Below are positions 1 through 64,000 of a stretch of 64,000 nucleotides of DNA, in pieces. How positions within the stretch are numbered: position 1 is the stretch's first letter; each line of letters starts with the position of its first letter. Both the position numbers and the translations under genes were made by a program. A model generated the notes under the pieces. The model ran no database searches and was not told the origin of the DNA. It worked only from the letters and a program-made list of their open reading frames with translations. Location of the stretch: positions 2,276 through 66,275 of the forward strand of contig JAGXAG010000002.1 of the NCBI GenBank assembly GCA_018971685.1. The letters run 5' to 3'. This stretch comes from Patescibacteria group bacterium (GTDB lineage Bacteria; Patescibacteriota; Minisyncoccia; Phycocordibacterales; PALSA-1337).

Positions 1-106
1 TCTACCAAATGAGCTAATGGCCCGCGCGTCTCAACGATCTCTGACTGAGATAATCTAGCACAAATTGAGAATTTTTCCAAAACACGCTATGCTGAGATCC
101 GTGATC

Positions 107-177
107 CGGGCTGTAGTATAGTGGTAGTATACATCCATGGGGTGGATGCGGTCCGGGTTCGATTCCCGGCAGCCCGA
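107..177 (+). tRNA. tRNA-Pro (anticodon GGG)
   Basis: Cloverleaf folded by hand. Acceptor CGGGCTG/CAGCCCG. Anticodon stem CATCC/GGATG, loop ATGGGGT gives anticodon GGG. T-arm CCGGG-TTCGATT-CCCGG. Discriminator A. Confidence 0.8.
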
Positions 178-219
178 CAACGGTATGCCGAAGCTCCGGA
201 AGAGCGCAGGCGACCAGAA

Positions 220-293
220 GCACCCTTAGCTCAGTCGGCTAGAGCGCGCCCTTCACACGGGCGAGGTCGCAAGTTCGAGCCTTGCAGGGTGCA
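220..293 (+). tRNA. tRNA-Val (anticodon CAC)
   Basis: Acceptor GCACCCT/AGGGTGC. D-stem GCTC/GAGC. Anticodon stem CGCCC/GGGCG, loop TTCACAC gives anticodon CAC. T-stem GCAAG/CTTGC. Discriminator A. Confidence 0.8.
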
Positions 294-357
294 CCGTTTT
301 GTTAAAGTTTTGTGCGGCGCGAGTGCGATGCTTGTCGTCGCGCAGCTGAATATTTTA

Positions 358-1950
358 TCAGCCAGTGTTCAAAGGCAGGGAAAATGAGAAGGTGCTGCCC
401 TTGCCCGGACCCTCCGATTCCGCACGGATGCGGCCATGATAATGAGAAATAATCCGCTTGGCCATGTATAGGCCTATGCCCATGCCTTCGGTATAAGCGG
501 AACGGGCGCGTGCGCCGCGGTAAAATTTGCCGAAAAGCAATTGCAATTCCTCTTTCGGTATGCCTATGCCGCTGTCTTTGACGGAAAATACGGCCATGTC
601 GCCGTTTCCGCGCGTTACTGCGACTTGTATTTTGCCGTTCGGCTCGGAATAATGAATGGCGTTTTCCAATAGTACCTGCGCGGCAAATTTGACGCGACTC
701 TCATCGCAAATAACATTCAAACCGAGCGAGATATCTTTGACCAGCGTTATGTTTCTGGACTCAAAAGCATCTTTCAAATTGTTGATGGAGGCTTCTGCCA
801 AGGAAGACAGATTGACTTCGGCTTCGCGGTATTGATAACCCGCCGCGTCCGGTTCGGAGATATTGACGAGTGCATCAGTCAAACCGACGAGTTTGGAGTC
901 TGCTTCGCGGATGTAGTCGATCTGCGTGCGCAGAGCGGCGTCGGAGACTGCATCAGTCAGATTTTCGGCCGCCCATTTGATCTGTGTCAGAGGCGTACGG
1001 AACTTATGAGTGACAACAGTGACGAATTCGTATTTCATCACATCTTCTTCGCGCAATTTGCGCCACACGAATACTGCTACGGTAACGACGACGGCCGCCG
1101 ACGCCAGCGGCCCTACCCAGATGGGAAAACTTGAATTGGCTTGATTGAGCGAACGGTTTACATAATCGATCATGGCGATAAATCCGCCGATCAAACCTAT
1201 CGACAGGCTGTAGGCGAACGCCTGTTTGGCGATGATCTTGACGCTGAACAGTTCGTATTTCACGACGCCGTAAAGGAGCGGTGCGGCAAAAATGCCCGTA
1301 AATATACCCCAGAGAGGGTCAACGGGTATGTTATAGACCAGGAGATTCGGTAAAAAGCCGATGCTGTAGCCGATCACGATCGCCCACAAAAAATAAGACA
1401 ATTGCTTGCGTCTGTCGGCGTTGGTTTCGCGGCGACAGGCCTGGGCCAATTTCACGACCATGTAAGGCACAGCTATGCCGAAAAGCAACAACAATCGCAC
1501 GAAGTTCAGCGGCCCGGGGTTGTAATAATTCGGAAAATACATTTTCGGCACTGACGGCAATAAGAATAGATCGGGACTCGCCACGGAAATTATCACGAAC
1601 AAAACAGCCATAACATACATGAATATTATTGCCGGCGAAATCTTCCGGCCATTTCCGAGGATGGCGAACACGGCGTGGGCGTTGAATATGCCTATGAATG
1701 GTATGGCCAGATTGAACATCAATATTTCGCGCGACAACCCGTGGTCCGATACATTCACACCGATTACATGAGACAACGCATAAACAGCCAGAGACAGCAT
1801 TGCCAACGAAAAAGTAACATTGACAATGGAACGCGAATTATTGAGCAAAATGAAAATCGACAAGCCCAGGCCGACTACCGAAAGCGAAACGAAGCCGATG
1901 TTATGGAAGAGTAAGTGCAGATCCATCGAAGTATGTCGATATTGTACCAC
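358..1950 (-). CDS. Two-component sensor histidine kinase (multi-TM N-terminus, HisKA + HATPase_c)
   Basis: The 530-aa ORF has N-terminal hydrophobic TM segments. H-box HKFRTPLTQIKWAAENL. G-box-like GIGIPKEELQLLFGKFYRG in the C-terminal ATPase region. Start could be an internal Met (M9). Confidence 0.85.
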   Translation of the reverse strand: MVQYRHTSMDLHLLFHNIGFVSLSVVGLGLSIFILLNNSRSIVNVTFSLAMLSLAVYALSHVIGVNVSDHGLSREILMFNLAIPFIGIFNAHAVFAILGNGRKISPAIIFMYVMAVLFVIISVASPDLFLLPSVPKMYFPNYYNPGPLNFVRLLLLFGIAVPYMVVKLAQACRRETNADRRKQLSYFLWAIVIGYSIGFLPNLLVYNIPVDPLWGIFTGIFAAPLLYGVVKYELFSVKIIAKQAFAYSLSIGLIGGFIAMIDYVNRSLNQANSSFPIWVGPLASAAVVVTVAVFVWRKLREEDVMKYEFVTVVTHKFRTPLTQIKWAAENLTDAVSDAALRTQIDYIREADSKLVGLTDALVNISEPDAAGYQYREAEVNLSSLAEASINNLKDAFESRNITLVKDISLGLNVICDESRVKFAAQVLLENAIHYSEPNGKIQVAVTRGNGDMAVFSVKDSGIGIPKEELQLLFGKFYRGARARSAYTEGMGIGLYMAKRIISHYHGRIRAESEGPGKGSTFSFSLPLNTG

Positions 1951-2242
1951 GGACGCCGTCTTGCAAAAACGCCATCTATCTGCGAAACTAAAATTGCCAT
2001 GGAAACATTCGCGTCGATAGTATCGCAGCTTTGGTCAATCTGGGCGGAAATGCTCGAGGCTGTTTGGTCGATCTTGCCCAAAGCAATTTCTTTTTTGTTC
2101 TGGGTGTTGTCGGCCATTGTCATATTGCCGTGCGTGTTCGTGGCGGGACAGTTGTATCCGAAATGGGTGGAGTGGGGAGAAGATTTATAGTTTGTCGTTG
2201 GCAATGATAAGTTATCGGTTTGACAGGAAAAATATAAAAGCG

Positions 2243-3697
2243 ATGCCAATTGATATTCAGAATAATAACGGAAAAATATCGCATCCGACAATCTTCGTAA
2301 TATTCGGGATTACCGGGGATTTGGCGGCCAGGAAGCTTTTGCCGGCGCTGATCGGACTATACGCCAAGAAATTGTTACCGGATAGATTTTGCGTGATCGG
2401 ATTTTCGAGGAGGTCATTCTCCAGGGAAGAATTCCGGGAATTGATCCGCGGCCGGCTCAATATACGTCCGGGCCAATTCAAGGAAGAAGACATCAAGCAT
2501 TTTTTCGATAAAGTTTCATATGAACAGGGGCACTTCGATTCACCGGCGGCTTACGGCCGGTTGTCGAAACAGGTTGAAGCGATCGACAAACAATGGGGAC
2601 AATGTTCGAACAAACTTTTTCATCTGTCGGTACCGCCGAGCTTGTACGAAGGCATACTGAATAATTTGGCGACATCCAAGCTGACAGTGCCTTGCGGTGA
2701 CGGCACCGGCTGGACGCGTATTTTGATCGAGAAGCCGTTCGGTAACGATATCGAAACAGCCGCTTCACTGGACAAACTGCTCGGCAAACTATTCAAGGAA
2801 GAACAAATTTTCCGTATTGACCATTATTTGGCCAAAGAGGTCTTGCAGAACATCCTGGCCTTTCGTTTTCATAATTCGCTGTTTGAGCCGGTTTGGAACA
2901 GAAAATTTGTCAGCCGCGTTCACATCAAGCTGTTCGAAAAGATCGGTGTAGAAGGGCGCGGCGCGCTTTATGACAAGATCGGCGCTTTAACGGATGTGGG
3001 CCAAAATCATATGTTGCAAATGCTGTCTTTGATAGCCATGGAACGTCCGAAATCATTCGATGCCGTCGGCGTGCGGCGCGCGCGCGCCAAGACGATGCGG
3101 ATGGTCGAAACGATCAAGCCGAAACAGCTCGGCCGTTTGGCGGCGCGCGGGCAATACGAAGGATACTTGAATGAACCGGGCGTGTTGCCGGGATCAAAAA
3201 CCGAAACCTATTTTCGCATTGAGGCCAAAGTGAATAACACGCGATGGAAAGGAGTGCCTTTTTACCTAGAGAGCGGCAAGGGTTTTGCCGACAGTAGGAC
3301 AGAAATTGACATATACTTCAACGGCAATAATGTTCATGGCTGGTTGCGTAAGGACGAATCGCACGGCGAATTCGCGAAAGTATCGCGGCAAAATATTTTG
3401 ACTTTCAGGATCCAGCCGGAAGAATGCATCAAAGTGCGGTTTTTCGTTAAGGCGCCTGGCAAGTCGTGGATTACAGAGCCGCGGACGCTAAAATTCAAGT
3501 ATTCCGATGTTCCGGAATATTCGGATTTGCCGAACGATTACGAACGGCTGATCGGCGATGCGTTTTCGGGGGACCAGATGCTGTTTGCTTCGACGGAAGA
3601 GATCATGGCATCTTGGCGGTTTATCACACCGATAGCGGAGAACTGGAGCAAGGTGCCGCTCAAAATTTACAAGAGGGGAGTGAGGGAAATTGAGTGA
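2243..3697 (+). CDS. zwf: Glucose-6-phosphate 1-dehydrogenase
   Basis: N-terminal NADP-binding motif FGITGDLAARKLLPAL (GxxGDLA type). Active-site RIDHYLAKE motif. About 485 aa from the internal ATG at 2243; the ORF track starts upstream at 2117. Confidence 0.9.
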   Translation: MPIDIQNNNGKISHPTIFVIFGITGDLAARKLLPALIGLYAKKLLPDRFCVIGFSRRSFSREEFRELIRGRLNIRPGQFKEEDIKHFFDKVSYEQGHFDSPAAYGRLSKQVEAIDKQWGQCSNKLFHLSVPPSLYEGILNNLATSKLTVPCGDGTGWTRILIEKPFGNDIETAASLDKLLGKLFKEEQIFRIDHYLAKEVLQNILAFRFHNSLFEPVWNRKFVSRVHIKLFEKIGVEGRGALYDKIGALTDVGQNHMLQMLSLIAMERPKSFDAVGVRRARAKTMRMVETIKPKQLGRLAARGQYEGYLNEPGVLPGSKTETYFRIEAKVNNTRWKGVPFYLESGKGFADSRTEIDIYFNGNNVHGWLRKDESHGEFAKVSRQNILTFRIQPEECIKVRFFVKAPGKSWITEPRTLKFKYSDVPEYSDLPNDYERLIGDAFSGDQMLFASTEEIMASWRFITPIAENWSKVPLKIYKRGVREIE

Positions 3698-3714
3698 GTT
3701 TACAATTTATAACC

Positions 3715-4713
3715 ATGTCCCTATCCATCGGAATCGTCGGCCTGCCGAATGTGGGAAAATCCACATTGTTCAACGCGCTCACGAAAAAGACCGTGCCGGC
3801 GGAAAATTATCCGTTTTGCACGATCGACCCTTCGGTGGGAGTGGTGGCGGTGCCGGACGAAAGATTGAATAAACTTTCGGAATTTTCTAAATCGGCAAAG
3901 ACGGTGCCGGCGGCGGTTCAATTTACAGACATAGCGGGGCTGGTGAAGGGCGCCTCGGAAGGCGAGGGGCTTGGCAACCAATTCCTTTCTCATATCCGCG
4001 AAACGGACGCTATCGCCGAAGTGGTGAGGATTTTCGAAGACGATGATATCATTCATGTCAACAACAAAGTCGATCCGCTGAATGATATCGGCGTCATCAA
4101 CCTCGAATTGATCCTGGCGGATTTGCAGACGGTGACGAAGCGACAAGCGTCGATAGGCAAAGAAGTCAAAGCCGGCAAAAAGGAGGCAGTCATTGAAGCA
4201 AGTCTTCTGGAAAAGCTGGCTAAGGTCCTGAAAGGCGGTGAGCTGGCATCGGCGGTAAAAGTGGATGAGCAGGAAACGCCGATCCTGAAGAGGTTGTGCC
4301 TGATCAGCGCCAAGCCGATCTTGTATGTCCTGAACACTTCCGAAGCCGGCAAAAATCTCGATGAAATAGAGTCGAAAATTTCCGGACCTTTGGTCAAAGT
4401 CGATCCAATATTCGAGAAGGGATTGGGAGATCTTATCAGGAAAAGTTACGAAATCTTGAACTTGATCACCTTTTTCACCACCGGCGCGGACGAGACTCGA
4501 GGCTGGACGATCCGGCGCGGCTCGACCGCTCCCGAAGCCGGTGCCGCTATTCATGGCGATTTCAAGGACAAATTCATCAAAGCGGAGGTGATCGAGTGGG
4601 ACAAACTGTTATCCGCCGGATCATATGCGAATGCCCGCGAAAATGGCTTGTTGCGCACCGAAGGTAAAGAGTATTTGGTCAAAGACGGAGATGTGATAGA
4701 GTTTAAGGTCTAG
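3715..4713 (+). CDS. ychF: Ribosome-binding ATPase YchF (Obg-like GTPase family)
   Basis: P-loop IGIVGLPNVGKSTLFNALT. NKVD box. C-terminal TGS-like region. Start chosen at Met 8 (MSLSIGIVG). Confidence 0.9.
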   Translation: MSLSIGIVGLPNVGKSTLFNALTKKTVPAENYPFCTIDPSVGVVAVPDERLNKLSEFSKSAKTVPAAVQFTDIAGLVKGASEGEGLGNQFLSHIRETDAIAEVVRIFEDDDIIHVNNKVDPLNDIGVINLELILADLQTVTKRQASIGKEVKAGKKEAVIEASLLEKLAKVLKGGELASAVKVDEQETPILKRLCLISAKPILYVLNTSEAGKNLDEIESKISGPLVKVDPIFEKGLGDLIRKSYEILNLITFFTTGADETRGWTIRRGSTAPEAGAAIHGDFKDKFIKAEVIEWDKLLSAGSYANARENGLLRTEGKEYLVKDGDVIEFKV

Positions 4714-4746
4714 GAAAAATTTTAGACTTGGTACATACTTATTGTT

Positions 4747-5031
4747 ATGTATCAAAGACCCTACACAGCCGAAGAAATTCGAAAATTCTATCCAGATAAA
4801 GCAGAAATTCTGTTAAAAGATTCAGTACATTTATGGAGAGCTGAAACTGGAATTGAATTGATTCACAAAGAGCCGACATTGGAGGAACAGGAAAGAATCT
4901 GGAAGAATTGGAATGAGATGACTGAAGAAATGAAAGCTCAAAGTGATGCAAAAAGTAAGGAACTCTTCGGAATGGACAATGCCACTCATAATCAGGAAAT
5001 TATGAGTAATTGGGGCATAAAGAAGACGTAG
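4747..5031 (+). CDS. Hypothetical 94-aa protein in an AT-rich island
   Basis: Intact ORF in a visibly AT-rich stretch between ychF and leuS. No recognisable motif. Confidence 0.35.
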   Translation: MYQRPYTAEEIRKFYPDKAEILLKDSVHLWRAETGIELIHKEPTLEEQERIWKNWNEMTEEMKAQSDAKSKELFGMDNATHNQEIMSNWGIKKT

Positions 5032-5075
5032 GTCTCATAGAGTTTAAAATATAAATATGATATAAATATTTGTGT

Positions 5076-5246
5076 ATGTTCAAGAAAAAATCCTCGAGAA
5101 AGAAGTTTGTGAATTATCGAGCCAACGAAACGCACTATCAGCCGATCGCGAGTTTCGCGGTGCAAGATAGATTTTACAAATACTTCTTTTTGGCGATTCT
5201 TTTTACGATCGTCACAGCCGTTTATGTCGCCCTGCACATCCGGTGA
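5076..5246 (+). CDS. Hypothetical 56-aa protein with a C-terminal TM tail (basic N-terminus MFKKKSSRKK)
   Basis: ATG at 5076, TGA at 5244. Hydrophobic C-terminus FFLAILFTIVTAVYVAL. Immediately followed by an intrinsic terminator. Confidence 0.3.
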   Translation: MFKKKSSRKKFVNYRANETHYQPIASFAVQDRFYKYFFLAILFTIVTAVYVALHIR

Positions 5247-5271
5247 TGGCAGGTGCTCCGTTGTTTCTTTC

Positions 5272-5302
5272 GAGTCGCCTTGCCTGCGGAGGCGACTTTT
5301 TT
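5272..5302 (+). terminator. Rho-independent terminator (stem AGTCGCCT / AGGCGACT followed by T-tract)
   Basis: 8-bp GC-rich stem, 9-nt loop, then TTTTTTT just upstream of the leuS start. Confidence 0.5.
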
Positions 5303-5320
5303 TATGTGGCGAATTGAGTT

Positions 5321-8224
5321 ATGATGATTTTCATGAAAAAAGAACAGAAATACGCACCCGCCAAGATAGAGAAAAAGTGGCAGAAAAAGTGGGCGGCGGC
5401 GAAAATCTATAAGACGAAAGAAGGCGGAAAGACCGGTAATAAAAGTTCACCGCAAGATAAATATTATGTGCTCGACATGTTCCCATACCCGTCCGGCGAA
5501 GGCTTGCATGTCGGCCACCCCAAGGGCTATATCGCCACCGATGTTGTTTCCCGAATGAAACGCATGCAGGGCAAGAATGTGTTGCACCCCATGGGTTTCG
5601 ACGCTTTCGGACTGCCGGCAGAAAATTACGCGCTCAAGATGAAGAAAAATCCGATGGACTTGACCGCCAAGAATGTGAAGCGGTTCAAAGATCAGCTGGA
5701 AATTCTCGGCTTCGATTATGATTGGTCGCGCGAAGTCAACACCACCGATCCGAAATATTACAAATGGACGCAATGGATATTCTTGCAACTTTTCAAGAAG
5801 GGCCTGGCTTACGAATCATTCGAGCCCATCAACTGGTGTCCTTCATGCAAAACCGGCCTTGCCAACGAAGACATCGAAAACGGCCGTTGCGAGCGCTGTG
5901 GCACACCGGTTGAGAAGAAGCCGATGCGTCAGTGGGTTTTGAAGATTACTGATTATGCGGAGAGGCTTCTGAATGATCTGGATGCAAAAAATAATGACGG
6001 CAAGCCGCTTCTCGATTGGCCGGAATCGATAAAAGAGGCGCAGAGGAATTGGATAGGGAGGAGCGAGGGAGCACTGATAAAGTTTCGATTCCAAGGTCGG
6101 ACCTTGGAAGTGGAAGTATTCACGACGCGGCCGGATACTTTGTTCGGCGTGACTTATTTGGTATTGGCGCCGGAGCACAAACTAGTCCAAGAATTATTGG
6201 CTGATGTGGAAAATCGCAAAGAGGTCGAGGAATATGTCTCAAAAGCGCGATTGGAGACGGAAATAGAGCGCACTGATGTCAAAAAAGAGAAAACGGGCGT
6301 GGAATTGAAAGGCATCAAGGCGATAAACCCGGCCAACAATGAAGAGGTGCCTGTATGGGTGGCCGACTATGTTCTGGCCGATTACGGCACAGGCGCCGTC
6401 ATGGCGGTGCCGGCGCACGATGAGCGCGATTGGGAGTTTGCGAAGAAATTTGATTTGCCTATAAAGGATGTTGTTAGGCATGTTTGGGGCAATAAATTAC
6501 CTAATGAAGAATTTAGAAAAAGTGTATGTGCAATAGTTAGGAATAAGAAAGACGGCAAAATATTATTATTAAAGTGGAAAAACGGTGAGAAATGGATTTC
6601 CCCGGTGATCGGGGGTGTTGAGGATAGAGAATCATATGAAGATGCTGCAGTACGAGAGGTCTTGGAAGAAACTGGTTACAAAGCAAAAATAGTTGAACCT
6701 ATAAGTTTTGAAATAGATTCTCATTTTTTCGCTACACATAAAGGTATTGCTAGGCATAGGACAATCAAACATTTCCTTCTGGAAACAAATGAAGATAGTC
6801 ATGTAGGTGTTTCTAAGAAAGAATCTGAAAAACATGAACTATTTTGGACCACTCTCGATGATGCAATAAGTTGTATAACTCACAGTGATAATAAAATAGG
6901 TCTACAGGGAATTAAATCTGGAAACTATTCCTATATTGGAGAAGGTGTTCTGGTTAATTCTGGTCAATTCAACGGAAAAAATTCAGAGGAAGTCAAAAAA
7001 GAAATCACGGACTTTGTTGGCGGGAAATGGGTGACGAAATACAAATTGCGAGACTGGGTATTCTCGCGGCAAAGGTATTGGGGCGAACCGATCCCGATCA
7101 TTCATTGCGGGAAGTGCGGCGTAGTGCCGGTGCCCGAGAAAGATCTGCCGGTCAAATTACCGAAAGTGAAGTCGTACGAGCCGACCGGGACCGGGGAATC
7201 ACCATTGGCGGCCATAAAGAATTGGGTGAATGTGAAGTGTTCGAAATGCAAAGGCCCGGCCAAAAGAGAGACAAATACCATGCCGCAATGGGCCGGTTCG
7301 TCTTGGTATTATTTGAGATACGAGGATCCCAAGAATGCCAAGAAATTGGTTGATCCGAATAAAGAGAAATACTGGTCGCCTGTTGATCTCTATGTCGGCG
7401 GCGCCGAACATGCCACGCGGCACCTAATTTACGCGCGTTTTTGGCACAAATTCTTATATGACATAGGCGTCGTTTCGGCGATCGAGCCGTTCAAGAAGCT
7501 CCAGAATGTGGGGCTCATTATGGGTGAAGATGGTAGAAAGATGTCCAAGCGGTTTGGCAATGTGGTCAATCCTGACGACATTGTGAATGCTTACGGCGCC
7601 GATACCATGCGCATTTACGAAATGTTCATGGGGCCCTTTGATCAACAGATTTCATGGAGCACTTCAAGCATGGTCGGTGCTCGCAGATTCATTGAAAGAG
7701 TATGGAAATTAAGAAAACACACGGCGAGCGAGGAGGGAGAGGCGCCGACCGGGCGCGTTGATAAAATCTTACATAAGACCATCAAAAAGGTTACGAAAGA
7801 TATCGATGACCTAAAATTCAACACCGCAGTAAGTTCACTCATGATTGCCGCCAACGAATTGGAAAAAGTTAAGTCAATAAGCCGCGAGCAGTTCGAAATA
7901 CTGTTGAAACTGCTGGCGCCGTTCATCCCACATGTTGCCGATGAATTGTGGACCGGTTTCGGCAACAAGAGATCAATCCATGTCTCGGGATGGCCGGTGT
8001 GCGACGAGAAGTTGTCGGCTGAGGAAAAAGTGACGATTGCCGTGCAAGTCAATGGCAAAACGCGCGGTTCATTCGAGGCACTTATTGATATTCCTGACGA
8101 TGAATTGAAAAATAAGGCTCTTAGTTTGCCGGAAATAAAAAAATGGATTGACGGTAAAGTTTTGAAGAAAACCATCGTCGTTAAAAACAAGTTGGTCAGT
8201 CTTGTGGCCTCTGATTTATCTTAA
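5321..8224 (+). CDS. leuS: Leucyl-tRNA synthetase carrying an inserted Nudix hydrolase domain (about aa 386-540)
   Basis: HIGH motif HVGHPKGY. KMSKS motif KMSKRFGN. CP1 editing-domain end-motif VPAHDERDWEFA. C-terminal anticodon-binding region. Between ...LPIKDVV and GEGVLVNSGQFNG lies about 155 aa with a perfect Nudix box GGVEDRESYEDAAVREVLEETGY. Confidence 0.95.
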   Translation: MMIFMKKEQKYAPAKIEKKWQKKWAAAKIYKTKEGGKTGNKSSPQDKYYVLDMFPYPSGEGLHVGHPKGYIATDVVSRMKRMQGKNVLHPMGFDAFGLPAENYALKMKKNPMDLTAKNVKRFKDQLEILGFDYDWSREVNTTDPKYYKWTQWIFLQLFKKGLAYESFEPINWCPSCKTGLANEDIENGRCERCGTPVEKKPMRQWVLKITDYAERLLNDLDAKNNDGKPLLDWPESIKEAQRNWIGRSEGALIKFRFQGRTLEVEVFTTRPDTLFGVTYLVLAPEHKLVQELLADVENRKEVEEYVSKARLETEIERTDVKKEKTGVELKGIKAINPANNEEVPVWVADYVLADYGTGAVMAVPAHDERDWEFAKKFDLPIKDVVRHVWGNKLPNEEFRKSVCAIVRNKKDGKILLLKWKNGEKWISPVIGGVEDRESYEDAAVREVLEETGYKAKIVEPISFEIDSHFFATHKGIARHRTIKHFLLETNEDSHVGVSKKESEKHELFWTTLDDAISCITHSDNKIGLQGIKSGNYSYIGEGVLVNSGQFNGKNSEEVKKEITDFVGGKWVTKYKLRDWVFSRQRYWGEPIPIIHCGKCGVVPVPEKDLPVKLPKVKSYEPTGTGESPLAAIKNWVNVKCSKCKGPAKRETNTMPQWAGSSWYYLRYEDPKNAKKLVDPNKEKYWSPVDLYVGGAEHATRHLIYARFWHKFLYDIGVVSAIEPFKKLQNVGLIMGEDGRKMSKRFGNVVNPDDIVNAYGADTMRIYEMFMGPFDQQISWSTSSMVGARRFIERVWKLRKHTASEEGEAPTGRVDKILHKTIKKVTKDIDDLKFNTAVSSLMIAANELEKVKSISREQFEILLKLLAPFIPHVADELWTGFGNKRSIHVSGWPVCDEKLSAEEKVTIAVQVNGKTRGSFEALIDIPDDELKNKALSLPEIKKWIDGKVLKKTIVVKNKLVSLVASDLS

Positions 8225-8249
8225 AAATCTATCCACAATCCCGTCGCGC

Positions 8250-8278
8250 TTGACTTGTGAACAACAAGGTGATAAAAA
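8250..8278 (+). promoter_or_regulatory. Candidate sigma70-type promoter (TTGACT - 17 nt - TAAAAA) upstream of the 8321 gene
   Basis: -35 TTGACT at 8250-8255. 17-nt spacer. A-rich -10-like hexamer at 8273-8278. About 43 nt upstream of the ATG. Confidence 0.3.
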
Positions 8279-8320
8279 TAAAGTCTCGAACGAGACAACA
8301 TTATAAGTAAACAAGCAAAC

Positions 8321-9367
8321 ATGGCCAACGCAACAGTTTCATTCAAGCCAAAACAGGTCGTAAAGAGACTTTTATCTCCGTTACCGGATCGAGCCAGGGA
8401 AGTTATGCAGATGCGTTTCGGATTGGGTAAGGATGTCCGCATGCTGACTCTGGACTCCATAGGACAAAAATACGGCATTACCAGAGAGCGCGTGCGCCAG
8501 ATCGAAGCGTATTCCATAGAATCGATCCGCAAATCCGAGGAATATCGTCTAGAAAAAGCCGCCTTTGCGGAATTGGAGGAACTGTTGTATTCGTTGGGCG
8601 GAGTAATCGTCGAAGATGATCTTCTCGGCCATGTATCCAAAGACAAGAGCTTGCGCAATCATATCCATTTCCTGCTTGCGATCGGCGAACCGTTCAAAAA
8701 GCTCAAAGAAGACGATGACTTCCGGCATCGCTGGCATGTCAACGAAGAGTTGGCGAAAAGTGTGGAGAACGCGCTCAAAAAGCTTTATGACAATCTCAGC
8801 ACTGACGATCTTTTGCCGGAATCAGAAGTTATCAACAAGTTCTTGAAACATTTGGAAGAAGTCTCGGAAAAATACAAAAATCAAGAGGTGATAAAGCGCT
8901 GGTTGGCCATATCCAAGCGCATAGGCAAAAACGCGCTCGGTGATTGGGGTTCGGCCAAATCGTCGAACATTAAGAACAAGGGTGTGCGCGATTACGCTTT
9001 TTTGGTGGTGCGCAAACACGGTTCGCCGATCCATTTTCGCGAGGTCGCCAAGCAGATCGAAAAGCTGTTCAATAAAAAGGCGCACACGGCAACGACGCAT
9101 AACGAGCTCATCAAAGACAAGAGATTTGTCTTGGTCGGCCGCGGCCTTTACGCTCTGGCCGAGTGGGGCTATATGCCGGGTGTCGTTCGCGATGTCATTC
9201 AGGCCATCATTGCCAAACACGGACCGATGACCAAGGACGAAATCGTCGACAAGGTGATGAAAGAGCGTTATGTCAAGGAAAATACCGTTACAGTCAATTT
9301 GCAAAACCCGAAGTATTTCAGGAGGGATGGAAGCGGCAAGTATTCGGTGGCGGCGGTGGTTCAGTAA
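8321..9367 (+). CDS. Sigma-70 region-4 HTH domain protein with C-terminal HARE-HTH-like winged helix
   Basis: N-terminus REVMQMRFGLGKDVRMLTLDSIGQKYGITRERVRQIEAYSIESIRK matches sigma-70 region 4.2 (RpoD-like MRFG...TRERIRQIEAKAL). C-terminal YAFLVVRKHGSPIHFREVAKQIEKLF...RFVLVGRGLYALAEWG matches the HARE-HTH pattern of RNAP delta subunit N-domains. Confidence 0.6.
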   Translation: MANATVSFKPKQVVKRLLSPLPDRAREVMQMRFGLGKDVRMLTLDSIGQKYGITRERVRQIEAYSIESIRKSEEYRLEKAAFAELEELLYSLGGVIVEDDLLGHVSKDKSLRNHIHFLLAIGEPFKKLKEDDDFRHRWHVNEELAKSVENALKKLYDNLSTDDLLPESEVINKFLKHLEEVSEKYKNQEVIKRWLAISKRIGKNALGDWGSAKSSNIKNKGVRDYAFLVVRKHGSPIHFREVAKQIEKLFNKKAHTATTHNELIKDKRFVLVGRGLYALAEWGYMPGVVRDVIQAIIAKHGPMTKDEIVDKVMKERYVKENTVTVNLQNPKYFRRDGSGKYSVAAVVQ

Positions 9368-9427
9368 CCAAGTTCGATGGTATCAAGGGCTCGCCCCGGC
9401 GCATCGGCTATATGATATAATAATGCC

Positions 9428-10705
9428 ATGTCAGTATCCGAGGCCATCTCTTTTGTCATAAATAATTTTCAATCGGGCGCCTGGCCGACCATCGTCGATA
9501 TTCTGATCACGGTCGCGCCGATATTCTTGGCGGTCATACTGTTCCGCATCATGTGGGACCTCTGGGTACAGTATATTCGCGCCAAGAATTACATGGCGGC
9601 CGAAAGGATCGTGCTGGAATTGCGCTTGCCGAAAGACACTTACAAATCGCCTTTGGCAATGGAAACTTTTCTGAACGCGCTTCACAATACATCAGATGGC
9701 AGTAAATATGCGCAATTTTGGCAAGGCAATGTGCGGCCATATTTTTCATTGGAATTGGTATCGATCGAAGGCGCGGTAAAGTTTTTCCTCTGGATGGAAA
9801 AGATACGCAAAACCAATCTGATTTCGGCGCTATATTCTCAATTTCCAGAAATTGAAGTCTCTGAAAGAGAAGATTATGCCAAGAGTGTTCATTTCGATCC
9901 GAAAGTGACCAGGATTTGGGGCGGCGAATTTGTCTTTACCAAGAAAGACCATGAACCGTATCCGATCAAGACTTATGTCGATTATGGCTTGGACAAAGAC
10001 CCGAAAGAAGAATACAAGATTGATCCGTTGACGCCGCTTTTGGAATGGCTTGGCAGCGTGCCGCCGAACCAGCAAGCTTGGGTCCAGATCATTATCAGAG
10101 CGCACAAAAAAGCCAGAAAGAAGGGGCATATATTCAAGGAAACGGATGTCTGGGAAGACGACATTAAAAAGCTGATCAATGAGACAATGATCCGCAACGA
10201 AAAAACAAAAATTACCGGTGCTCCGACGAAAGAAGGCGAATTTCCACGCCCGCCAACTTTGTCTGAAGGCGAGAAGAAGTCTTTGGAAGCGCTCGAACGG
10301 CGGCTTACCAAACATCCATTCGATGTCGGCATACGCGCCGTGTATATTTCTCCGAAAGACGAATTTGACACCCCGTATGTCTTGGGCGGCATTATCGGCA
10401 GTTTCAAACATTTCTCATCTGCAAATCTGAACGGTTTCAAGCCGAACGGCAAAGTCTGGCACGGCCGGCTTGATTATCCTTGGCAAGATTTTCGCAATTA
10501 CAGGAGGAATTTGTACAGCAAACAGGCGCTCATGGCGTACAAGCGCCGGTCGTATTTCTATCCGCCGTTCCAGAGAAAACCGATAGTCATGAATTCGGAA
10601 GAATTGGCGACGATTTACCACTTCCCGGGCAGTGTTGCGGCAACGCCTTCGCTGGAAAGAGTGCCGTCGAAGAAGGCGCAAGCGCCGGCGAATTTGCCGA
10701 TGTAG
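9428..10705 (+). CDS. Hypothetical membrane-anchored protein (N-terminal TM, 425 aa)
   Basis: Hydrophobic segment PTIVDILITVAPIFLAVILF near the N-terminus. Rest is hydrophilic with no motif I recognise. Confidence 0.5.
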   Translation: MSVSEAISFVINNFQSGAWPTIVDILITVAPIFLAVILFRIMWDLWVQYIRAKNYMAAERIVLELRLPKDTYKSPLAMETFLNALHNTSDGSKYAQFWQGNVRPYFSLELVSIEGAVKFFLWMEKIRKTNLISALYSQFPEIEVSEREDYAKSVHFDPKVTRIWGGEFVFTKKDHEPYPIKTYVDYGLDKDPKEEYKIDPLTPLLEWLGSVPPNQQAWVQIIIRAHKKARKKGHIFKETDVWEDDIKKLINETMIRNEKTKITGAPTKEGEFPRPPTLSEGEKKSLEALERRLTKHPFDVGIRAVYISPKDEFDTPYVLGGIIGSFKHFSSANLNGFKPNGKVWHGRLDYPWQDFRNYRRNLYSKQALMAYKRRSYFYPPFQRKPIVMNSEELATIYHFPGSVAATPSLERVPSKKAQAPANLPM

Positions 10706-10715
10706 TTGTAATAAA

Positions 10716-10772
10716 TACGATCGTTGTTAGGATACGAATATACGAATGATACAAATGATGCGAATAATACGA
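10716..10772. repeat. Short tandem 8-9 nt repeat, (G/A)ATACGAAT-like, about 5 copies, overlapping the 5' end of mltG
   Basis: gatacgaat atacgaat gatacaaat gatgcgaat aatacgaat, read directly. Confidence 0.4.
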
Positions 10773-11726
10773 ATGGGCAAAAGAAATATGTGGTATTTGG
10801 CGATAGTAGCGCTGTGTGTTTTTGGCGCGGGCGCGATCGTGACTTATGCATCGATACCTCCGGCGGATTTTCCCAAGGATGCGACGATGACGATAGAGAA
10901 GAACATGACGCTGTCGCAGGCGGCGGATCTCTTGGCCAAAAAAGACATTATCAAGTCGCCTGTCCTATTCAAGGCCTTTGTGGTAATGCTCGGCGGAAAC
11001 AATAAGATATTGGCAGGCGATTATCTTTTCAGTTCGGCGCAGTCGGCGCTGCGCATCGCTTACCGGCTGGTTCACGGCGACCAAGGCGTTGCCAGGATCA
11101 AAGTGACCATTCCGGAAGGCATTGCTTCGCCGGACATCGCGCGGTTATTGGCGAAAGATATCCCCGGTTTTGACTCGGCGGATTTTTTGAAAATCGCCAA
11201 ACCGCAAGAGGGGTATTTATTTCCGGATACTTACTTTTTCTACGAGAATGTTACGCCGCAGGAAGTCGTTGACCAGATGAGGGCCAATTTTAACGCTCAG
11301 GAACGGAAATTTTCGTTCGCAGTTACTATGTCCGGAAGATCGGAAGGCGATGTTGTGAAGATGGCTTCGATTCTGGAGAAAGAAGCGACTTCAACCACCG
11401 ATCGACGCATTATTGCGGGAATTCTGTGGAAGCGCTTGGCGGATGGCATGCCGCTCCAAGTAGATCCGCCGTTTTTCTATATTCTGGGCAAAACCTCATC
11501 TCAACTGACAGTTGCGGATTTAGCGGTTGATTCGCCGTACAATCTCTACAAAAACAAAGGCTTGCCGCCGACGCCGATAGGGAATCCGGGTTTGGATGCG
11601 ATCGAGGATGCCCTGAATCCGACAGCGACTGACTATTGGTTCTATTTGGCGGACGCGCACGGCGTCACGCATTATGCCACCAATCATGAGGGGCACTTGG
11701 CGAATATTCAAAAGTATTTGCAGTGA
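10746..11726 (+). CDS. mltG: Endolytic murein transglycosylase MltG (YceG-like)
   Basis: N-terminal signal anchor. Characteristic C-terminal motif YNLYKNKGLPPTPIGNPG. The start is ambiguous (ATGs at 10746, 10773 and 10788) because of the upstream tandem repeat. Confidence 0.8.
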   Translation: MIQMMRIIRMGKRNMWYLAIVALCVFGAGAIVTYASIPPADFPKDATMTIEKNMTLSQAADLLAKKDIIKSPVLFKAFVVMLGGNNKILAGDYLFSSAQSALRIAYRLVHGDQGVARIKVTIPEGIASPDIARLLAKDIPGFDSADFLKIAKPQEGYLFPDTYFFYENVTPQEVVDQMRANFNAQERKFSFAVTMSGRSEGDVVKMASILEKEATSTTDRRIIAGILWKRLADGMPLQVDPPFFYILGKTSSQLTVADLAVDSPYNLYKNKGLPPTPIGNPGLDAIEDALNPTATDYWFYLADAHGVTHYATNHEGHLANIQKYLQ

Positions 11727-11832
11727 CGGTTTTCAGTCCAAGGTCGAACCTTGGATACATACAAGTAAATAGGCAAGCGCGTGGCTTGCCTATTGGAAGG
11801 CGCTGTTTCTCACGCAACCCTGCCCTTGTTGA

Positions 11833-12234
11833 CTATCGAGCAGAAGCGAGTGAGTTATGGATGTTGCTTGCCAATACGAATGTTGGACCGCTGATAGCCG
11901 ATTTCAGATCGGTTAGGCTGAACGGTTTCGTTAAATAAAAACCACCAGCGTCATTGATCCGATCTCCGTCATTCGCCACGCCATCTGACATGATGATTAT
12001 TGGCTGGAATGGCGAGAGTTCTTTGGCGCTTCTGCACAATGCCAATCCGGCGTTCTGATGCCCAACATCGATGTCGGTGATGGTCAGTGACACATCATTT
12101 TGTGTCAGGAATTGGTAAGCTTGTTCCACATCACTGTGTATTTCGACTTGATACCCAAGTCTACTCAATGAATGAGCAATCAGTTCACGGAGATCCTTTT
12201 CAGTCGATACTACGAGCGCTAACGATCTATTCAT
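11833..12234 (-). CDS. Orphan response regulator, receiver (CheY-like) domain only
   Basis: LALVVSTEKD...ITDIDVGHQNAGL...IIMSD...LTKPFSL has the D, D, T, K pattern of REC domains. Start taken at the internal Met (MNRSLALVV). Confidence 0.8.
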   Translation of the reverse strand: MNRSLALVVSTEKDLRELIAHSLSRLGYQVEIHSDVEQAYQFLTQNDVSLTITDIDVGHQNAGLALCRSAKELSPFQPIIIMSDGVANDGDRINDAGGFYLTKPFSLTDLKSAISGPTFVLASNIHNSLASAR

Positions 12235-12280
12235 ATGTATTGTGTTGTTCAAGTTTAACTTATTTGATATCATAACTGAC

Positions 12281-13471
12281 ATGAAAAGTCAAGGAAAAAA
12301 GGTTTTTGTCGGCCTTTCGGGCGGCGTGGACAGCGCGGTTTCGGCGGCTTTGCTGAAAAAGATGGGTTACGAAGTCACGGGTGTTTTCATCAAAGTATGG
12401 CAGCCGGATTGGATCGAATGCAGTTGGCGGGAAGAGCGGCGGGACGCGATGAGAGCGGCGGCGCATTTGGGCATACCGTTCGTCACGCTCGACTTGGATC
12501 GAGAATATAAACAGGGCGTGATCGATTATATGCTTGCGGAATACGAGCAAGGCCGGACACCGAATCCGGATGTAATGTGCAATCGCAAGGTCAAATTTGG
12601 GGCTTTTTACGATTGGGCGATGTTAAATGGCGCAGATTTCGTGGCGACTGGTCATTATGCGCGGATACGCATACCCGGGATCGAAAAACCTCCGACCGTC
12701 GAGCCGGCGACCAGTGTTTCCCGGCGCGAGCGCAAGCTGGCCGGGACGGAAACACTTCGTCGCGACGAGGAGGGAGAGGGTTTTTCACTGATGGCTGGAC
12801 GCGATCAAAATAAAGACCAGTCGTATTTCCTGTGGACGCTAAAACAAGAACAATTGCCGCGTATATTATTTCCGGTCGGAGACTTAACCAAGCCGGAAGT
12901 CAGGAAGTTGGCGGAAAAATTAGGGCTGCCAAATGCCGGCAAAAAAGACAGCCAGGGATTGTGTTTTATCGGCAAAATCGACCTTAAGGAATTTTTGGCT
13001 CATTATGTCAAAACCGAGCGGGGGAATGTGCTGGACGAATCGGGGGGAATTATCGGTACGCATCCCGGAGCTTTATTCTTTACGATGGGTGAAAGACACG
13101 GGTTTACGGTCGACAAGAAGACGCGAGATGCAGACAAACTTTATGTCATCGATAAGGACATGGATCAAAACACGATAACAGTGGCGGCTCGCGCGCGCGG
13201 TAACTTCCCGAGCGCCGGTGACATGAGTCGGACTGTTCGCATAAGCCAAGTCAATTGGATAATGGGCAGTGCCCCGGAAGGATATATTGGCGTAAAAACA
13301 TTGCAAGCGCGCGGACGGTATAGGCAAACATTGGAAAGCGTGATCATAAAATCCATAGGATTGACTGAAGCTGCAGTGGAATTTGAAAAGCCTCAAAAGA
13401 CCGCGACATCCGGGCAGTCATTGGTCATTTATGATGGCGATGAATGTCTGGGCGGCGGCGTGATCGACTAA
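12281..13471 (+). CDS. mnmA: tRNA-specific 2-thiouridylase
   Basis: PP-loop VFVGLSGGVDSAVSAALL. Conserved MnmA core with catalytic Cys residues. Start at MKSQGKK. Confidence 0.9.
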   Translation: MKSQGKKVFVGLSGGVDSAVSAALLKKMGYEVTGVFIKVWQPDWIECSWREERRDAMRAAAHLGIPFVTLDLDREYKQGVIDYMLAEYEQGRTPNPDVMCNRKVKFGAFYDWAMLNGADFVATGHYARIRIPGIEKPPTVEPATSVSRRERKLAGTETLRRDEEGEGFSLMAGRDQNKDQSYFLWTLKQEQLPRILFPVGDLTKPEVRKLAEKLGLPNAGKKDSQGLCFIGKIDLKEFLAHYVKTERGNVLDESGGIIGTHPGALFFTMGERHGFTVDKKTRDADKLYVIDKDMDQNTITVAARARGNFPSAGDMSRTVRISQVNWIMGSAPEGYIGVKTLQARGRYRQTLESVIIKSIGLTEAAVEFEKPQKTATSGQSLVIYDGDECLGGGVID

Positions 13472-13529
13472 CGAGGTTGGTCCTCGAGGACTAACTTCGT
13501 TAGTTTTGCGTGTGTTATACTGTTCCACA

Positions 13530-14378
13530 ATGAATCATCTCGTAACCATCACAAAATCCGACGGCGCCAAGCAGTTATTCGAGGAACAAAAATTGGTCAA
13601 TTCGCTGAGCAAGGCCGGTGCTTCAAAGCAGGCCGTAGACGAAGTGGTGGCGGAAATCGAGCGCGAAATGTGGGAAGGAATGCCGACGGCGGATATTTAC
13701 AAGCGGGCGTTCGATTTGTTGCGTAAACAATCCCATCACGCCGCTCTGAAATATTCGATTCGCAGGGCGATATTCGATCTCGGGCCCGACGGCTTCCCGT
13801 TCGAAAAATTCGTGGCGCGCATTTTCAATGTCTGGGGCTATGAAGCTGTGACCGATCAGACGCTTATGGGCACTTGTGGCGTGGAGCATGAAGTAGATGT
13901 GGTGGCGTGGAAGGGCGACGAATTGGCGATGACGGAGGCGAAATTCCACAACGAGATCGGCCTGCGGTCGGACTTGAAGGTGTCGCTCTATGTCAAAGCG
14001 CGCTTCGACGACCTGGCGGACAACTTCTTCGATTATGGCGGCAAGCCGCGCAAACTCTCTTCGCGCTGGCTCTTCACCAACACCAAATTCACGGATTCAG
14101 CGGTGAAATACGGCGAATGCAAGGACATTCACATGATCGGCTGGAATCATCCGGCCAAAGGCAATTTGCACGAGCTCGTCGAAGAACACGCTTTGCACCC
14201 GATCACTTCTTTGCCGTCATTATCGCATCAGCAAAAGAGGGATTTGCTCGGGCATGACATTCTTGTCTGTTCAGATATCGTCAAAAATCCCGGCGCCCTG
14301 CATTCCATCGGCCTGAATGACGAAGCGGCCAGAATGGTTGTGAAGGAGGCGAGGATGATAGTTGATTCGGTGAAATAA
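13530..14378 (+). CDS. ATP-cone domain fused to a restriction-endonuclease-fold (Mrr_cat-like) nuclease
   Basis: N-terminus VTITKSDGAKQLFEEQKLVNSLSKAG...IEREMWEG resembles the ATP-cone (NrdR/RNR allosteric) domain. It is followed by FEKFVARIFNVWGYEAV...GVEHEVDVVAW...AMTEAKF, the D...E.K motif of the Mrr/PD-(D/E)xK fold. Confidence 0.65.
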   Translation: MNHLVTITKSDGAKQLFEEQKLVNSLSKAGASKQAVDEVVAEIEREMWEGMPTADIYKRAFDLLRKQSHHAALKYSIRRAIFDLGPDGFPFEKFVARIFNVWGYEAVTDQTLMGTCGVEHEVDVVAWKGDELAMTEAKFHNEIGLRSDLKVSLYVKARFDDLADNFFDYGGKPRKLSSRWLFTNTKFTDSAVKYGECKDIHMIGWNHPAKGNLHELVEEHALHPITSLPSLSHQQKRDLLGHDILVCSDIVKNPGALHSIGLNDEAARMVVKEARMIVDSVK

Positions 14379-14381
14379 TTT

Positions 14382-14573
14382 ATGGAAAATATCAAAGATG
14401 AAGTTAGGAAGTTTATGAAAGAGCGCGACTGGCTCAATCAGCCACGGCTGGCAGACTTCGAGAGGCGCCACTTGGGAAGCTGACCAGTGCCGAAAACTCG
14501 GTATCATGGTAAACGAACTACCCGCCGAGTTTACCGAACGAGCGATGGGCAGAGCGCGGTACAGTTGAATCTG
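14382..14573 (+). pseudogene. Remnant of a MazG-like nucleoside-triphosphate pyrophosphohydrolase (frameshifted or truncated)
   Basis: ATG at 14382 encodes MENIKDEVRKFMKERDWLNQPRLADFERRHLGS then stops. This resembles the N-terminus of small MazG/YpjD-type NTP-PPases. In the +1 frame, KLGIMVNELPAEFTERAMGRA resembles the second helix. Total length is far too short for an intact protein. Confidence 0.3.
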
Positions 14574-14593
14574 TTTATTCATTTTCGGTCAGC

Positions 14594-14620
14594 AACCAGC
14601 CCTCGCGGGCTGGTTTTTTG
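14594..14620 (+). terminator. Rho-independent terminator (AACCAGCCC-TCGC-GGGCTGGTT + TTTTTT)
   Basis: Perfect 9-bp stem, 4-nt loop and T-tract, read directly. Confidence 0.6.
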
Positions 14621-14645
14621 ACAAAATCCTATAGAAGAATACAAT
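14618..14645 (+). promoter_or_regulatory. Candidate sigma70 promoter TTGACA - 16 nt - TACAAT upstream of the UDG gene
   Basis: Consensus -35 hexamer overlapping the terminator T-tract. Near-consensus -10. Predicted TSS about 14652, giving a leader of about 105 nt. Confidence 0.4.
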
Positions 14646-14661
14646 CTCTAGTATTAAAAGC

Positions 14662-14698
14662 GGAAACCCCGACTGGCGGGGTTTCCTCGGGGCTCCCC
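14662..14698 (+). promoter_or_regulatory. Stable hairpin(s) in the predicted 5' leader of the UDG gene
   Basis: GGAAACCCCG-ACTGG-CGGGGTTTCC (10-bp stem) followed by the GGGGCTCCCC mini-palindrome and AAAAAGGAGC. Confidence 0.35.
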
Positions 14699-14756
14699 AA
14701 AAAGGAGCTTAATAGTAATAATATAGCGGGTTAAAAATCAAAAGTCAAGCACATCG

Positions 14757-15365
14757 ATGACCAAATACGATCAAATGAAGGCGATTCGCGACGAACTGTT
14801 GGTTTTCGAACAATCACCATTGTATGAATACAGAACGGCGAATAAATATTTTCCGGTGGTGGGCGAGGGCAGCCATGACGCGGCAATAATGTTTGTGGGC
14901 GAAGCGCCCGGATTGAATGAAGCCAAAACAGGCAAACCGTTTTGCGGAGCCGCGGGCAAATTCTTGACTGAACTTTTCGAGAGCATAGGCGTCAAGCGCG
15001 AACAGGTTTATGTCACCAATATCGTCAAAGACCGTCCGCCCGAAAACCGCGATCCCACGCCCGAAGAAATCGCCCTCTACTCGCCATTCTTGGACAGGCA
15101 GGTGAAAATAATACAGCCAAAAGTCATCGCCACCCTTGGCCGGCACAGCATGGGCTATGTCATGCGCCGCTACGATCTCGACCTGGAATTGGACGCCATC
15201 AGCAAAATTCACGGCAAGTCATTCGAAACCGCTTTTATCGACGACGATAATAAACCGCAGCCGCTGACGATTGTCACCTTGTATCACCCTGCGAGCGCGC
15301 TCTACAACGGCGGCATGAGGGAGACGCATAAAAAGGATTTTGAGATTTTGAGGAAGTATGCTTAA
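14757..15365 (+). CDS. Uracil-DNA glycosylase, family 4/5 type
   Basis: Motif GEAPGLNEAKTGKPFCGAAGKFL is the GEAPG...G.PF.G.AG signature of family-4/5 UDGs. C-terminal HPAS-like region. Confidence 0.8.
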   Translation: MTKYDQMKAIRDELLVFEQSPLYEYRTANKYFPVVGEGSHDAAIMFVGEAPGLNEAKTGKPFCGAAGKFLTELFESIGVKREQVYVTNIVKDRPPENRDPTPEEIALYSPFLDRQVKIIQPKVIATLGRHSMGYVMRRYDLDLELDAISKIHGKSFETAFIDDDNKPQPLTIVTLYHPASALYNGGMRETHKKDFEILRKYA

Positions 15366-15374
15366 TATTAGTTC

Positions 15375-17210
15375 ATGAATAAAACACAAAAAGCCGTATT
15401 ACAATTTGATTCCGGTGATAAGCTACTCGAGTATCTCAATTCAAACTATTCGAGGTTACATAAAAAATATGAAGATGCGTTTTGGATCTCCTATATGGGC
15501 GATCATAGCGTCGATGATAGTATGAATACGGCTCAAAAGGAGAGAGACTCATTCAGGGCCGACGCAGCGTTAAAAGCAGAAGTTGAAAGATTGATAAAAA
15601 GATCCAAGGACGAGACACGGAAACGGTTGAAGATTTGGAACCGCTTCTTCAGTCTGTATCAAGTGCCTCCTGAGGCTGTTCCGATAAAGGCTAAAATAGC
15701 CGTTTTGGAAGCGAAAATCATGCAAAAACGCTCAAGCAGAAAAGAAGGATACATAGATCATAAGACCGGTAAATTCGTAGAATCTTCTGAAAATAAAATG
15801 CGCATGATAATGAGGACAGATCCCGATGAAAGCGTAAGAAAAGCATGTTTCGTCGCCATGGAAAAATTGCCGAGCGATACTATCGGCGATTATATAAAAG
15901 TAGTCAAATTGCGCAATCAATTTGCCAGAGTTCAAGGATTTAACGATTTTTACGAGTACAAAGCGCGTATTGACGAGGATATGACCAAGAATGAATTATT
16001 CAAAATCTTTGACGATATCTACAAAAAGACCAAATACGGTTTCAAAAATATTCGTGCGATCGAAAAAAGTAAGCCCGGCCTGCGCAAGCCTTGGAATTTC
16101 GCTTATATGATGGCCGGCGATTTTGTCAAAGAAGAAGACCAATACTTTCGCTTCGAGAATGTGCTCGACTATTGGGGGAGATCGTTCGCGGCGCTCGGAA
16201 TAGATTTCAAAGGAGGCAAAGTCACATTGGATCTCCTGGACAGGAAAGGGAAGTGGAACAACGGTTTTTGCCATTATCCGGATCTTGTAAATTATAAAAA
16301 TGGCAAAAGATTGCCTGGTTCGAGCAATTTCGCTTCGAATGCCATTCCAAAACAAGTCGGCTCAGGAATACAAGGCATTCATACTGTTTTCCATGAGGGC
16401 GGACACGCGGCAGATCGCCTGAATTCGTTTCAGAAAGATGTTTGTATCAATACGGAGTATCCGCCCAGTACAGTATCGTGGGCGGAAACTCAAAGCATGT
16501 TTCTTGACGCGATTCCGGATAGTATAGAGTGGCGAGTCAGATACGCCAAGAACGCCGACGGCATAGCGTATCCTTTCGAATTGTATGAACGGAAATTACG
16601 CGCCTTGTTTCCGTTGAGGCCGCTTGAACTCATGAGCATGTGTTTTGTTGTGAATTTTGAAAAGGAGATTTACGAATGTCCTAATCTCACGAAAACATTT
16701 GTGATCAAAACCGCCAAAAATAACTTCAAAAAGTATTTTGACCGGTCTGAAGATTCTGTCTGGGCGCTCAATGTACCGCACATATACAATTTCGAAAGCT
16801 CGGCGTATTATCATGGCTACGGTTTGGCGGAATTGGGGATACACCAATGGCGAGACTACTTCTTCGATAGATACGGATACATCGTGGATAACCCGAAAGT
16901 TGGTGAAGAAATGTCGAAAATTTGGTCGTACGCATCTTTATATTCGGCCAAGAAATTGATAAAGATGGCTACGAGTAAAAAGTTAAGCCCGGACTCGTTC
17001 ATTCGCCATGTCACAATGCCGCTCGATGAAGTCTTAGCTCTGGCGAAAACCAGAGTTCGCAAGCTTGATAAAGTTCCGGTGTATCGTAAACCCGTCAATC
17101 TTAAAGGTAAAATTATCATGGTGGACGGTAAGAATAAAATCGCAGACAATTCGAAATCCTTCGAGGATATGGAATCAAAATACCGTAAGTGGTTAAACTG
17201 GCACTCTTAG
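15375..17210 (+). CDS. Zinc metallopeptidase, probably M3-family oligoendopeptidase-like
   Basis: HEXXH zinc-binding motif TVFHEGGHA with a downstream Glu (WAETQ) at the expected spacing. At 611 aa the size fits PepF-like enzymes. No signal peptide. Confidence 0.55.
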   Translation: MNKTQKAVLQFDSGDKLLEYLNSNYSRLHKKYEDAFWISYMGDHSVDDSMNTAQKERDSFRADAALKAEVERLIKRSKDETRKRLKIWNRFFSLYQVPPEAVPIKAKIAVLEAKIMQKRSSRKEGYIDHKTGKFVESSENKMRMIMRTDPDESVRKACFVAMEKLPSDTIGDYIKVVKLRNQFARVQGFNDFYEYKARIDEDMTKNELFKIFDDIYKKTKYGFKNIRAIEKSKPGLRKPWNFAYMMAGDFVKEEDQYFRFENVLDYWGRSFAALGIDFKGGKVTLDLLDRKGKWNNGFCHYPDLVNYKNGKRLPGSSNFASNAIPKQVGSGIQGIHTVFHEGGHAADRLNSFQKDVCINTEYPPSTVSWAETQSMFLDAIPDSIEWRVRYAKNADGIAYPFELYERKLRALFPLRPLELMSMCFVVNFEKEIYECPNLTKTFVIKTAKNNFKKYFDRSEDSVWALNVPHIYNFESSAYYHGYGLAELGIHQWRDYFFDRYGYIVDNPKVGEEMSKIWSYASLYSAKKLIKMATSKKLSPDSFIRHVTMPLDEVLALAKTRVRKLDKVPVYRKPVNLKGKIIMVDGKNKIADNSKSFEDMESKYRKWLNWHS

Positions 17211-17306
17211 TTGATTTTGACAGTAATTTTATCTTCTCGCATCTTCAAACCGGCAAGATAACCTCTTACTGTGGCTAAATACAGTAAAGTATATTATCAT
17301 ATATTC

Positions 17307-17504
17307 ATGGCAAAAAGTATTTTTATCGTGACTAGATTAGAGAGATCAGAAATCACCAGGAAGGTTAAATATGACATAATCGCTCAAAATAAAAAAGAAG
17401 CTGTAAAAAAATTAGAAAAGATGGATTATTTATACCGTGAAGCAGATGACGAACTAGAAGAGAATCACTGGAAGCCATTAAAGATTCTTGATGTTATTTA
17501 TTAG
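17307..17504 (+). CDS. Hypothetical small protein (65 aa) in an AT-rich segment upstream of alaS
   Basis: Intact ORF, Lys/Glu-rich, AT-rich codon usage unlike neighbouring genes. No motif recognised. Confidence 0.3.
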   Translation: MAKSIFIVTRLERSEITRKVKYDIIAQNKKEAVKKLEKMDYLYREADDELEENHWKPLKILDVIY

Positions 17505-17511
17505 AACTAAC

Positions 17512-19374
17512 ATGACATCATCCGAAATCCGCACCAGATTCTTGGAGTTTTTCAAAAAACGCGGGCATACGATCATACCGAGCGCGTCTTTGGTGACTTC
17601 CGACGAAAAGGGCGTTACCAATCCGACCTTGTTCAACACCGCCGGCATGCAGCCGCTCATCCCGTATCTGTTGGGTAAACCATTCCTGGATAATGATGGT
17701 AAAGAAATAAAGAGATTGGCCGATGCCCAGAAATGTCTGCGCACCGTGGATATCGATGAAGTCGGCGACACTGTGCATGCGACATTTTTCGAAATGCTCG
17801 GCAATTGGTCGCTGGGCGATTATTTCAAGAAGGAAGCGATAAATTGGAGCTATGAATTTTTGACTTCGAAAGAGGAAGGGTTGGGATTGGATCCAAAACG
17901 GTTGTACATTACGGTGTTTGAGGGGGACGGGAATGCGCCCAGGGACGATGAAGCCGCGGAAATCTGGGCATCGACGCTAGGTTTGTCAACAACGGCCACA
18001 TCTCGAAGTCCGACATCGGCAGTTGGCCGTATTTTCTTCATGTCTGCCGATAAAAACTGGTGGGAAGCGGGCAACGATGGGCCATGCGGACCTGATTCGG
18101 AAATGTATTACGATGTCGCCAATCGTTTCGGCGGGCGCGAGATTGCCCAAGAAGAGTTTGTTGACGCTGATGAAAAGAAAGATTTGGTCGAAGTCTGGAA
18201 CGATGTCTTCATGCAATACGAGAAAAAAGACGGCAAAATTATCGGCAAATTGCCTAAGCCGTCGGTTGATACCGGCGCCGGCCTCGAGAGGCTGGCGATG
18301 ACTTTGCAGAAGGTCGATAATATTTATGATATTGATCTTTTAAAACCGGTGATGGAAAAAATCAAAGAATTGTCGAAAAATTGGGACATCAAATCTGCCA
18401 GAATATTTGCGGATCACATAAGAGCCTCCGTCTTTTTGACAGCCGATGGGGTCATACCGGGCAATACTGACAGAGGATATGTTTTGCGCCGTCTTATCAG
18501 ACGTTTTGTCAGACACGCCGACACTCTCGGCATAAATCAGAATGCGGCGGCTTCGGTCTTTGGAAAAATTATCGATGTATATGCCGATACATATGATGAT
18601 TTGAAAAAACAAGACAAGAATATCCGTTCCGTTTTGGTTGCCGAAGAAACCAAATATCGCGAAACGGCCAATAAAGGATTCCATGAATTGAGGAGGAGAT
18701 TGAAAGACAAGGGCACATTTTCGACAAACGACCTGTTTGATTTTTATCAAAGTTACGGATTGAGCAAAGAACAGCTAAAGGAGACTTTGTCCGAATTGCC
18801 GATCAAATTTGACGAGAAAGACTTTGACGATCTGGTAAAAAATCACCAGGCACTTTCGCGCGCGGGGGCGGAGAAAAAATTCAAGGGCGGCTTGGCGGAT
18901 GCGAACGATCCGATGGTCGTGAGATATCACACGGCGACGCATTTGCTGCACCAAGCCCTGCACGACATCCTGGGCAATGAGGTAAGCCAAAAAGGTTCCA
19001 ACATCACGCCGGAGAGACTGCGATTTGATTTTTCGTATCCTTCAAAAATGACTGACGAACAAAAGAAAAAAGTCGAGGAGATCGTAAATGAAAAGATCGC
19101 CCTCAAACTTACGGTAAATCAAGTCGTTATGCCATCGGAAGAAGCCGTCAAAACCGGCGCTTATCACTTCTTCAACGAGAAATACCCCGAGCAAGTTTCG
19201 GTGTATTATATAGGAGACGATATCGATCATGCTTATTCCAAAGAATTTTGCGGCGGCCCGCATGTAGCCAATACCGGAGAATTGGCCGGTCCGGAAGGCA
19301 AATGGAAATTCAAACTAAAGAAAGAAGAAGCGGTTGCGCAAGGCGTGCGCCGGATCAGGGCAGTGCTCGAATGA
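17512..19374 (+). CDS. alaS: Alanyl-tRNA synthetase, short form lacking the C-Ala domain
   Basis: N-terminus MTSSEIRTRFLEFFKKRGHTIIPSASLV...FNTAGM is typical of AlaRS. Editing-domain zinc motif HTATHLLHQALH ... CGGPHV is present. Ends about 250 aa earlier than canonical AlaRS. Confidence 0.9.
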   Translation: MTSSEIRTRFLEFFKKRGHTIIPSASLVTSDEKGVTNPTLFNTAGMQPLIPYLLGKPFLDNDGKEIKRLADAQKCLRTVDIDEVGDTVHATFFEMLGNWSLGDYFKKEAINWSYEFLTSKEEGLGLDPKRLYITVFEGDGNAPRDDEAAEIWASTLGLSTTATSRSPTSAVGRIFFMSADKNWWEAGNDGPCGPDSEMYYDVANRFGGREIAQEEFVDADEKKDLVEVWNDVFMQYEKKDGKIIGKLPKPSVDTGAGLERLAMTLQKVDNIYDIDLLKPVMEKIKELSKNWDIKSARIFADHIRASVFLTADGVIPGNTDRGYVLRRLIRRFVRHADTLGINQNAAASVFGKIIDVYADTYDDLKKQDKNIRSVLVAEETKYRETANKGFHELRRRLKDKGTFSTNDLFDFYQSYGLSKEQLKETLSELPIKFDEKDFDDLVKNHQALSRAGAEKKFKGGLADANDPMVVRYHTATHLLHQALHDILGNEVSQKGSNITPERLRFDFSYPSKMTDEQKKKVEEIVNEKIALKLTVNQVVMPSEEAVKTGAYHFFNEKYPEQVSVYYIGDDIDHAYSKEFCGGPHVANTGELAGPEGKWKFKLKKEEAVAQGVRRIRAVLE

Positions 19375-19387
19375 TAAAACCAAACCA

Positions 19388-20560
19388 ATGTTATTCTCGC
19401 ATAAAGATAACGAAAAACTGGCGCTTCTGGTCAATTTGCAAAGCTCAATTATCAAATTGTCGTTCGTTGTCATAAAGCCGGCTGTAGCGCCACATATCGT
19501 ATATACCTTATCAAAGGATATTCATGCCAGACATTATGCCGAATCGATCAAATTCATAGAAGCTTCTCTCGGAGCTCTGCGTGGCGCCATCGAGACCGGA
19601 ATGCGGCGATTCAAAGATATTGCCAAATCCGACGGATTGGAAGTCGGAATACCACCGATCGACGAAGTCCATTTCGTATTGTCTTCCCCATGGGTGGTAT
19701 CGCGCGCAAAGATAATATCTCTATCTTTTGTGAAGCCGACGGCTATCACCAGGGATCTTGTCTTGAACGCGATCAAAAATGAGCGCGAGAAAGATTTTCC
19801 GCCGGATGCAAAAATTTCGATCATTGAAGAGAAAATATTCGATGTGCTCTTGAACGGGTATTCAAATACCAACTGGGAACGAAAACAAACTCTAAGAGCC
19901 GATGTATCTTTTGCAACGACCGTGGCAGGCATCGGAATGACTGACAGATTACGGGGCGTCTGCGAAGAACACGGCATTAGCCGGTCTGTGGCATTTCATT
20001 CGGCGCCGCTTTTATTCTTTACGGGCATGAGGATCGTAGAACCAGAAGCGCGCGACTGCTTATTGTTGCATGTGCATGGCGAATTGACAGATATTGTAGC
20101 GGTCGAACGCGGCAATTGCGCACTGTTCGCTTCGTATCCTCTTGGCGCCGATTCGCTGGCGCATGCCGTCGCCAAAACCGCCAAGGTCAGCGACGATACG
20201 GCCGATTCGACGGTTTCGCTATATATCGGCGGATATTTGGACGAGAAAGAATCGGCTGCCTCGATACACGCTCTAAAACAAGCCGGAAAAGATTGGGCGG
20301 ACGGCGTAAAAAATACCCTGACACGCGCCAATCTTTCTTTGGGCGATTTCCAGTCCATAGTCGTGTCAGCCGACAAGCATGAGGATTTCTTTGAAACCGG
20401 ATTAGCCGGTCTACTTGAAAAAAATCGCGTTCATACCGTACACTCTTTGCAACCAGAAGATCTAACGCCGTTTGTTTCTTCCGGCCAACATGCCGAACTG
20501 GCGAAGATGATGGGTCTGTATGCCGTAGCTGTCAACAATCTCGAGTATGCCCGGAGGTAA
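19388..20560 (+). CDS. Actin-fold ATPase-like protein (PilM/FtsA-like), hypothetical
   Basis: LALLVNLQSSIIKLSFVV near the N-terminus and LLHVHGELTDIVAVERGNCALFASYPLGADSLAHAV resemble the phosphate-1 and second-half motifs of PilM/FtsA-type actin-like proteins. By-eye similarity only. Confidence 0.4.
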   Translation: MLFSHKDNEKLALLVNLQSSIIKLSFVVIKPAVAPHIVYTLSKDIHARHYAESIKFIEASLGALRGAIETGMRRFKDIAKSDGLEVGIPPIDEVHFVLSSPWVVSRAKIISLSFVKPTAITRDLVLNAIKNEREKDFPPDAKISIIEEKIFDVLLNGYSNTNWERKQTLRADVSFATTVAGIGMTDRLRGVCEEHGISRSVAFHSAPLLFFTGMRIVEPEARDCLLLHVHGELTDIVAVERGNCALFASYPLGADSLAHAVAKTAKVSDDTADSTVSLYIGGYLDEKESAASIHALKQAGKDWADGVKNTLTRANLSLGDFQSIVVSADKHEDFFETGLAGLLEKNRVHTVHSLQPEDLTPFVSSGQHAELAKMMGLYAVAVNNLEYARR

Positions 20561-20622
20561 TTTTATGTTACACTGTATATTATTACGATATTTTTGTGTG
20601 AATTGAACGCAAAAATCTTTAA

Positions 20623-22026
20623 ATGCCTAGACGAGTCGAAGATATATTACCAAACGATAAGCGATCGATCAGGAACATACCGATCGGATCAAAAAGCGCG
20701 CACGCCGGAAGCGAAGGTTTGGTGAATAAAAACATCGCAACGGAACCAGCGAGAAAGCCGCTCAAAAATGAATCTTTTGGGCGCGAGGTGCCGATAAAAC
20801 GGGTAATGCCCCTGTCGCCGCCGCCCTACACGGCGCGAGCCGACCGTCCCAAACGCCGGAAAGGCAAAGGATTGAAAATTCTGCTTGTATTCATCGGCGC
20901 CATCATAGTCGTAGGGTTTGGCGGGTATGCAGTCTCGGCGTTTTTCTCTCGGGCGATATTCACGGTTATGCCGCGCGAAATTCCGATATCGGTTGACGGC
21001 ACTTACATATTCAATTCAACGGCAAAAAGCGGCACGCTCTCTTATAATGTCATCAAAGAAAGCGATTCCGTCTCGGCGAATGTGCCCGCTTCCGACGGTT
21101 CGACGGTCGAAACCAAAGCCAAGGGCGTGATGACGGTTTACAACGCTTACAGTTTATCGGCGCGGCGGCTCATCGCAGGCACGCGCTTTGATAGTGGTAA
21201 CGGTAAGATATACCGCTTGACCGGCTCGATCATGATACCCGGCTACGCAAAATCACCGAGCGGACAAATAATTCCTGGACACATAGACGCGCCTATAATC
21301 GCAGACCAAGCGGGCGATGATTACAATATCACCGGTACGGATTCCGTTGGCGACTTCAAAATAGTGGCTTATAAGGGCACGGATAAATACGATACGATAT
21401 ATGGCCGAATTGCCGGCACCGTGACTGGCGGATTTGCCGGTCAAAAGAAGACTGTGGCAAAAGACATCCTGGCTTCGACAACCGCCGCCCTGGAAGCCCA
21501 ACTTACCGCGCGACTTCAAGCGAAAATATCCGGCGAGATTTCATCAAATTTTGTGATCTACGGCAATGGTTATCTGATTTCATTTTCCGAACCGGCGATA
21601 GCGGGCGGCCAAAGCGATTCAGCGACGGTTACGATAAGCGGTACGGCCTATGGCATAGAACTGAAAAAGGACGAGCTGGTTGCCCGGTTGGCCAACGGCA
21701 CGAACCTGGATTCATTCAAAGGTATGCCTTATGACACGCCGGGCTTGGATCAATTGTCGTTTTCGATATCTAATGCCAAAGATTTTTCGCCCGCCAAAGG
21801 CAACCCATTGGTAGCGGAGCTTAAAGGCACTATGAAAGTGGTCGGGCGCATACCGGTTGACGAGCTCAAGGCCAAATTTGCCGGACTGTCGCTCTCGGGA
21901 ACGAATGCCGTCATGCGCCAATATTCGCCGGTGATCGACCTCGCCAAATCTTCCGGCCAAGTGGTGCCGCCTTGGGCCAAGGTGCCTACCAATTTCGATA
22001 AGATCTCGATTATTGTGGAAAAATAA
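20623..22026 (+). CDS. Hypothetical membrane-anchored protein (about 90-aa basic/Pro-rich cytoplasmic N-terminus, one TM, large extracytoplasmic domain)
   Basis: TM segment ILLVFIGAIIVVGFGGYAVSAFF. Downstream of the PilM-like gene in the same orientation. Confidence 0.5.
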   Translation: MPRRVEDILPNDKRSIRNIPIGSKSAHAGSEGLVNKNIATEPARKPLKNESFGREVPIKRVMPLSPPPYTARADRPKRRKGKGLKILLVFIGAIIVVGFGGYAVSAFFSRAIFTVMPREIPISVDGTYIFNSTAKSGTLSYNVIKESDSVSANVPASDGSTVETKAKGVMTVYNAYSLSARRLIAGTRFDSGNGKIYRLTGSIMIPGYAKSPSGQIIPGHIDAPIIADQAGDDYNITGTDSVGDFKIVAYKGTDKYDTIYGRIAGTVTGGFAGQKKTVAKDILASTTAALEAQLTARLQAKISGEISSNFVIYGNGYLISFSEPAIAGGQSDSATVTISGTAYGIELKKDELVARLANGTNLDSFKGMPYDTPGLDQLSFSISNAKDFSPAKGNPLVAELKGTMKVVGRIPVDELKAKFAGLSLSGTNAVMRQYSPVIDLAKSSGQVVPPWAKVPTNFDKISIIVEK

Positions 22027-22059
22027 CGGAATCACCACTCTGCTATAATATCATTCCCA

Positions 22060-22653
22060 ATGAATAACATTTTTGTTAAACGTTTTTTTGTCGGAATCGT
22101 GTTGATTGCCGTCGGCGCGATCGCCGGCTTTTTATTGGCCGACAAAGGCCTAATTTCACCCACCGGTTTTGCGGACGGATACAATCAACAGGCGCGCGTC
22201 TCCGCGGCGCAGGCGGCCAAAATAGATCCCGCGATACTTTATCCGGTTACAGAGGTGGTTGATGGTGACACCTTCAAGGTGAAAATAGGCGGTAAGGAGA
22301 TTACTGTACGCTTGCTTGGCATCAATACTCCGGAAGTTGTGGACCCAAGAAAACCGGTAGAATGTTTCGGGCCGGAGGCCTCTGCCGAGGCCAAGACGCT
22401 CCTTTCCGACGGGAAAGTCCGCTTAGAATTGAATCCCAACCGCGAGAAGACGGACTATTACAGCCGCCTGCTCGCTTATGCTTTTTTGCCCGACGGCACA
22501 TTCCTCAATAAAGTTTTAGTTCAAGAAGGTTATGCCCGCGAATACACCGTCGGCACGCCGTATTCGTACCAATCCGATTTCAAAGCCGCCGAAGCGGCGG
22601 CAAAGGCGGCCAGCAAAGGGCTTTGGGGCAAATGCGGTGTTGAGGCGAAGTGA
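22060..22653 (+). CDS. Thermonuclease (staphylococcal nuclease-like, SNase fold), membrane-anchored or secreted
   Basis: N-terminal TM/signal. VVDGDTFKV...VRLLGINTPE...ECFGPEASAEAK...YYSRLLAYAF...GYAREY matches SNase family conserved blocks. Confidence 0.8.
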   Translation: MNNIFVKRFFVGIVLIAVGAIAGFLLADKGLISPTGFADGYNQQARVSAAQAAKIDPAILYPVTEVVDGDTFKVKIGGKEITVRLLGINTPEVVDPRKPVECFGPEASAEAKTLLSDGKVRLELNPNREKTDYYSRLLAYAFLPDGTFLNKVLVQEGYAREYTVGTPYSYQSDFKAAEAAAKAASKGLWGKCGVEAK

Positions 22654-22849
22654 GGGCACAATGTTTGTTTCAAGCCGGCAACCACCTGTCTGAGCGCAGT
22701 ATAAATTTCTTGGCAAAAGGCTGCCGAGATGGGAATTGCTACGGCGCGAAGCGTATGCGGAGCGCCGAGCAATTCCGCAAGCCTCTTGCCTAGAAATTTA
22801 ACGGAGCGAGTCTTGCCGGCTTGAAACAAACATTGTGCCCTCACTTCGC
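22645..22849. repeat. 205-bp near-perfect palindromic element (36-bp perfect terminal inverted repeats plus nested imperfect palindromes) between convergent genes
   Basis: Left arm GCGAAGTGAGGGCACAATGTTTGTTTCAAGCCGGCA (22645-22680) is the exact reverse complement of 22814-22849. The interior has further paired blocks (AAATTTCTTGGCAA / TTGCCTAGAAATTT, GGAATTGCT / AGCAATTCC, CGGCGC / GCGCCG) around a centre near 22748. Confidence 0.7.
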
Positions 22850-23764
22850 TCTGAGCGCCAAATAAATATCCTCGAGCGCCTTGACCGCATCTCCGGCCGC
22901 GATATTATTCTGGTGATATAGCCCGTCCGTGCAATCGCCTGCAGCCCAAACGCCCGCCACGGAAGTCCGCTGATTCTTAGAGTCGACTTTGATATGGCCG
23001 TAATGATCCAATTCCACCAAATCTTTTACGAATGAAGTTGTTGGTATCGAGCCGATTTCCACGAATATTCCCGAGACTTTCAATTCCGTGTCTTTGCTGG
23101 TTATCTTGTCGGTATAAACAAAGCCCTCGACGAATCTGTCGCCTTTGACTTCTTTCGGCACCACATTGGTCAAAAGTTTGAAATGCGAATTTTTGGACAC
23201 CGCTTCGATCGTGCCCGGATCGGCCCGGAATTTCTCGCTGCGGTTAACCAGCGTCACCGATTTGCAGTATGCCAGCAGTTGCGCCGCGCTCTCGAAAGCC
23301 GCATTGCCGCCGCCAACCACCACGACATCTTTGTCCTTGAATAATGGGCCGTCGCATGACGCGCAATAAGTGAGCCCTTTGTGTTCCAGCCGATCCGCGC
23401 CGGGCACATCGAGTTTTCTCCTATGACTGCCGGATGATATGAGAACGGATTTTGTCTGGTAAGTATTTTTATCGGTGATTATCGATAATTCACCGTTTTT
23501 CTTTTCAACCTTTTCACAACTTTCGCCAACATGAACATCAACAAATTCTCCGGCATATGCCCTCAAATGCTTTTCCAAACTATCGGCCAATTCCATGCCG
23601 CTTAACTTTATTGTTCCTATCCAATTTTCTATGCCTTCTGAAACCGTGCTCTGGCTGTTCCAATCCTTGGTAATGAACATTGTTTTCAATTGCTTCCTTG
23701 CCGCATAAACTCCCGCCGCCGCTCCCGCCGGTCCGCCGCCTATTATGGTTAGATCGTATATCAT
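22841..23764 (-). CDS. trxB: Thioredoxin-disulfide reductase
   Basis: FAD motif IIGGGPAGAAAG. Redox-active CASCDG (CxxC). Second dinucleotide motif VVGGGNAAFE. 307 aa. Confidence 0.9.
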   Translation of the reverse strand: MIYDLTIIGGGPAGAAAGVYAARKQLKTMFITKDWNSQSTVSEGIENWIGTIKLSGMELADSLEKHLRAYAGEFVDVHVGESCEKVEKKNGELSIITDKNTYQTKSVLISSGSHRRKLDVPGADRLEHKGLTYCASCDGPLFKDKDVVVVGGGNAAFESAAQLLAYCKSVTLVNRSEKFRADPGTIEAVSKNSHFKLLTNVVPKEVKGDRFVEGFVYTDKITSKDTELKVSGIFVEIGSIPTTSFVKDLVELDHYGHIKVDSKNQRTSVAGVWAAGDCTDGLYHQNNIAAGDAVKALEDIYLALRAK

Positions 23765-23824
23765 AGTGATTGAATGATAACATAAACACTTTTGTTATTC
23801 CAAGGTCGAACTCTTGAAACACGA

Positions 23825-26800
23825 TCACAAACTTTTCATCCTTTCAATAACAAACCCTTTTTCACCGTTTCTGGAATTGACCGTCGCCTTGATTGCTAGA
23901 CACCTGTCGGGGGCGATCAATTCTCGGAACTCTTTGTAGACGCGGGGAAAGACCACCGCTTCCGCTTCGGCGGAAAAGTCCGCGATCGTGACAAATGCCA
24001 TCGTTTCGTTATTCTTGGTCTGGATGGTGCGGACTTCATTCACGATAATGCCCAGAATAACCGAATCGCCATCCCTCTTGTTTTCCAGCGCTTTCTTTAT
24101 GTCCATGTCTTTCTTCGCGATCACTTCGCGGTATTTTTCCAACGGATGTCCCGAAATATAGAGTCCTAACAGCTCTTTTTCCCAGCCCAATTTTTCCTTC
24201 ATTTCCGCTTTTGGTGCCGCGTTCAACTTCAAGACCGGAACGCTTGACGAATCCGCCATCAATCCGAACAAAGAATCTTGGCTCGAATCCCGCTTGCCGC
24301 TCTCTTTATTGTATTCCAGGAGCAATTCAATGTTTGCCATCATCACGCCCCTATCTTCGCCGAAGCAATCCAACGCACCCGCCTTGATCAGCGATTCCAG
24401 CGACTTTTTGTTGATGTTCCTGTCTTTGACTCGATCCAGGAAATCAGCCAGTGACCGGTATTTCCCCCCGCGTTTTCGCTCGTCAATTATGGCCGTCGAA
24501 ACGCCCTGCCCGAAGTTTTTGATGGTGACCAGTCCAAAACGGATACGGTAATTCCGCGGAACATCGAGATGAGACCTCTCGCCATCGCGCGAGGACTCAC
24601 CTCGATGTTCCGTGTCGCATGAGGCAGTATTTGCTTTGATTACTGTGAACTGACTGAAACTTTCATTCACATCCGGCGGCAAAACCGGAATACCCAATCG
24701 TTTGCATTCTGCGATCGTCTCTGCAACCTTCTCCGTATCGCCCGACTCCGATGACAGCACCGCCGACAAATATATTTCCGGATAATGCGCTTTCAAATAT
24801 GCCGTCAGATACGCCACCCAGCCGTATGACACCGAATGCGCCTTGTTGAAAGCGTAAGCCGCGAACGGCTCGATCCACTTCCAGACCTGCTCCGCCTTCT
24901 TCTTGCTCCACTTGCTGTGCTCAATACAGCCGTTGATAAAGCGGTCTTTTTGTTTCGCCATCTCTTCCGGGATCTTTTTGCCCACTGCTTTGCGGAATTT
25001 GTCCACTTCCGACCAGCTGTAGCCCGCCAGATCATGCGCCATGATCAGGAGGTCGTCTTGGTAGACCAAAATGCCGTAAGTCTTCTTTAATATTTTTTCC
25101 AGCGAAGGATCTAGGTATTTGACCAGTTTCGTATCATGCTTGCGCGCGATATAGTCCGGAATGAATTGGATCGGGCCCGGGCGATACAGCGCCACCATGG
25201 CGTTGATATCGTGGATCGAAGACGGCCTCAGGTCTTTCAGGAACCGCGTCATGCCGTCGCCGTTCAGTTGGAACAGATCGGCTGTCTCGCCGCGCGCCAG
25301 CATTTCGAAAGTCTGTTTATCGTCGACCGGAATCTTGTCTATTTCGATTTCGGCGCCGTCGATCTTTTTTATCCGGTCGATGGTATCAGCGATGATCGTC
25401 AAGTTCTTGAGCCCGAGGAAATCGAATTTCAAAAGGCCGGCATCTTCGATCGAATACATGTCGTATTGCGTGATGATTTTGCCTTCGCCTTTTGGATCGA
25501 ATTGAAGCGGCGTATATTCGATGATGGGCGTAGGCGCCATGACGACGCCGGCGGCATGTACGCCGATGTGCCGCGCGCAGCCTTCGATCTTTCTCGCCAT
25601 GTCAACGATTCTTTTTGCTTCAATGTCTTTGTCGTACAGATCTTTCAATTCCGGCACGGTTTCGAAAGCGCGTTCGATCGTCATCGGGAATCCTTGCGAG
25701 CCCATGGGAATGAGTTTGGCGATTTTGTCGCCGACTTCGAACGGGAATCCCATCGCGCGCGCGGCATCTCTGACCGATCCGCGCGCCATCATAGTGCCGA
25801 AAGTGCCTATCTGCGCCACTTTGTCGGCGCCGTATTTCTTCCGGGCGTATTCGATGACTTCGTCCCGCCGGTTGTCGGCGTAATCCATGTCGATATCCGG
25901 CGGCGACGGCCTGTCCGGATTCAAGAACCTTTCGAAAGGTATTTCATATTCGATCGGATTGACATTGGTAATGCCCGCCAAATAGGTGACAAGCGAGCCG
26001 GAAACCGATCCTCTGATGTTGCTCAGGATGCCGTTTTCCCTGGAAAACCTTAATAAATCCGCCACTACCAAGAAATAAGGCGCATAACCCTTCTTTTTGA
26101 TGACACCAAGTTCGTATTCGGCGCGTTCGAGCATCTCCTTTGACTGTGGCACATTGCGCCGGCCAAAACCATCGAAAACCAGATATCTTAATTCGTCGTC
26201 GTAGCTCCGTCCGCTTTCCACTTTATAATCCGGAAAAACCCATTTGCCCAGATCCAATTCAAGACTGCACAAATCGGCGACTTTCGCGGTATTGGCGAGC
26301 GCTTCAGGCAAGTCCTTGAATAATTCCGCAGCCCGCTCGGACGAAATGAATGAAAAATCTTCTTCATCGTCTGTCGATATTCTGTCGGAAGCGTCGGAAT
26401 GCGAATTGACCAGCAACATGGTATTGCGCGCCTCACGGTCTTCTTGGTTCAAATAGTACACATCATGCGCCGCCAAAATCGGGATCTTTTCGTTTTGGGA
26501 AAACTCGACCAGTTTCTTCATATTGGCTTTATGGCCCTCAATTTCCGGATGAGCGGTTATTTCCATGTACAAATGCTCGCCGAATATCTTTTTGTAATGC
26601 GCCGCAAATTCTTTAGCCTTGTCATCTGTGCGGCCTTTGAGCGATTGGGCAATGTCGCTCGAAGATGACGGCAAGATCGCGATCAGTCCGTCGCGGTATT
26701 TCTCCATCAATTCGCGATCGATTCTCGGCTTGTAATAAAATCCTTCGAGGTGCGAGTCGGTAACCAGCTTCAGCAGGTTCTTGTAGCCGATTTCATTCCG

Positions 26801-27079
26801 GGCCAGAAGAACCAGTCGCGAGCGGCGGTTATCCAACCCCGCGTCTTTGTCGCGCCTCGTCCGCGCCGCCACATAAAAGTCCACGCCTATGATCGGTTTC
26901 AACTCTTTCTTCTTGCACTCCTTGTAAAACTCGATCGCGCCGTAGAGATTGCCGTTATCAGTAAGCGCTAGCGATGCCATACCGTGTTTCTTGGCAGTGC
27001 CTACCAGTTCGTCTATCTTCGGCAAAGCGTTCAACAGAGAATAGTGCGAATGTGTATGGAGATGGGTGAATCGCGGCAT
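23825..27079 (-). CDS. dnaE: DNA polymerase III alpha subunit
   Basis: N-terminal PHP domain FTHLHTHSHYSLLNA. Conserved polymerase core. 1084 aa. Confidence 0.95.
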   Translation of the reverse strand: MPRFTHLHTHSHYSLLNALPKIDELVGTAKKHGMASLALTDNGNLYGAIEFYKECKKKELKPIIGVDFYVAARTRRDKDAGLDNRRSRLVLLARNEIGYKNLLKLVTDSHLEGFYYKPRIDRELMEKYRDGLIAILPSSSSDIAQSLKGRTDDKAKEFAAHYKKIFGEHLYMEITAHPEIEGHKANMKKLVEFSQNEKIPILAAHDVYYLNQEDREARNTMLLVNSHSDASDRISTDDEEDFSFISSERAAELFKDLPEALANTAKVADLCSLELDLGKWVFPDYKVESGRSYDDELRYLVFDGFGRRNVPQSKEMLERAEYELGVIKKKGYAPYFLVVADLLRFSRENGILSNIRGSVSGSLVTYLAGITNVNPIEYEIPFERFLNPDRPSPPDIDMDYADNRRDEVIEYARKKYGADKVAQIGTFGTMMARGSVRDAARAMGFPFEVGDKIAKLIPMGSQGFPMTIERAFETVPELKDLYDKDIEAKRIVDMARKIEGCARHIGVHAAGVVMAPTPIIEYTPLQFDPKGEGKIITQYDMYSIEDAGLLKFDFLGLKNLTIIADTIDRIKKIDGAEIEIDKIPVDDKQTFEMLARGETADLFQLNGDGMTRFLKDLRPSSIHDINAMVALYRPGPIQFIPDYIARKHDTKLVKYLDPSLEKILKKTYGILVYQDDLLIMAHDLAGYSWSEVDKFRKAVGKKIPEEMAKQKDRFINGCIEHSKWSKKKAEQVWKWIEPFAAYAFNKAHSVSYGWVAYLTAYLKAHYPEIYLSAVLSSESGDTEKVAETIAECKRLGIPVLPPDVNESFSQFTVIKANTASCDTEHRGESSRDGERSHLDVPRNYRIRFGLVTIKNFGQGVSTAIIDERKRGGKYRSLADFLDRVKDRNINKKSLESLIKAGALDCFGEDRGVMMANIELLLEYNKESGKRDSSQDSLFGLMADSSSVPVLKLNAAPKAEMKEKLGWEKELLGLYISGHPLEKYREVIAKKDMDIKKALENKRDGDSVILGIIVNEVRTIQTKNNETMAFVTIADFSAEAEAVVFPRVYKEFRELIAPDRCLAIKATVNSRNGEKGFVIERMKSL

Positions 27080-27140
27080 ATAGTTTGGTTATCTTGCACA
27101 TATCCGACCTGTCCGATGTTAAAGATGATACAATCTAACC

Positions 27141-27842
27141 GTGGCAAAAACAATCACGATCGGCATCGACGAAGTCGGCCGGGGCCCCTTGGCCGGACCG
27201 GTTGCCGTTGGTGCTTTTGCCGTGAATAATAAGGCGGTTTTGAAGAGATTTCGCGGCGTCAAAGACTCGAAGCAATTATCCGAAAATCAGAGGAATGAAT
27301 GGATGAAAAAGATCCATCTCTACCACGATCATACCTCCGCTTACGATGTAGTCCGCTCCCATCACAGCGAGGCTGTGTGTTTCCCGACGCGAGCACAGCG
27401 ACAGGAGAGAAACACACGGCGAGCTAGGAGGGAGCGGGCGGTGCAAATAGAGTATGTCATCTCTTTCTCCAGCGCCCGCACCGTCGACCGACACGGAATA
27501 GTAAAAGCTATCAATTATGCGATAAAAAGATGTCTTGCAAAATTGGAGAAAAAAGGCTTCGCGCCGGTAAATTCAAGGATACTGTTGGACGGATCTTTGA
27601 AAGCTCCCGATAAGTATAAGAATCAGAAGACGATTATCAGCGGCGATGTCAAAGAACCCATCATCGCGCTGGCATCCATTTGCGCCAAAGTTGCTCGTGA
27701 CCGCCGTATGAAGCAAATAGGAAAGGATTATCCCGCGTACGGCTTCGAGATCCACAAAGGTTACGGCACCAGGCTACATTACCAGCGCCTTACCGAGAAC
27801 GGCCCCTGCATCCAACACCGCTTGACTTTTCTTAAGTTATGA
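27141..27842 (+). CDS. rnhB: Ribonuclease HII (GTG start) with an Arg-rich internal insertion
   Basis: GIDEVGRGPLAGPV active-site motif. DSK. C-terminal ASICAKVARD...GYGT... conserved blocks. About 40 extra residues (HHSEAVCFPTRAQRQERNTRRARRERAVQ) relative to typical RNase HII. Confidence 0.85.
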   Translation: MAKTITIGIDEVGRGPLAGPVAVGAFAVNNKAVLKRFRGVKDSKQLSENQRNEWMKKIHLYHDHTSAYDVVRSHHSEAVCFPTRAQRQERNTRRARRERAVQIEYVISFSSARTVDRHGIVKAINYAIKRCLAKLEKKGFAPVNSRILLDGSLKAPDKYKNQKTIISGDVKEPIIALASICAKVARDRRMKQIGKDYPAYGFEIHKGYGTRLHYQRLTENGPCIQHRLTFLKL

Positions 27843-27845
27843 TAT

Positions 27846-28988
27846 ATGATATCAAACATTATGAAAAACAAAATCACGAAAAACACTCCAGGCAAATTCT
27901 CGGCTCTGTTATTGGTTATTTCCGCGGCCATAACGCTGATGCCATCTTTGGCCAGTGCCAATTATTACGGTATCGGCGACCGTTATGGTTACAATAATTA
28001 TCAATCGACCGTCTACACTTATACGCCTCAGCCGATCTATTATCCTCAACCGACCCCCGTTTATGTGCCCCAGCCAGTGTATTATTCTCAGCCAGTCGTG
28101 CAGCCGGTCTATTATCCCGTTTACCAGTCTCTATCAGTATCTTGCGGTCCCAGCACTTATTCCGTAAATGCCGGGAACTCGGTCACTTGGACGGCTTACG
28201 CTTCAGGTGGCAACGGTTATTATTCTTACAACTGGTCCGGTACCGACGGTCTGTACGGTAGCGATTCTTCTATTTCGAAATATTATTACGATGGAGGCAT
28301 CAAATACGCTTCGGTTACGGTTTATTCCAACGGCCAATCAGTAACGCAAAATTGCGGGAACACTGTAACCGTCTACGGCAATTATTACGCGGCGAACTAC
28401 CCGGTTTATTATCAACAGCAAACGCCGGTCGTTGTGCAATCAACGCCGGTGGTTGTTCAACAATCTCCGACTTATTCCGTAACGCCAAATACAGTGATCG
28501 CTTCCGGATTGGACATAGGATGTTACGCCGATCCGACTTCGATAACAACCAACCAGCCGACCACTTGGACGGCCGAGGTGACGGGTGGAATGGCTCCATA
28601 TACCTATTCTTGGACCGGTTCCGACGGCCTTACCGGCAGTCAAAGCTCGGTGACGAAATATTATTCCGTTTCAGGCGATAAAAGCGCCATAGTTTCGGTC
28701 ACTTCCGCCGACGGCAAGACCGGCACCAGGGCATGCAGCAATTCGATCGCGGTGCGTTCAACCGCGAGTATATACGCCGCGGCCCCGCGCGCGACCTATA
28801 CGGCTCCGGTATCGCAAGCTTCCTCCCAACAGCCGGCCGCCGGCAATAATATTCCCGCCAATGCGCAATATTCAGCCGCGTCTCTCTTCTCGCTTTCGAA
28901 TGTCCCCTGGGGCTGGGTGGCGGTCTTGATTATCCTGGTTCTGTTCGCTACGGTTATGTATCTGCTGTTCAACAGGAAAAAGATATAA
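27846..28988 (+). CDS. Cell-surface protein: signal peptide, Tyr/Pro-rich repeats, two PKD-like repeat domains, C-terminal TM anchor
   Basis: Signal with ASA cleavage site. YYPQPTPVYVPQPVYYSQPVVQPVYYPVYQ repeat. Two homologous about 60-aa modules (VTWTAYASGGNGYYSYNWSGTDGLYGSDSS... and TTWTAEVTGGMAPYTYSWTGSDGLTGSQSS...). Hydrophobic C-terminus then RKKI. Confidence 0.6.
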   Translation: MISNIMKNKITKNTPGKFSALLLVISAAITLMPSLASANYYGIGDRYGYNNYQSTVYTYTPQPIYYPQPTPVYVPQPVYYSQPVVQPVYYPVYQSLSVSCGPSTYSVNAGNSVTWTAYASGGNGYYSYNWSGTDGLYGSDSSISKYYYDGGIKYASVTVYSNGQSVTQNCGNTVTVYGNYYAANYPVYYQQQTPVVVQSTPVVVQQSPTYSVTPNTVIASGLDIGCYADPTSITTNQPTTWTAEVTGGMAPYTYSWTGSDGLTGSQSSVTKYYSVSGDKSAIVSVTSADGKTGTRACSNSIAVRSTASIYAAAPRATYTAPVSQASSQQPAAGNNIPANAQYSAASLFSLSNVPWGWVAVLIILVLFATVMYLLFNRKKI

Positions 28989-29012
28989 TCTTCCTATCTA
29001 TCCTAGGAATGA

Positions 29013-29037
29013 AAAACCGGCCGAAACGGCCGGTTTT
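29013..29037. terminator. Bidirectional rho-independent terminator (AAAACCGGCCG-AAA-CGGCCGGTTTT)
   Basis: Perfect 11-bp stem flanked by A/T runs on both strands. Sits between a convergent plus-strand gene and thrS on the minus strand. Confidence 0.6.
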
Positions 29038-29061
29038 CCGATGAGGCGCTTTTAAATGCTC

Positions 29062-30837
29062 TCATTTTCTATCGTCTATTTTTTCTCGGAATATAGCCAA
29101 TACTTCATCCAACTTCATCTGCCCGACCTTGCCCCCGTCCCTGCTTTCCAACGTGACCTTTCCGGCCTCTATATCCTTGTCTCCTATGACTATGAAATAT
29201 GGCGCGCGCGAAAGCTTGGCCGTGCGCACCTTCTTGCCGAAATTGTCGTTCGACAGGTCGACTTCCGAACGGATGAATGTTCCGCGCAACGCCTTGTGTA
29301 TTTTCTCCGCCTCGGCGAAATGCGCTTCGGCGACCGGAATGACTTTCACTTGAACCGGCGCCAGCCAAAGAGGGAAATTGCCGCCGTAGTGCTCGATCAA
29401 AAATCCGATGAAACGCTCGTGCGTGCCCAAAGGCGCGCGGTGGATGCAAAGCGGCGTCTTTTCCTTGCCGTCTTTGCCGGTATAATTCAGACCGAAGCGC
29501 CTCGGCACCGCGAAGTCGACTTGGTTGGTCGCCAGGGTAAATTCGCGGCCGATGGCGGACCAGACCTGGACATCGATCTTGGGGCCGTAGAAAGCCGCTT
29601 CATTCGGGACTTCGACGAAAGGAATTTTGGCCCCGACCAAAACTTCGCGCACCATGTCCTCGGTCTTTTTCCACAATTCCGGTTCATCGACATATTTGTC
29701 TCCCAAGCGTTTTGGGTCATGGGTGGAAAAGCGCATGACATATTTGTCTATGCCGAAAATTTTGAAATACTCGAGATACATGTCATTCACGGCTTTGAAT
29801 TCGCCGGCGAATTGTTCTTCGGCGCAATATATATGGGCGTCATTCATTGACAGCATGCGCACGCGCATCAGGCCGAACAGCTCGCCTGATTTTTCGTGAC
29901 GGTAACAGGTGCCGTATTCGGCCAAGCGCAGAGGCAGATCGCGGTAACTCCTGGCTCTGGCCGCAAAAATCTTGTGATGGTGCGGGCAATTCATGGCCTT
30001 CAAGTAGTATTTGCCGCCTTCGTATTCCATCGGCGGAAACATGGACTCTTCGTAATATGGCAAATGGCCGCTTTTCAGGTACATGGAGTCTTTTGCTATG
30101 TGCGGCGTACGCACACGGACATAACCGGCTTTGAATTCGGTTTCTTTGGCGAGCTTCTCCAATTCTTCGATCATGATGGCGCCGTTGGGCAGCCACAATG
30201 GGAGTCCGGGCCCGGTATCATCGTTAAATTCGAAAATGTCCATCTCTTTGCCAAGCTTGCGGTGATCTCTCTTTTCGGCTTCTTTTATCATCGCTTCGTA
30301 TTCCTTCAGTTCTTTGCCGGAATCAAATGCCAGCCCGTAAATCCTGGTAAGCATTTTATTTTTCTCGTCGCCCCGCCAATACGCGCCGGCTATCCTAGAG
30401 AGCTTGAATGAATCGGGTTTTATGTCTTTAGCCGGATTTTCCGCGTGTCCGCCGCGACAGAGGTCTTCGAAGCCGCCGGCTTTATAAAAAGTTATTTTTT
30501 CATTTTTAGATATGATCTCGTTTATCAATTCAGCTTTGTATTTGTTTGAGCCGTTAGGTGAGGAAAAACTTGAAACGGCCTCATCTTTCGATAATTCTCG
30601 CGAAGTAAATTTTGTCCAAGTCGGCAGAATCTTACGCATCCGTTCTTCTATCACATGTAGGTCGCCCTCCGCGATGTTTGTTCCTGCGGGGAATTCGAAA
30701 TCGTAATAAAAGCCGTTATCTATCGCCGGACCGATCGTCGGCAAAGCGTCTGGATACATCTCCAATACGGCCGCTGCCAAAAGATGCGCCAAAGTGTGGC
30801 GTTTGTGTTCGAGAGGCTCCGAAGCGGTTTTGTCCAT
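29062..30837 (-). CDS. thrS: Threonyl-tRNA synthetase (short form without the N-terminal TGS/editing extension)
   Basis: HRAPLGTHERFIGFLIEHYGGNFPLWLAP class-II motif region. Anticodon-binding C-terminus. 591 aa. Confidence 0.95.
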   Translation of the reverse strand: MDKTASEPLEHKRHTLAHLLAAAVLEMYPDALPTIGPAIDNGFYYDFEFPAGTNIAEGDLHVIEERMRKILPTWTKFTSRELSKDEAVSSFSSPNGSNKYKAELINEIISKNEKITFYKAGGFEDLCRGGHAENPAKDIKPDSFKLSRIAGAYWRGDEKNKMLTRIYGLAFDSGKELKEYEAMIKEAEKRDHRKLGKEMDIFEFNDDTGPGLPLWLPNGAIMIEELEKLAKETEFKAGYVRVRTPHIAKDSMYLKSGHLPYYEESMFPPMEYEGGKYYLKAMNCPHHHKIFAARARSYRDLPLRLAEYGTCYRHEKSGELFGLMRVRMLSMNDAHIYCAEEQFAGEFKAVNDMYLEYFKIFGIDKYVMRFSTHDPKRLGDKYVDEPELWKKTEDMVREVLVGAKIPFVEVPNEAAFYGPKIDVQVWSAIGREFTLATNQVDFAVPRRFGLNYTGKDGKEKTPLCIHRAPLGTHERFIGFLIEHYGGNFPLWLAPVQVKVIPVAEAHFAEAEKIHKALRGTFIRSEVDLSNDNFGKKVRTAKLSRAPYFIVIGDKDIEAGKVTLESRDGGKVGQMKLDEVLAIFREKIDDRK

Positions 30838-30897
30838 GGATCAAATGATAGCACGAGCCGGAAAGCGCCGCCACGGCGGCTAACCGGACGGGCGCAT

Positions 30898-30926
30898 TTG
30901 CGCGATTTTTCGGAATATGCCATACT
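30898..30926 (+). promoter_or_regulatory. Candidate promoter TTGCGC - 17 nt - CATACT immediately upstream of rpmF (would give a leaderless or near-leaderless mRNA)
   Basis: Hexamers read directly. The -10 ends only 6 nt before the ATG at 30933. Confidence 0.3.
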
Positions 30927-30932
30927 GTCCAC

Positions 30933-31157
30933 ATGGTAGTAAGAATGCGCGCCACGCGGTCGCACCGCGACAACAGGAGATCTCACCACGCTTTGGAAGC
31001 GGCGCGTTTTTCTAAGTGCCAGAATTGCGGCGCGGCGCGCAAGAGCCACACCGTCTGTATGAATTGCGGATGGTATAACGGTAGGAAGGTTATAGACCTT
31101 GCGGCCAAAGCCGCCAAAAAAGCCTCCAAAGCCAAAAAAGCCGAAAACGCCCGCTAA
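30933..31157 (+). CDS. rpmF: 50S ribosomal protein L32 (bL32)
   Basis: TRSHRDNRRSHHAL ... CQNCG ... SHTVCMNCGWYNGRKV matches the L32 zinc-ribbon pattern. C-terminal Lys/Ala-rich tail. Confidence 0.8.
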   Translation: MVVRMRATRSHRDNRRSHHALEAARFSKCQNCGAARKSHTVCMNCGWYNGRKVIDLAAKAAKKASKAKKAENAR

Positions 31158-31195
31158 TTTCGTTAACAAGATAATCAAGTTCGTTCTTTAATTCA

Positions 31196-32095
31196 ATGGC
31201 AAATCGCCATTTATCTAGATCAATCGCACTGCAATCTCTCTTCGAGTGGGATTTTCGCGGCTGCGATAAAGGCAGTATTTCAGGTATAGTGGCGCGCGAC
31301 ATGAAAGAATTCGCGCCCGGCATGGCTGACTCTTCATTCGTCGAAGAATTACTTAAGGGCATCGTTGCCAAACAAGCCAATCTCGACGATGTCATCGCCA
31401 AGGCCGCGCCGGAATGGCCGGTTGAGAAGATTTCTCCGGTGGACAGGAATGTTTTACGCATAGGATTGTACGAATTGCTTTTTGCTGATCGCGCCGAAGT
31501 GCCGGCCAAGGTCGCCATCAATGAGGCCATCGAACTGGCCAAAACTTTCGGCGGCGAAACAAGCGGCCGGTTCGTCAACGGCGTTTTGGGCGCTGTGTAC
31601 AAAGAGCTCGGCGAACCGGGCAAGGATGCCGTGCCTTCAAAAAAGAAAAAGGCCGAAGTGCCTTACGAGCAAATGCCCATACAGCATTTGGGCGGGGCGG
31701 TGATTTGCTCCCGCGACGGCAAAGATGCTTACATGGCGTTCGTGCACGACGCTTTCGGCCACTGGACATTGTCGAAAGGTAAAATTCCAGAAGGCACGGA
31801 TCCGAAGGATGGCACCGTCGCCAAGGTGAAAGAAGAGATCGGTCTGGAAGTGGCGATCAAGGCAGATCTCGGCCAGAATGAATACATCGCCAACGATCCT
31901 GAAATAGGCAAAATACGCAAGCAGGTGCATTATTATTTGGCGGAATCGCCGTTTGTCAAACTCAAATTGGCCAAAAAACCAGGCCTGAATGATGCCAAAT
32001 GGTTTAAGCTGGCTGATATTATGGACCTGAATTTTTACGATGACATTTTGCCGATTGTCACGAAAGCCGTCACTATTTTTAGCAAAAGCGAGTGA
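31196..32095 (+). CDS. nusB: NusB transcription antitermination factor fused to a C-terminal Nudix-like domain
   Basis: NusB core (RSIALQSLFEWDF...NVLRIGLYELLFADRAEVPAKVAINEAIELAKTFGGETSGRFVNGVLG) is about 140 aa. A Lys-rich linker follows, then a Nudix-fold-like module (LGGAVICSRDGKDAYMAFVHDAFGHWTLSKGKIPEGTDPKDGTVAKVKEEIGLEV...) whose Nudix box keeps the EE..GL but lacks the canonical E7/R15/E16. Confidence 0.8.
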   Translation: MANRHLSRSIALQSLFEWDFRGCDKGSISGIVARDMKEFAPGMADSSFVEELLKGIVAKQANLDDVIAKAAPEWPVEKISPVDRNVLRIGLYELLFADRAEVPAKVAINEAIELAKTFGGETSGRFVNGVLGAVYKELGEPGKDAVPSKKKKAEVPYEQMPIQHLGGAVICSRDGKDAYMAFVHDAFGHWTLSKGKIPEGTDPKDGTVAKVKEEIGLEVAIKADLGQNEYIANDPEIGKIRKQVHYYLAESPFVKLKLAKKPGLNDAKWFKLADIMDLNFYDDILPIVTKAVTIFSKSE

Positions 32096-32832
32096 TGGCA
32101 TGGACGCGGGCGATCGGCAACCAAATGACCAAAATGAAGACAGACTTCGAAAAATTCGCTGAACAGATAGGGGTCGAATTCGACGACATCGCTCTGTTGC
32201 GAGCCGCCTGCACCCACCGTTCGTATTTGAACGAGAATAAAAAATCCGGCACGGAGCATAACGAGCGCTTGGAATTCTTGGGTGATGCGGTGTTGGAATT
32301 GGTCGTCACCAGTTTCCTCTTCCGCAAATATCCCAAGAAAGCCGAAGGTGAACTGACCGCTTTCAGGTCGGCATTAGTCAACACCGTGAGTTTGACCAAA
32401 GTCGCACAATCGATCGGCCTTAACGATTTTATGCTCCTATCGCGCGGCGAAGCCAAAGACGGCGGTCGCGCCCGTTCCGTCATCCTGGCCAATGCGGTCG
32501 AGGCGGTCATCGGCGCCATTTACATGGATCGCGGATACAATGCCGCCGCCAATTTCATTTCCAACCACCTTTTGAATACGATCGACATCGAAGAAATCGT
32601 CAAGAACAAAAGTTGGATTGACGCCAAGAGCCGTTTTCAGGAAAGGGCGCAAGAGAAAACGGGAATCACGCCTTCTTACCGGACGCTAAAGGAAGAGGGT
32701 CCCGATCACGACAAAAAGTTTACGCTTGGGGTCTTTCTGGGCGATGTCCAGGTTGCTACCGGCGCCGGGCCGTCGAAACAAGAGGCCGAACAAAAAGCGG
32801 CAGAGAAAGCGCTTGACATTAAAGGGTGGTGA
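32092..32832 (+). CDS. rnc: Ribonuclease III
   Basis: RNase III signature ERLEFLGDAVLELVV. C-terminal dsRBD. Start overlaps the nusB stop (ATGA). Confidence 0.9.
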   Translation: MMAWTRAIGNQMTKMKTDFEKFAEQIGVEFDDIALLRAACTHRSYLNENKKSGTEHNERLEFLGDAVLELVVTSFLFRKYPKKAEGELTAFRSALVNTVSLTKVAQSIGLNDFMLLSRGEAKDGGRARSVILANAVEAVIGAIYMDRGYNAAANFISNHLLNTIDIEEIVKNKSWIDAKSRFQERAQEKTGITPSYRTLKEEGPDHDKKFTLGVFLGDVQVATGAGPSKQEAEQKAAEKALDIKGW

Positions 32833-32860
32833 CAAGGTCGGACCTCGAAAAGGAATGAAC

Positions 32861-35248
32861 ATGTATCTGAAATCACTCGAACTATCAGGCTTCAAATCAT
32901 TCGCCAAGAAATCGGCACTGTCTTTCAATTCTGCCATAACCGGCATAGTGGGCCCGAACGGCAGCGGCAAAAGTAATGTCGCAGAGGCTTTCAGATTTGT
33001 CCTTGGCGAGCAATCCATCAAGTCGCTTCGCGGCAAAAGAGGCGAAGACCTCATCTGGAACGGCGGCGGCGACAACGCTTCCGGCGGCGGCAGAGCCAAT
33101 CGCGCAGGGGTAAAATTGACCTTTGATAATTCAAGGCAGATGTTTCCTGCCATAGACTTTGACGAAGTAACCGTCGAAAGGGTAGTCCATCGCGACAATT
33201 CCAACGAATATTTACTGAACGGCAGCCAAGTCAGGCTGAAAGACATTGTCGAATTGTTAGCCGCGGCGCATATCGGCGCCACCGGACATCACATCATTTC
33301 CCAGGGCGAAGCCGACAGAATATTGTCCGCATCCATCCGCGAGCGCCGGGAGATGATCGAGGACGCGCTCGGCCTCAAGATCTACCAGTGGAAGAAGCTC
33401 GAAAGCGTCCGCAAGCTCGAAAGAACCGAGGAGAATATGAAACAAGTCGAGTCGCTCCGCCGGGAAATCGCGCCGCATCTCAAATTCTTGAAGAAGCAAG
33501 TCGAAAAAGTCGAAAAAGCCGAGCAGATGCGCGTCGAACTCGTCACACTGTACAAAGAATATTTTGCCGCCGAAGATCATTACATAAAAACCGAAAAAGA
33601 AAGATTAAGCCGTGAATTGGCCGCGCCCAAGACGGAATCGGCCGGCCTCGAACGGGATTTGGAGAAAGCCAAGGGCATATTGTCCGCGTCGGAAAACAAA
33701 GACCACAAGAGCGAAGAAGTCATTTCGATCGAGAATAGATTGGCGACTATTCGCCGTGAAGTCGATGCTGCCACCCGCGAGTTGGGGGTGATCGAAGGCG
33801 AGATAAGGGCTGACGAGAGAGTCATCGAAAAAGAGCGATCCAGGATGAAGGACGAGGAGGCGAGGATGGTCTATCTGAAAGATGTCGAGGAAGTTGTCAG
33901 GCGCATCGAAGGATTCAATATATTTGACGACGCTAAAAAGCTTTGGAGCGAAGTCGTGAATGTTCTTCGTGAATTTATCGGCAAGCACCATTCCGTCGCC
34001 GATTCGGCCATGATCGACGACGCCGAGAAGGAAATCGTCGGCTTGAAAAACAGCAAGAGCAGGTTGGAGAAGATGCTTGCAGAGCTAAATCGCGCCGAGA
34101 CTAAGCTGAACCGCGAATACGAAGAGCTCAAGCGCCAGATCGAAAAAGAAAAAGATACCAATCGCGACGCCGAGAAGGATGTTTTTCGGATCATCGCGCG
34201 CCAAAATGAAGTGCGCGGACTGATCTCCGCTTTGACGAATCAGCTGGATACTGTTTCGCGAGACGAAGAAGCGTTCAAACGGGAGCTTGGCGAAGCGGCG
34301 ATAATAGTCGGCAGGGAGGCGACGGAGTATTCGGACTTCGCCCCACCCGCCACGAAGGAATCCGATGGACGCCTCGGAGGCCGCGAAGGCGGCCGAGAGC
34401 CAGCCGCGCCTAGAGCAGGCGGCGACGCCGTGTCCCGAGGGTCCTTCGTGGCGGGTGTGGCGAAGTCCGACCGCGAGACCCAATCATTCCGACTTAAGCA
34501 AATCGAAAAGATCAAGATCCGTCTGGAAGACGCAGGCGGTTCTGGTGGCGCGGAAGTCATGAAGGAATACAGGGAGACTGAGGAGCGCAATACATTCCTG
34601 GGCAAAGAACTCGAAGATCTGGAAAAAGCCAAAGCCGAACTTTTGAAACTGATTGCTGAGCTCGATACGCGGATCGATTACGAATTCAAAAGCGGCATTA
34701 TGAAAATAAATGCCGAATTCCAGAAATTCTTTGCACTCATGTTCGGCGGCGGCAAAGCCGAACTGACCGTTATCAAAGAACCAAAGCGCCGGAAAAAGAG
34801 CGATGCCGAGGAATTAGCCGAAGTTTTGAGAAATCCGGAAGAGGCGGTTGACGGCGATCTGTCGGAACAGCCGGAAGAAGAGGCGGAAGGCCCCGAAGGC
34901 CTCGAAGTCACTGTTAGTTTGCCGCGGAAAAAAGTCAAAGGCCTGGTCATGCTTTCGGGTGGCGAGCGCGCGCTCACTTCTATTGCTCTCCTGTTTGCCG
35001 TCTCGCAAGTCAACCCGCCGCCGTTCATCATTCTGGACGAGACGGACGCGGCGCTCGATGAAGCCAACAGCCGCAAGTACGGCGACATGATCGAAGACTT
35101 GTCCAAGCGCTCCCAGCTCATCCTGATCACCCACAACCGCGAGACCATGTCCAGGGCCGGCGTGCTCTATGGCATCACCATGTCTTCCGACGGCGCTTCG
35201 CGTTTGCTTTCGATCGCGTTCGAGGAGGCCGTCAAGGTGGCGAAATAA
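32861..35248 (+). CDS. smc: Chromosome segregation protein SMC, shortened (about 795 aa; hinge region replaced by a low-complexity segment)
   Basis: N-terminal Walker A GPNGSGKSNV. Q-loop region HIISQGEADRIL. Long coiled-coil. C-terminal signature LSGGERALTSIALLFA. Walker B FIILDETDAALD. Start chosen at MYLKSLELSGFKSF (AAGGA RBS 6 nt upstream). Confidence 0.7.
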   Translation: MYLKSLELSGFKSFAKKSALSFNSAITGIVGPNGSGKSNVAEAFRFVLGEQSIKSLRGKRGEDLIWNGGGDNASGGGRANRAGVKLTFDNSRQMFPAIDFDEVTVERVVHRDNSNEYLLNGSQVRLKDIVELLAAAHIGATGHHIISQGEADRILSASIRERREMIEDALGLKIYQWKKLESVRKLERTEENMKQVESLRREIAPHLKFLKKQVEKVEKAEQMRVELVTLYKEYFAAEDHYIKTEKERLSRELAAPKTESAGLERDLEKAKGILSASENKDHKSEEVISIENRLATIRREVDAATRELGVIEGEIRADERVIEKERSRMKDEEARMVYLKDVEEVVRRIEGFNIFDDAKKLWSEVVNVLREFIGKHHSVADSAMIDDAEKEIVGLKNSKSRLEKMLAELNRAETKLNREYEELKRQIEKEKDTNRDAEKDVFRIIARQNEVRGLISALTNQLDTVSRDEEAFKRELGEAAIIVGREATEYSDFAPPATKESDGRLGGREGGREPAAPRAGGDAVSRGSFVAGVAKSDRETQSFRLKQIEKIKIRLEDAGGSGGAEVMKEYRETEERNTFLGKELEDLEKAKAELLKLIAELDTRIDYEFKSGIMKINAEFQKFFALMFGGGKAELTVIKEPKRRKKSDAEELAEVLRNPEEAVDGDLSEQPEEEAEGPEGLEVTVSLPRKKVKGLVMLSGGERALTSIALLFAVSQVNPPPFIILDETDAALDEANSRKYGDMIEDLSKRSQLILITHNRETMSRAGVLYGITMSSDGASRLLSIAFEEAVKVAK

Positions 35249-35251
35249 ATA

Positions 35252-36517
35252 ATGCCCTACACCCATTTTTTCTCCAATATGGTCGCCGTAGTCGAACATG
35301 CCGCGAGGCATGGTGGATATCTGTTCTTGTTTTTGATATCGATCGTCGAAGCCATACCTTTCATCGGCGCGTTCGTGCCGGGGCATACGGCGGTCATCGT
35401 TTCCGGATTTTTGGCCAAGATCGGGGTGTTCAATCTGTGGGTTGTAATGGCATTGGCATCAGCCGGCGCAATCTTGGGAGACATGATCGGATTTTATCTG
35501 GGCAGAAAGTACGGCATGTCGTTGGCGGACAAGCTTATGCCGTATTTTTTCATTCGCGCCGAGCATATCGAAAAGGCCAGAGCAATGGTCGGCAAACATA
35601 CCGGTAAAGCGCTCATAATAGGCAGATTCAATCCGATCACGCGTCCGCTCATGCCTTTTATCGTTGGTTCGAGTCATTCGAAAATCGCCAGATTCTGGAT
35701 ATTCAATATTATCGGCGGCATAATGTGGGCGACATCTTCCGTTTTACTCGGCTATGTACTTGGTCTGGGATATCACACCGCCGCCGGTTATTTGGGCAGA
35801 CTTGTCGTAGCGGCCGTAATCGCGGTAATACTGATAGTTTGGGGTTACCGTTTCGTCAATATGCGTTTTCATATTTTCAAAAAATATGAATTGTTCGCGC
35901 TTGGCCTGAATATATTGTCGTTATGGATGTTGGCGAAGACGATCGAAGACGCGTGGGCCGCAAAATCATTCATGGCGAATTTCGACATAGCGGTAAATAT
36001 ATTTATGGCAAACCATGTTACGCCATTTTTAGCCGCAATCTCGGCTGTTATAGGGATCGTGGGCGGCACGGTTGCCACCGGCGGTTTGGGAATATTGTCA
36101 GGAGTAGTACTGGCCTTCAATAAAAAATGGCGCACCGCATCGCTCTTTACCCTCTCGACTGGCTCGACCGGGATTATTCTCGGCATGATGAAAGAATTCT
36201 TTATGCGTGCGCGGCCGGTAAATGCGCTCCAACATTTGACTGACCCGAGTTTCCCGAGCGGCCACTCCGGCCTGGCGGCGGCATTTTTTGTCATCCTGGC
36301 ATATGTGCTTGCGCCGCATATCAAGAATCTGGCCAAGAGAGAATGGATGATTGTCGGTTGCGTGCTCGCAATCATTATTATCGGCCTGTCCCGCGTCGCC
36401 TTGAATGTGCACTGGTCATCCGATGTCATCGCCGGCTGGTCGCTCGGCGTCTTCTGTGCCACCGGTTCGATCTTGTTTGTCAGGTACGCCGGCGCGCTGA
36501 TCGCTAAGAAAAGTTAG
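35252..36517 (+). CDS. DedA-family membrane protein fused to a PAP2 (type-2 phosphatidic acid / undecaprenyl-diphosphate phosphatase) domain
   Basis: N-terminal DedA/SNARE-associated motifs (LFLISIVEAIPFIGAFVPGHTAVI, GRFNPITRPLMPFIVG). C-terminal PAP2 motifs KxxxxxxRP (FMRARP), PSGH (FPSGHSG), SRxxxxxHxxxD (SRVALNVHWSSD). Confidence 0.75.
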   Translation: MPYTHFFSNMVAVVEHAARHGGYLFLFLISIVEAIPFIGAFVPGHTAVIVSGFLAKIGVFNLWVVMALASAGAILGDMIGFYLGRKYGMSLADKLMPYFFIRAEHIEKARAMVGKHTGKALIIGRFNPITRPLMPFIVGSSHSKIARFWIFNIIGGIMWATSSVLLGYVLGLGYHTAAGYLGRLVVAAVIAVILIVWGYRFVNMRFHIFKKYELFALGLNILSLWMLAKTIEDAWAAKSFMANFDIAVNIFMANHVTPFLAAISAVIGIVGGTVATGGLGILSGVVLAFNKKWRTASLFTLSTGSTGIILGMMKEFFMRARPVNALQHLTDPSFPSGHSGLAAAFFVILAYVLAPHIKNLAKREWMIVGCVLAIIIIGLSRVALNVHWSSDVIAGWSLGVFCATGSILFVRYAGALIAKKS

Positions 36518-36671
36518 GCGGTTATTTATTATTTCTGGTTGTCTGGTTTGCGAGAATTGCCAATAAAGTAAAGGCAATAAGTAATAAAGTTCCTAGTCAA
36601 TATTTACGGAGGATTTTTTCATGCCGAAGTTGTTTTGGTAATTTCCTACGGGCATGTTATCATGAAAACAA

Positions 36672-37418
36672 ATGAAAAAACTGGTACTGCTTCGTCATGG
36701 AGAGAGTGTCTGGAATAAGGAAAACCGATTTACCGGTTGGACCGATGTCGACCTGTCCGAAAAAGGCGTGGAGGAGGCCCATGAAGCCGGCAAGAAGTTA
36801 AAAGAGGCCCATTTTCACTTCGATATTGTTTTTGCATCTGTATTAAAAAGGGTTACAAGAACCATGGAAATAGTATTGGAAGAAATGGGGCTTGAAAATA
36901 TCGAAATAAGAAAGTCATGGAAACTCAATGAGAGACATTACGGAGCGTTGCAAGGTTTGAATAAATCTGAAACTGCGCGAAAGTACGGCGAAGAACAAGT
37001 GAAAATGTGGCGAAGGAGTTATGACACGCCGATACCGCCTTTACCCGTTGATAGCCCGATGTACCCCGGCAATGATCCGCTTTACAAAGATTTGGGTAAA
37101 TCAGAAATCCCTTTATCCGAAACTTTGAAAAATGTTGTCGAGAACAGAATAATCCCTTATTGGAATGAAGAGATTGCCCCAGCCGTAAAATTGGGGAAAA
37201 TGGTATTGATTGTCGCTTCCGGCAATAGCCTAAGAGGCTTGGTAAAAATCATTGAAGGCATATCTGATCTGGAAATAGCCGGTTTGGATATTCCTACGGG
37301 TATTCCAATAATTTATGATCTGAATGATGATTTAAAGCCGGTGAAAAAATATTATCTTGCCGCTCCGGATAAATTAAAAAAAGCGGTACAAACAGTCGAA
37401 AACCAAGGTAAATCGTGA
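36672..37418 (+). CDS. gpmA: 2,3-bisphosphoglycerate-dependent phosphoglycerate mutase
   Basis: LVLLRHGESVWNKENRFTGWTDVDLSEKG (RHGE catalytic His motif). 248 aa. Confidence 0.9.
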   Translation: MKKLVLLRHGESVWNKENRFTGWTDVDLSEKGVEEAHEAGKKLKEAHFHFDIVFASVLKRVTRTMEIVLEEMGLENIEIRKSWKLNERHYGALQGLNKSETARKYGEEQVKMWRRSYDTPIPPLPVDSPMYPGNDPLYKDLGKSEIPLSETLKNVVENRIIPYWNEEIAPAVKLGKMVLIVASGNSLRGLVKIIEGISDLEIAGLDIPTGIPIIYDLNDDLKPVKKYYLAAPDKLKKAVQTVENQGKS

Positions 37419-37690
37419 CTATAGCAAGTAGATGTGTTTTAATTTTATAAAAAATTATACCACAGAAAAGCAATCAGAATTACAGCGTTTATTCTACTGT
37501 GTTGTTTGACTTGTAGTCAATAATATTTGCAAATAACTAGAACTATTGCCGCAGGATTATAATATTCATTGCGAGAGCTAACCAACTCGCCTGAATAAAA
37601 TGGCGAAAGAAAAGCCACAGCAACCGCAGCAGCCGAATCCGGCGCCGCAGACACCTCCGACGAGTGCGTAAATGCGGAAAGCGATCACAC

Positions 37691-37714
37691 AAAAGCCGCC
37701 GAAAGGCGGCTTTT
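37691..37714. terminator. Hairpin terminator (AAAAGCCGCC-GAAA-GGCGGCTTTT) in the gpmA-eno intergenic region
   Basis: Perfect 10-bp stem with A/T runs on both sides. Lies just after a 23-codon Pro/Gln-rich mini-ORF (37600-37671). Confidence 0.5.
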
Positions 37715-37941
37715 GTGCATAATATCTACGGCTCAAGAGAAAGATTCCAAAAAAATTAAGTGGTGTCCTATCACCGGACAGTGCCGGTTTATTAATGGAC
37801 CCTAAAGTGTTTGTTTAAGGATCTTCTCCAGGGTAGACCTAGGTTAACTATAGACTTTGTCAGCAAAAAGTCAACGCCAAAACCAATGATTTCTGGGCAG
37901 AACCTGTTGATATGCTGTTAATAATTAAAAAATCCTGTGGA

Positions 37942-39234
<1,293 letters not shown>

Positions 39235-39412
39235 TTAATCGTTTAACATAAAATATGACTATTAAATAATAAGTTTAACGGATTTTTCTCGCCCGTCAAT
39301 ATTGAAATTTTCGCAGATTATGTTGTGATACGGGTTCGCGATCAAATTCCAGGAATAATGCTATAATTTTATCAGAAAATCATTACCAGAATTAATCAAG
39401 CAATAAAATAAC

Positions 39413-39682
39413 ATGAATGATCAAAGCGTAAGGTTGGCCGAGGATAATATCAAGCATTGTAAAGATGCCATAGATCTGGCGGGTCAAGAGATGAAGCATT
39501 TGCGCTCTGTCATAGATACGAAAAAGCGAGAAATCGAACAGATGGAAACAAGTATTCAAAAAACACGACAAGAAATTTCAGATTCGGAAAGTAAAATAAG
39601 GGAAATAACAAGGAAAATGCCCGGACTTCAACTTGCTCTGAAGAAAGCCGAGGCCGGAGCGTTGTCGGCTAAGGTGCACTGA
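39413..39682 (+). CDS. Hypothetical small coiled-coil protein (89 aa)
   Basis: Heptad-like charged sequence, no motif recognised. Divergent from eno. Confidence 0.4.
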   Translation: MNDQSVRLAEDNIKHCKDAIDLAGQEMKHLRSVIDTKKREIEQMETSIQKTRQEISDSESKIREITRKMPGLQLALKKAEAGALSAKVH

Positions 39683-39693
39683 ACCGTACACGG

Positions 39694-40875
39694 TCAATTG
39701 GTATCTCTGATGGTGAGCGCGGGATAAAGAGCCAGGAGCGTCAGGACGCCCACCACGGCGAACATGTATTCGTTGGTGGTAAACAGCAGGCCCGCCATGG
39801 TGACCAAGGGCGCGAAGAAATACGAGAGCGGCCTGGTGATGCGGAATACGCCCAACGCCGCCGAGTCGCGCGGCGAGACAGTCTTGAAGAAATAAGTTTC
39901 CATCATGATTTCCGCCGCCGCCGCGCCGATCCTGGTCGTGAAGAGCGCTGCTGCCCAGATCAGCAGATTCGGTGTGCGAATGAAAGCTAATCCTACGGTC
40001 GTTAGTCCCATCAGGAGAAATCCCAGACTCATAATCTCCTTTTCGCCAAAACGGTTGTCCGCCAATTTTCCCAGTGGGAATTGAACCAGCGGGAACGGCA
40101 GCAGCATGACTGTCAGGATTATACCGATCTGCTCCCAGCCGAAGCCCATTGTTTTATTCAAATAAATAGGGCAGTAAACGGTCATCCATGCGTAGAAAGT
40201 TTGCAAGACGATATTGGCTGAGAATAACTTTATCCAATTGCGATTGTGTCCGATATGCTTTGCCAGCTGTATCGGCGATAAGTGAGTGTAATTGGGGTCT
40301 TTAAATTTTGGAAAGTTGCGATATATGAGATAGAGCAAAGGAAACAGCATCGCCAAAGCCGCCACATAAGTATTGCGGAAATTGTTCGTGCCGTTTATAA
40401 GCATACTGCCCAGAAGCGGCGCCACTATCCATGAGGTGTTCAGGGTTGCCGTATAAAGTCCGCGGACTGCGCCGACCCGCGCGCTGTCGGTGTAAACTTC
40501 AAGGAAAATATCCAAAGTCAGCGCGATGAGCGAAACAACTGCTGATTGCAATATGAAAAGGGCCGCGATTGTGAAGGCGGATTGTGCTGTGACAAGTCCG
40601 TAGAATATGATCGCCTGTATCATAACCAGCGAGATCGCCGTGCGGTAATTGCCTAATCGGCGTATTATTGAAGGAGCGATCAAATATCCAAATATCGAGA
40701 CGGCGGCGCCGGCCATGTAGATATAACCGACCGTCTGTTCGTCGGCGAACAGCGACAAAAAGCTTGAATTGGAATACATCGGTATGACCAGGTGCAAAGT
40801 GTATATGAAACCGATGACGGCGATAGTATATATGGTGTGGCTTTTGGAAGTCGTGACCGTCTGTGTCTTATTCAT
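39694..40875 (-). CDS. MFS-family transporter
   Basis: About 12 predicted hydrophobic helices across 393 aa. G-rich loop motifs typical of major facilitator proteins. Confidence 0.8.
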   Translation of the reverse strand: MNKTQTVTTSKSHTIYTIAVIGFIYTLHLVIPMYSNSSFLSLFADEQTVGYIYMAGAAVSIFGYLIAPSIIRRLGNYRTAISLVMIQAIIFYGLVTAQSAFTIAALFILQSAVVSLIALTLDIFLEVYTDSARVGAVRGLYTATLNTSWIVAPLLGSMLINGTNNFRNTYVAALAMLFPLLYLIYRNFPKFKDPNYTHLSPIQLAKHIGHNRNWIKLFSANIVLQTFYAWMTVYCPIYLNKTMGFGWEQIGIILTVMLLPFPLVQFPLGKLADNRFGEKEIMSLGFLLMGLTTVGLAFIRTPNLLIWAAALFTTRIGAAAAEIMMETYFFKTVSPRDSAALGVFRITRPLSYFFAPLVTMAGLLFTTNEYMFAVVGVLTLLALYPALTIRDTN

Positions 40876-40919
40876 GGCAATATGATATCATTGAATTATA
40901 ACAAATAACAAAAACAACC

Positions 40920-41471
40920 ATGACATTTGATCCAAAAAGTTTTGATAAGCAATTAGCCGTGGCCGCAGAGTGGCTGACAAAGGAGTTTCAACAAATAAGG
41001 ACCGGCCAAGCTTCGCCGGCCGTGCTGGATCCCGTCAAAGTCGAGTCTTACGGCACGCCCACCGCCTTGAAGGAAGTGGCGAGTATAACCATTGAAGGCG
41101 CCAGAACCATGCGTGTGTCGCCTTGGGACAAGTCTCTTGTCAAAGAGATTGAAAAAGCGATCACCGCGGCTAATTTGGGATTGTCGGTTGTTGCGGATCA
41201 GGAAGGTCTGCGGGTGAACTTTCCTGAATTGACGACGGATCGCAGAAAAGAAATAGTTAAAAACGCCAAAGAAAAACTGGAGGAAGCAAGGAAGCAGGTG
41301 CGCATGGCCAGAGATCGCACAGTCCGCGAACTGCAAGACAAAGAGAAAGACGGCGACATGGGCAAAGATGACGCGTTTCGCGCCAAGAATGAGGTGCAGA
41401 AGACGGTCGACGCGGCCAATAAAAAGTTGGATGAATTGTTTGCAAAAAAAGAACATGATATTTTGGATTAG
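40920..41471 (+). CDS. frr: Ribosome recycling factor
   Basis: 183 aa with conserved RRF blocks (IRTGQASPAVLDPVKVESYG ... LRVNFPELTTDRRKEIVK). Confidence 0.9.
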   Translation: MTFDPKSFDKQLAVAAEWLTKEFQQIRTGQASPAVLDPVKVESYGTPTALKEVASITIEGARTMRVSPWDKSLVKEIEKAITAANLGLSVVADQEGLRVNFPELTTDRRKEIVKNAKEKLEEARKQVRMARDRTVRELQDKEKDGDMGKDDAFRAKNEVQKTVDAANKKLDELFAKKEHDILD

Positions 41472-41540
41472 TGCGAAGTAGGCGGCCGCCTTCTGCAAAG
41501 CAAGGGGGTGCCAGTCTGTGCGATCTTTGTTTGGCAAATC

Positions 41541-42680
41541 ATGACCACGGCGATCATATTCATAGTAGTATTGGCAGTACTCATATTTGTTCACGAATTG
41601 GGGCACTTTTTGGCGGCGAGAGCTTGCGGCATAAGGGTTGATGCGTTCAAGATAGGCTTCGGGCCGAAGATTTTTTCATGGCAAAAAGGGGAAACAGAAT
41701 ACGGCGTGAATGCAATTCCATTCGGAGGATATGTGAAAATTTTCGGTGAAAATCCGGACGGCGAATCGATCTCTGGGCCGGATTCGCCGCGGAGCTTTGT
41801 CAATAAGCCCAGATGGCAGCAGGCGATCGTGCTTTTCGCGGGAGTGTTTTTCAACTTCTTGTTCGCGTGGCTCCTGTATTCCATCGTATTCGCCGGCGGC
41901 GTAACCGCGGCAACGGACGGTTTCGAGCAGTATGCCGGCAGGTTTCATAACGAAAGGATAATGATTACCTATGTCGAGCCCGGTTCGCCGGCGGAAAAAG
42001 CAGGCATCGCAACCGGAGATACTATTGATCAGGTTTTGATGGCCGACGGCGGTTTGCCGGTTGTCGACAATTTAAATACCGGCACGGTTTCCAACGGAAA
42101 AATATCCGATATACAAAATCTGATAAACGGCAGTGGCGTCAGCCCGGTAAGTATTGAGTATTCGACGATTGGAAATGTGACCAAGACTGTCATGGTTACA
42201 CCTGTAAAAGGCATTGTGGAAGGAAAATACGCCATCGGCATCGCCATGCAGACGGTCGCCGATTTCAGTTTGCCTCTGCCGACGGCGATTTACGAGGGCG
42301 CGCATTATACGGCAGTGCTTGTAAAAGAGACGGCAATAGGATTGTACGCATTCATCGCCAATATTTTCCGCGGCACACCGAACTTCTCCGATGTAGCGGG
42401 TCCGGTGGGTATTGCGGGCATTGTCGGCAATGCGGCGGAAATGGGCTTCAAATATTTGTTGATGGTTACGGCGATCATTTCCTTGAATTTGGGAGTGATC
42501 AACCTAATCCCGTTCCCTGCTCTTGACGGCGGCCGCATTTTATTCGTGGGACTAGAAGGCATTAGTCGCCGTCGTATTCCGCCCAAATTCGCTAATACCG
42601 TGAATGCTATCGGCTTTGCACTGCTCATCTTGCTTATGGTTGCGGTGACTTACAAAGATATTGCCAAATTGTTTATGTGA
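41541..42680 (+). CDS. rseP: RIP zinc metalloprotease (site-2 protease) RseP
   Basis: HELGHFLAARACGIRV (HExxH in a TM helix). Central PDZ-like domain. C-terminal LDGG motif region (FPALDGGRILF). Confidence 0.85.
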   Translation: MTTAIIFIVVLAVLIFVHELGHFLAARACGIRVDAFKIGFGPKIFSWQKGETEYGVNAIPFGGYVKIFGENPDGESISGPDSPRSFVNKPRWQQAIVLFAGVFFNFLFAWLLYSIVFAGGVTAATDGFEQYAGRFHNERIMITYVEPGSPAEKAGIATGDTIDQVLMADGGLPVVDNLNTGTVSNGKISDIQNLINGSGVSPVSIEYSTIGNVTKTVMVTPVKGIVEGKYAIGIAMQTVADFSLPLPTAIYEGAHYTAVLVKETAIGLYAFIANIFRGTPNFSDVAGPVGIAGIVGNAAEMGFKYLLMVTAIISLNLGVINLIPFPALDGGRILFVGLEGISRRRIPPKFANTVNAIGFALLILLMVAVTYKDIAKLFM

Positions 42681-42704
42681 CCGGATCCTGTTAAAATCAC
42701 CACA

Positions 42705-43940
42705 ATGAGACAATCGGAATTATTCACGAAGACGAGAAGGGAGGCGCCCAAGGATGAGGTGGCGAAGAACGCGCAATTATTGATCCGCGCGGGTTATATC
42801 CACAAGGAAACCGCCGGAGCGTACTCTTATCTGCCTTTGGGACTGCGGGTCTTGAATAAAATTGTAGGTGTGATCCGCGAAGAGATGAATGTAATCGGCG
42901 GACAGGAGGTTTTATTGACGGCGTTGCAGAACAAGGAGACTTGGCAAGCGAGCGGCCGTTGGGACGACAAAGATTTGGAAATTTGGTTCAAGACTTCGCT
43001 CAAAGGCGGCGGCGAGCTTGGTTTGGGATTTACGCATGAAGAACCGCTGACGGCGCTTATGAAGGATCATATCCGATCGTTTAGAGATTTGCCGGTGGGC
43101 GTTTACCAATTCCAGACTAAATTCCGTAATGAACCGCGCGCCAAGTCGGGCCTCATGCGCGGCCGCGAATTCTTGATGAAGGATCTTTATACTTTTTGCA
43201 AAGATGAAAAAGAACAGAACGAGTACTATGAAAAAGCGAAGCAAGCTTACATCCGCATTTTCGATCGGCTGGGTATCGGTGGTGAGACCTATGTCACTTT
43301 CGCTTCGGGCGGTTCATTCTCGAAATATTCGCACGAATTCCAAACTTTGACCGATGCCGGCGAAGATACCATATATGTGAGCGAGGCCAAGAAAATAGCG
43401 GTCAACAAGGAGGTCATGAATGATGAAGTTCTGAAAGATCTCGGCCTGCACAGGTCGGACCTGTGTGAGAAAAAAGCCGTGGAAGTGGGCAACATTTTCA
43501 ACTTGGGTACTAAATTCTCGGATGCGCTCAACTTGGTTTACAAGGACGAAAAAGGGCAGTCGAAGCCGGTCTGGATGGGCAGTTACGGCATTGGTCCCGG
43601 GCGCGTTATGGGAACTATTGTTGAATTGAAATCTGACGACAAGGGTCTCGTCTGGCCGGAATCGGTGGCGCCTTTCGCCATTCATCTGGTCGCCCTGTTT
43701 GACCAATCCGGCAAAGTGAAGAAAGCGGCGGATGATCTCTATTCGAAACTTTCCGCCAAAGGTGTTGAAGTTCTCTACGATGACCGTGAATTAAGTGCCG
43801 GCGAAAAATTCTCGGATGCGGATCTTATTGGAATTCCCAAGAGGTATGTGGTGAGCGAAAAAACGCTGGCGAATGATTCGGTGGAGGTGAAAGATAGGGT
43901 GACGGGAAAAATAGAGCTAGCACCTACATTCAAGCTATGA
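42705..43940 (+). CDS. proS: Prolyl-tRNA synthetase (short form without the editing insertion)
   Basis: N-terminus MRQSELFTKTRREAPKDEVAKNAQLLIRAGYI and class-II motifs. 411 aa. Confidence 0.9.
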   Translation: MRQSELFTKTRREAPKDEVAKNAQLLIRAGYIHKETAGAYSYLPLGLRVLNKIVGVIREEMNVIGGQEVLLTALQNKETWQASGRWDDKDLEIWFKTSLKGGGELGLGFTHEEPLTALMKDHIRSFRDLPVGVYQFQTKFRNEPRAKSGLMRGREFLMKDLYTFCKDEKEQNEYYEKAKQAYIRIFDRLGIGGETYVTFASGGSFSKYSHEFQTLTDAGEDTIYVSEAKKIAVNKEVMNDEVLKDLGLHRSDLCEKKAVEVGNIFNLGTKFSDALNLVYKDEKGQSKPVWMGSYGIGPGRVMGTIVELKSDDKGLVWPESVAPFAIHLVALFDQSGKVKKAADDLYSKLSAKGVEVLYDDRELSAGEKFSDADLIGIPKRYVVSEKTLANDSVEVKDRVTGKIELAPTFKL

Positions 43941-43952
43941 TAATGTACCGTC

Positions 43953-45020
43953 ATGGCTTCATTCAAGGACAGAAAAGACAAATTCCTGGGAAAATTTTCA
44001 AATGACATCGGCATCGACTTGGGGACGGCAAACACCCTGGTGTATGTGCGCGGCAAGGGAATAGTGGTCAATGAGCCGTCGGTGGTGGCCGTCAATCAGA
44101 AGACCGGACAGGTGGTGGCGGTCGGCAGTGCCGCAAAGGAAATGCTCGGCAGGACGCCTCTCCATATAACAGCCGTCAGGCCGCTGGTCGACGGCGTTAT
44201 TTCAGACTTCGAAGTGACCGAAGAAATGCTGTCGTATCTGATGAAGCGCGCCGGCGAATTCATGCCGAAAAGATTTTTGGGTCCGAGAGTCGTCGTGGGC
44301 GTGCCTTCCGGCGTGACCAATGTGGAAGTCAGAGCTGTGCGCGACGCCGCCAAGAACGCCGGCGCCAGGGAAGTCTATATAGTGGAACAGCCCATGGCTG
44401 GCGCCATCGGCGTTCGACTGCCCGTCCATGATCCGGTTGGCAGCATGGTTGTAGACATAGGCGGGGGCACCACCGACATTGCCGTAATTTCATTGGGCGG
44501 CATCGTCAGGTCCAAGAATTTGAAAATCGCCGGCGACAAATTCAACAATGACATCATTACTTATATCCGCAACGAGTTCAAGATCTTGATAGGAGAAACA
44601 ACCGCTGAGCAAGTCAAGATCGCTGTCGGCTTGGTCGTTGCCGGCGAACCGCTGGAGACCACTATCCGCGGTCGAGACTTGATCACCGGTTTGCCGCGCG
44701 AAGTGATCATTACGGATTCAGACATCCGGGAAGCCATGGCGCAGTCGGTCGGCATCATCGTCGAGTCAGCCAAAGAGGTGTTGGAAATGACGCCGCCGGA
44801 AATCCTCTCCGACATCATGAAGCGCGGAGTGCACCTAGTCGGCGGCGGCGCGCTCATCAAAGGCTTGAATGTGTTGCTCTCCGAGGCGCTCAAAATCCCG
44901 GTGACTGTCGCCGATGATCCATTGACGGCGATCGCGCGCGGCGCCGGCGTGATCCTCGAAGACTTGGACACTTATCGGAGCGTGCTCATAGAAAGCGAAG
45001 ACGACATAAATGCAAAATAA
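43953..45020 (+). CDS. mreB: Rod shape-determining protein MreB
   Basis: IGIDLGTANTLVYV phosphate-1 motif and full actin-like fold. 355 aa. Confidence 0.95.
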   Translation: MASFKDRKDKFLGKFSNDIGIDLGTANTLVYVRGKGIVVNEPSVVAVNQKTGQVVAVGSAAKEMLGRTPLHITAVRPLVDGVISDFEVTEEMLSYLMKRAGEFMPKRFLGPRVVVGVPSGVTNVEVRAVRDAAKNAGAREVYIVEQPMAGAIGVRLPVHDPVGSMVVDIGGGTTDIAVISLGGIVRSKNLKIAGDKFNNDIITYIRNEFKILIGETTAEQVKIAVGLVVAGEPLETTIRGRDLITGLPREVIITDSDIREAMAQSVGIIVESAKEVLEMTPPEILSDIMKRGVHLVGGGALIKGLNVLLSEALKIPVTVADDPLTAIARGAGVILEDLDTYRSVLIESEDDINAK

Positions 45021-45921
45021 CGGCAACAAATCTTTATGGCGACGGACAAAAGTTAAAAATTTTTCCGTAGCCGTTCTAACTTTGTTGATTATAGTTTTTG
45101 TATTTTTGCGATGGCTGGCCCCGCATTTTTTGCCGTCATTGTTTACTAGTGTCGCTGTTCCGTTCTGGCGCGCGGAATTTTCCGTGGCCAGTGGATCCTT
45201 GCAATCGCCGCAACAATTATTGGATGAGAATGAATCGCTCAAGTTGCAATTGGCGGCCGATGAATTGAGATTGAATACGGTAAGGTCCGTTGAATTGGAA
45301 AACGCGGAACTAAAGGATCTCTTGGGACGAAGCGTCGATGTTTCGATTTTCAACGCCGGCGGAACAGGCGCCGACGCCACTTCAACGCAGACGGCGTCGT
45401 CTTCAATCGGCGTGTCTAGAGAATACGCGACTTTCTTGCGGATGATCTCGTCGCAAAAACCGGCTCAATCAAGGATCATTTCTCCGATATTGATGCGCCC
45501 TCCATTTGTTCCGTATGACGAATTGATAATTGACGGCGGTTCCGATATCGGATTTTCAACCGGCGACAAGGTGTATGCGCCGGGCAATGTTTTGATCGGA
45601 AAGATTGTCGATACGCTGAATCGGACTTCGAAAGTCATTTTGTTTTCTTCGCCGGGCCAAACTTACCAAGTAATGTTGGCTTCTTCGAGCGTTTCGATAA
45701 CCGCGATTGGCCGCGGTGGCGGACAATATTCCGCCCAAGTTTCGCGTGACATTTCCGTCAAAGCGGGCGATTTTATAATCAACCCATCTCTTAACGATCG
45801 CGCTTTCGGCGTCGTTTTCCATGTAATCGCCGATCCCACTCAGCCGTTCCAAACCGTTCTCTTTGCTCCGCCGGTCAATCTTTACCAGTTGAAGTGGGTG
45901 ATGATCGATAAATCAAAATGA
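45010..45921 (+). CDS. mreC: Rod shape-determining protein MreC (by position and architecture)
   Basis: N-terminal TM. Coiled-coil (LKLQLAADELRLNT...ENAELKDLL). C-terminal beta domain. Immediately follows mreB with overlap. Confidence 0.7.
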   Translation: MQNNGNKSLWRRTKVKNFSVAVLTLLIIVFVFLRWLAPHFLPSLFTSVAVPFWRAEFSVASGSLQSPQQLLDENESLKLQLAADELRLNTVRSVELENAELKDLLGRSVDVSIFNAGGTGADATSTQTASSSIGVSREYATFLRMISSQKPAQSRIISPILMRPPFVPYDELIIDGGSDIGFSTGDKVYAPGNVLIGKIVDTLNRTSKVILFSSPGQTYQVMLASSSVSITAIGRGGGQYSAQVSRDISVKAGDFIINPSLNDRAFGVVFHVIADPTQPFQTVLFAPPVNLYQLKWVMIDKSK

Positions 45922-46181
45922 ATAAGTTAACGATCAGGATAGTATTGGACATTATACTGTTCGTCTGTATTGTAAACGCCTGGTGGTATTTCGCCCTGCC
46001 GCTTGCCGTGGTTGGGGCGTTCGCATTTCCATTTTACATAGAATTCATCGTCGCCGGAATCATGTACGACGCATTATTCGCTATGGTTCAAGGAATGGGC
46101 GTATGGGCGTATTCCGGTACCATTGTATCGCTGGTTTTATTTATAATGATAACGACGCTAAAAAATTTCATAAGAAGATAA
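45918..46181 (+). CDS. mreD: Small polytopic membrane protein, probable MreD
   Basis: 87 aa, three hydrophobic helices. Translationally coupled (ATGA) to mreC. Sits between mreC and the PBP2 gene. Confidence 0.5.
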   Translation: MNKLTIRIVLDIILFVCIVNAWWYFALPLAVVGAFAFPFYIEFIVAGIMYDALFAMVQGMGVWAYSGTIVSLVLFIMITTLKNFIRR

Positions 46182-46208
46182 ACTGATGTATTATTACATA
46201 TCAATAGA

Positions 46209-47960
46209 ATGAAATTCAGCGATTTTTTTTCACGGGCGAGGATAAGGCGATATGCCGAAATTGATCCGGATGAAGTCTTGCTCGATGCCAGCAACATACC
46301 GAAATACGACAAAAACAGCCTTGAAGGACGGCTGGAAAAGCCGATTTCAAAAGCATCACTATATTCAATCGTTGGCGCACTAACGATAGTGTTTATCATA
46401 TTCCTGGCACAAGCATGGAAATTGCAAATAGCCGACGGCGAGACTTATTTGACGAGAAGCAACATGAATCTGTTGCGGCCCGTGCCCATCTTCGCCGCCA
46501 GAGGAACGATCACTGACCGTAACGGAGTATTGTTGGCGTGGAATGCGCCGAGCGGAAACGGCGGCGGCGATTCTTCCGCCAGCGGCACGCAAGCCGTCAG
46601 CGCCATGGATGATTATGTGCCGAAAAGGGAATACGCAACTACCACTGGCTTGGCTCATATTCAAGGCTATGTACAATATCCGTCAAAAGACAACAACGGC
46701 TTTTATTATACAGAAGATTTCCAAGGCATAGACGGCGCCGAAAAATATTTCAACAGCGAACTTCAAGGAATTAACGGATCAAGATTGATCGAAGTCGATG
46801 CCCACAACAAGATAGTGTCGCAGAATATCGTCAAGTCTCCGGTGTCAGGACAAAATGTTGCGCTTTCGGTAGACAGCCGTGTGCAATCTGAACTTTTCAA
46901 TAATATAAAAGCGATTGCGGACCAGTACGGCTTCAAGGGTGGTGCCGGTATCATCATGAATACGCGAACCGGCGAGATCATCGCTTTGACTAGTTACCCG
47001 GAATACAACCCCCAAGTTATGTCAGATAAGACCGATAAGTCGGCGGTTATAGCCGAGTTGAACAATCCGGATTTGCCGTTCCTAGACCGCGCCGTTGACG
47101 GCCTGTATACGCCTGGCTCTATCGTCAAACCATATATTGCGCTCGGCGTACTTAACGAAGGCGTCATCGATCCGAATAAGATCATAGTTACGACCGGATC
47201 TATATCGGTGCCAAATCCTTACAATCCAAGCCAAGTCTCAGTATTCAACGACTGGAAAGACTTGGGACCCCTGGATCTGCGTCATGCCATTGCCATGTCT
47301 TCAGACGCGTATTTCTATACCGTGGGTGGCGGTTACAAGGATCAAAATGGGTTGGGCATTGCTAACATCGACAAGTATTTACGGTTGTTCGGCTTTGGAT
47401 CGGTCATACCAGACTCGTTCGTGTCCGGCAAATCTGGCACCATACCGACGCCGGAATGGAAAAAGGCCACTTTCAACGAGCCTTGGTATTTAGGCGACAC
47501 TTATCATACGGCTATCGGGCAATACGGCACACAGGTAACACCGGCACAAATCGTCCGTGCCGTAGCAGCGGTTGCCAACGGCGGCACTCTGCTCGTGCCG
47601 ACTATCATTAAAGGTGATGGTCCGCATGTCGATCGCGTGATCGATTCAATACCGCAGAATGATTTTCAGATTGTGCGCGAAGGTATGCGCCTGTCGGCTA
47701 CAATCGGTACTGGCAAAGCTATGAATGTTCCATACGAAGAATTCGCTACCAAAACAGGTACTGCAGAATTGGGTGCCAGCAAAGAAAAAGTCAATTCATG
47801 GATCACCGGATTCTGGCCTTATCAAAGCCCGAAATACGCTTTTGCAGTCATGCTCGAACAAGGATCGGTACACAACCTCATAGGTGCCGCGGCAGTCATG
47901 AGACGAACCGCTGATTGGATGGAAATTCATACTCCGGAATATTTCAATGTTAGTCCTTGA
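46209..47960 (+). CDS. mrdA: Penicillin-binding protein 2 (peptidoglycan D,D-transpeptidase)
   Basis: SxxK (SIVKP), SxD/N (SSD) and KTG (KTGTAE) motifs at the correct spacing. N-terminal TM and dimerisation domain. Confidence 0.85.
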   Translation: MKFSDFFSRARIRRYAEIDPDEVLLDASNIPKYDKNSLEGRLEKPISKASLYSIVGALTIVFIIFLAQAWKLQIADGETYLTRSNMNLLRPVPIFAARGTITDRNGVLLAWNAPSGNGGGDSSASGTQAVSAMDDYVPKREYATTTGLAHIQGYVQYPSKDNNGFYYTEDFQGIDGAEKYFNSELQGINGSRLIEVDAHNKIVSQNIVKSPVSGQNVALSVDSRVQSELFNNIKAIADQYGFKGGAGIIMNTRTGEIIALTSYPEYNPQVMSDKTDKSAVIAELNNPDLPFLDRAVDGLYTPGSIVKPYIALGVLNEGVIDPNKIIVTTGSISVPNPYNPSQVSVFNDWKDLGPLDLRHAIAMSSDAYFYTVGGGYKDQNGLGIANIDKYLRLFGFGSVIPDSFVSGKSGTIPTPEWKKATFNEPWYLGDTYHTAIGQYGTQVTPAQIVRAVAAVANGGTLLVPTIIKGDGPHVDRVIDSIPQNDFQIVREGMRLSATIGTGKAMNVPYEEFATKTGTAELGASKEKVNSWITGFWPYQSPKYAFAVMLEQGSVHNLIGAAAVMRRTADWMEIHTPEYFNVSP

Positions 47961-48018
47961 TATCGAGGACTCACCTTGATAGTATTTAGATATTAACCAT
48001 AAGATCAGTACTCAAAAA

Positions 48019-48486
48019 ATGCCTAACGAAACACAATATTTGACGAGTGAGAAATTCGCGGAACTCTCTAAAGAGCTTGATATTTTGAAGACGGAACGGC
48101 GCAAGGAAGTGGCTGAAAGCCTGGAATATGCCAAGAAACTAGGCGATTTGTCCGAAAACGCCGAATATCATCAGGCTCGCGAAGAACAGGCTGAAGTCGA
48201 AGATCGCATCAATCGTCTGGAACAGCTATTAAAACACGCCGTTCTCGCCGATAAAGGCAGCAGCGAAGTGGTAACCGTAGGAACTACTTTGCGTATCCAG
48301 CGCGACGGCGACAATAAATCATATCTTTATACCATAGTCGGCTCTGAAGAAGCTGATATGTCACATGGCAAAATCTCCAACATATCTCCGTTAGGCTCGG
48401 CTTTGATCGGTCGGAAAAAGGGCGATACGGTCACAGTGTCTACGCCAAACGGGGATATTAAATACACGATTGTAATCATAAAATAA
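48019..48486 (+). CDS. greA: Transcription elongation factor GreA
   Basis: N-terminal coiled-coil with acidic tip (LGDLSENAEYHQAREEQ) and C-terminal FKBP-like domain. 155 aa. Confidence 0.9.
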   Translation: MPNETQYLTSEKFAELSKELDILKTERRKEVAESLEYAKKLGDLSENAEYHQAREEQAEVEDRINRLEQLLKHAVLADKGSSEVVTVGTTLRIQRDGDNKSYLYTIVGSEEADMSHGKISNISPLGSALIGRKKGDTVTVSTPNGDIKYTIVIIK

Positions 48487-48516
48487 GCTTACAGTGCAAA
48501 CCGCAAATCAAATCTC

Positions 48517-49977
48517 ATGGCTTCGATCGATGAATTAAAACAAACCCGGCTGAACAAACTGGAGTCGCTAATAAAATCCGGCATGAATCCGTATCCGGTA
48601 TCAGTGCCGCGCGATTTTTCTTTGGAGGAAGCACAGAACAAATTTAAAGAATACGAAAAATCGCAGAAACAAGTATCGCTTGCAGGTAGGATTATGGCGA
48701 TACGCGGACAAGGTGCCATATTGTTTTTTGTGCTTGATGATGGCACCGCCAAATTCCAAGCTGTGGCGAAAAAAGACGCGATCGAACCGAAACTGTTCAA
48801 ATTAATCACTGACACTGTTGACATTGGTGACATCGTCAGTGTTACCGGCATTTTATTCACGACCCAAAAAGGCGAAGAAAGCCTGCTGATCGCCGATTGG
48901 AAAATGGCCGCCAAATCGCTCTTGCCTTTGCCAGAAAAATGGCACGGCCTGCAAGATCCGGACGAAAAACTGCGCAAACGCTATCTGGATTTCATTATGG
49001 CGCCGGAGAAGCGGGAATTGTTCTACAAAAAGGCGAAGTTTTGGCAGCTCACAAGAAAGTTTATGGAAGACAGGGGATTTATCGAAGTAGAGACTCCCAC
49101 GCTGGAAACTACTACCGGCGGCGCGGAAGCAAGACCTTTCATAACGCACCATAACGATTACGATCTAGATGTTTATTTGCGAATATCTGTGGGTGAACTT
49201 TGGCAAAAAAGACTGATGGCTGCGGGATTTCCAAAGACCTTTGAGATCGGCCGTGTATACAGGAACGAAGGTTCCAGCCCGGAGCATGTCCAGGAATTCA
49301 CCAACATGGAATACTATTGGTCATACGCTGATTATGAAGATGGCATGAATCTGACCGTGGAGTTGTATAGACACTTGGCCAAGGAAGTTTTCGGTACCAC
49401 CAAATTTGACTCTCGGGGACACTCTTTCGATCTGTCAGAAGAATGGCAGAAGATTGATTATGGCGAGGAAGTTAAAAAGCAGACGAGCGTTGACATAAAT
49501 ATGGCTACTGACGAAGAATTGCTTGATAAGGTGAACGAATTAAAAATCGACTATGACGGGAACAATAGGGAAAGACTGATTGATACTCTATGGAAATATT
49601 GCAGAAAAAATATTGCAGGTCCGGCATTTTTGATCAACCATCCGATTCTGGTGGCGCCTTTGGCAAAGAGCGTACCGGGTAAATCAGGAACGGTCCAAAT
49701 GTTTCAGCCTATTATTGCCGGCAGTGAGATCGGCAGAGGTTATTCGGAGTTGAACGATCCGATCGATCAGAAGAAAAGGTTTGAAGAACAGCTGAAACTT
49801 TTTGATGCCGGTGACAAAGAAGCAATGATGCCGGATTGGGAATTTGTCGAGATGTTGGAACACGCCATGCCTCCCACATGTGGTTTTGGTTTTGGCGAAC
49901 GACTGTTTTCGGTACTTGCTGGCCAGCCCCTGCGCGAGACGCAATTGTTCCCGCTGGTGCGGCCGAAGAAAAATTGA
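48517..49977 (+). CDS. lysS: Lysyl-tRNA synthetase, class II
   Basis: N-terminal OB anticodon-binding domain and class-II motifs 1-3 (e.g. FIEVETPTLE, GFGFGERL). Confidence 0.95.
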   Translation: MASIDELKQTRLNKLESLIKSGMNPYPVSVPRDFSLEEAQNKFKEYEKSQKQVSLAGRIMAIRGQGAILFFVLDDGTAKFQAVAKKDAIEPKLFKLITDTVDIGDIVSVTGILFTTQKGEESLLIADWKMAAKSLLPLPEKWHGLQDPDEKLRKRYLDFIMAPEKRELFYKKAKFWQLTRKFMEDRGFIEVETPTLETTTGGAEARPFITHHNDYDLDVYLRISVGELWQKRLMAAGFPKTFEIGRVYRNEGSSPEHVQEFTNMEYYWSYADYEDGMNLTVELYRHLAKEVFGTTKFDSRGHSFDLSEEWQKIDYGEEVKKQTSVDINMATDEELLDKVNELKIDYDGNNRERLIDTLWKYCRKNIAGPAFLINHPILVAPLAKSVPGKSGTVQMFQPIIAGSEIGRGYSELNDPIDQKKRFEEQLKLFDAGDKEAMMPDWEFVEMLEHAMPPTCGFGFGERLFSVLAGQPLRETQLFPLVRPKKN

Positions 49978-50090
49978 TTAATTTTTATTGATCAAAAACA
50001 TTACTGCAAACCGGCGAGATCTTGTTTTTCGGCATTGACTTCAAGGTGTAAAATTGCGAAAATTACGGCAATAGAGAATGTAATAACGCA

Positions 50091-50849
50091 ATGGAACACC
50101 TGACGAAGCAACAAATAGTATTGGTCACACTGTTGGTATCATTTGTGACCGCGCTCGCGACTGGAGTGGTGACGGTGTCGCTCATGAACCAGGCACCAGA
50201 GAGCGTGACGCAGACCATAAGCAAGGTAATAGAGCGCACCATAGAAGCCGCGGCGCCACAGGGGGCCGCCGTGGCGACCGCGCCGAACTACGGTGACATC
50301 ATAGCCAATGCGGTGGAGAAAATCGCTTCAAGCACCGTTACTATAATAGACGATCAAACATCGTCGGCACTTGGTTCTGGATTGATAGTTTCCAAAGAAG
50401 GTGTGATATTGACGGACAAATCAGTCGTGGCCGAAGCACACAAGTATGATGTGGTTCTGAATGACGGTACAAAAATACCAGTTGTCATAGTGCAATCACA
50501 AATAAACGGCAACATCGTCTTCCTGGCGCCGTTCCCGCCGTATACTGCCTTGACCGAACCGGTCACGCCGGCCGCTTTCGCCGGTGTGCCAAAATTGGGG
50601 CAGACAGTCTATGCGCTTGCCGGCACTTCCTCGCCCTTACTGGTGCAAGGTCTGATCACTTCACTGCCGGGTGTTGACCAAAATATAGGCACATCCATTT
50701 CTACGCAAAATATTTCCCCAGGCGGCGCACTATTTGATACCGGCGGGGAGATTGTCGGCATGATGTTGGCGCCATCTGATAAGAATGGTTCCGGCGGCTT
50801 TTACCCGGTTGGGACGCTGGTTGGGGTAATTCCGGTATTGATGAAGTGA
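50091..50849 (+). CDS. Membrane-anchored trypsin-like (S1C/HtrA-like) domain protein, apparently catalytically degenerate
   Basis: GSGLIVSKEGVILTDKSVV resembles the HtrA GSG(F/V)I...TNNHVV block but with His replaced. The GNSGG position reads SPGGAL, so the Ser nucleophile appears lost. By-eye alignment. Confidence 0.45.
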   Translation: MEHLTKQQIVLVTLLVSFVTALATGVVTVSLMNQAPESVTQTISKVIERTIEAAAPQGAAVATAPNYGDIIANAVEKIASSTVTIIDDQTSSALGSGLIVSKEGVILTDKSVVAEAHKYDVVLNDGTKIPVVIVQSQINGNIVFLAPFPPYTALTEPVTPAAFAGVPKLGQTVYALAGTSSPLLVQGLITSLPGVDQNIGTSISTQNISPGGALFDTGGEIVGMMLAPSDKNGSGGFYPVGTLVGVIPVLMK

Positions 50850-50953
50850 TAGAAACAGCTTTGGAATATGCCCATGTTGACGAAGCCTGATCAGGCGGTT
50901 TTTTCGCATGCAACTTTTTGCAAGCTTACACAGTTATATGTTATAGTAATGTC

Positions 50954-53632
50954 ATGCCGCCATTAGCAAAACTAACCACAAAAGCCAGAGAGGCCTTGAA
51001 ACGGGCTCACGAGCTTGCCATCGAGCGTGGCCAGAATCATGTCAATCCCACGCACCTTTTGTGTGCTCTTTTGTTGCAAGAAGAAAGCCTCGTCATGTCC
51101 ATCTTGGACAAACTTGAGGTAGATACCCAGATGCTCATCGATGTTGTTCTGGAACACATAGAGTCTCCGGAATCGTCCAATGTTCTTTCTCCTTCATACC
51201 AAATATACATAACGCCGGACCTCGCCCAAATATTGGACAACTCCCTGCGTGTAGCAAGCAATTTGAAAGAAGAATTTATCGCGCCCGAGCATCTATTCCT
51301 CTCGGTTTTTGACATCCAATGTCCCGCGCGCGATATTCTGGCCAAATTCAAAATAGAGAAGGATCAGGTGTCTAAGATAGTCAAAGAACTCAAGACCAAT
51401 CCCCCGACCAAGGAAATCGGTACCAAGAAATTTCGTACTCTCTACAAATACGCTCGCAGTTTGACGCGCTTGGCGCACGAAAACAAGCTCGACCCCGTAA
51501 TTGGTCGCGATGCGGAGATAATGCGTATCATACAGATACTTTCGCGCCGAACAAAAAATAACCCGATACTCATAGGCGAAGCCGGCGTGGGCAAAACTGC
51601 GATTGCCGAAGGTTTGGCCTTGCGTATGGCTCAAAGCGATGTGCCGGAATCGCTAAAAGACAAAGAATTAGTATCTCTTGATCTTGGTTCGCTCATTGCA
51701 GGCACCAAATACCGCGGTGAATTCGAGGAAAGGCTCAAGAATATACTCAAAGAAGTCGAGCGCGCCGAAGGCAAAATCATCCTATTTATCGATGAAATAC
51801 ATACTTTGGTCGGCGCAGGTGCGGCGGAGGGTTCAATGGACGCTTCCAACATGTTGAAGCCCGCCTTGGCTCGCGGCGAACTTCGGGCTATAGGTGCCAC
51901 CACCATAAAGGAATATCAAAAATACATAGAGAAAGATCCGGCTTTGACACGCAGGTTCCAGCCGGTTTTCGTACAGGAGCCGACGGTGGAAGACGCCATC
52001 GCCATACTCAGAGGTATAAAAGAGAAATACGAACTATACCACGGCGTGAGGATTGCCGATGACGCTATCATAGCCGCGGTCAACCTCGCCAGCAGGTACA
52101 TCACTGACCGATTTTTGCCGGACAAAGTTGTGGACCTCATAGACGAAGCCGCTTCATCCTTGCGTATTTCGCTAGAGAACATGCCGCCGGAACTTGAAGA
52201 TGCCCGTAGAAAGATCATGCGCCTAGAGATAGAGCGGGAGGCTTTGAAGAAAGAGACCGACAAAGCCGCCAAAGCCAGAATGACGGTTATAGAAAAGGAG
52301 ATAGCCGATCTGAAAGAAGGCACAGCCGAGCTTGAGCTAAAATGGCAGAATGAAAAAAGTACCATTAACGACATCAAGCGCATCAAGAAAGACCTTGAAG
52401 CTATGCGCATAGAAGCCGAAATGGCCGAGGCACACGCGGATCTTGCCAAAGCGGCCGAGATTAGATACGGCAAACTGCCCGTATCAGAGAAAGAACTCGA
52501 TCAGAAGAACAAGCGGCTCAAGAAACTGCAATCCTCGCGGCGCATACTGAAAGAAGAAATCAACGCCGAAGATATCGCTGGCGTGGTGTCGCGTTGGACA
52601 GGCATACCGGTGTCGAGGATGCTGGAGTCGGAAGCATCCAAGCTTCTGCGTATGGAAGACGAGCTGAAAAAACGCGTTGTCGGCCAGGACGAAGCTGTAT
52701 CGAAAATAGCAGATACTATACGCCGTTCGCGCGCGGGCGTATCCGATCCAAACAGGCCTATAGGTTCATTTATATTCCTGGGACCGACCGGCGTCGGCAA
52801 AACGGAGCTGACCAAGACGCTGGCGGAGTTTTTGTTCAACGACGAGAAGGCCCTTATCCGTGTGGACATGTCGGAATTCATGGAGAAACATTCAGTGTCG
52901 AAACTGATCGGCGCGCCGCCGGGCTATGTTGGTCACGAAGAAGGTGGCACCATTACTGAAACAGTCAGGCACAGGCCGTACTCGGTGGTTTTGTTCGACG
53001 AGATAGAGAAAGCGCACCCGGAAGTTTTCAACATTCTCTTGCAAGTGCTTGATAACGGACGTTTGACGGATTCCAAGGGCCGTTTGGTGAATTTTCGGAA
53101 CACGGTCATTATCATGACATCGAATATCGGCGCGCAATTCATCGAAAAAATGGAAAAGATCGGCTTTGCCAAGAATACCGACAATGCGGACAGGGACAAT
53201 TATGCGACCGCCAAAGACAAAGTATTTTCCGCTTTGAAGGATTATTTCCGGCCGGAATTCTTGAACCGCGTTGACGATACCATAATTTTCGACATCTTGT
53301 CGCCGGCGGCGGTCAAGGATATCGTGAAAATCCAAGTTGAAGAAGTGGTCAAACGACTTTCAGATAAAGATATCAATCTGGTTTTGTCATCGGAAGTCTT
53401 GGATTATTTGGCCAAAGAAGGCTATAATCCGCAATATGGCGCGCGGCCTCTCAAGAGGTTGATCCAAACGAAAGTTCTTACGCCGGTGGCGAAACTTTTG
53501 ATCGGCCGTGAAATAGCGAGGGGCGGCACCATCATGGTCGGATTGAAAGGCGATCAGTTTGTTTTCGAGGTTAAGAAGAAACACAAAGGCGAAAGCCCAA
53601 TCGTGATGCCGGAAATATTGCTTCAAAAATAA
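50954..53632 (+). CDS. clpB: Chaperone ClpB (AAA+ disaggregase)
   Basis: Clp_N repeats. Two AAA modules with Walker A GEAGVGKT and GPTGVGKT. Long middle coiled-coil. C-terminal sensor-2 region. Confidence 0.9.
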
Positions 53633-53669
53633 CCGGCGGCGTGCTAAAATTTCTTTGGTTCTATAAATC

Positions 53670-53753
53670 GCGCAGGTGGCAGAGTGGTCAATTGCAACTG
53701 GCTGTAAACCAGTCGCCCTATGGGCTACGGGGGTTCAAATCCCTCCCTGCGCA
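53670..53753 (+). tRNA. tRNA-Tyr (anticodon GTA), long variable arm
   Basis: Acceptor GCGCAGG/CCTGCGC. 3-bp D-stem. Anticodon stem ACTGG/CCAGT, loop CTGTAAA gives GTA. 16-nt variable arm. T-loop TTCAAAT. Confidence 0.8.
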
Positions 53754-53937
53754 CAGTTGTTTCTTGCTATTGATGAGAGTATCATTCCGGAATGGAAATA
53801 ATTTTTTGGAATGAAAAAATCGATAAATTCATCAATAATCTTGATAGGGTTACGGCTTCACATGTAAGGAAGACGATAAGGGCTCTTTCCAAAAGAATTC
53901 CCCCGCGCGCAAATCCAGAAGTGTTATCCGACCTTCT

Positions 53938-55140
53938 TCATTCGACGATTGTTCTTTTCAAATGCGTCGGAATCTTTACCGCGATCTCGTAAGGTATCGT
54001 GCCGCAGAGGGCGGCGGCGTTTCTTATCGAATTCAAATCCGATGTACCGCGGCTGAATACAATGACCGGCGTACCGATCTTCGCGTCTGTGACTCCCGAA
54101 ACATCTACAGTTGAAATATTCATGCTGACGCGGCCGATAATGGGGCAGGGGACGCGTTTCTCGCAGATTAGCATAGATCCATTATTGGATAGTCGCCGGT
54201 CGACGCCCTCGAAATAGCCGGCGGGGACGGTCGCAATCCGCATTTCATTCAAGGCCGTAAAGGTGCGTGAGTAACCGGCAGACTCGCCTTTTTTCAAAGT
54301 CTTGACACCCGTGATTATCGTTTTCAACTCCATTACCGGTTGAATATCGAGCGCTGGGGATTTTTCGGCCGAGAATGGATTGTTGTCCGACAAACCGTAA
54401 AGTCCGATGCCCAGTCGTGAAATGTTGGCTTTTATTTTACCGTGGAACCGGTGGCCGTCGGTGTTAGCCAGGTGTATGTATTTCAATTCCGGAAACGCAG
54501 CGGTGAATCGGTCGACAATGTCGTTCCATAAAGCGATTTGGTTTAAAGTGAATGATTGGTCGGAATTGTCAGCGTCTGGCAGGTGCGAGGCGATACCTTC
54601 GATGATTATACGCGGGTTTGATTTGATAATGTGCATCGTTTCGGCGACTTCTTCGGGCAATATGCCTTGGCGGCGCATGCCGGTGTCTATCTTTAGGTGA
54701 ATGGCGGATCGGCGGCGAAAGAATGAAAATTTATTGCAAGTACAGTTTCTGTCAGAGGTTAATTCGCGCAAAGAACGCAGTGTCTCAATGCTTGTCACGG
54801 CAAAGGAAATGTTTTTTAACCGCGAATTAGCTATAGTCTCGGGACGGGTATAACCAATGACAAGTAGGGGAGTATTTATGCCTCTTGCGCGCAAAGCGAC
54901 CGCTTCAAAGTATGAATCGATGACGAAAAACGGCGCTTTTTCCGACTCCAATATTTCAGCGACCTCGATCAGTCCGTGCCCATAAGCGTTACTCTTCAGA
55001 ACTGGCGCAATATTACCATTCGGGGCCAACTTCTTGAATTGATTGAGATTATTCAACAGGCGACCACGCGATATTTCGACAGTGATCAGCGGTTCATATG
55101 GAAAACGAGATTTCGACAAGCGGGTAAGCCATCTTTTCAT
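53938..55140 (-). CDS. alr: Alanine racemase
   Basis: PLP-lysine motif PVLKSNAYGHG. C-terminal conserved Tyr region. 400 aa. Confidence 0.85.
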   Translation of the reverse strand: MKRWLTRLSKSRFPYEPLITVEISRGRLLNNLNQFKKLAPNGNIAPVLKSNAYGHGLIEVAEILESEKAPFFVIDSYFEAVALRARGINTPLLVIGYTRPETIANSRLKNISFAVTSIETLRSLRELTSDRNCTCNKFSFFRRRSAIHLKIDTGMRRQGILPEEVAETMHIIKSNPRIIIEGIASHLPDADNSDQSFTLNQIALWNDIVDRFTAAFPELKYIHLANTDGHRFHGKIKANISRLGIGLYGLSDNNPFSAEKSPALDIQPVMELKTIITGVKTLKKGESAGYSRTFTALNEMRIATVPAGYFEGVDRRLSNNGSMLICEKRVPCPIIGRVSMNISTVDVSGVTDAKIGTPVIVFSRGTSDLNSIRNAAALCGTIPYEIAVKIPTHLKRTIVE

Positions 55141-55331
55141 TGTCTTATTTTACGCCAGAATGTTGCCGCTAGCTACTTGACTTTTATTGATGATTATGAT
55201 AGGGTATTGACCAGTAAACCGAGACTAACGCAGTCTCATTTTTGTTCCTTGACAGTCGCATATGTCAGCCAAACCTTAACTTCTCCGCGGATGTGGAGGG
55301 GGTGTGCGAGTGTTGGGGGATTCGACTAACC

Positions 55332-55601
55332 ATGAAAAAAGCTCAAAAATCATTCAGCGAAGTTCTACTTGACGAAAGCAAAGAGACCGAAAGGACCGGC
55401 GCCAAGGCTATAATTTGTTGTTTCACCTTTGCCTCCGTGGCATTGGTAGTGTTTGCGTGGTTTGCATCGCGACACAGCGATGTCAACCGACAAACAATGC
55501 CACAACAAGTCGTGACACAAGAAATCACCTCGCCGACAACAACGGTCAAAACAGTAACCTTTACGGTGAAGCCAAGGTTGTCTACTTCGCCGCAGAAGTA
55601 A
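55332..55601 (+). CDS. Hypothetical small membrane protein (89 aa)
   Basis: ATG at 55332 and one TM helix (AIICCFTFASVALVVFAWF), then a Thr-rich segment. Confidence 0.3.
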   Translation: MKKAQKSFSEVLLDESKETERTGAKAIICCFTFASVALVVFAWFASRHSDVNRQTMPQQVVTQEITSPTTTVKTVTFTVKPRLSTSPQK

Positions 55602-55650
55602 TCACGAAGACAACAACAAACCAAAAAACAGACAAGAAAAAAGAACGACA

Positions 55651-56754
55651 ATGAAAACAAAAATCATCGCCTTGGTCGCGGCGTCCACACTCTGCCTATC
55701 TGCCTTCTGCCAAACCCCGGCACCGTGGGTCGATCCGACAACCGTTCCGGTGGTGCCAGCATCCGTGGCTGTTAGTGGTCGGCAAGCAATTGCCAACTAT
55801 CTGACATTCCAGATTGATCACGTGCTGGTTCAATACACCGGCGCGTCCGTTGTCACGCCGGGTAGCGTGTACCTAGACGCGAATGCGCTCAAATCGTTCG
55901 GCTATGGCCATCGCGGCTCATTTGCCGAACTGAGTGCCTCCACAGCCAGTCAAGTGTTCTCGGCACAAGTCGTGCCGACACCTGACGGATTCTACAGCGT
56001 TCAAGTGAATGTTACCTATTACACCGCCGACAACCGGCAAGTATTTTTAGGTAACGGGTGGCTCAACATCCAAACCAACCCGGACGGTACTCTTACGGCT
56101 GGACAGTTCCAGCCGTGGGTAAACTTGAACAGCCAAATCGCCATTCAATATACGAACTACATTGGAGCGGCGAAATGGATAGGACACTATGGCAGTTCGC
56201 AAGATCTGCAAGTGTCGTACGACGGCCAGAATTCCACGGTGATCGTACCTGAGAAGGTTCTCGGTGACGGTTACTTCGTGGTTTCCGACCTCAACGGCAA
56301 TGTTTCCGGGTGGGATCTGTCGAACGGTACAGCATTGAATGGCAAAACCGTCGTGGCTTTGTTGGGACAAACCAGCTCAAGCGATATTCGTGTCCTCCAG
56401 GATCCGATTTCGTTCGATGCCGGCGGGTCCCAATTCTACAAGTCCGGCGAGAAGTTCTTCGGGCGGTTTCCGCTCCTTGATGTCACTCTTCACCAGCCGC
56501 TCAAGACGGGGATTTACTTCCTCGTGCCGGTTTGGGGAATGAGTCAGGGGATAGCGCCGACGAGGATGTTTGTCACGCCAGTTTATTTTGAGGATAACAG
56601 CGTGCCGAACCCGGCGGTCGGCCAGGAATACGAACTGCCCTGGAATGCGGATGCGGGCGGATTTATTATGAATCTGCCGATTGGCGGATACCACATCCGC
56701 TGTGAGTTTCAGGGGGTTTTGGACTGGGAGTCTGATCCCAGTCCGAAGGGATAG
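55651..56754 (+). CDS. Hypothetical secreted protein (signal peptide, 367 aa)
   Basis: N-terminus MKTKIIALVAASTLCLSAFCQ is a typical signal peptide. Beta-rich sequence. Confidence 0.55.
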   Translation: MKTKIIALVAASTLCLSAFCQTPAPWVDPTTVPVVPASVAVSGRQAIANYLTFQIDHVLVQYTGASVVTPGSVYLDANALKSFGYGHRGSFAELSASTASQVFSAQVVPTPDGFYSVQVNVTYYTADNRQVFLGNGWLNIQTNPDGTLTAGQFQPWVNLNSQIAIQYTNYIGAAKWIGHYGSSQDLQVSYDGQNSTVIVPEKVLGDGYFVVSDLNGNVSGWDLSNGTALNGKTVVALLGQTSSSDIRVLQDPISFDAGGSQFYKSGEKFFGRFPLLDVTLHQPLKTGIYFLVPVWGMSQGIAPTRMFVTPVYFEDNSVPNPAVGQEYELPWNADAGGFIMNLPIGGYHIRCEFQGVLDWESDPSPKG

Positions 56755-56849
56755 TGACTGACAGCGACTTACTAGGCCCCGCAAGGAATTCTTGGATCAC
56801 AAATCTGGGAACTTGCGGGGTTTTAAATTTGTGCTATATTGGATCGGTC

Positions 56850-57005
56850 ATGTCCCAAGATTCATTAATACAACTGAAAAACAAATCAACCGGCGAGGTC
56901 TATTGGACGCGCAAGAACAAGAAGAAAGTAGAGAAGAAAATAGAGCTCAAGAAATACAGCGCCAAGTTGCGCAAACATGTCGTCTTCAAAGAAGCCAAAA
57001 AATAG
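56850..57005 (+). CDS. rpmG: 50S ribosomal protein L33 (bL33)
   Basis: MSQDSLIQLKNKSTGEVYWTRKNKKKVEKKIELKKYSAKLRKHVVFKEAKK matches the L33 pattern (...TTKNKR...KLELKKYDP..RKHV.FKE.K). Adjacent tRNA-Trp is a common neighbour. Confidence 0.8.
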   Translation: MSQDSLIQLKNKSTGEVYWTRKNKKKVEKKIELKKYSAKLRKHVVFKEAKK

Positions 57006-57087
57006 GATTTACGATTTACGAATTATGATTTAAGATTAACGCAGACACCCGTTTGTGCTTGTTTATAAAACATAAATCTTCCCCAGT

Positions 57088-57158
57088 GGGCGATTAGTTA
57101 AGTGGTATAACTGCGGTCTCCAAAACCGCTGTCCGAGGTTCGATTCCTCGATCGCCCG
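57088..57158 (+). tRNA. tRNA-Trp (anticodon CCA)
   Basis: Acceptor GGGCGAT/ATCGCCC. D-stem GTTA/TAAC. Anticodon stem GCGGT/ACCGC, loop CTCCAAA gives CCA. T-arm CGAGG-TTCGATT-CCTCG. Discriminator G. Confidence 0.8.
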
Positions 57159-57261
57159 CACTTGACAAAATTATAGTAACTGTGGTAAACTAGTCAGCGT
57201 TAGTGACAGCATCAAATTCGCGCTTTAATAACTTTAATAGTAAGCGAGTTTTAATCACTTA

Positions 57262-57792
57262 ATGAAAAATCAAATGCGTAAATCACCCAATAAATGGTTA
57301 ACAGTGGCGTCGGTATTGACAGCTATCATTGTAGTGTCGACGGCTTTGAATGTGCCCGGCAATCAGTCTCCGTCTCCGGTAGCGGTTTCTAATAATGTTT
57401 CGGTTTCCGGTGAGGCGTCGCTTGCCCTGACGGGTTCTATCGGCGGTACGGTTGATGTCGGACAGGAGCAGACGATTCATTGGATTTCGAGCAATTATTC
57501 CATGCCGACGGTCAGCGTCAGCTTGATCCGCAAAATCGGCGACAATCCGGTGCGTTACAAGCTGGTTCGTGTTATCGCCACCAGCACCGCCAATGACGGA
57601 TCGGCCGTCTGGGTTCCCGCCGCCACCGATGTTGGAAATAATCTGTCTATCGAGATCGGATGCGCCGTAAGCAGCCAGACTTGCCACGGCGCCATCAGTC
57701 CGTCCGACGCAAATCTCGCGGTCGTCAATTCCGGCCGTTTTGCCAATACCGCCGCGGCTTACCGGGCGATTGAGAGGGAGAATAATAAATAA
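57262..57792 (+). CDS. Hypothetical membrane-anchored / secreted protein (176 aa)
   Basis: N-terminal signal anchor LTVASVLTAIIVVSTAL. Ser/Val/Thr-rich extracytoplasmic domain. Confidence 0.5.
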   Translation: MKNQMRKSPNKWLTVASVLTAIIVVSTALNVPGNQSPSPVAVSNNVSVSGEASLALTGSIGGTVDVGQEQTIHWISSNYSMPTVSVSLIRKIGDNPVRYKLVRVIATSTANDGSAVWVPAATDVGNNLSIEIGCAVSSQTCHGAISPSDANLAVVNSGRFANTAAAYRAIERENNK

Positions 57793-57820
57793 TTTCGCGC
57801 ATTGTCTGAAATTTCCGAAG

Positions 57821-57850
57821 AAAACCGCTTATAAAAAAGCGGTTTTCTGA
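57821..57850 (+). terminator. Hairpin terminator (AAAACCGC ... GCGGTTTT)
   Basis: 8-bp stem with an A-rich loop, followed by TTTTCTG, downstream of the 57262 gene. Confidence 0.5.
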
Positions 57851-58002
57851 TAGTGGGTGCTGGAAAGTCTAATTGCTTGCTAGTTCTTTGAAGTTTAGTG
57901 TGGTGGATAACTAACGAAAAAGGCAATATTAAGCTGTGGTTTGTAGGTTCTCAGTTACAAGCCAATTTAAGCATCGTTGTGATGTTGGTGTATACTGACA
58001 CC

Positions 58003-59175
58003 ATGGAACCTCTCGCCTCCAAAATCCGCCCTCAATCTCTCGCCGAATTCGTCGGTCAGGAACATTTAGTAGGCAAGGGAAAGGCCTTGTATCAAGCGAT
58101 TAAAGACAAACATTTATTTTCCTTTATTCTTTGGGGTCCCCCGGGAACGGGGAAAACGACATTAGCGAAAATATACGCAAAGGATATCAATGCCAGGCTT
58201 TATGAGCTTTCCGCCGTTTCTGCCGGCAAAGACGATATAAAGAAGATAATCGCCGAACCAGATACGCTCATGGAAGCCCAGCCCAAGATATTGTTCCTCG
58301 ACGAAATACACCGCTTCAACAAGGCTCAGCAAGACTTCCTCCTGCCGTATGTGGAGAGCGGCAAGCTGACCCTGATCGGCGCCACCACCGAGAACCCCAG
58401 CTTCGAGGTCATTCCGGCCCTCCTGTCTCGCTGTCGGGTATTCGTGCTCCAGTCATTGAATGAGGCCGAGCTCAAGGCCATCGTCAAGAGGACCCGGATA
58501 AAGATGCCCAAGGACGCCATAGACTGGCTGGCCGCTCTGGCCAATGGCGACGCCCGCATAGCCATCACCGCCGTGGAGAATTGTCAGAGGCTATATGGCG
58601 CCATCACTCTCGAGAATCTCAAGAATACCTTCGAGCACGCCTTCATCCGCTTCGACAAGAAGGGCGACGAACACTACGACACCATAAGCGCCTATATCAA
58701 GAGCATGAGAGCAGGGGACGCCGACGCCGCACTCTACTATCTGGCGCGCATGATCGAAGGCGGCGAGGACCCGAAGTTTATTGCCCGTAGGATGGTCGTA
58801 TTCGCTTCAGAGGATATAGGTTTGGCGCAACCCACTGCTTTGATCGTTGCTAATGCTTGTTTTGCCGCAGTAGATGTCATAGGCATGCCTGAAGCACAGA
58901 TCAACCTCGCCCACGGCACCGCTTATCTGGCTTTGGCGGCGAAAGATCGCAGTACCTATAACGCTTATTTTGAAGCGCTGGATGATGTGAAGAGGCTCGG
59001 CAATCAACCTATTCCTCTGAATGTCAGAAACGCTCCGACCAAGTTGATGAAGCAACTCGGTTATCATAAAGGCTATGACATGTATCCCAAGAATCCCGGA
59101 TCGAAAGAAGACAGCTATTTGCCGGAGAAAATTAAAGGGAAGAAGTATTTGAGACTGTCCTATTTACGCAAGTAG
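58003..59175 (+). CDS. rarA: Replication-associated recombination protein A (AAA+ ATPase RarA/MgsA)
   Basis: [22 protein letters not shown]. Walker [11 protein letters not shown]-terminal MgsA_C block ([33 protein letters not shown]). Confidence 0.9.
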
Positions 59176-59197
59176 ACATAATCGTTGCCGCGAACTT

Positions 59198-60109
59198 TCA
59201 TTTGGCCAAAAAATCGGCCACAAAACTTTCGATGCGTAACAATTCGTCGGGAGCGAACCAATGCACCCCTGAGTCGCGCTTCCACCAGGTCTTCTGCCGC
59301 CTGGCATATTGCCAAATCTTGGTCGAGAGAGTTTCGACAAATTGTTTCTTATCCAATTTTCCCTGAATAAATTGTGCCAAGTAACGATATTCCAACCCGA
59401 GCTCGTCCATCCGTTCGTACGATAATCCGACATCATGCAGCCGTTTCGCTTCTTCGACCATTCCCGCATCTATTCGGCTTATCAAACGATTGCGGATGCG
59501 CATTTTCAATTCATCGTCCTGTATTTTTAGTCCGACGAACAAAGTACTATAATTCATTTGAAGGGGCATGCGTCCCTCCCGTATATTTCGCTTGTCTGAT
59601 CCGGACGCGATTTCAATAGCCCTGATCAGTCGGCGCGGATTTTGCTTTTCTATGTTATCAAACCTGATCGGATCTAAATCTTTCAAAATATTTTGCAATT
59701 CTTCCGTGGATTTCGAATTCAATTTTCGGCGCAATTCGTCATTCGGCGGCACTGGCGGAAACTCAGTATTGTCGATCAAGGCGGAAATATAAAAGCCGGT
59801 GCCGCCGCAGATGATCGGCAATTTATTCTCGGCGTGAAGACAGGCGATCGCCTCGTTGGCGCATTTTCTCCATTGTTCCACGGTAAATCTATCTTTGGGG
59901 TCCGCGATGTCCAAACAGTGGTGCCTTATGCCGCGCATTTCATTCAAGGTGATTTTGCCTGTACCGATATTCAATCCTTTGTAGATTTGTCTTGAGTCCG
60001 CCGAAATGATCTCACCGTTGAATTTTTCAGCCAGTTTCACCGCCAAATCGCTTTTGCCTGTGGCGGTTTGACCGACGATAACCAAAATCTTTGTTCTAAA
60101 AAACTCCAT
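59198..60109 (-). CDS. miaA: tRNA dimethylallyltransferase
   Basis: P-loop GQTATGKS. DSRQIYKGLNIGTGK motif. Start at the internal Met (MEFFRTKILVIVG). Confidence 0.9.
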   Translation of the reverse strand: MEFFRTKILVIVGQTATGKSDLAVKLAEKFNGEIISADSRQIYKGLNIGTGKITLNEMRGIRHHCLDIADPKDRFTVEQWRKCANEAIACLHAENKLPIICGGTGFYISALIDNTEFPPVPPNDELRRKLNSKSTEELQNILKDLDPIRFDNIEKQNPRRLIRAIEIASGSDKRNIREGRMPLQMNYSTLFVGLKIQDDELKMRIRNRLISRIDAGMVEEAKRLHDVGLSYERMDELGLEYRYLAQFIQGKLDKKQFVETLSTKIWQYARRQKTWWKRDSGVHWFAPDELLRIESFVADFLAK

Positions 60110-60182
60110 TTTGGTTTGTTTGTCGTATTCTGCTTTGTCCGACATAGCTTTGCGGAAGCGGAATTATTGATTATTTTACCTG

Positions 60183-60264
60183 TGCCGGGAGGGAGAATCG
60201 AACTCCCATGGATTGCTCCGTACGATTTTGAGTCGTATGCGTCTACCAATTCCGCCATCCCGGC
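60183..60264 (-). tRNA. tRNA-Leu (anticodon CAA), long variable arm
   Basis: The reverse complement reads GCCGGGA...TCCCGGC acceptor. Anticodon stem TACGA/TCGTA, loop CTCAAAA gives CAA. Extra arm. T-loop TTCGATT. Confidence 0.8.
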
Positions 60265-60298
60265 GTTTCATTCAAGTCTACAAGAAATCCAAGGAAAA

Positions 60299-60490
60299 TC
60301 AACAAAGGCCGTCCCTAGAGGCGGCCTTGGCAGCAAGATGCTTCTCAATCCAGCCATCCAATTTTTCTTCGAAAGGCTGTTCTTCGAGATAACTTTCCGA
60401 AGTTCGGATGACTTTAACAGCTTCGACAAACCACGCATCGTCGTCAATACACACGACAAGGATGTGCCAGTGAACAATTTCTGTTTTCAT
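60299..60490 (-). CDS. Hypothetical 63-aa protein; weakly resembles the HuH-motif half of an IS200/IS605-type Y1 transposase
   Basis: HWHILVVCIDDD resembles the TnpA HxH(L/I)L(V/I) block, but an N-terminal half is absent. Sits next to tRNA-Leu. Confidence 0.3.
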   Translation of the reverse strand: MKTEIVHWHILVVCIDDDAWFVEAVKVIRTSESYLEEQPFEEKLDGWIEKHLAAKAASRDGLC

Positions 60491-60533
60491 ACGAACCGTT
60501 TCTTTGCTATAATTATAGAACCGAAAAAATCAA

Positions 60534-61550
60534 ATGACCACCCAATATGTGAATAACGCCATCTTCTGGATAGAGCTGGAAAAGATAAGCCCGAACCCAT
60601 ATCAGCCGCGCCGAGAATTCGACGAAGCCGCCATGAAGAGTTTGGCAGAGTCTATACGAATGTATGGTGTGCTTCAGCCGTTGGTTGTGACCAGGAAGGA
60701 AGTATTCAATGAAACCGGCGGTATGTCAGTCGAATACGAACTCATCTCTGGCGAGCGCAGGTTGCGCGCCGCCAAACTGGCTGGATTGGCGCAAGTGCCG
60801 GCTTTGATACGAAACGGCGAAGACGGCGCCAGGGAAAAGCTTGAGATTGCCATTATCGAAAACCTTCAAAGAGAAGACCTGAATGCAGTCGAGCGCGCGC
60901 GCTCGTTCAACCGGTTGATCAAAGAATTCGGCCTAAAGCAGACTCAAGTCGCCGACAAGGTCGGCAAGAGCCGCGAATATGTCGCCAATACATTGCGCAT
61001 ACTCGCTTTGCCGGACGACATATTGACCGCGCTCGAGGAAGGCAAAATATCCGAAGGGCACACCAGGCCGCTTCTGATGCTTTCGGAAAAACCGGAAGAA
61101 CAGGCGGTTTTATTCAAGGAAATAATGGCCAAAAAGCTCTCGGTGCGTGAAGCCGAGGCCGCCGCGAGAAGGGTGGCGACCGAGCGCGTCCGCAATAAGG
61201 AGAAGTATCTCGATCCGGCCGTTCTTGAATTGGAAAAGAAGCTTAATGAAGCGCTCGGCACGCGCGTCAAAGTCGATCGCACCAACGAAACTGGCGGCAT
61301 TATTAAAATTGACTTCTTCTCGACAGATGATCTACGCATTCTACTGTCGCGTTTGAACGGTGAAACGGCAGGCGCCTTGCCGACTGCAGCCGGTACTCCC
61401 ACCGAGAACCTGATCGGCGGGGTGCGAAGCGATTATCGAGGGGAGTCGGCGGCGGAGGAGGGTGAGGCGCCTGCCGATGACAGGTCTACACGAGAGATCA
61501 AAGAAGAAGAGAATGAAGATATTTATTCTCTGAAGAATTTTTCGGTCTGA
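60534..61550 (+). CDS. parB: ParB/Spo0J-family partition / nucleoid-binding protein (no adjacent parA)
   Basis: ParB box I/II (LQPLVV...YELISGERRLRAAKLAG) and HTH (KQTQVADKVGKSREYVANTLR). Acidic low-complexity C-terminus. Confidence 0.85.
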   Translation: MTTQYVNNAIFWIELEKISPNPYQPRREFDEAAMKSLAESIRMYGVLQPLVVTRKEVFNETGGMSVEYELISGERRLRAAKLAGLAQVPALIRNGEDGAREKLEIAIIENLQREDLNAVERARSFNRLIKEFGLKQTQVADKVGKSREYVANTLRILALPDDILTALEEGKISEGHTRPLLMLSEKPEEQAVLFKEIMAKKLSVREAEAAARRVATERVRNKEKYLDPAVLELEKKLNEALGTRVKVDRTNETGGIIKIDFFSTDDLRILLSRLNGETAGALPTAAGTPTENLIGGVRSDYRGESAAEEGEAPADDRSTREIKEEENEDIYSLKNFSV

Positions 61551-61602
61551 TATCAACAGTCGAAAAACGCACATTGACTGTCAAAGTTAACTTTGTTATG
61601 TT

Positions 61603-61986
61603 GTGTTCGGTTTGAACGACAAAGTATTTATGAATATGACAAAAGAAGTACCTTATCAAAGTTATCTGGACGAGTCCGGCCAATCAGCCGACGCCCAAGC
61701 TGAAACGCGGTTTTTGGAATTCCAAGGAGGCGAAACAGGCGAATGTGGCAAGGCTGCACAACTGTGTTTGGATATGCTGCACGCAGAACTTATCAAAGAA
61801 TTTGGCCCGATGCCTTTGTACGGCAGAAAAAGGCGCCATGCGGCCTCCTGGGTCAAGAGTACGATTAACGAATGGCAGTCGGATGTTCGTGCCAAGGTTT
61901 TTGAAAACCTAACGATGTATTACCACGAAGGAGCCCACATGACCATGATCTTTCAAACCATGAGAAATGTGGAGCAACTATCGTGA
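61603..61986 (+). CDS. Hypothetical protein (127 aa)
   Basis: Intact ORF with typical local GC. No motif recognised. Confidence 0.4.
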   Translation: MFGLNDKVFMNMTKEVPYQSYLDESGQSADAQAETRFLEFQGGETGECGKAAQLCLDMLHAELIKEFGPMPLYGRKRRHAASWVKSTINEWQSDVRAKVFENLTMYYHEGAHMTMIFQTMRNVEQLS

Positions 61987-62016
61987 TTAGCATCAGTTCC
62001 TATACGCAAGAGTCCC

Positions 62017-64000
62017 CTAGCCGACACGGGGATTCTTTTTGACTCTGCGGACGGCTTTCGGTTGAGCCAACAATTCAAGAGCGCGAGCGAGAGTAATTTC
62101 GTAAACATCATCAGGCGCTTTAATGGAGCGGAAATTACCATCAGAAACAACATAAGGACCGAAACGCCCGATCGATGCGACAACATCGAGGCCGGTTTTC
62201 GGATCTACGCCCAAAGTTCTCGGTATGCTCAAGTATTTCATGGCGTCGGCGATAGTTACTCTCATTGGGTCGATGCCTTTTGGTATTGACGCCTTTTTAG
62301 GTTTGATTTTTGATTTCCTATCTTTATTTTGCACCCCCAATTGCACATACGGACCGAAACGGCCATTCAAGACGAATATTGGCAATCCCGTGGCTTGATC
62401 TACGCCGATCGGTTCATCTTTCTTGAATTCCGTGCCATCTAGAGTAAGCGCGCCGTCACAATCTGGATATTTTTCGCATGACAAGAATTTGCCGTTCTTA
62501 CCGAGTTTGATCTCCATGGGCCCGCCACATTTCGGGCATTTAAATTTAGGATCAGCCTTGCCTAGGTTGGTAAGCTTATGAATCTTTTCTTTGGCCTTGA
62601 CTTCTTTGTGGAAAGGCCCGTAAAACTCAGTAAGTGTTTTCAGATAAGTGCGTTCGCCGCCAGCAATCTCATCGAGCTTGTTCTCCATTTCGGCAGTGAA
62701 ACTGTCGCTTATATAGGCAGGGAAGTTTTCTTCCAAGAATGAAGAAACCACTTCACCGGTGTCAGTTGGTTTCAAAGAACGATTTTCTTTGGCTACATAG
62801 CCGCGGTCTTCGATTGTTTTTGATATGGTGGCGTAAGTCGATGGACGGCCTATACCTCTCTTTTCAAGCTCTTTGATAAGGCCGGCCTCGGTATATCGCG
62901 ACGGCGGCTGAGTCTGCTTTTCTTCCGAATCGACCGAGATCAATTGGAGCGATTCATTCTTGGAACATTTCGGCAAAGTCACCTCTTCACCATTGGATTC
63001 CGGATCTGCTTTGAGCCAGCCGTCGAACAATATGCGCGAGCCGGCAGCTTCAAAGTTCGGGATTGCGAAATTATTTCCGTAAAACGATTGACTCGGTGAA
63101 TCGCCCTTAATTCCCGCTTCCGCAGTGGTAACGGTGCTTAGATTAGCTAAAATTTTTGTTTTAGCAAGCTTCGCATCGGCCATTTGTGACGCCACAGTCC
63201 TCTGCCAGATCAACCTATACAGCCTCTTTTGTTCGTCGTTTGTGCCAGCGGACACCTTATTGAAATGAGTCGGCCTGATTGCTTCGTGCGCTTCTTGGGC
63301 GTTCTTGCTCTTGGTAGCGTATGCTCTGAACTGCAAATATTCTTTACCATATTCTTTTTCGATAATTGGCGCAATCTGACCGAGAGCTTGTTTGGAAAGG
63401 GTGGTAGAGTCGGTGCGCATATAAGTAATGTGTCCGGCTTCATACAATTTCTGGGCAATGCCCATGGTCCTGGAAGGGGAGAAGCCGAGGCGCGAGCTGG
63501 CGGCTTGTTGGAGTGTAGAGGTGATGAACGGCGCGCGCGGCGATCTCTTCTGTTCTGATTCTTCGATATCGATGATTTGCCACTTTTCTTTTCTGGCGAT
63601 TTCAATAATGCGTTCGACTTCTGATTTGTCTCGCGGCTCTTCGGAGCAGACGAGTTTTAGCGATTCGTTTGCGGCGGTTTTCCAATTACCGGCTATAATC
63701 CAATAAGTCTCCGGCTTGAAAGCGCGTATTTCGCGCTCGCGCTCCATTATTATTCTCAAGGCGGGTGATTGGACGCGGCCGGCAGAAAGACCATAGCGCA
63801 CTTTCTTCCAAATAAGGCCGGAAAGGTCGTAACCGACTATCCTGTCCAATACGCGGCGGGCTTCTTGGGCCTCCTTCAGGTTTTCGTCAATAGCGCGCGG
63901 ATGTCGAAGGGCATCTTCGACGGCTTCCTTGGTCACTTCGTGGTAGGTTATTCTCTTGATCTTTGAAGCCGGGATCGTGGTTTTAGTCGCGACCTTCTCT
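62017..64000 (-). CDS. topA: DNA topoisomerase I, 3' portion (5' end lies beyond the window)
   Basis: Toprim/cap core blocks (TEAGLIKELEKRGIGRPSTYA). C-terminal zinc ribbons (CPKCGGPMEIKLGKNGKFLSCEKYPDC). The reading frame is open to the window edge. Confidence 0.9.
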   Translation of the reverse strand, partial: EKVATKTTIPASKIKRITYHEVTKEAVEDALRHPRAIDENLKEAQEARRVLDRIVGYDLSGLIWKKVRYGLSAGRVQSPALRIIMEREREIRAFKPETYWIIAGNWKTAANESLKLVCSEEPRDKSEVERIIEIARKEKWQIIDIEESEQKRSPRAPFITSTLQQAASSRLGFSPSRTMGIAQKLYEAGHITYMRTDSTTLSKQALGQIAPIIEKEYGKEYLQFRAYATKSKNAQEAHEAIRPTHFNKVSAGTNDEQKRLYRLIWQRTVASQMADAKLAKTKILANLSTVTTAEAGIKGDSPSQSFYGNNFAIPNFEAAGSRILFDGWLKADPESNGEEVTLPKCSKNESLQLISVDSEEKQTQPPSRYTEAGLIKELEKRGIGRPSTYATISKTIEDRGYVAKENRSLKPTDTGEVVSSFLEENFPAYISDSFTAEMENKLDEIAGGERTYLKTLTEFYGPFHKEVKAKEKIHKLTNLGKADPKFKCPKCGGPMEIKLGKNGKFLSCEKYPDCDGALTLDGTEFKKDEPIGVDQATGLPIFVLNGRFGPYVQLGVQNKDRKSKIKPKKASIPKGIDPMRVTIADAMKYLSIPRTLGVDPKTGLDVVASIGRFGPYVVSDGNFRSIKAPDDVYEITLARALELLAQPKAVRRVKKNPRVG

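Follow-up and report, generated by a model that had tools for sequence, protein, structure and literature searches.

The genomes of Parcubacteria, like those of other CPR bacteria, are tiny and encode few transcription factors that can be recognised; to our knowledge almost nothing is known about how transcription is controlled in these organisms. The locus analysed here raises the question of what a sigma-70 region 4 does when it is found outside a sigma factor. Within the window, a 64,000-nt stretch of DNA from a Patescibacteria group bacterium, an initial annotation had singled out an ORF (348 aa; here termed S4HARE) in which a sigma-70 region 4 is joined to a HARE-HTH-like domain, and our ORF call and translation agree with its coordinates and quoted sequence. 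The 5' end of the ORF is the first start codon past an in-frame stop. The identical protein is already in the databases under the name 'hypothetical protein', as KGQ27_00940 of a Patescibacteria group bacterium. The ORF and the parts of its product are as follows.

8321 to 9367, plus strand: S4HARE ORF, 348 aa; sigma region 4, then four winged-helix units
8348 to 8536, plus strand: sigma-70 region 4, aa 10-72; helices at 10-18, 23-33, 44-51 and 55-71 (Pfam and model)
within 8348 to 8536, plus strand: recognition helix of sigma region 4, T54-R-E-R-V-R-Q-I-E62
8546 to 8743, plus strand: winged-helix unit 1 of the model, aa 76-141; sequence variable, net charge averaging -2.4
8744 to 8965, plus strand: winged-helix unit 2 of the model, aa 142-215; sequence variable, charge close to neutral
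8966 to 9175, plus strand: winged-helix unit 3, the HARE-HTH, aa 216-285; highest conservation in the protein, net charge averaging +4.8
9176 to 9364, plus strand: winged-helix unit 4 of the model, aa 286-348; sequence conserved, net charge averaging +5.2

Both domains exceeded the curated Pfam cut-offs. Sigma70_r4 (PF04545) matched aa 18-71 (E = 6.9e-15; 54.7 bits against a cut-off of 24.1), and HARE-HTH (PF05066) matched aa 224-282 (E = 4e-8; 34 bits against a cut-off of 25.9). Each was also present in 32/32 divergent relatives (33-54% identity), among which the best E-value for HARE-HTH was 6.5e-16. The sigma region 4.2 that the initial annotation had placed at the N terminus is therefore genuine, although the module is a whole region 4 (4.1 and 4.2) with four helices at aa 10-71; likewise, the HARE-HTH domain that it had assigned to the C terminus was recovered, but as the third of four winged-helix units rather than at the C-terminal end. 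A sequence search of the PDB returned sigma region 4 chains only, with SigA/RpoD as the best matches (E down to 7.5e-10). NCBIfam sigma-factor models aligned to S4HARE by their last ~60 positions only, and no match to Sigma70_r2 was found in Pfam or NCBIfam.

An AlphaFold2 model, computed with a divergent alignment as input, had a mean pLDDT of 94.8 and a pTM of 0.82, with no stretch of 3 or more residues at a pLDDT below 50. Its winged-helix units share an H-b-H-H-b-b secondary structure. Profile-profile comparison with hhalign paired units 1 and 2 (E = 5.9e-5), and likewise unit 4 with the HARE unit, unit 3 (E = 6.7e-5); unit 4 additionally gave weak matches to other wHTH families. When the model was compared with the PDB using Foldseek, the best superpositions of its sigma region 4 on that of SigA/RpoD had an rmsd of 0.8-1.6 A, and superpositions including the DNA-bound structures 1ku7, 1rio and 3n97 ranged from 0.8 to 2.9 A. 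The top whole-chain matches were UFL1-DDRGK1 (8b9x, E = 1.3e-4) and Dcc1 (5msn), tandem winged-helix scaffolds that resemble S4HARE in presenting consecutive winged helices as one rigid body, although the TM-scores are low (~0.2) and homology is not implied. A further analogy to the array may lie in eukaryotic RNA polymerase factors of the TFIIE/Rpc34 type, which also have winged helices in tandem.

Conservation and charge are unevenly distributed along the protein. Across 138 representatives the mean top-residue frequency is 0.55 in sigma region 4, 0.68 in the HARE unit and 0.56 in unit 4, compared to 0.35 in units 1 and 2. The mean net charge follows the same division, at ~+5 each for sigma region 4, the HARE unit and unit 4, and at about -2 and 0 for units 1 and 2, respectively. 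S4HARE as a whole is strongly basic, with a pI of 9.57. Invariant residues of the HARE unit are P236, H238, F239, H260, N261, L263, G273-R-G275 and Y277.

A lone region 4 could be what is left of a full-length sigma gene after its disruption, or could stem from an error of gene calling; nothing else speaks for this explanation, and we give it virtually no chance. An exhaustive search of 50%-identity cluster representatives returned 590 relatives at E <= 1e-30, nearly all of which are 330-385 aa long and align end to end, so that about 590 clusters share one length and one architecture. The best 120 matches listed by a word-indexed search were all 341-352 aa in length, at 74-81% identity. The few long relatives are fusions with adjoining genes, namely SecF or the C-terminal HTH of DnaA, and none of them carries sigma region 2 or 3. 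The possibility of a 3' fragment, which the initial annotation had kept in reserve, is thus refuted by the fixed length of the family, by the 96-bp gap with a conserved promoter that separates the leuS stop from the ORF, and by the absence of regions 2 and 3 from every member. The strong purifying selection on the family and the confident, compact model also count against it. A faint sigma region 4-like tblastn match at 44211-44339 was rejected as it falls inside MreB.

Relatives are catalogued in databases under automatic names, either 'sigma factor-like helix-turn-helix DNA-binding protein' or 'HTH HARE-type domain-containing protein', and the family is uncharacterised. In the literature searched we found no paper on the family and no description of HARE-HTH combined with sigma region 4; nor did we find described there a complete primary-sigma-type region 4 joined to a four-unit winged-helix array, of fixed length and kept across a candidate superphylum-level group. 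Named carriers include Taylor-, Nomura-, Campbell-, Niyogi- and Ryanbacteria as well as 'Paceibacterota', and a lineage look-up placed the Taylor- and Campbellbacteria carriers in NCBI's Parcubacteria group. Many further records are labelled 'uncultured Candidatus Saccharibacteria'. Since the copies in these records are 54-81% identical to the window protein, as are those in records labelled Parcubacteria group or Patescibacteria, the Saccharibacteria labels were set aside and not relied on for the distribution. Among the lineages examined the family is Parcubacteria-wide, in about 590 clusters at 50% identity, and it was seen only in lineages of that group; the initial annotation had asked about CPR genomes in general, and it is for the Parcubacteria group that conservation is established. 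A phage origin was rejected: IMG/VR contigs gave only two full-length matches, of which one had phage-like surroundings, the remaining IMG/VR matches covered region 4 only and were to phage sigma factors, and BFVD contained no match to the whole architecture.

If S4HARE is intact, is it a sigma factor? Its region 4 has the same fold as that of the primary (group 1) sigma-70 factors RpoD and SigA and is 37-44% identical to it in the best matches (rmsd <=1.6 A). In contrast to RpoD and SigA, however, it lacks regions 1.2, 2 and 3, and its region 4 stands at the N terminus and is followed by four winged helices. Because regions 1.2, 2 and 3 are absent, S4HARE would be expected neither to bind the beta' clamp helices nor to melt a -10 element, and because region 2 is the defining feature of a sigma factor, S4HARE is most likely not one, genuine though its region 4 is. 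As the initial annotation had stated, neither region 2 nor region 3 follows region 4; upstream, only 96 bp separate the gene from the leuS stop.

A related explanation is that S4HARE is one half of a split sigma factor, supplying region 4 in trans to a separate region-2 polypeptide, after the example of the two-subunit factor SigO-RsoA of B. subtilis. We judge this very unlikely. In B. subtilis, sigO and rsoA are neighbouring genes. Near S4HARE, by comparison, no region-2 partner gene was found: an E. coli region 2 probe had no match in the 64-kb window or in the ~6-kb flanks of 74 loci, a search that a divergent region 2 could escape. Likewise, no rpoD was found in the window, in the related loci (~6-kb flanks) or in the contig extension. 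Moreover, 270 residues of winged helix are without counterpart in any known sigma factor. Stand-alone region-4 proteins do occur. The precedent itself is sound, in that sigma regions 2 and 4 do exist on separate polypeptides, and S4HARE shares with SigO a region 4 on a polypeptide that is devoid of region 2 (PMC7826278). It also retains a complete region 4 with a recognition helix of the primary-sigma type. Unlike SigO, whose recognition helix is of the ECF type, S4HARE carries this primary-sigma helix together with a large winged-helix array.

The residues of the recognition helix bear more directly on function. In sigma70 of E. coli, R584, E585, R586, R588 and Q589 contact the -35 hexamer, the structural basis for which is the Taq sigma region 4/-35 DNA complex 1KU7. 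R55, E56, R57, R59 and Q60 of S4HARE, which align with these five residues, are kept in 136-137 of 137-138 representatives. Similarly, R32, T43 and L44 are the equivalents of the sigma70 backbone contacts R562, T572 and L573. S4HARE therefore shares with RpoD and SigA the R-E-R-x-R-Q set of -35 contacts together with these backbone contacts; at the positions equivalent to R562, T572, L573, R584, E585, R586, R588 and Q589, the residue is retained by 135 or more of the 137-138 representatives, whose identity over the whole protein falls to 33-55%. The sigma70 residues K593 and R596, which contact activators, differ in this respect, and their equivalents are not conserved in S4HARE. In sigma factors, exposed residues of the recognition helix vary with promoter specificity. 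By this reasoning, the near-invariant -35 contacts of S4HARE point to a DNA target that is itself conserved and of the TTGACA type, as judged from sequence comparison.

Based on these findings, we propose that S4HARE is a non-sigma, sequence-specific DNA-binding protein that would read -35-type hexamers and modulate initiation by the housekeeping holoenzyme, a proposal whose chances we regard as evenly balanced. A -35-reading domain joined to four winged helices, in the absence of the other sigma parts, fits a regulator that binds promoter DNA rather than a sigma factor or a fragment of one. Of the options offered by the initial annotation, that of a -35-binding transcription factor is the one favoured by the near-invariant -35 residues, the pI of 9.6 and the phased TTGAC hexamers at the gene's own promoter described below. 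Since it retains everything with which primary sigma factors read the -35 element, sigma region 4 of S4HARE would be expected to bind TTGACA/TTGACT hexamers, the -35 consensus of these genomes, and the basic, conserved HARE-HTH and unit 4 may contact adjacent DNA. The variable, neutral-to-acidic units 1 and 2 would then serve as a rigid spacer, such that one monomer would present three DNA-reading heads. When bound to -35-type hexamers, or to an extra hexamer one helical turn upstream, S4HARE could modulate how the sigma-A holoenzyme initiates transcription, and some members of the family may also feed back on their own promoters. Whereas domain composition, fold, residue conservation and charge were observed, as were the independent transcription unit and the phased hexamers described below, DNA binding and its TTGACA specificity are inferred; so too are the extent of the regulon and the direction of regulation, which could be activation or competitive repression. 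A protein that binds -35 hexamers in this manner would compete or cooperate directly with the housekeeping holoenzyme at promoters, a regulatory principle not known to have been described for cellular bacteria.

The promoter of S4HARE provides a second line of evidence.

8250 to 8278, plus strand: S4HARE promoter; TTGACT at 8250-8255, 17-nt spacer, TG at 8270-8271, TAAAAA at 8273-8278 (consensus scan)

This is the TTGACT-17-TAAAAA candidate of the initial annotation, to which an extended -10 TG can now be added, and it is kept widely: TTGAC-N13-18-TGNTA occurs upstream of S4HARE in 71/73 related loci. Because the same pattern also precedes other ORFs of the window (7 matches vs 1.7 expected), the local consensus TTGAC(T/A)-N-TGNTA is the general housekeeping promoter type of these organisms. 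TTGACT...TGATA was accordingly rejected as a gene-specific motif, and only an extra, distal hexamer is specific to the gene. TTGAC-N4-7-TTGAC is found at 22 sites in 842 kb, 16 of which lie within 200 bp upstream of S4HARE. Expressed per promoter, a second upstream TTGAC is present at 14/72 S4HARE sites, with a start-to-start distance of 11 bp in 13 cases and 12 bp in 1, compared to 1/84 other promoter-like sites (Fisher p = 1.4e-4, treating related loci as independent). The sequence between the tandem hexamers varies and the hexamers themselves are kept; at one locus, L072, there are three copies.

The 14 tandem-hexamer loci are phylogenetically related and belong to a divergent part of the family (54-65% identity). 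Since the promoter in the window has a single TTGACT, the argument for autoregulation rests on this divergent sub-clade. Taken together, the phased hexamers suggest that S4HARE is probably autoregulated, at least in the tandem-hexamer clade, although the distal hexamer could instead be part of a second, overlapping promoter. These hexamers also constitute a ready-made test substrate, and S4HARE itself is a concrete, easily expressed target of 348 aa for a first biochemistry of CPR transcription.

A basic protein with three conserved HTH heads and housekeeping-level conservation could alternatively be an abundant, nucleoid-associated or chromosome-organising protein, binding DNA through its multiple HTH units with little promoter specificity and acting in an architectural role. 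The tandem winged-helix array, similar to that of the scaffolding proteins UFL1/DDRGK1 and Dcc1, is compatible with such a role, and the HARE region of one relative weakly matches the winged helix of B. subtilis Rok (23 bits, below the cut-off). However, the near-invariant, base-specific residues of sigma region 4 argue for a defined target sequence, and the phased TTGAC hexamers at the gene's own promoter argue for sequence-specific action; we therefore consider an architectural role quite unlikely.

The level of conservation of S4HARE was measured against that of its neighbours. Of the four genes of the downstream cluster, S4HARE is the most conserved in 49/49 loci, with a mean of 66.7% vs 47.9, 46.0 and 52.0 for the others. 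It also exceeds LeuRS (68.5 vs 56.2) and YchF (69.3 vs 62.7), each compared in the same loci. The family is thus under strong purifying selection. Conservation this high suits a subunit of the core machinery at least as well as it suits a regulator.

These values are what would be expected of a factor bound to RNA polymerase, with sigma region 4 on the beta-flap tip helix and/or the HARE unit on beta' in the manner of delta, acting as a general initiation factor or as a competitor of sigma-A region 4, that is, as a region-4 mimic. Such a factor is possible but doubtful in our estimation. Region 4 of S4HARE is complete and includes the 4.1 helices, which in sigma factors form the flap-binding groove. 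The HARE unit resembles delta both in sequence (TIGR04567, the RNAP delta model, aligned to aa 224-283 with 26.3 bits and E = 6e-6, against a curated cut-off of 42) and in fold (Foldseek match to the B. subtilis RpoE model 9a6y_A), and some JGI records name S4HARE relatives 'RNA polymerase delta subunit'. On the other hand, invariant DNA-contact residues would be needless in a pure flap mimic, and S4HARE, being compact and 348 aa long, would hardly span the distance between the flap and the jaw, since the geometry of RNA polymerase suggests that these lie on opposite sides of the enzyme. The flap groove may also be filled in cis by the protein's own helix 79-91, as hinted by Foldseek alignments to SigA region 4/flap-tip chimeras that are 109-114 columns long and run past sigma region 4. 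Were S4HARE nonetheless to travel with RNA polymerase, it would count as a subunit of the enzyme that is particular to this lineage. A recognition helix of the primary-sigma type is equally expected if the module docks on RNA polymerase.

The comparison with delta (RpoE of Firmicutes) can be taken further. The two proteins share a HARE-type winged helix with the wing motif RF-x-L-x-G-x-G-x-(W/Y)-x-L. Unit 3 is a bona fide member of the wider HARE-HTH domain family (ASXL, HB1 and restriction-enzyme-associated proteins; PF05066), in which the partner domains are different. Delta is about 170 aa long and has, besides a single HARE domain, only a polyanionic tail; with its net charge of -47, this tail competes with nucleic acids (PMC7749165). 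In contrast, S4HARE is basic, ends in a basic winged helix instead of an acidic tail, and adds sigma region 4 and three more winged helices. The TIGR04567 score under the cut-off and the missing acidic tail together indicate that S4HARE is not delta, and as the action of delta depends on its polyanionic tail (PMC7749165), a delta-like role for S4HARE is unlikely. The HARE-HTH of delta binds RNA polymerase rather than DNA (PMC7749165), which counts against DNA binding by S4HARE.

A further arrangement, which we consider unlikely, is that S4HARE is a stoichiometric, essential component of Parcubacterial initiation, in which a region 4 detached from sigma would be held on winged helices that anchor it to RNA polymerase or to DNA, and -35 recognition would be supplied or duplicated in trans at most promoters. 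If so, S4HARE would not regulate specific genes but would be a new addition to the general transcription factors of bacteria.

Finally, essentially all loci whose flanks are long enough share the gene order leuS - S4HARE - P425 - yceG/mltG - mnmA. The features of the gene directly downstream of S4HARE are as follows.

9413 to 9421, plus strand: extended -10 of P425, TGATATAAT, ending 6 nt ahead of the ATG
9428 to 10705, plus strand: P425, 425 aa; DUF8128 (PF26449), with an N-terminal membrane helix and a VirB4-N-terminal-like domain

The initial annotation had asked whether S4HARE co-occurs with this 425-aa protein. The two do co-occur, but this appears to reflect a conserved gene order rather than a functional pairing. 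Among PDB folds, the model of P425 (pLDDT 77) is closest to TrwK/VirB4, a type IV secretion ATPase, whose N-terminal half and membrane anchor it resembles (probability 0.97-1.0, TM ~0.35); it does not look like an anti-sigma. S4HARE forms its own transcription unit: a shared operon is argued against by the separate -10 element of P425, by terminator-like hairpins that follow S4HARE in some loci, and by an ORF of 165-231 aa, encoding a membrane or secreted protein, that is inserted between the two genes in distant loci. P425 was likewise rejected as an anti-sigma partner of S4HARE in view of its VirB4/TrwK-like fold, its own promoter and the inserted gene in distant loci. An extended -10 ending 6-7 nt ahead of the P425 ATG is present in 25/54 loci, and this proximity suggests that the P425 transcript may be leaderless.

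Features of the window around S4HARE, the 348-aa protein that joins sigma region 4 to four winged-helix units:
5321-8224, + strand: leucyl-tRNA synthetase (leuS), upstream of S4HARE
9413-9428: stretch containing the extended -10 element TGATATAAT, whose end is separated from the ATG of P425 by 6 nt
9428-10705, + strand: P425, the 425-aa downstream neighbour of S4HARE, Pfam DUF8128
11833-12282, - strand: receiver-only response regulator, divergent from mnmA

In the leucyl-tRNA synthetase (LeuRS), the editing domain is directly followed by an inserted NUDIX hydrolase domain (aa 398-515, E 1.5e-16; ~window 6512-6865). Since the same insert was found in leuS of 30 related loci, at 29-43% identity, it is a conserved feature of LeuRS in the window's lineage. 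A perfect palindrome, GTCTCGAACGAGAC (window 8283-8296), follows the -10 of S4HARE within the 5' untranslated region, ahead of the start codon; the scan marked it as a terminator-like element of the minus strand, and other loci show no obvious conservation of it.

P425 begins with a long membrane helix, and the best fold match of its model was to the N-terminal half of TrwK/VirB4 (8rtd, 7o41; probability 0.97-1.0, TM about 0.35). Whereas TrwK/VirB4 is a type IV secretion ATPase, P425 is devoid of the ATPase domain. More than 4,800 P425 homologues were recovered, and those with a named source among the 120 matches listed were all Patescibacteria, Parcubacteria-type or unclassified 'bacterium'. 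Because the extended -10 lies so close to the P425 ATG, and is accompanied by neither a -35 element nor a Shine-Dalgarno sequence, the P425 mRNA is a candidate leaderless transcript. A distance of 6-7 nt between the extended -10 and the ATG was conserved in 25 of 54 loci.

In divergent lineages an extra ORF of 165-231 aa separates S4HARE from P425:
L053, L055, L056, L062, L069 and L070, about 7030-7730: inserted ORF between S4HARE and P425
Its layout, a MADAP..GGGWG start followed by a hydrophobic helix and then a Ser/Thr-rich region, points to a small protein that is either membrane-bound or secreted.

The response regulator beside mnmA consists of a receiver alone, with no output domain. Since a promoter-like TTGACT...TGATA site (window 12264-12292) overlaps its mechanically called start, the true start is probably an internal Met (MNRSLALVV).

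Unusual members of the S4HARE family were also found, one of them on an IMG/VR contig:
L077, 4983-5903: S4HARE homologue, 306 aa, 27% identical
This shorter protein retains the TRERVRQIE helix as well as the HARE motif. Given its contig and the small ORFs of phage-like look that precede it, some phages, perhaps of CPR hosts, may encode a version of S4HARE. Two family representatives bear additional domains, with a DnaA C-terminal HTH fused at the C-terminus of P0260 (552 aa) and SecF at the N-terminus of P0163 (659 aa). Both probably represent read-through or gene-calling fusions, although the DnaA fusion of P0260 could be genuine.

Among the genome records L002-L074, many that contain this Parcubacteria-type locus bear the title 'uncultured Candidatus Saccharibacteria bacterium'; one is titled 'Gammaproteobacteria'. 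The S4HARE copies in these records share 54-81% identity with the window protein, as do copies from records labelled Parcubacteria-group or Patescibacteria, and for this reason the Saccharibacteria and Gammaproteobacteria labels look unreliable.

Follow-up and report, generated by a model that had tools for sequence, protein, structure and literature searches.

How did two convergent genes in an uncultured Patescibacteria genome come to end with the same two codons and stop, all of which lie within one palindrome between them? In this study, we analyzed this palindrome, a 205-bp element at 22645-22849 of the window (by which we mean the whole 64-kb stretch of DNA), together with its two flanking genes and the corresponding junctions of related organisms. 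On balance, we consider it probable that an older imperfect hairpin has been lengthened by a recent local inverted duplication, and that the product would likely serve as a bidirectional stop without a U-tract or as a protector of 3' ends.

Structure of the palindrome and assembly evidence

Repeat search revealed two arms of 37 nt each (22645-22681 and 22813-22849), which were 100% complementary (37/37 nt) and had 131 nt between them. The original prediction had described two perfect inverted arms of 36 bp around approximately 133 bp of nested imperfect palindromes; the perfect complementarity of the arms and the nested, imperfect nature of the interior were both found again, and the two lengths had to be corrected to 37 and 131 nt. 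The boundaries of the arms were sharp, as the sequence directly outside and directly inside them was non-complementary. The 28-nt core of the arm occurred only at these two sites in the 64-kb window, with 0 occurrences expected (100 shuffles). When folded as RNA, the 205 nt formed one long hairpin on either strand (-143.7 kcal/mol on the + strand and -136.7 kcal/mol on the - strand), with z values of -14.7 and -16.1, respectively, and none of the 200 shuffles folded equally well. As single-stranded DNA, the element reached -84.4 kcal/mol (z = -16.3). Thus, the idea of a 205-bp palindromic element between convergent genes agreed well with the folding of both strands, which gave a single hairpin with z of about -15 in each case.

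The interior (131 nt; 22682-22812) is a nested imperfect palindrome, which formed a strong hairpin by itself on both strands (-58.2 kcal/mol, z -5.0 on the + strand; -60.3 kcal/mol, z -6.0 on the - strand). Its middle stem (22702-22800) consists of arms at 22702-22722 and 22780-22800, in which 19 of 21 positions are paired (90% complementary), and encloses an apical stem-loop at approximately 22731-22776 (GGGAATTGC.CGGCGC ... GCGCCG.GCAATTCC). The perfect outer arms are separated from this inner stem by an asymmetric internal loop, with 20 nt on the left side (22682-22701) and 12 nt on the right side (22801-22812). From this arrangement, the imperfect interior hairpin appears to be older than the perfect arms. 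We also found a degenerate direct copy of trxB coding sequence within the interior: 22689-22709 was identical to 22850-22870, which encodes the trxB codons DIYLALR, at 17 of 21 nt (local alignment score 22, shuffle p ~0.007, uncorrected for four comparisons). This segment carries the derived GCG-CTC-AGA of trxB, where the closest orthologue has TTC-TTG-AGG with 6 of 9 nt different, and it hints at further, repeated local copying. Two small open reading frames inside the element (47 aa on the + strand and 104 aa on the - strand) were regarded as spurious; both begin with MRAQCLFQAG only because of the palindrome.

The thermonuclease gene (SNase family; 22060-22653, + strand; Pfam SNase, E = 1.7e-21) closes a long run of + strand genes, and its tail, GVEAK*, terminates within the left arm. 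On the other side, trxB, which encodes a thioredoxin-reductase-like FAD oxidoreductase (22841-23764, - strand; Pfam Pyr_redox_2, E = 7e-45), is located downstream of dnaE on the - strand and terminates with ...LRAK* within the right arm. Since both reading frames end with GCG-AAG-TGA within the arms (...GTT GAG GCG AAG TGA, VEAK*, for the nuclease; ...AGA GCG AAG TGA, RAK*, for trxB), the last two codons and stop of each gene are the outer 9 nt of the arms, as had been recognized originally. In the left arm these 9 nt are GCGAAGTGA, and the remaining 28 nt of the arm represent the 3' UTR of the nuclease; in the right arm they are TCACTTCGC, the reverse complement of the Ala-Lys-stop of trxB.

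A structure of this kind raises the concern of an assembly or library artefact, in which two contigs were joined wrongly or an inverted chimera was formed, and it is true that contigs of several other assemblies break within the element. In GCA_028870795.1, the nuclease and trxB genes are located at the ends of two different contigs. However, the contig with the nuclease continues across the left arm and all of the interior as far as 22822, and the contig with trxB continues across the right arm as far as 22787. These two GenBank contigs thus traverse the unique interior with an overlap of 36 nt, and both are identical to the window. In three Logan assemblies (k=31), the contigs end in each arm after exactly 30 nt, the position where a de Bruijn graph must branch when both arms are present, as expected for a true 37-nt inverted repeat. 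In addition, contigs of 50-200 kb hold both genes together, and the adjacency of the two genes is kept in 24 relatives. The element sequence was identical in all five independent assemblies or runs. An artefact therefore has a next to negligible probability, and we regard the palindrome as confirmed. One practical consequence is that, in these organisms, short-read assemblies are fragmented by such palindromes precisely at this site.

Origin of the arms and of the shared gene ends

Comparison of orthologous 3' ends revealed a clear difference between the two genes. Ala-Lys was terminal in 74 of the 120 closest TrxB homologues, whose typical tail was YLFL(K/R)AK, and the modal length of these proteins (307 aa; 76/120) was also the length of the TrxB in the window. 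The closest TrxB relative, L093 (78% aa identity), ends with AGG GCG AAG TAA, so that 8 of the 9 outer arm nucleotides match, and its locus contains neither a palindrome nor a nuclease gene downstream of trxB. These observations argue that the trxB end in the right arm is native and was not supplied by an insertion; judged from the homologous ends, the Ala-Lys-stop of trxB is ancestral and at its native position. Hence the earlier suggestion that the element had inserted into both 3' ends is not supported on the trxB side (Ala-Lys terminal in 74/120, 307 aa, GCG-AAG-TAA in L093), whereas its alternative, co-evolution of the element with the gene ends together with a recent origin, fits the evidence. 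On the other hand, the nuclease tail that follows the conserved GLWGKC varied from 2 to 87 residues and was also variable in sequence, and Ala-Lys was terminal in only 4 of 120 homologues. The ancestral trxB end and the variable nuclease tail are most simply explained if the duplication started from the right arm and produced the left one, a direction that we infer from sequence comparison. A somewhat different possibility is offered by a distant relative (L027), whose nuclease ends with the identical GCGAAGTGAGG and lacks the palindrome: the nuclease Ala-Lys-stop of the window could likewise be native and have acted only as microhomology.

The combination of perfect outer arms, a decayed interior and sharp boundaries is the pattern of one event that extended an older stem, and template switching is able to create or perfect long stems in a single step (PMC8794818; PMC5941160). 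Such an event would have taken place where two converging units meet, the + strand genes with the nuclease as the last one, and dnaE-trxB on the opposite (-) strand. The spacer of this lineage would already have contained an imperfect hairpin of ~100-130 nt, as is the case in spacer-bearing relatives. A recent replication template switch at this quasi-palindrome (inverted duplication or arm homogenization) would then have placed a reverse-complement copy of the 37 nt at the trxB end, comprising Ala-Lys-stop and 28 nt of 3' UTR, on the other side. Through this copying, the stem would have gained 37 perfect base pairs, the short and unconstrained C-terminal tail of the nuclease would have been overwritten, and the copied Ala-Lys-stop would have become the new end of the nuclease. 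As a result, both mRNAs would end in the same very stable hairpin, each with its own stop codon at the base. Both the event and its direction are read from the sequence pattern. The relatives lack the palindrome, and the trxB side is ancestral; however, the nearest of them are only 65-78% identical in protein (the closest ones found shared 65% aa identity for the nuclease and 78% for TrxB); therefore, the ancestral DNA is not reconstructable, and the event is deduced rather than observed.

With regard to known classes of mutation, the element resembles the products of quasi-palindrome or template-switch mutagenesis (Ripley model; TSMs of Loytynoja and Goldman; Monttinen and Loytynoja 2022, PMC8794818; a study of inverted repeats in Proteobacteria, PMC5941160). 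Its left arm is an exact reverse complement of a nearby source over 37/37 nt with sharp boundaries, an imperfect inverted repeat appears to have been turned into or extended as a perfect stem in one step, and several nearby bases, here those of the nuclease tail, would have been changed together. However, most of the events described are short, whereas here the copy measures 37 nt and the spacer 131 nt, and the element spans the ends of two genes; its membership in this class is a matter of likeness in pattern. The geometry also departs from the simplest fold-back-and-extend model: the perfect arms and the older stem are not contiguous, as the unpaired 20/12-nt loop intervenes between the new and the old stems. 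The element resembles both a quasi-palindrome/template-switch product and a bidirectional gene-end hairpin, and is unusually large for the known kind. The focal element opens no new kind of system. If the proposed history is true, this is a clean natural case in which one template switch had three effects at once, generating a 37-bp perfect stem, a bigger gene-end hairpin and a rewritten protein C-terminus, and it would exemplify the joint evolution of hairpins and protein tails where genomes are very compact.

A competing origin is insertion of a MITE-like, non-autonomous mobile element that carried 37-bp terminal inverted repeats and supplied both stops, which was among the candidates originally put forward. 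The element does share the size range (205 bp), the perfect terminal inverted repeats of 37 nt that bound the unit, and the hairpin-forming interior and transcript with prokaryotic MITEs and palindromic repeats (Correia, ERIC, RUP, REP/BIME and Rickettsia RPE; PMC10969869), as well as a position at gene 3' ends where reading frame ends can change. The window also holds other long palindromes, some of them in frame within genes, but these are unrelated to it in sequence. Moreover, the search for more copies of the arm that had been recommended returned none: blastn-short detected no second copy in the 64-kb window, in 7.5 kb beyond it (the search within the source genome thus covered ~71 kb) or in 92 related loci; exact matching of a 28-mer and a 22-mer of the arm and a 23-mer of the center found none in GTDB representative genomes, JGI metagenomes and IMG/VR; and blastn found none in plasmids and phages. 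The arms are flanked by no direct repeat that would represent a target-site duplication (...GGTGTTGAG / arm and arm / TCTGAGCGCC; TGAG recurs, offset by 2 nt), and the GC content is ordinary. In the right arm, the outer 9 nt, the supposed end of a terminal repeat, are conserved native coding sequence: the Ala-Lys-stop of trxB can be aligned at every codon with the gene ends of element-free relatives. Precise excision would therefore remove conserved codons, truncate trxB and restore no sensible site. In contrast with known families, the element is single copy in the searched data, and no related transposase or family is known. We consider a mobile origin very unlikely; the element is most likely a local structure rather than an imported one, as far as sequence comparison can tell.

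Gene-end hairpins, termination and other roles

The arrangement of the nuclease gene (+) facing trxB-dnaE (-) was conserved in 24 Patescibacteria loci, and one more JGI contig showed it at the level of gene calls only. Across the 24 loci, the gap between the two genes ranged from -44 to +679 nt. In 13 of the 24 relatives the gap measured at most 30 nt and a hairpin was absent, so that a strong stop at this junction is not generally required. Three relatives with a spacer had hairpins of their own. L006 had a ~84-nt hairpin in a 107-nt spacer (z -4.4). In L010, an 85-nt nested hairpin (z -7.9) was observed that provides, with its left arm, the last 11 codons and stop of the nuclease; the nuclease tail is 8 aa longer, and a second hairpin spans the trxB stop. 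The hairpin of L027 begins at the nuclease stop codon, and another gene-end hairpin in the window itself (13467-13504) also begins at a stop codon. Hence, stop-overlapping gene-end hairpins, some of which encode the variable nuclease tail, recur here and evolve fast. The junction hairpins of relatives were unrelated in sequence to the window element, and the spacers of these relatives showed no homology to its interior, sharing with it only words of 11-12 nt, GTTGAGGCGAA in L006 and AGCGAAGTGAGG in L027. The latter match falls at the nuclease stop.

A long bidirectional terminator had been among the roles proposed for the palindrome, and this proposal remains reasonable. A stable, G+C-containing stem-loop starts within the last two codons of both genes, as would suit a gene-end signal. 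However, the stem is followed by no U-tract on either strand (the + strand continues with TCTGAGCGCC and the - strand with CTCAACACCG), which rules out a canonical intrinsic terminator, and a terminator scan reported nothing at the element. In Escherichia coli, stem-loops between convergent genes position bidirectional termination (bioRxiv 10.1101/2022.10.23.513370). The present element is similar to these terminators, in which stem-loops position RNA polymerase collisions, in that one stem-loop lies between two converging units and forms a hairpin on both strands. On the other hand, it is far larger (205 nt, nested, ~-140 kcal/mol), has no A/T-tract flanks and contains both stop codons in the base of its stem; such a role is putative in this Patescibacterium. 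Intrinsic terminators that lack a U-tract ('I-shaped') have been described in Actinobacteria, and whether such hairpins terminate at all is debated. The element shares with them a stable gene-end hairpin without a U-trail and is much larger. The most likely role would be that of a hairpin-dependent bidirectional stop without a U-tract, or of an insulator that positions collisions, which may in addition protect the 3' ends of both transcripts.

The same inverted duplication may also have had no functional consequence. It is possible, if rather on the unlikely side, that the 37-bp extension is a neutral and recent accident without a function of its own, which has been retained only because the nuclease can do without its tail and trxB was not altered at all. 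The perfection of the arms would then reflect too little time for decay rather than selection. Several observations are consistent with such neutrality: the 13 of 24 relatives noted above have no room for a junction hairpin, the interior alone already matches the stability of the hairpins of relatives, and the U-tract is absent on both strands. However, the five independent assemblies or runs showed no sign of decay or polymorphism. Identity among the five would also be expected of a single recent population.

A further alternative is that the element is a structured non-coding RNA gene between the two genes, such as a 6S-like long hairpin RNA or an antisense RNA. Its appearance as a very stable, imperfect hairpin of ~130-205 nt with internal loops would suit such a gene, and a weak promoter-like match is present within the element on the - strand (22727-22698). 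But no Rfam match was found at gathering thresholds: Rfam 15 detected only tRNAs in the window, and even at E values up to 10 the region gave just two noise matches, outside or overlapping coding sequence. The interior is not conserved in the spacers of relatives, whose junction hairpins have unrelated sequences, and a 37-bp perfect duplex is atypical for functional RNAs. A perfect duplex of this length would be a substrate of RNase III. The non-coding RNA locus that had been suggested originally is thus highly improbable, and a gene-end hairpin lengthened by local inverted duplication remains our preferred reading.

Some other candidates were examined and rejected. A replication terminus or dif-like site was considered on account of a sign change in GC skew at the element; the change occurs only because the gene strand switches at the element, and it reverts at ~30 kb. 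An integron attC site was rejected, as no RYYYAAC ... GTTRRRY core sites were found at the boundaries (GTTGAGG fails at the final Y), and the flanking genes, whose synteny is conserved in 24 relatives, form no cassette array. A CRISPR repeat was ruled out on sequence. Finally, an inverton was not supported: the orientation was the same in both assemblies that enter the interior, an adjacent recombinase gene is lacking, and both flanking genes are directed inward.

Long palindromes elsewhere in the window and in relatives

Analysis of the whole window revealed 7 inverted repeats with arms of at least 18 nt, compared with 0.55 expected from shuffles. The relatives had a density of long inverted repeats similar to that of the window. 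The three long palindromes of the window showed no significant relatedness to each other. The overall distribution suggests that a palindrome-generating process may act across the lineage. A stronger version of this idea, that Patescibacteria possess a process which repeatedly builds palindromes of 60-200 bp at gene ends and, in frame, within the variable linkers of essential genes (the SMC-like gene, DnaE and ParB in the window, and DnaE in L011), and that the focal element is one of its products, seems doubtful at present. Either an unrecognized class of palindromic insertions of diverse sequence, functionally akin to the RPEs of Rickettsia, or template switching that is unusually active in these repair-poor genomes could underlie such a process. 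If true, it would be a significant source of new protein segments and gene-end structures.

Several of the long inverted repeats of the window are in frame within conserved genes, and in-frame palindromes of this lineage may merit a systematic survey. In the gene for an SMC-like protein, a 140-nt palindrome encodes ~38-40 extra residues, and the tail of ParB contains a palindrome of 111 nt. The DnaE gene carries a 60-nt hairpin in a variable insert, and the corresponding insert in the DnaE of the relative L011 is itself a palindrome of 179 nt.

Sequence resemblances at the trxB and nuclease ends

Within the 205-bp palindrome (22645-22849) that separates the convergent thermonuclease (+) and trxB (-) genes, we found that 22689-22709 matched trxB 22850-22870 in direct orientation, with 17 of 21 nucleotides identical. 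The latter segment, located just outside the right arm, comprises the codons for DIYLALR. The window's trxB tail, YLALRAK, was unique among 120 homologues, the usual form being YLFL(K/R)AK, and its GCG-CTC-AGA stretch differed from the closest orthologue at six of nine nucleotides. Taken together, the direct match, the unique tail and the divergence of these codons hint at an exchange of sequence between the two sites.

The nuclease gene of a distant relative, L027 (53% nuclease identity), ended in AGCGAAGTGAGG (L027:1040-1060); all 12 nt, among them the stop codon and two bases beyond it, recur unchanged where the window's arm begins. Despite this match, no long palindrome was present in L027, and its trxB end was different from that of the window. 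The 12-nt match could be a coincidence or could represent an ancestral nuclease end.

Hairpins overlapping gene ends

L010, another relative, has the same gene arrangement as the window and carried a nested hairpin of 85 nt (L010:1916-2000; z -7.9) in which GCGGGAAT recurs as four alternating copies. The final 11 codons of the nuclease gene and its stop codon fell inside this hairpin, and the encoded nuclease had a tail 8 aa longer than usual. A second, separate hairpin (L010:2000-2030) spanned the trxB stop. Elsewhere in the window, two co-directional genes had between them a near-perfect palindrome of 38 nt (13467-13504), with TTTTG after it. The stop codon of ORF 12242-13471 marks where its 5' arm begins, and the palindrome looks like an ordinary terminator that overlaps a stop codon.

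Palindromes within coding sequences

Palindromes were also detected inside genes. A G+C-rich one of 140-148 nt (34327-34474; arms of 29 nt, 28 of which were paired; folding energy -99 kcal/mol) lay in frame within the ORF of an SMC-like ATPase (32861-35248, +). It encodes approximately 38-40 residues in a variable linker of the protein; of the 12 closest homologues (70-72% identity), 10 lacked them. This palindrome is reminiscent of the Rickettsia RPEs, which are likewise palindromic insertions in frame, but no sequence family is known for it. A 60-nt hairpin (24555-24614; arms of 28 nt, 24 paired) was in frame within dnaE (23825-27079, -), where DnaE has a variable insert flanked by FTVIK and YRIRFGL. 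The length of the insert at this position differed widely among relatives, with almost none in L010 and about 37 aa in L006; in a third relative, L011, the insert was itself a palindrome of 179 nt with 41-nt arms (L011:4682-4860). Finally, a 111-nt palindrome (61366-61476; -66 kcal/mol) was found inside parB (60534-61550, +), in the C-terminal tail of the protein, beyond residue 274, where the ParB_C dimerisation domain ends.

Assembly breaks at the palindrome

Contigs L001-L005, from other, short-read assemblies of the same organism, ended precisely at the 205-bp palindrome. In GenBank MAG GCA_028870795.1, the nuclease and trxB genes were placed on separate contigs (JAGWOV010000017 and JAGWOV010000004), which actually share a 36-nt overlap. 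Thus, the split of the two genes in this MAG results from the breaking of short-read assembly at the palindrome.

Follow-up and report, generated by a model that had tools for sequence, protein, structure and literature searches.

NusB is usually seen as a minimal, single-domain factor, and the canonical protein stands alone at about 130-160 aa. In the DNA analysed here (a 64-kb stretch of a Patescibacterial genome, referred to as the window), the nusB product has, compared with canonical NusB, ~160 extra C-terminal residues, comprising a linker and a Nudix domain. This raises the question of what a Nudix domain does at the end of an antitermination factor, and whether it acts there as an enzyme, as a ligand-binding module or as neither. 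The gene and its parts are:

31196..32095, + strand: nusB-nudix gene, 299 codons plus a TGA stop; a single uninterrupted ORF with both Pfam domains on one polypeptide
31196..31618, + strand: all-helical NusB domain, residues 1-141 (PF01029, TIGR01951, AlphaFold2, fold match)
31619..31675, + strand: flexible linker, residues 142-160, GKDAVPSKKKKAEVPYEQM; pLDDT <50 at residues 142-152
31676..32092, + strand: Nudix-fold domain of the ApnA-hydrolase type, residues 161-299 (PF00293 above the gathering score, fold match)

A sequence-only reading of this locus had described a single-gene NusB-Nudix fusion with a Lys-rich linker, and this description holds: the ORF at 31196-32095 (+) encodes 299 aa that run from NusB through a disordered, Lys-rich linker into the Nudix domain, and the residue strings quoted in that reading (HLGGAVI... 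and GHWTLSKGKIPEGTDPKDGTVAKVKEEIGLEV) are present in the translation. An identical protein (P0001) is found in NCBI, where it is named 'transcription antitermination factor NusB [Patescibacteria group bacterium]'. Pfam NusB (PF01029) was matched at residues 7-136 with 120 bits, and the NCBIfam model TIGR01951 (nusB) gave 124.6 bits, compared with an equivalog cut-off of 88.35. The N-terminal 141 residues carry the NusB signature KVAINEAIELAK-FG---SG-FVNGVL. The AlphaFold2 model of the whole protein (mean pLDDT 91.7) consists of two well-folded domains, and its NusB part has seven helices with pLDDT >90. In a Foldseek search of the PDB this half resembled the NusB structures 1eyv, 3d3c, 3imq and 1tzt at a TM of ~0.85 (NusB of E. 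coli, M. tuberculosis and T. maritima), and phmmer matched it to the E. coli NusB chains of the antitermination complexes 5ms0, 6tqn and 6tqo (E 1e-19). Judged by score, fold and operon position, the gene encodes the NusB orthologue of this organism, although a second nusB may lie outside the 64-kb window. Its neighbours are:

30933..31157, + strand: rpmF (ribosomal protein L32), PF01783 with 63.8 bits; the gene upstream of nusB-nudix
32092..32832, + strand: rnc (RNase III), with ribonuclease III and dsrm domains; its start overlaps the nusB-nudix stop

The start of rnc (GTG 32092 or ATG 32095) overlaps the nusB-nudix stop (TGA 32093-32095), and RNase III is encoded by a translationally overlapping next gene. 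Among the 80 related loci, rpmF precedes nusB in nearly all, and rnc lies 3' of nusB in fusion and non-fusion genomes alike. The fusion loci always have the operon order rpmF-nusB-rnc-smc, and the fusion gene occupies the same rpmF-nusB-rnc(-smc) slot as the short nusB of non-fusion Patescibacteria. A promoter and terminator scan gave nothing above the shuffled expectation and no + strand terminator beyond chance, and an Rfam search of the 64-kb window returned five tRNAs only, with no rRNA leader or boxA context. Two reverse-strand ORFs (31637..32101, 154 aa, and 31090..31623, 177 aa) were set aside in view of the conservation of the + frame, in which pN lies far below pS.

The C-terminal half has the Nudix fold that the sequence-only reading had proposed, and no frameshift separates it from NusB. 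The Pfam NUDIX family (PF00293, gathering score 21.1) was matched at residues 171-280 with 30.5 bits (E 4e-7), and with 32.6 bits when the C-terminal 157 aa were searched alone. In the AlphaFold2 model, Foldseek matched this half to the Aquifex Ap4A hydrolase 3i7u (TM 0.86, normalised to the target), followed by Ndx1 (0.84), the C. elegans Ap4A hydrolase (0.74) and CT771 (0.73). The closest solved relatives (3i7u, 1vc8, 4ilq/4mpo, 1ktg, 9cxx and NUDT2) are all diadenosine-polyphosphate Nudix hydrolases. Dcp2 matches spanning both domains were set aside as a generic helical plus Nudix layout (TM 0.32-0.34, rmsd >10 A). Only 479 relatives of the Nudix domain were found at E<=1e-3 among 1.84e9 representatives and, by this sequence search, it is a member of a small, divergent subfamily. 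The net charge of the domain has a median of -7 across fusions and is -1 in the window protein; general binding of the RNA backbone is disfavoured because the domain is acidic, which leaves room for protein-protein roles.

Two sets of residues decide how this domain should be read, namely those that hold the ligand and those of the Nudix box:

31760..31780, + strand: H189-W-T-L-S-K194-G195 motif, aligned to NUDT2 H37-W-T-P-P-K42-G43; phosphate-contacting His and Lys
31778..31846, + strand: variant Nudix box, residues 195-217, GKIPEGTDPKDGTVAKVKEEIGL; E7 replaced by T201, R15 by A209 and E16 by K210
31883..31885, + strand: Y230 codon, the loop-5 ('X-loop') Tyr of ApnA hydrolases, equivalent to NUDT2 Y82
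31919..31921, + strand: K242 codon, polyphosphate contact, equivalent to NUDT2 K89/PfLys94
32036..32044, + strand: Y281-D-D283, the second adenine-stacking aromatic and the adenine-N6 acceptor, equivalent to NUDT2 F128 and E130

The pocket maps onto human NUDT2 as H189=H37, K194=K42, Y230=Y82, K242=K89, Y281=F128 and D283=E130; the residue numbers of the NUDT2 sequence used were cross-checked against published numbers only. Across 87 fusions W190 and K194 are essentially invariant, Tyr occupies position 230 in 83/87 and K or R position 242 in 83/87, and in 85/85 ungapped sequences Y281 and a D, E or N at position 283 are present; the position of H189 varies (H/Y/K/R). Overall, the pocket residues are 94-100% conserved, whether the box is intact or not. 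The roles of the motif His and Lys and of the other NUDT2 pocket residues have been described (PMC4734340), as has that of the loop-5 Tyr in ApnA hydrolases (PMC4734340, PMC5389931), and a Tyr downstream of the box is the ApnA specificity marker of Dunn et al. (PMC5389931, PMC2425470). In the window protein this Tyr (Y230) lies 13 residues past the box, compared with the usual 16-17, a spacing shared by Aquifex 3i7u. Of the features of an ApnA hydrolase, the His and Lys of HW-x3-KG, the downstream Tyr and the second stacking aromatic are found.

The box itself reads G195-x5-T201-x7-A209-K210-V-K-E213-E214-I-G216-L217 when aligned to solved Ap4A hydrolases and human NUDT2, which agrees with the earlier claim that E7, R15 and E16 are lacking. 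It departs from the canonical GX5EX7REUXEEXGU at these three positions and retains E19, E20 and G22. The corresponding NUDT2 residues are E49 (T201), R57 (A209) and E58 (K210), so that of the catalytic, metal-binding glutamates E58 is replaced by K210, and the equivalents of E61 and E62 are retained. The NUDT2 structure 4ijx in the PDB is that of the E58A mutant and, in view of Nudix catalysis, we read substitution of E16 as inactivating. In the close clade (32 sequences) the variant is fixed, with K210, E213, E214 and G216 invariant. The degenerate box is nevertheless not a trait of the fusion itself: the canonical REx2EE core is kept in about a third to 40% of fusions (28/87 sequences, 21/49 species). 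Among the 49 species at least 11 losses of this core are counted, on a tree of weak resolution, and E16, R15, E19 and E7 are relaxed across the 87 fusions. On these alignments, the pocket is nearly invariant while the catalytic positions of the box are repeatedly lost, and the window clade is one of many independent losses.

The survey of related genomes bears out the earlier suggestion that the fusion is old and fixed. It is present in 120/120 protein clusters among the matches listed (76-83% identical) and in 50 of the best-matching 80 GTDB species loci and, as far as these sequences tell, is lineage-wide in a large group of ultra-small Patescibacteria. The linker, compared in 49 fusion species, is rich in Lys at its centre, has a conserved GEPGK exit and measures 27 aa at the median. 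In sister Patescibacterial lineages NusB is short, with only 2-45 residues past the NusB core, and within +-4 kb of these short nusB genes no separate Nudix gene was found. Judged from its database relatives, the Nudix subfamily is almost confined to the NusB fusion and never free-standing in the window lineage; a NusB sequence is present in 58 of the best 150 Nudix-domain representatives, and most of the others are fragments. Stand-alone relatives, mostly with a canonical box, are distant (27-35% identical). One of them sits in an integrase/methylase/Rep_O context. Two loci were considered as an unfused ancestral state and rejected: in L082 the two halves of the fusion share one reading frame, interrupted only by a TAA at codon Tyr135, and in L083 the contig is truncated by a Nextera adaptor.

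The Nudix half of the window protein is not a relic, because it is conserved as well as NusB and its pN is well below pS. Within the window clade the mean pairwise identity is 0.806 for Nudix and 0.802 for NusB, and in the degenerate domain pN is 0.11-0.19, with pS saturated. By these measures the domain is not decaying and is as constrained as NusB in the same clade. Loss of catalytic box residues, with fold and pocket under purifying selection, is thus found here as in non-catalytic Nudix domains. The composition also matches the genome, as previously stated (GC 0.484 in the Nudix half and 0.487 in the window; GC3 0.586, compared with 0.592 in the NusB half). The second Nudix module that had been recognised in the window, an insert in LeuRS, was confirmed at residues 398-515 (61 bits). 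It has a canonical box and a GC3 of 0.25, and because of the latter it is, on compositional grounds, a recent or foreign insert. Paralogy of the two modules was rejected (no BLASTP similarity, E 22; canonical LeuRS box and its GC3) and, by sequence comparison, they are unrelated acquisitions.

Because E7, R15 and E16 are lost and every residue holding adenine and polyphosphate is kept, the Nudix domain of the window clade probably binds its ligand rather than cleaving it, and the residue mapping favours the binding that the sequence-only reading had put forward. Our main reading, to which we give a probability of about 0.45, is that NusB would bring to the rRNA antitermination complex a module that binds ApnA or 5'-polyphosphates without hydrolysing them. 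With NusE, NusB binds boxA RNA on RNA polymerase during elongation; through the tether, the module would thus reach the nascent rRNA leader, where it may report or capture its ligand upstream of RNase III processing. Its ligand could be a free nucleotide (ApnA or ATP-like) or the end of the transcript itself, as a 5'-terminal (N)ppp(A) or an Np4A cap. Architecture, fold, residue states, purifying selection, fixation across the lineage and operon context are shown here; we infer which class of ligand is bound, that hydrolysis is lost and any influence that the domain may have on antitermination. Of the ligands named earlier, only ApnA and other adenine polyphosphates are supported, by the closest solved relatives and the conserved pocket, and there is no sign of (p)ppGpp or NAD caps. 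The idea of sensing wired directly into the machinery goes beyond the model: the linker is disordered at residues 142-152 (pLDDT <50) and the whole-model pTM is 0.53, with no fixed NusB-Nudix interface predicted, and therefore there is no predicted allosteric interface and no structural hint of coupling.

The module may also belong to a wider scheme, in which the Nudix domain, as part of the rRNA antitermination complex, would read 5'-end or alarmone chemistry, and would erase it in the relatives with a canonical box. It would bind Ap4A/ApnA, or the pppA or Np4A-capped 5' end of the leader, and either retain the leader on RNA polymerase or adjust NusB-dependent antitermination and RNase III processing according to stress nucleotides. 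We consider this scheme rather unlikely as it stands; if true, it would make the protein a bacterial counterpart of CFIm25 and provide a direct physical link from dinucleoside-polyphosphate signalling to ribosome synthesis in Patescibacteria.

That the domain is still an enzyme, i.e. a NusB-tethered ApnA hydrolase or an RppH-like RNA 5'-pyrophosphohydrolase or decapping enzyme with a variant active site, appears doubtful. Such a site might use E213, E214 and other acids such as E229 or D266, perhaps with K210 replacing a metal ion, its substrate being local Ap4A or the 5' end of transcripts that contain boxA. Residual or variant catalysis may indeed persist, since E213 and E214 (E19 and E20) remain; the clade shows no variation at these two or at G22, and conservation extends to E229 and D266. 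The fusions with a fully canonical core are, by their sequence, probably active, and since they make up about a third to 40%, the fusion may have begun as an enzyme and may often still be one, in which case the role of the window clade may differ from that of the family. ApnA hydrolases and RppH are of common origin, and the former may also act as RNA pyrophosphohydrolases (PMC5389931); an altered box occurs in some active Nudix enzymes, e.g. the GDP-mannose hydrolases (RLx2AE). However, the lost E16 corresponds to the residue changed in the E58A structure of NUDT2, and the box has also lost R15 and E7, which support the loop-helix-loop. Across the family the catalytic positions are relaxed and the pocket positions are not. 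A box state that flips at least 11 times in 49 species is also unlike a conserved alternative mechanism.

It is similarly improbable, in our estimate, that the Nudix fold is a ligand-independent structural subunit, a protein-protein adaptor of the Patescibacterial rRNA antitermination complex that, e.g., contacts NusA, NusE, S4 or RNA polymerase, or dimerises. Catalysis would then be irrelevant, as in SuhB, an analogy that the E. coli complex may offer as a precedent (PMC6614797, PMC6614801), and the repeated erosion of catalytic residues under a strongly constrained fold, an acidic surface suited to basic partners and a clade-specific set of invariant surface residues are all consistent with it. 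Against this, the residues most conserved across fusions are the adenine-stacking and phosphate-binding ones, which a pure scaffold does not need, and AlphaFold2 predicts no interface with NusB. Patescibacteria genomes are compact, and gene fusions may be commoner there; a housekeeping Ap4A hydrolase gene could have landed beside nusB and been fused during genome streamlining, leaving independent halves and, in the window clade, a slowly dying Nudix relic. The flexible linker, the lack of predicted inter-domain contact and the many fusions with a canonical box would agree with such uncoupling, but we regard it as quite improbable, given a degenerate domain conserved as well as NusB with pN well below pS, a subfamily almost restricted to fusions (the two close 'stand-alone' cases examined being artefacts) and no unfused copy beside the short nusB of sister lineages. 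An assembly error, a frameshift or a Nudix-like pattern that arose by chance is practically excluded: the halves are called as separate genes in contig L082 only, whereas the window has one ORF, all 120 clusters listed and 50 GTDB species loci are alike, and Pfam, structure prediction and fold search agree.

Known systems place the proposed non-hydrolytic binding module in context. The best sequence and fold matches are Ap4A hydrolases (3i7u, Thermus Ndx1, Chlamydia CT771, C. elegans and human NUDT2, and Mtb Rv2985), which share with the window domain the [HY]W-x3-KG motif, the loop-5 Tyr, the second aromatic, the K89-equivalent Lys and the acidic N6 acceptor; unlike them, the window domain has a box without E7, R15 and E16. 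The closest functional analogy is CFIm25/NUDT21, likewise a Nudix fold in an RNA-synthesis or -processing machine with catalytic glutamates missing. CFIm25 lacks two box glutamates and binds Ap4A (Kd 2.4 uM) and ATP without hydrolysis (PMC2425470), and its box (RLx2EI) is listed with other non-enzymatic Nudix domains (PMC5389931). This non-catalytic subunit of the pre-mRNA 3'-processing factor is, however, eukaryotic, unfused and dimeric, stacks adenine by Phe103 upstream of the box, binds RNA UGUA and is not a close homologue. NrtR, TRPM2 NUDT9-H and DBC1 also carry a catalysis-lost Nudix domain covalently on a regulator as a nucleotide-binding module (PMC5389931), and the NrtR Nudix domain 3gz8 is among the Foldseek matches. 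They differ in belonging to another Nudix branch with ADP-ribose or NAD-related ligands, and in acting through a wHTH DNA-binding domain or an ion channel instead of a transcription elongation factor.

To our knowledge, RsmB/Sun is the one well-known case of a NusB-fold domain N-terminal to an rRNA-acting enzyme (an m5C methyltransferase), and the NusB part of the window protein gives sub-threshold matches to RsmB models. Nevertheless, the N-domain of RsmB is paralogous rather than orthologous to NusB, and its partner is a Rossmann methyltransferase, not Nudix. SuhB is similar in that an enzyme fold is brought to the NusB/boxA-dependent rrn complex, its recruitment being boxA- and NusB-dependent (PMC6614801), and gene regulation has been proposed as its primary function since E. 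coli needs no inositol monophosphatase activity (PMC6614797). It differs in its inositol monophosphatase fold, in being a separate polypeptide and in its kept catalytic residues. No description of a NusB-Nudix fusion was found in the literature on NusB, Nudix, Parcubacteria and CPR, and NusB goes unmentioned in the Nudix-clan survey of 2017. New here are the canonical core in stand-alone relatives and in part of the fusions, its repeated loss and the near-invariance of the pocket.

A lineage-wide covalent partner of NusB means that the rRNA antitermination machinery is built differently in a major uncultivated bacterial radiation, and it bears on how ribosome synthesis is regulated in the reduced genomes of Patescibacteria. 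The active-looking and inactive-looking orthologues form a natural series for the transition from an enzyme to a binding module. A pocket that is kept while the catalytic residues are repeatedly dropped offers a handle on the roles of dinucleoside polyphosphates and non-canonical 5' ends in bacteria.

The nusB-nudix gene, proposed as a fusion in the sequence-only reading, occupies one reading frame, free of frameshifts:

31196..32095, + strand, nusB-nudix, single uninterrupted ORF, 299 aa

In its product, Pfam recognized PF01029 NusB (residues 7-136, 120 bits) and PF00293 NUDIX (residues 171-280, 30.5 bits, gathering score 21.1; 32.6 bits for the C-terminal 157 aa alone), and the NCBIfam nusB equivalog TIGR01951 was matched at 124.6 (cut-off 88.35). 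The AlphaFold2 model (m8e0ae9b5e663; input alignment of 49 sequences) had a mean pLDDT of 91.7 and comprised an N-terminal domain of seven helices and a beta-rich C-terminal domain, with residues 142-152 below pLDDT 50. Its pTM was only 0.53, so that the model consists of two domains that fold independently and have no fixed orientation to each other. Foldseek searches against the PDB matched the N-terminal domain with NusB crystal structures (TM of about 0.85) and the C-terminal domain with the Aquifex Ap4A hydrolase 3i7u (TM 0.86, normalised to target), Thermus Ap6A hydrolase Ndx1 (0.84), C. elegans Ap4A hydrolase (0.74) and Chlamydia CT771 (0.73), as well as with the Nudix domain of M. tuberculosis Rv2985 ('Nudix diadenosine polyphosphatase'). 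In the PDB sequence search, the top matches of the C-terminal part were CT771, the Aquifex Ap4A hydrolase and Ndx1, and the N-terminal part matched E. coli NusB chains of the lambda-N and rrn antitermination complexes. Neither of the two refutations foreseen in the sequence-only reading, a missing Nudix-fold match and a frameshift between the halves, came true. The window protein is a bona fide NusB orthologue carrying an ApnA-hydrolase-type Nudix domain on a flexible tether of approximately 20-30 residues.

Foldseek also aligned the whole model with Dcp2 entries (6am0, 5n2v, 5j3t and 5kq4) over about 260 columns. The layout of this mRNA-decapping enzyme (helical regulatory domain, hinge, Nudix) resembles the NusB-Nudix order. 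Since the two-domain alignment reached a TM of only 0.32-0.34 with an rmsd above 10 A, the resemblance of the model is an architectural analogy and does not reflect homology of the helical domains.

The fusion proved to be lineage-wide. When 5.8 billion protein clusters were searched, at least 120 matched, every one of them with both Pfam domains (about 300 aa, 76-83% identical to the query), and all of their organism names belong to the Patescibacteria group (Paceibacterota, Taylorbacteria, Pacebacteria); NCBI lists the exact window protein under the name 'transcription antitermination factor NusB'. The scan of GTDB species representatives gave more than 597 relatives, and among the best 80 loci, which the analysis covers, 50 encode the full fusion (among their record titles are Kaiser-, Zambryski-, Nomura-, Niyogi-, Ryan- and Komeilibacteria, and Paceibacterota). 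About 28 encode a short NusB with 2-45 residues beyond the core (with titles such as Moran-, Azam-, Yanofsky-, Staskawicz- and Wildermuthbacteria), and no Nudix gene was found within 4 kb on either side of these short nusB genes. The order rpmF (L32)-nusB-rnc (RNase III)-smc is common to both groups; the Nudix domain was therefore joined to the NusB C-terminus within a stable operon, in one large Parcubacteria/Paceibacteria sub-radiation. This order (30933-35248 in the window) is kept across many Patescibacterial lineages among the 80 loci. The rnc start (GTG at 32092 or ATG at 32095) and the nusB-nudix stop codon (TGA, 32093-32095) overlap in the string TGATG, suggesting translational coupling of the two genes, and the window scan found no + strand terminator beyond chance between them. 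The longest SMC ORF (32726-35248, + strand) opens with a TTG that still lies within rnc, about 100 nt from its 3' end; an SMC-like N-terminus, MYLKSLELSGFKSF, begins approximately 45 codons further on, and the true start probably lies downstream of the TTG.

An exhaustive HMMER search with the C-terminal 157 aa against 1.84 billion representatives yielded only 479 proteins at E<=1e-3, and the NusB-attached domain thus belongs to a small, divergent Nudix subfamily. The best 150 of these 479 comprised 37 full fusions, 21 fusion fragments and 24 apparently stand-alone domains, the rest being mostly contig-end fragments. The two closest of the apparently stand-alone cases were inspected and proved to be artefacts. 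In L082 (542-1459; GCA_013565675.1, JACCDV010735530.1) the gene caller splits a fusion into two genes, while the halves share a frame, interrupted only by one TAA at the position of the conserved Tyr135 codon; this TAA may stem from a sequencing error, mark a pseudogene or be a stop codon that is read through. In L083 a sequencing adaptor truncates the gene. Relatives that truly stand alone share only 27-35% identity, and most of them have a canonical box. Among the closest is P0174, canonical in its box (4001-4453 of L081, a contig of Logan SRR22388351), whose neighbours include a DNA-methylase gene and weak or faint Pfam matches to phage integrase and Phage_rep_O. This context is that of a mobile element or phage and might be where the module came from. 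Another cluster is from Bacillota. Rare other architectures (P0213, P0204, P0153, P0252 and P0135), each known from one representative and possibly chimeric, were a protein of 577 aa in which a weak cold-shock-domain (CSD) match precedes NusB-Nudix, sigma70-region4 (sigma70_r4) with a DnaA C-terminal HTH and Nudix, an EndoV fragment with Nudix, tandem Nudix, and NusB-Nudix followed by a weak Rho_N-like tail.

The window protein was aligned to solved Ap4A hydrolases and to human NUDT2. Its box reads G195-KIPEG-T201-DPKDGTV-A209-K210-V-K-E213-E214-I-G216-L217. Relative to GX5EX7REUXEEXGU, E7 is replaced by Thr, R15 by Ala and E16 by Lys, exactly the three losses read from the sequence beforehand, and E19, E20 and G22 are retained. 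K210 corresponds to NUDT2 E58, the position mutated in PDB entry 4ijx (E58A), a substitution which, from general knowledge of Nudix catalysis, we take to be inactivating. The degenerate box is not a property of the NusB-Nudix fusion as such: 15 of the 50 GTDB fusion species have the full canonical G..E..RE..EE.G and about 23 keep RE..EE, and across all fusion sequences (n=87) RE..EE is present in 28 and absent in 59. In these 59, E16 is replaced by K (21), V (11), I (8), A (7) or others; R15 is retained in 66%, E19 in 63% and E7 in 63%. Canonical and degenerate species are intermixed among close relatives on the neighbour-joining tree of the NusB domain, and Fitch parsimony requires at least 11 changes of box state in 49 species (11-16 across bootstraps; a mean of 16.1 with shuffled labels), a soft number from a weakly resolved tree of about 140 residues. 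That the canonical box was lost many times independently is nevertheless clear. In the window's clade (the window and L001-L004) it is uniformly G-[TVI]-[AN]-K-E-E-G, and this clade adjoins a canonical pair, L010/L012, on the tree.

Nearly invariant in canonical and degenerate fusions are D185, F187, W190, T191, K194, G195 and E214, and likewise G216, Y230, Y246, W269, F270 and Y281. H189/W190/K194 map to H37/W38/K42 of human NUDT2, Y230 to Y82, K242 to K89, Y281 to F128 and D283 to E130; K42, E58, Y82, K89, F128 and E130 of the NUDT2 sequence used match the numbers in PMC4734340 and the title of 4ijx. In Ap4A hydrolases the P1 phosphate is held by the motif His and Lys and the loop-5 Tyr, the adenine ring is sandwiched by this Tyr and a second Tyr/Phe (human F128), its amino group is apparently hydrogen-bonded by E130, and a sulphate in the P1 site is contacted by PfLys94, the equivalent of human K89 (PMC4734340). 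The loop tyrosine is the classical ApnA-hydrolase marker (PMC5389931; PMC2425470). Irrespective of box state, the fusions have K194 (86/87), Y230 (83/87), K/R242 (83/87), Y281 (85/85) and D/E/N283 (85/85). Across the fusions the nucleotide pocket is thus preserved, with drift at the metal and catalytic positions.

Purifying selection on the degenerate Nudix domain is as strong as on NusB. In the close clade of 32 sequences, NusB and Nudix had mean pairwise identities of 0.802 and 0.806, compared with 0.702 in the linker, and codon comparisons of the window with L001-L004 gave pN of 0.11-0.19 in both halves, with pS of 0.70-0.94 (synonymous sites saturated). The GC content of the Nudix half (0.484; GC3 0.586, against 0.592 in the NusB half) agrees with that of the window (0.487), as had been noted earlier.

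A further Nudix module is inserted in LeuRS:

5321..8224, + strand, LeuRS gene; Nudix insert at residues 398-515 (about 6512-6865), after the editing domain; PF00293, 61 bits

Its box is fully canonical (GGVEDRESYEDAAVREVLEETGY), and its closest solved relative is the Aquifex Ap4A hydrolase (E 9e-9), followed by DIPP enzymes. The very low GC of the insert (0.356; GC3 0.246, compared with 0.564 in the rest of leuS) suggests a recent or foreign insertion. No sequence similarity between the insert and the NusB-attached Nudix was detectable. The two modules were thus acquired independently and at different times, though from one broad branch of the Nudix clan. The sequence-only theme of Nudix modules on information-processing proteins is real, and both are ApnA-type, but (p)ppGpp or NAD caps as ligands found no support; 'alarmone sensing' as the explanation of this theme is hypothetical. 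No rRNA operon or leader was found in the 64-kb window, where five tRNA genes were the sole Rfam matches at the gathering threshold:

107-177, + strand, tRNA gene
220-293, + strand, tRNA gene
53670-53753, + strand, tRNA gene
57088-57158, + strand, tRNA gene
60183-60264, - strand, tRNA gene

Our tentative preference (probability of roughly 0.45) is that the domain of the window's clade binds an adenine nucleoside polyphosphate without cleaving it; candidate ligands would be ApnA or ATP in free form, or a 5' end carrying ppp(A)/Np4A. NusB and NusE bind boxA in the rRNA leader and assemble the antitermination complex, and the RNase III site is the leader-spacer duplex (PMC6614801); NusB would carry the Nudix module to the nascent rRNA leader. 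Functionally, the best precedent comes from an RNA-processing factor whose Nudix subunit, CFIm25/NUDT21, is missing two glutamates of the box and binds Ap4A (Kd 2.4 uM) with no hydrolysis (PMC2425470). NrtR, TRPM2-NUDT9H and DBC1 are further non-enzymatic Nudix domains (PMC5389931).

Residual or variant catalysis in the window's clade is considered unlikely; it would fit the persistence of E213 and E214, and canonical-box orthologues are probably enzymes, possibly RppH-like because ApnA hydrolases and RppH share ancestry. It is likewise doubtful that the domain is a ligand-independent, SuhB-like scaffold, for which the acidic surface speaks, since conservation of the pocket is hard to reconcile with such a role. 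The selection data contradict a passenger uncoupled from NusB, which is quite improbable, and the chance of an artefact is negligible.

The two-domain layout is already visible in public databases, where both Pfam domains come precomputed and the proteins simply bear the name NusB. The literature search found no published description of a NusB-Nudix fusion, and NusB goes unmentioned in the comprehensive Nudix-clan survey of 2017. The protein belongs to known kinds, NusB and non-catalytic Nudix readers, and is not a new category. A lineage-wide covalent partner of this type on NusB would surprise a transcription specialist. Since canonical and degenerate orthologues form a natural series, its function is tractable with recombinant proteins, the organisms themselves being uncultivated.
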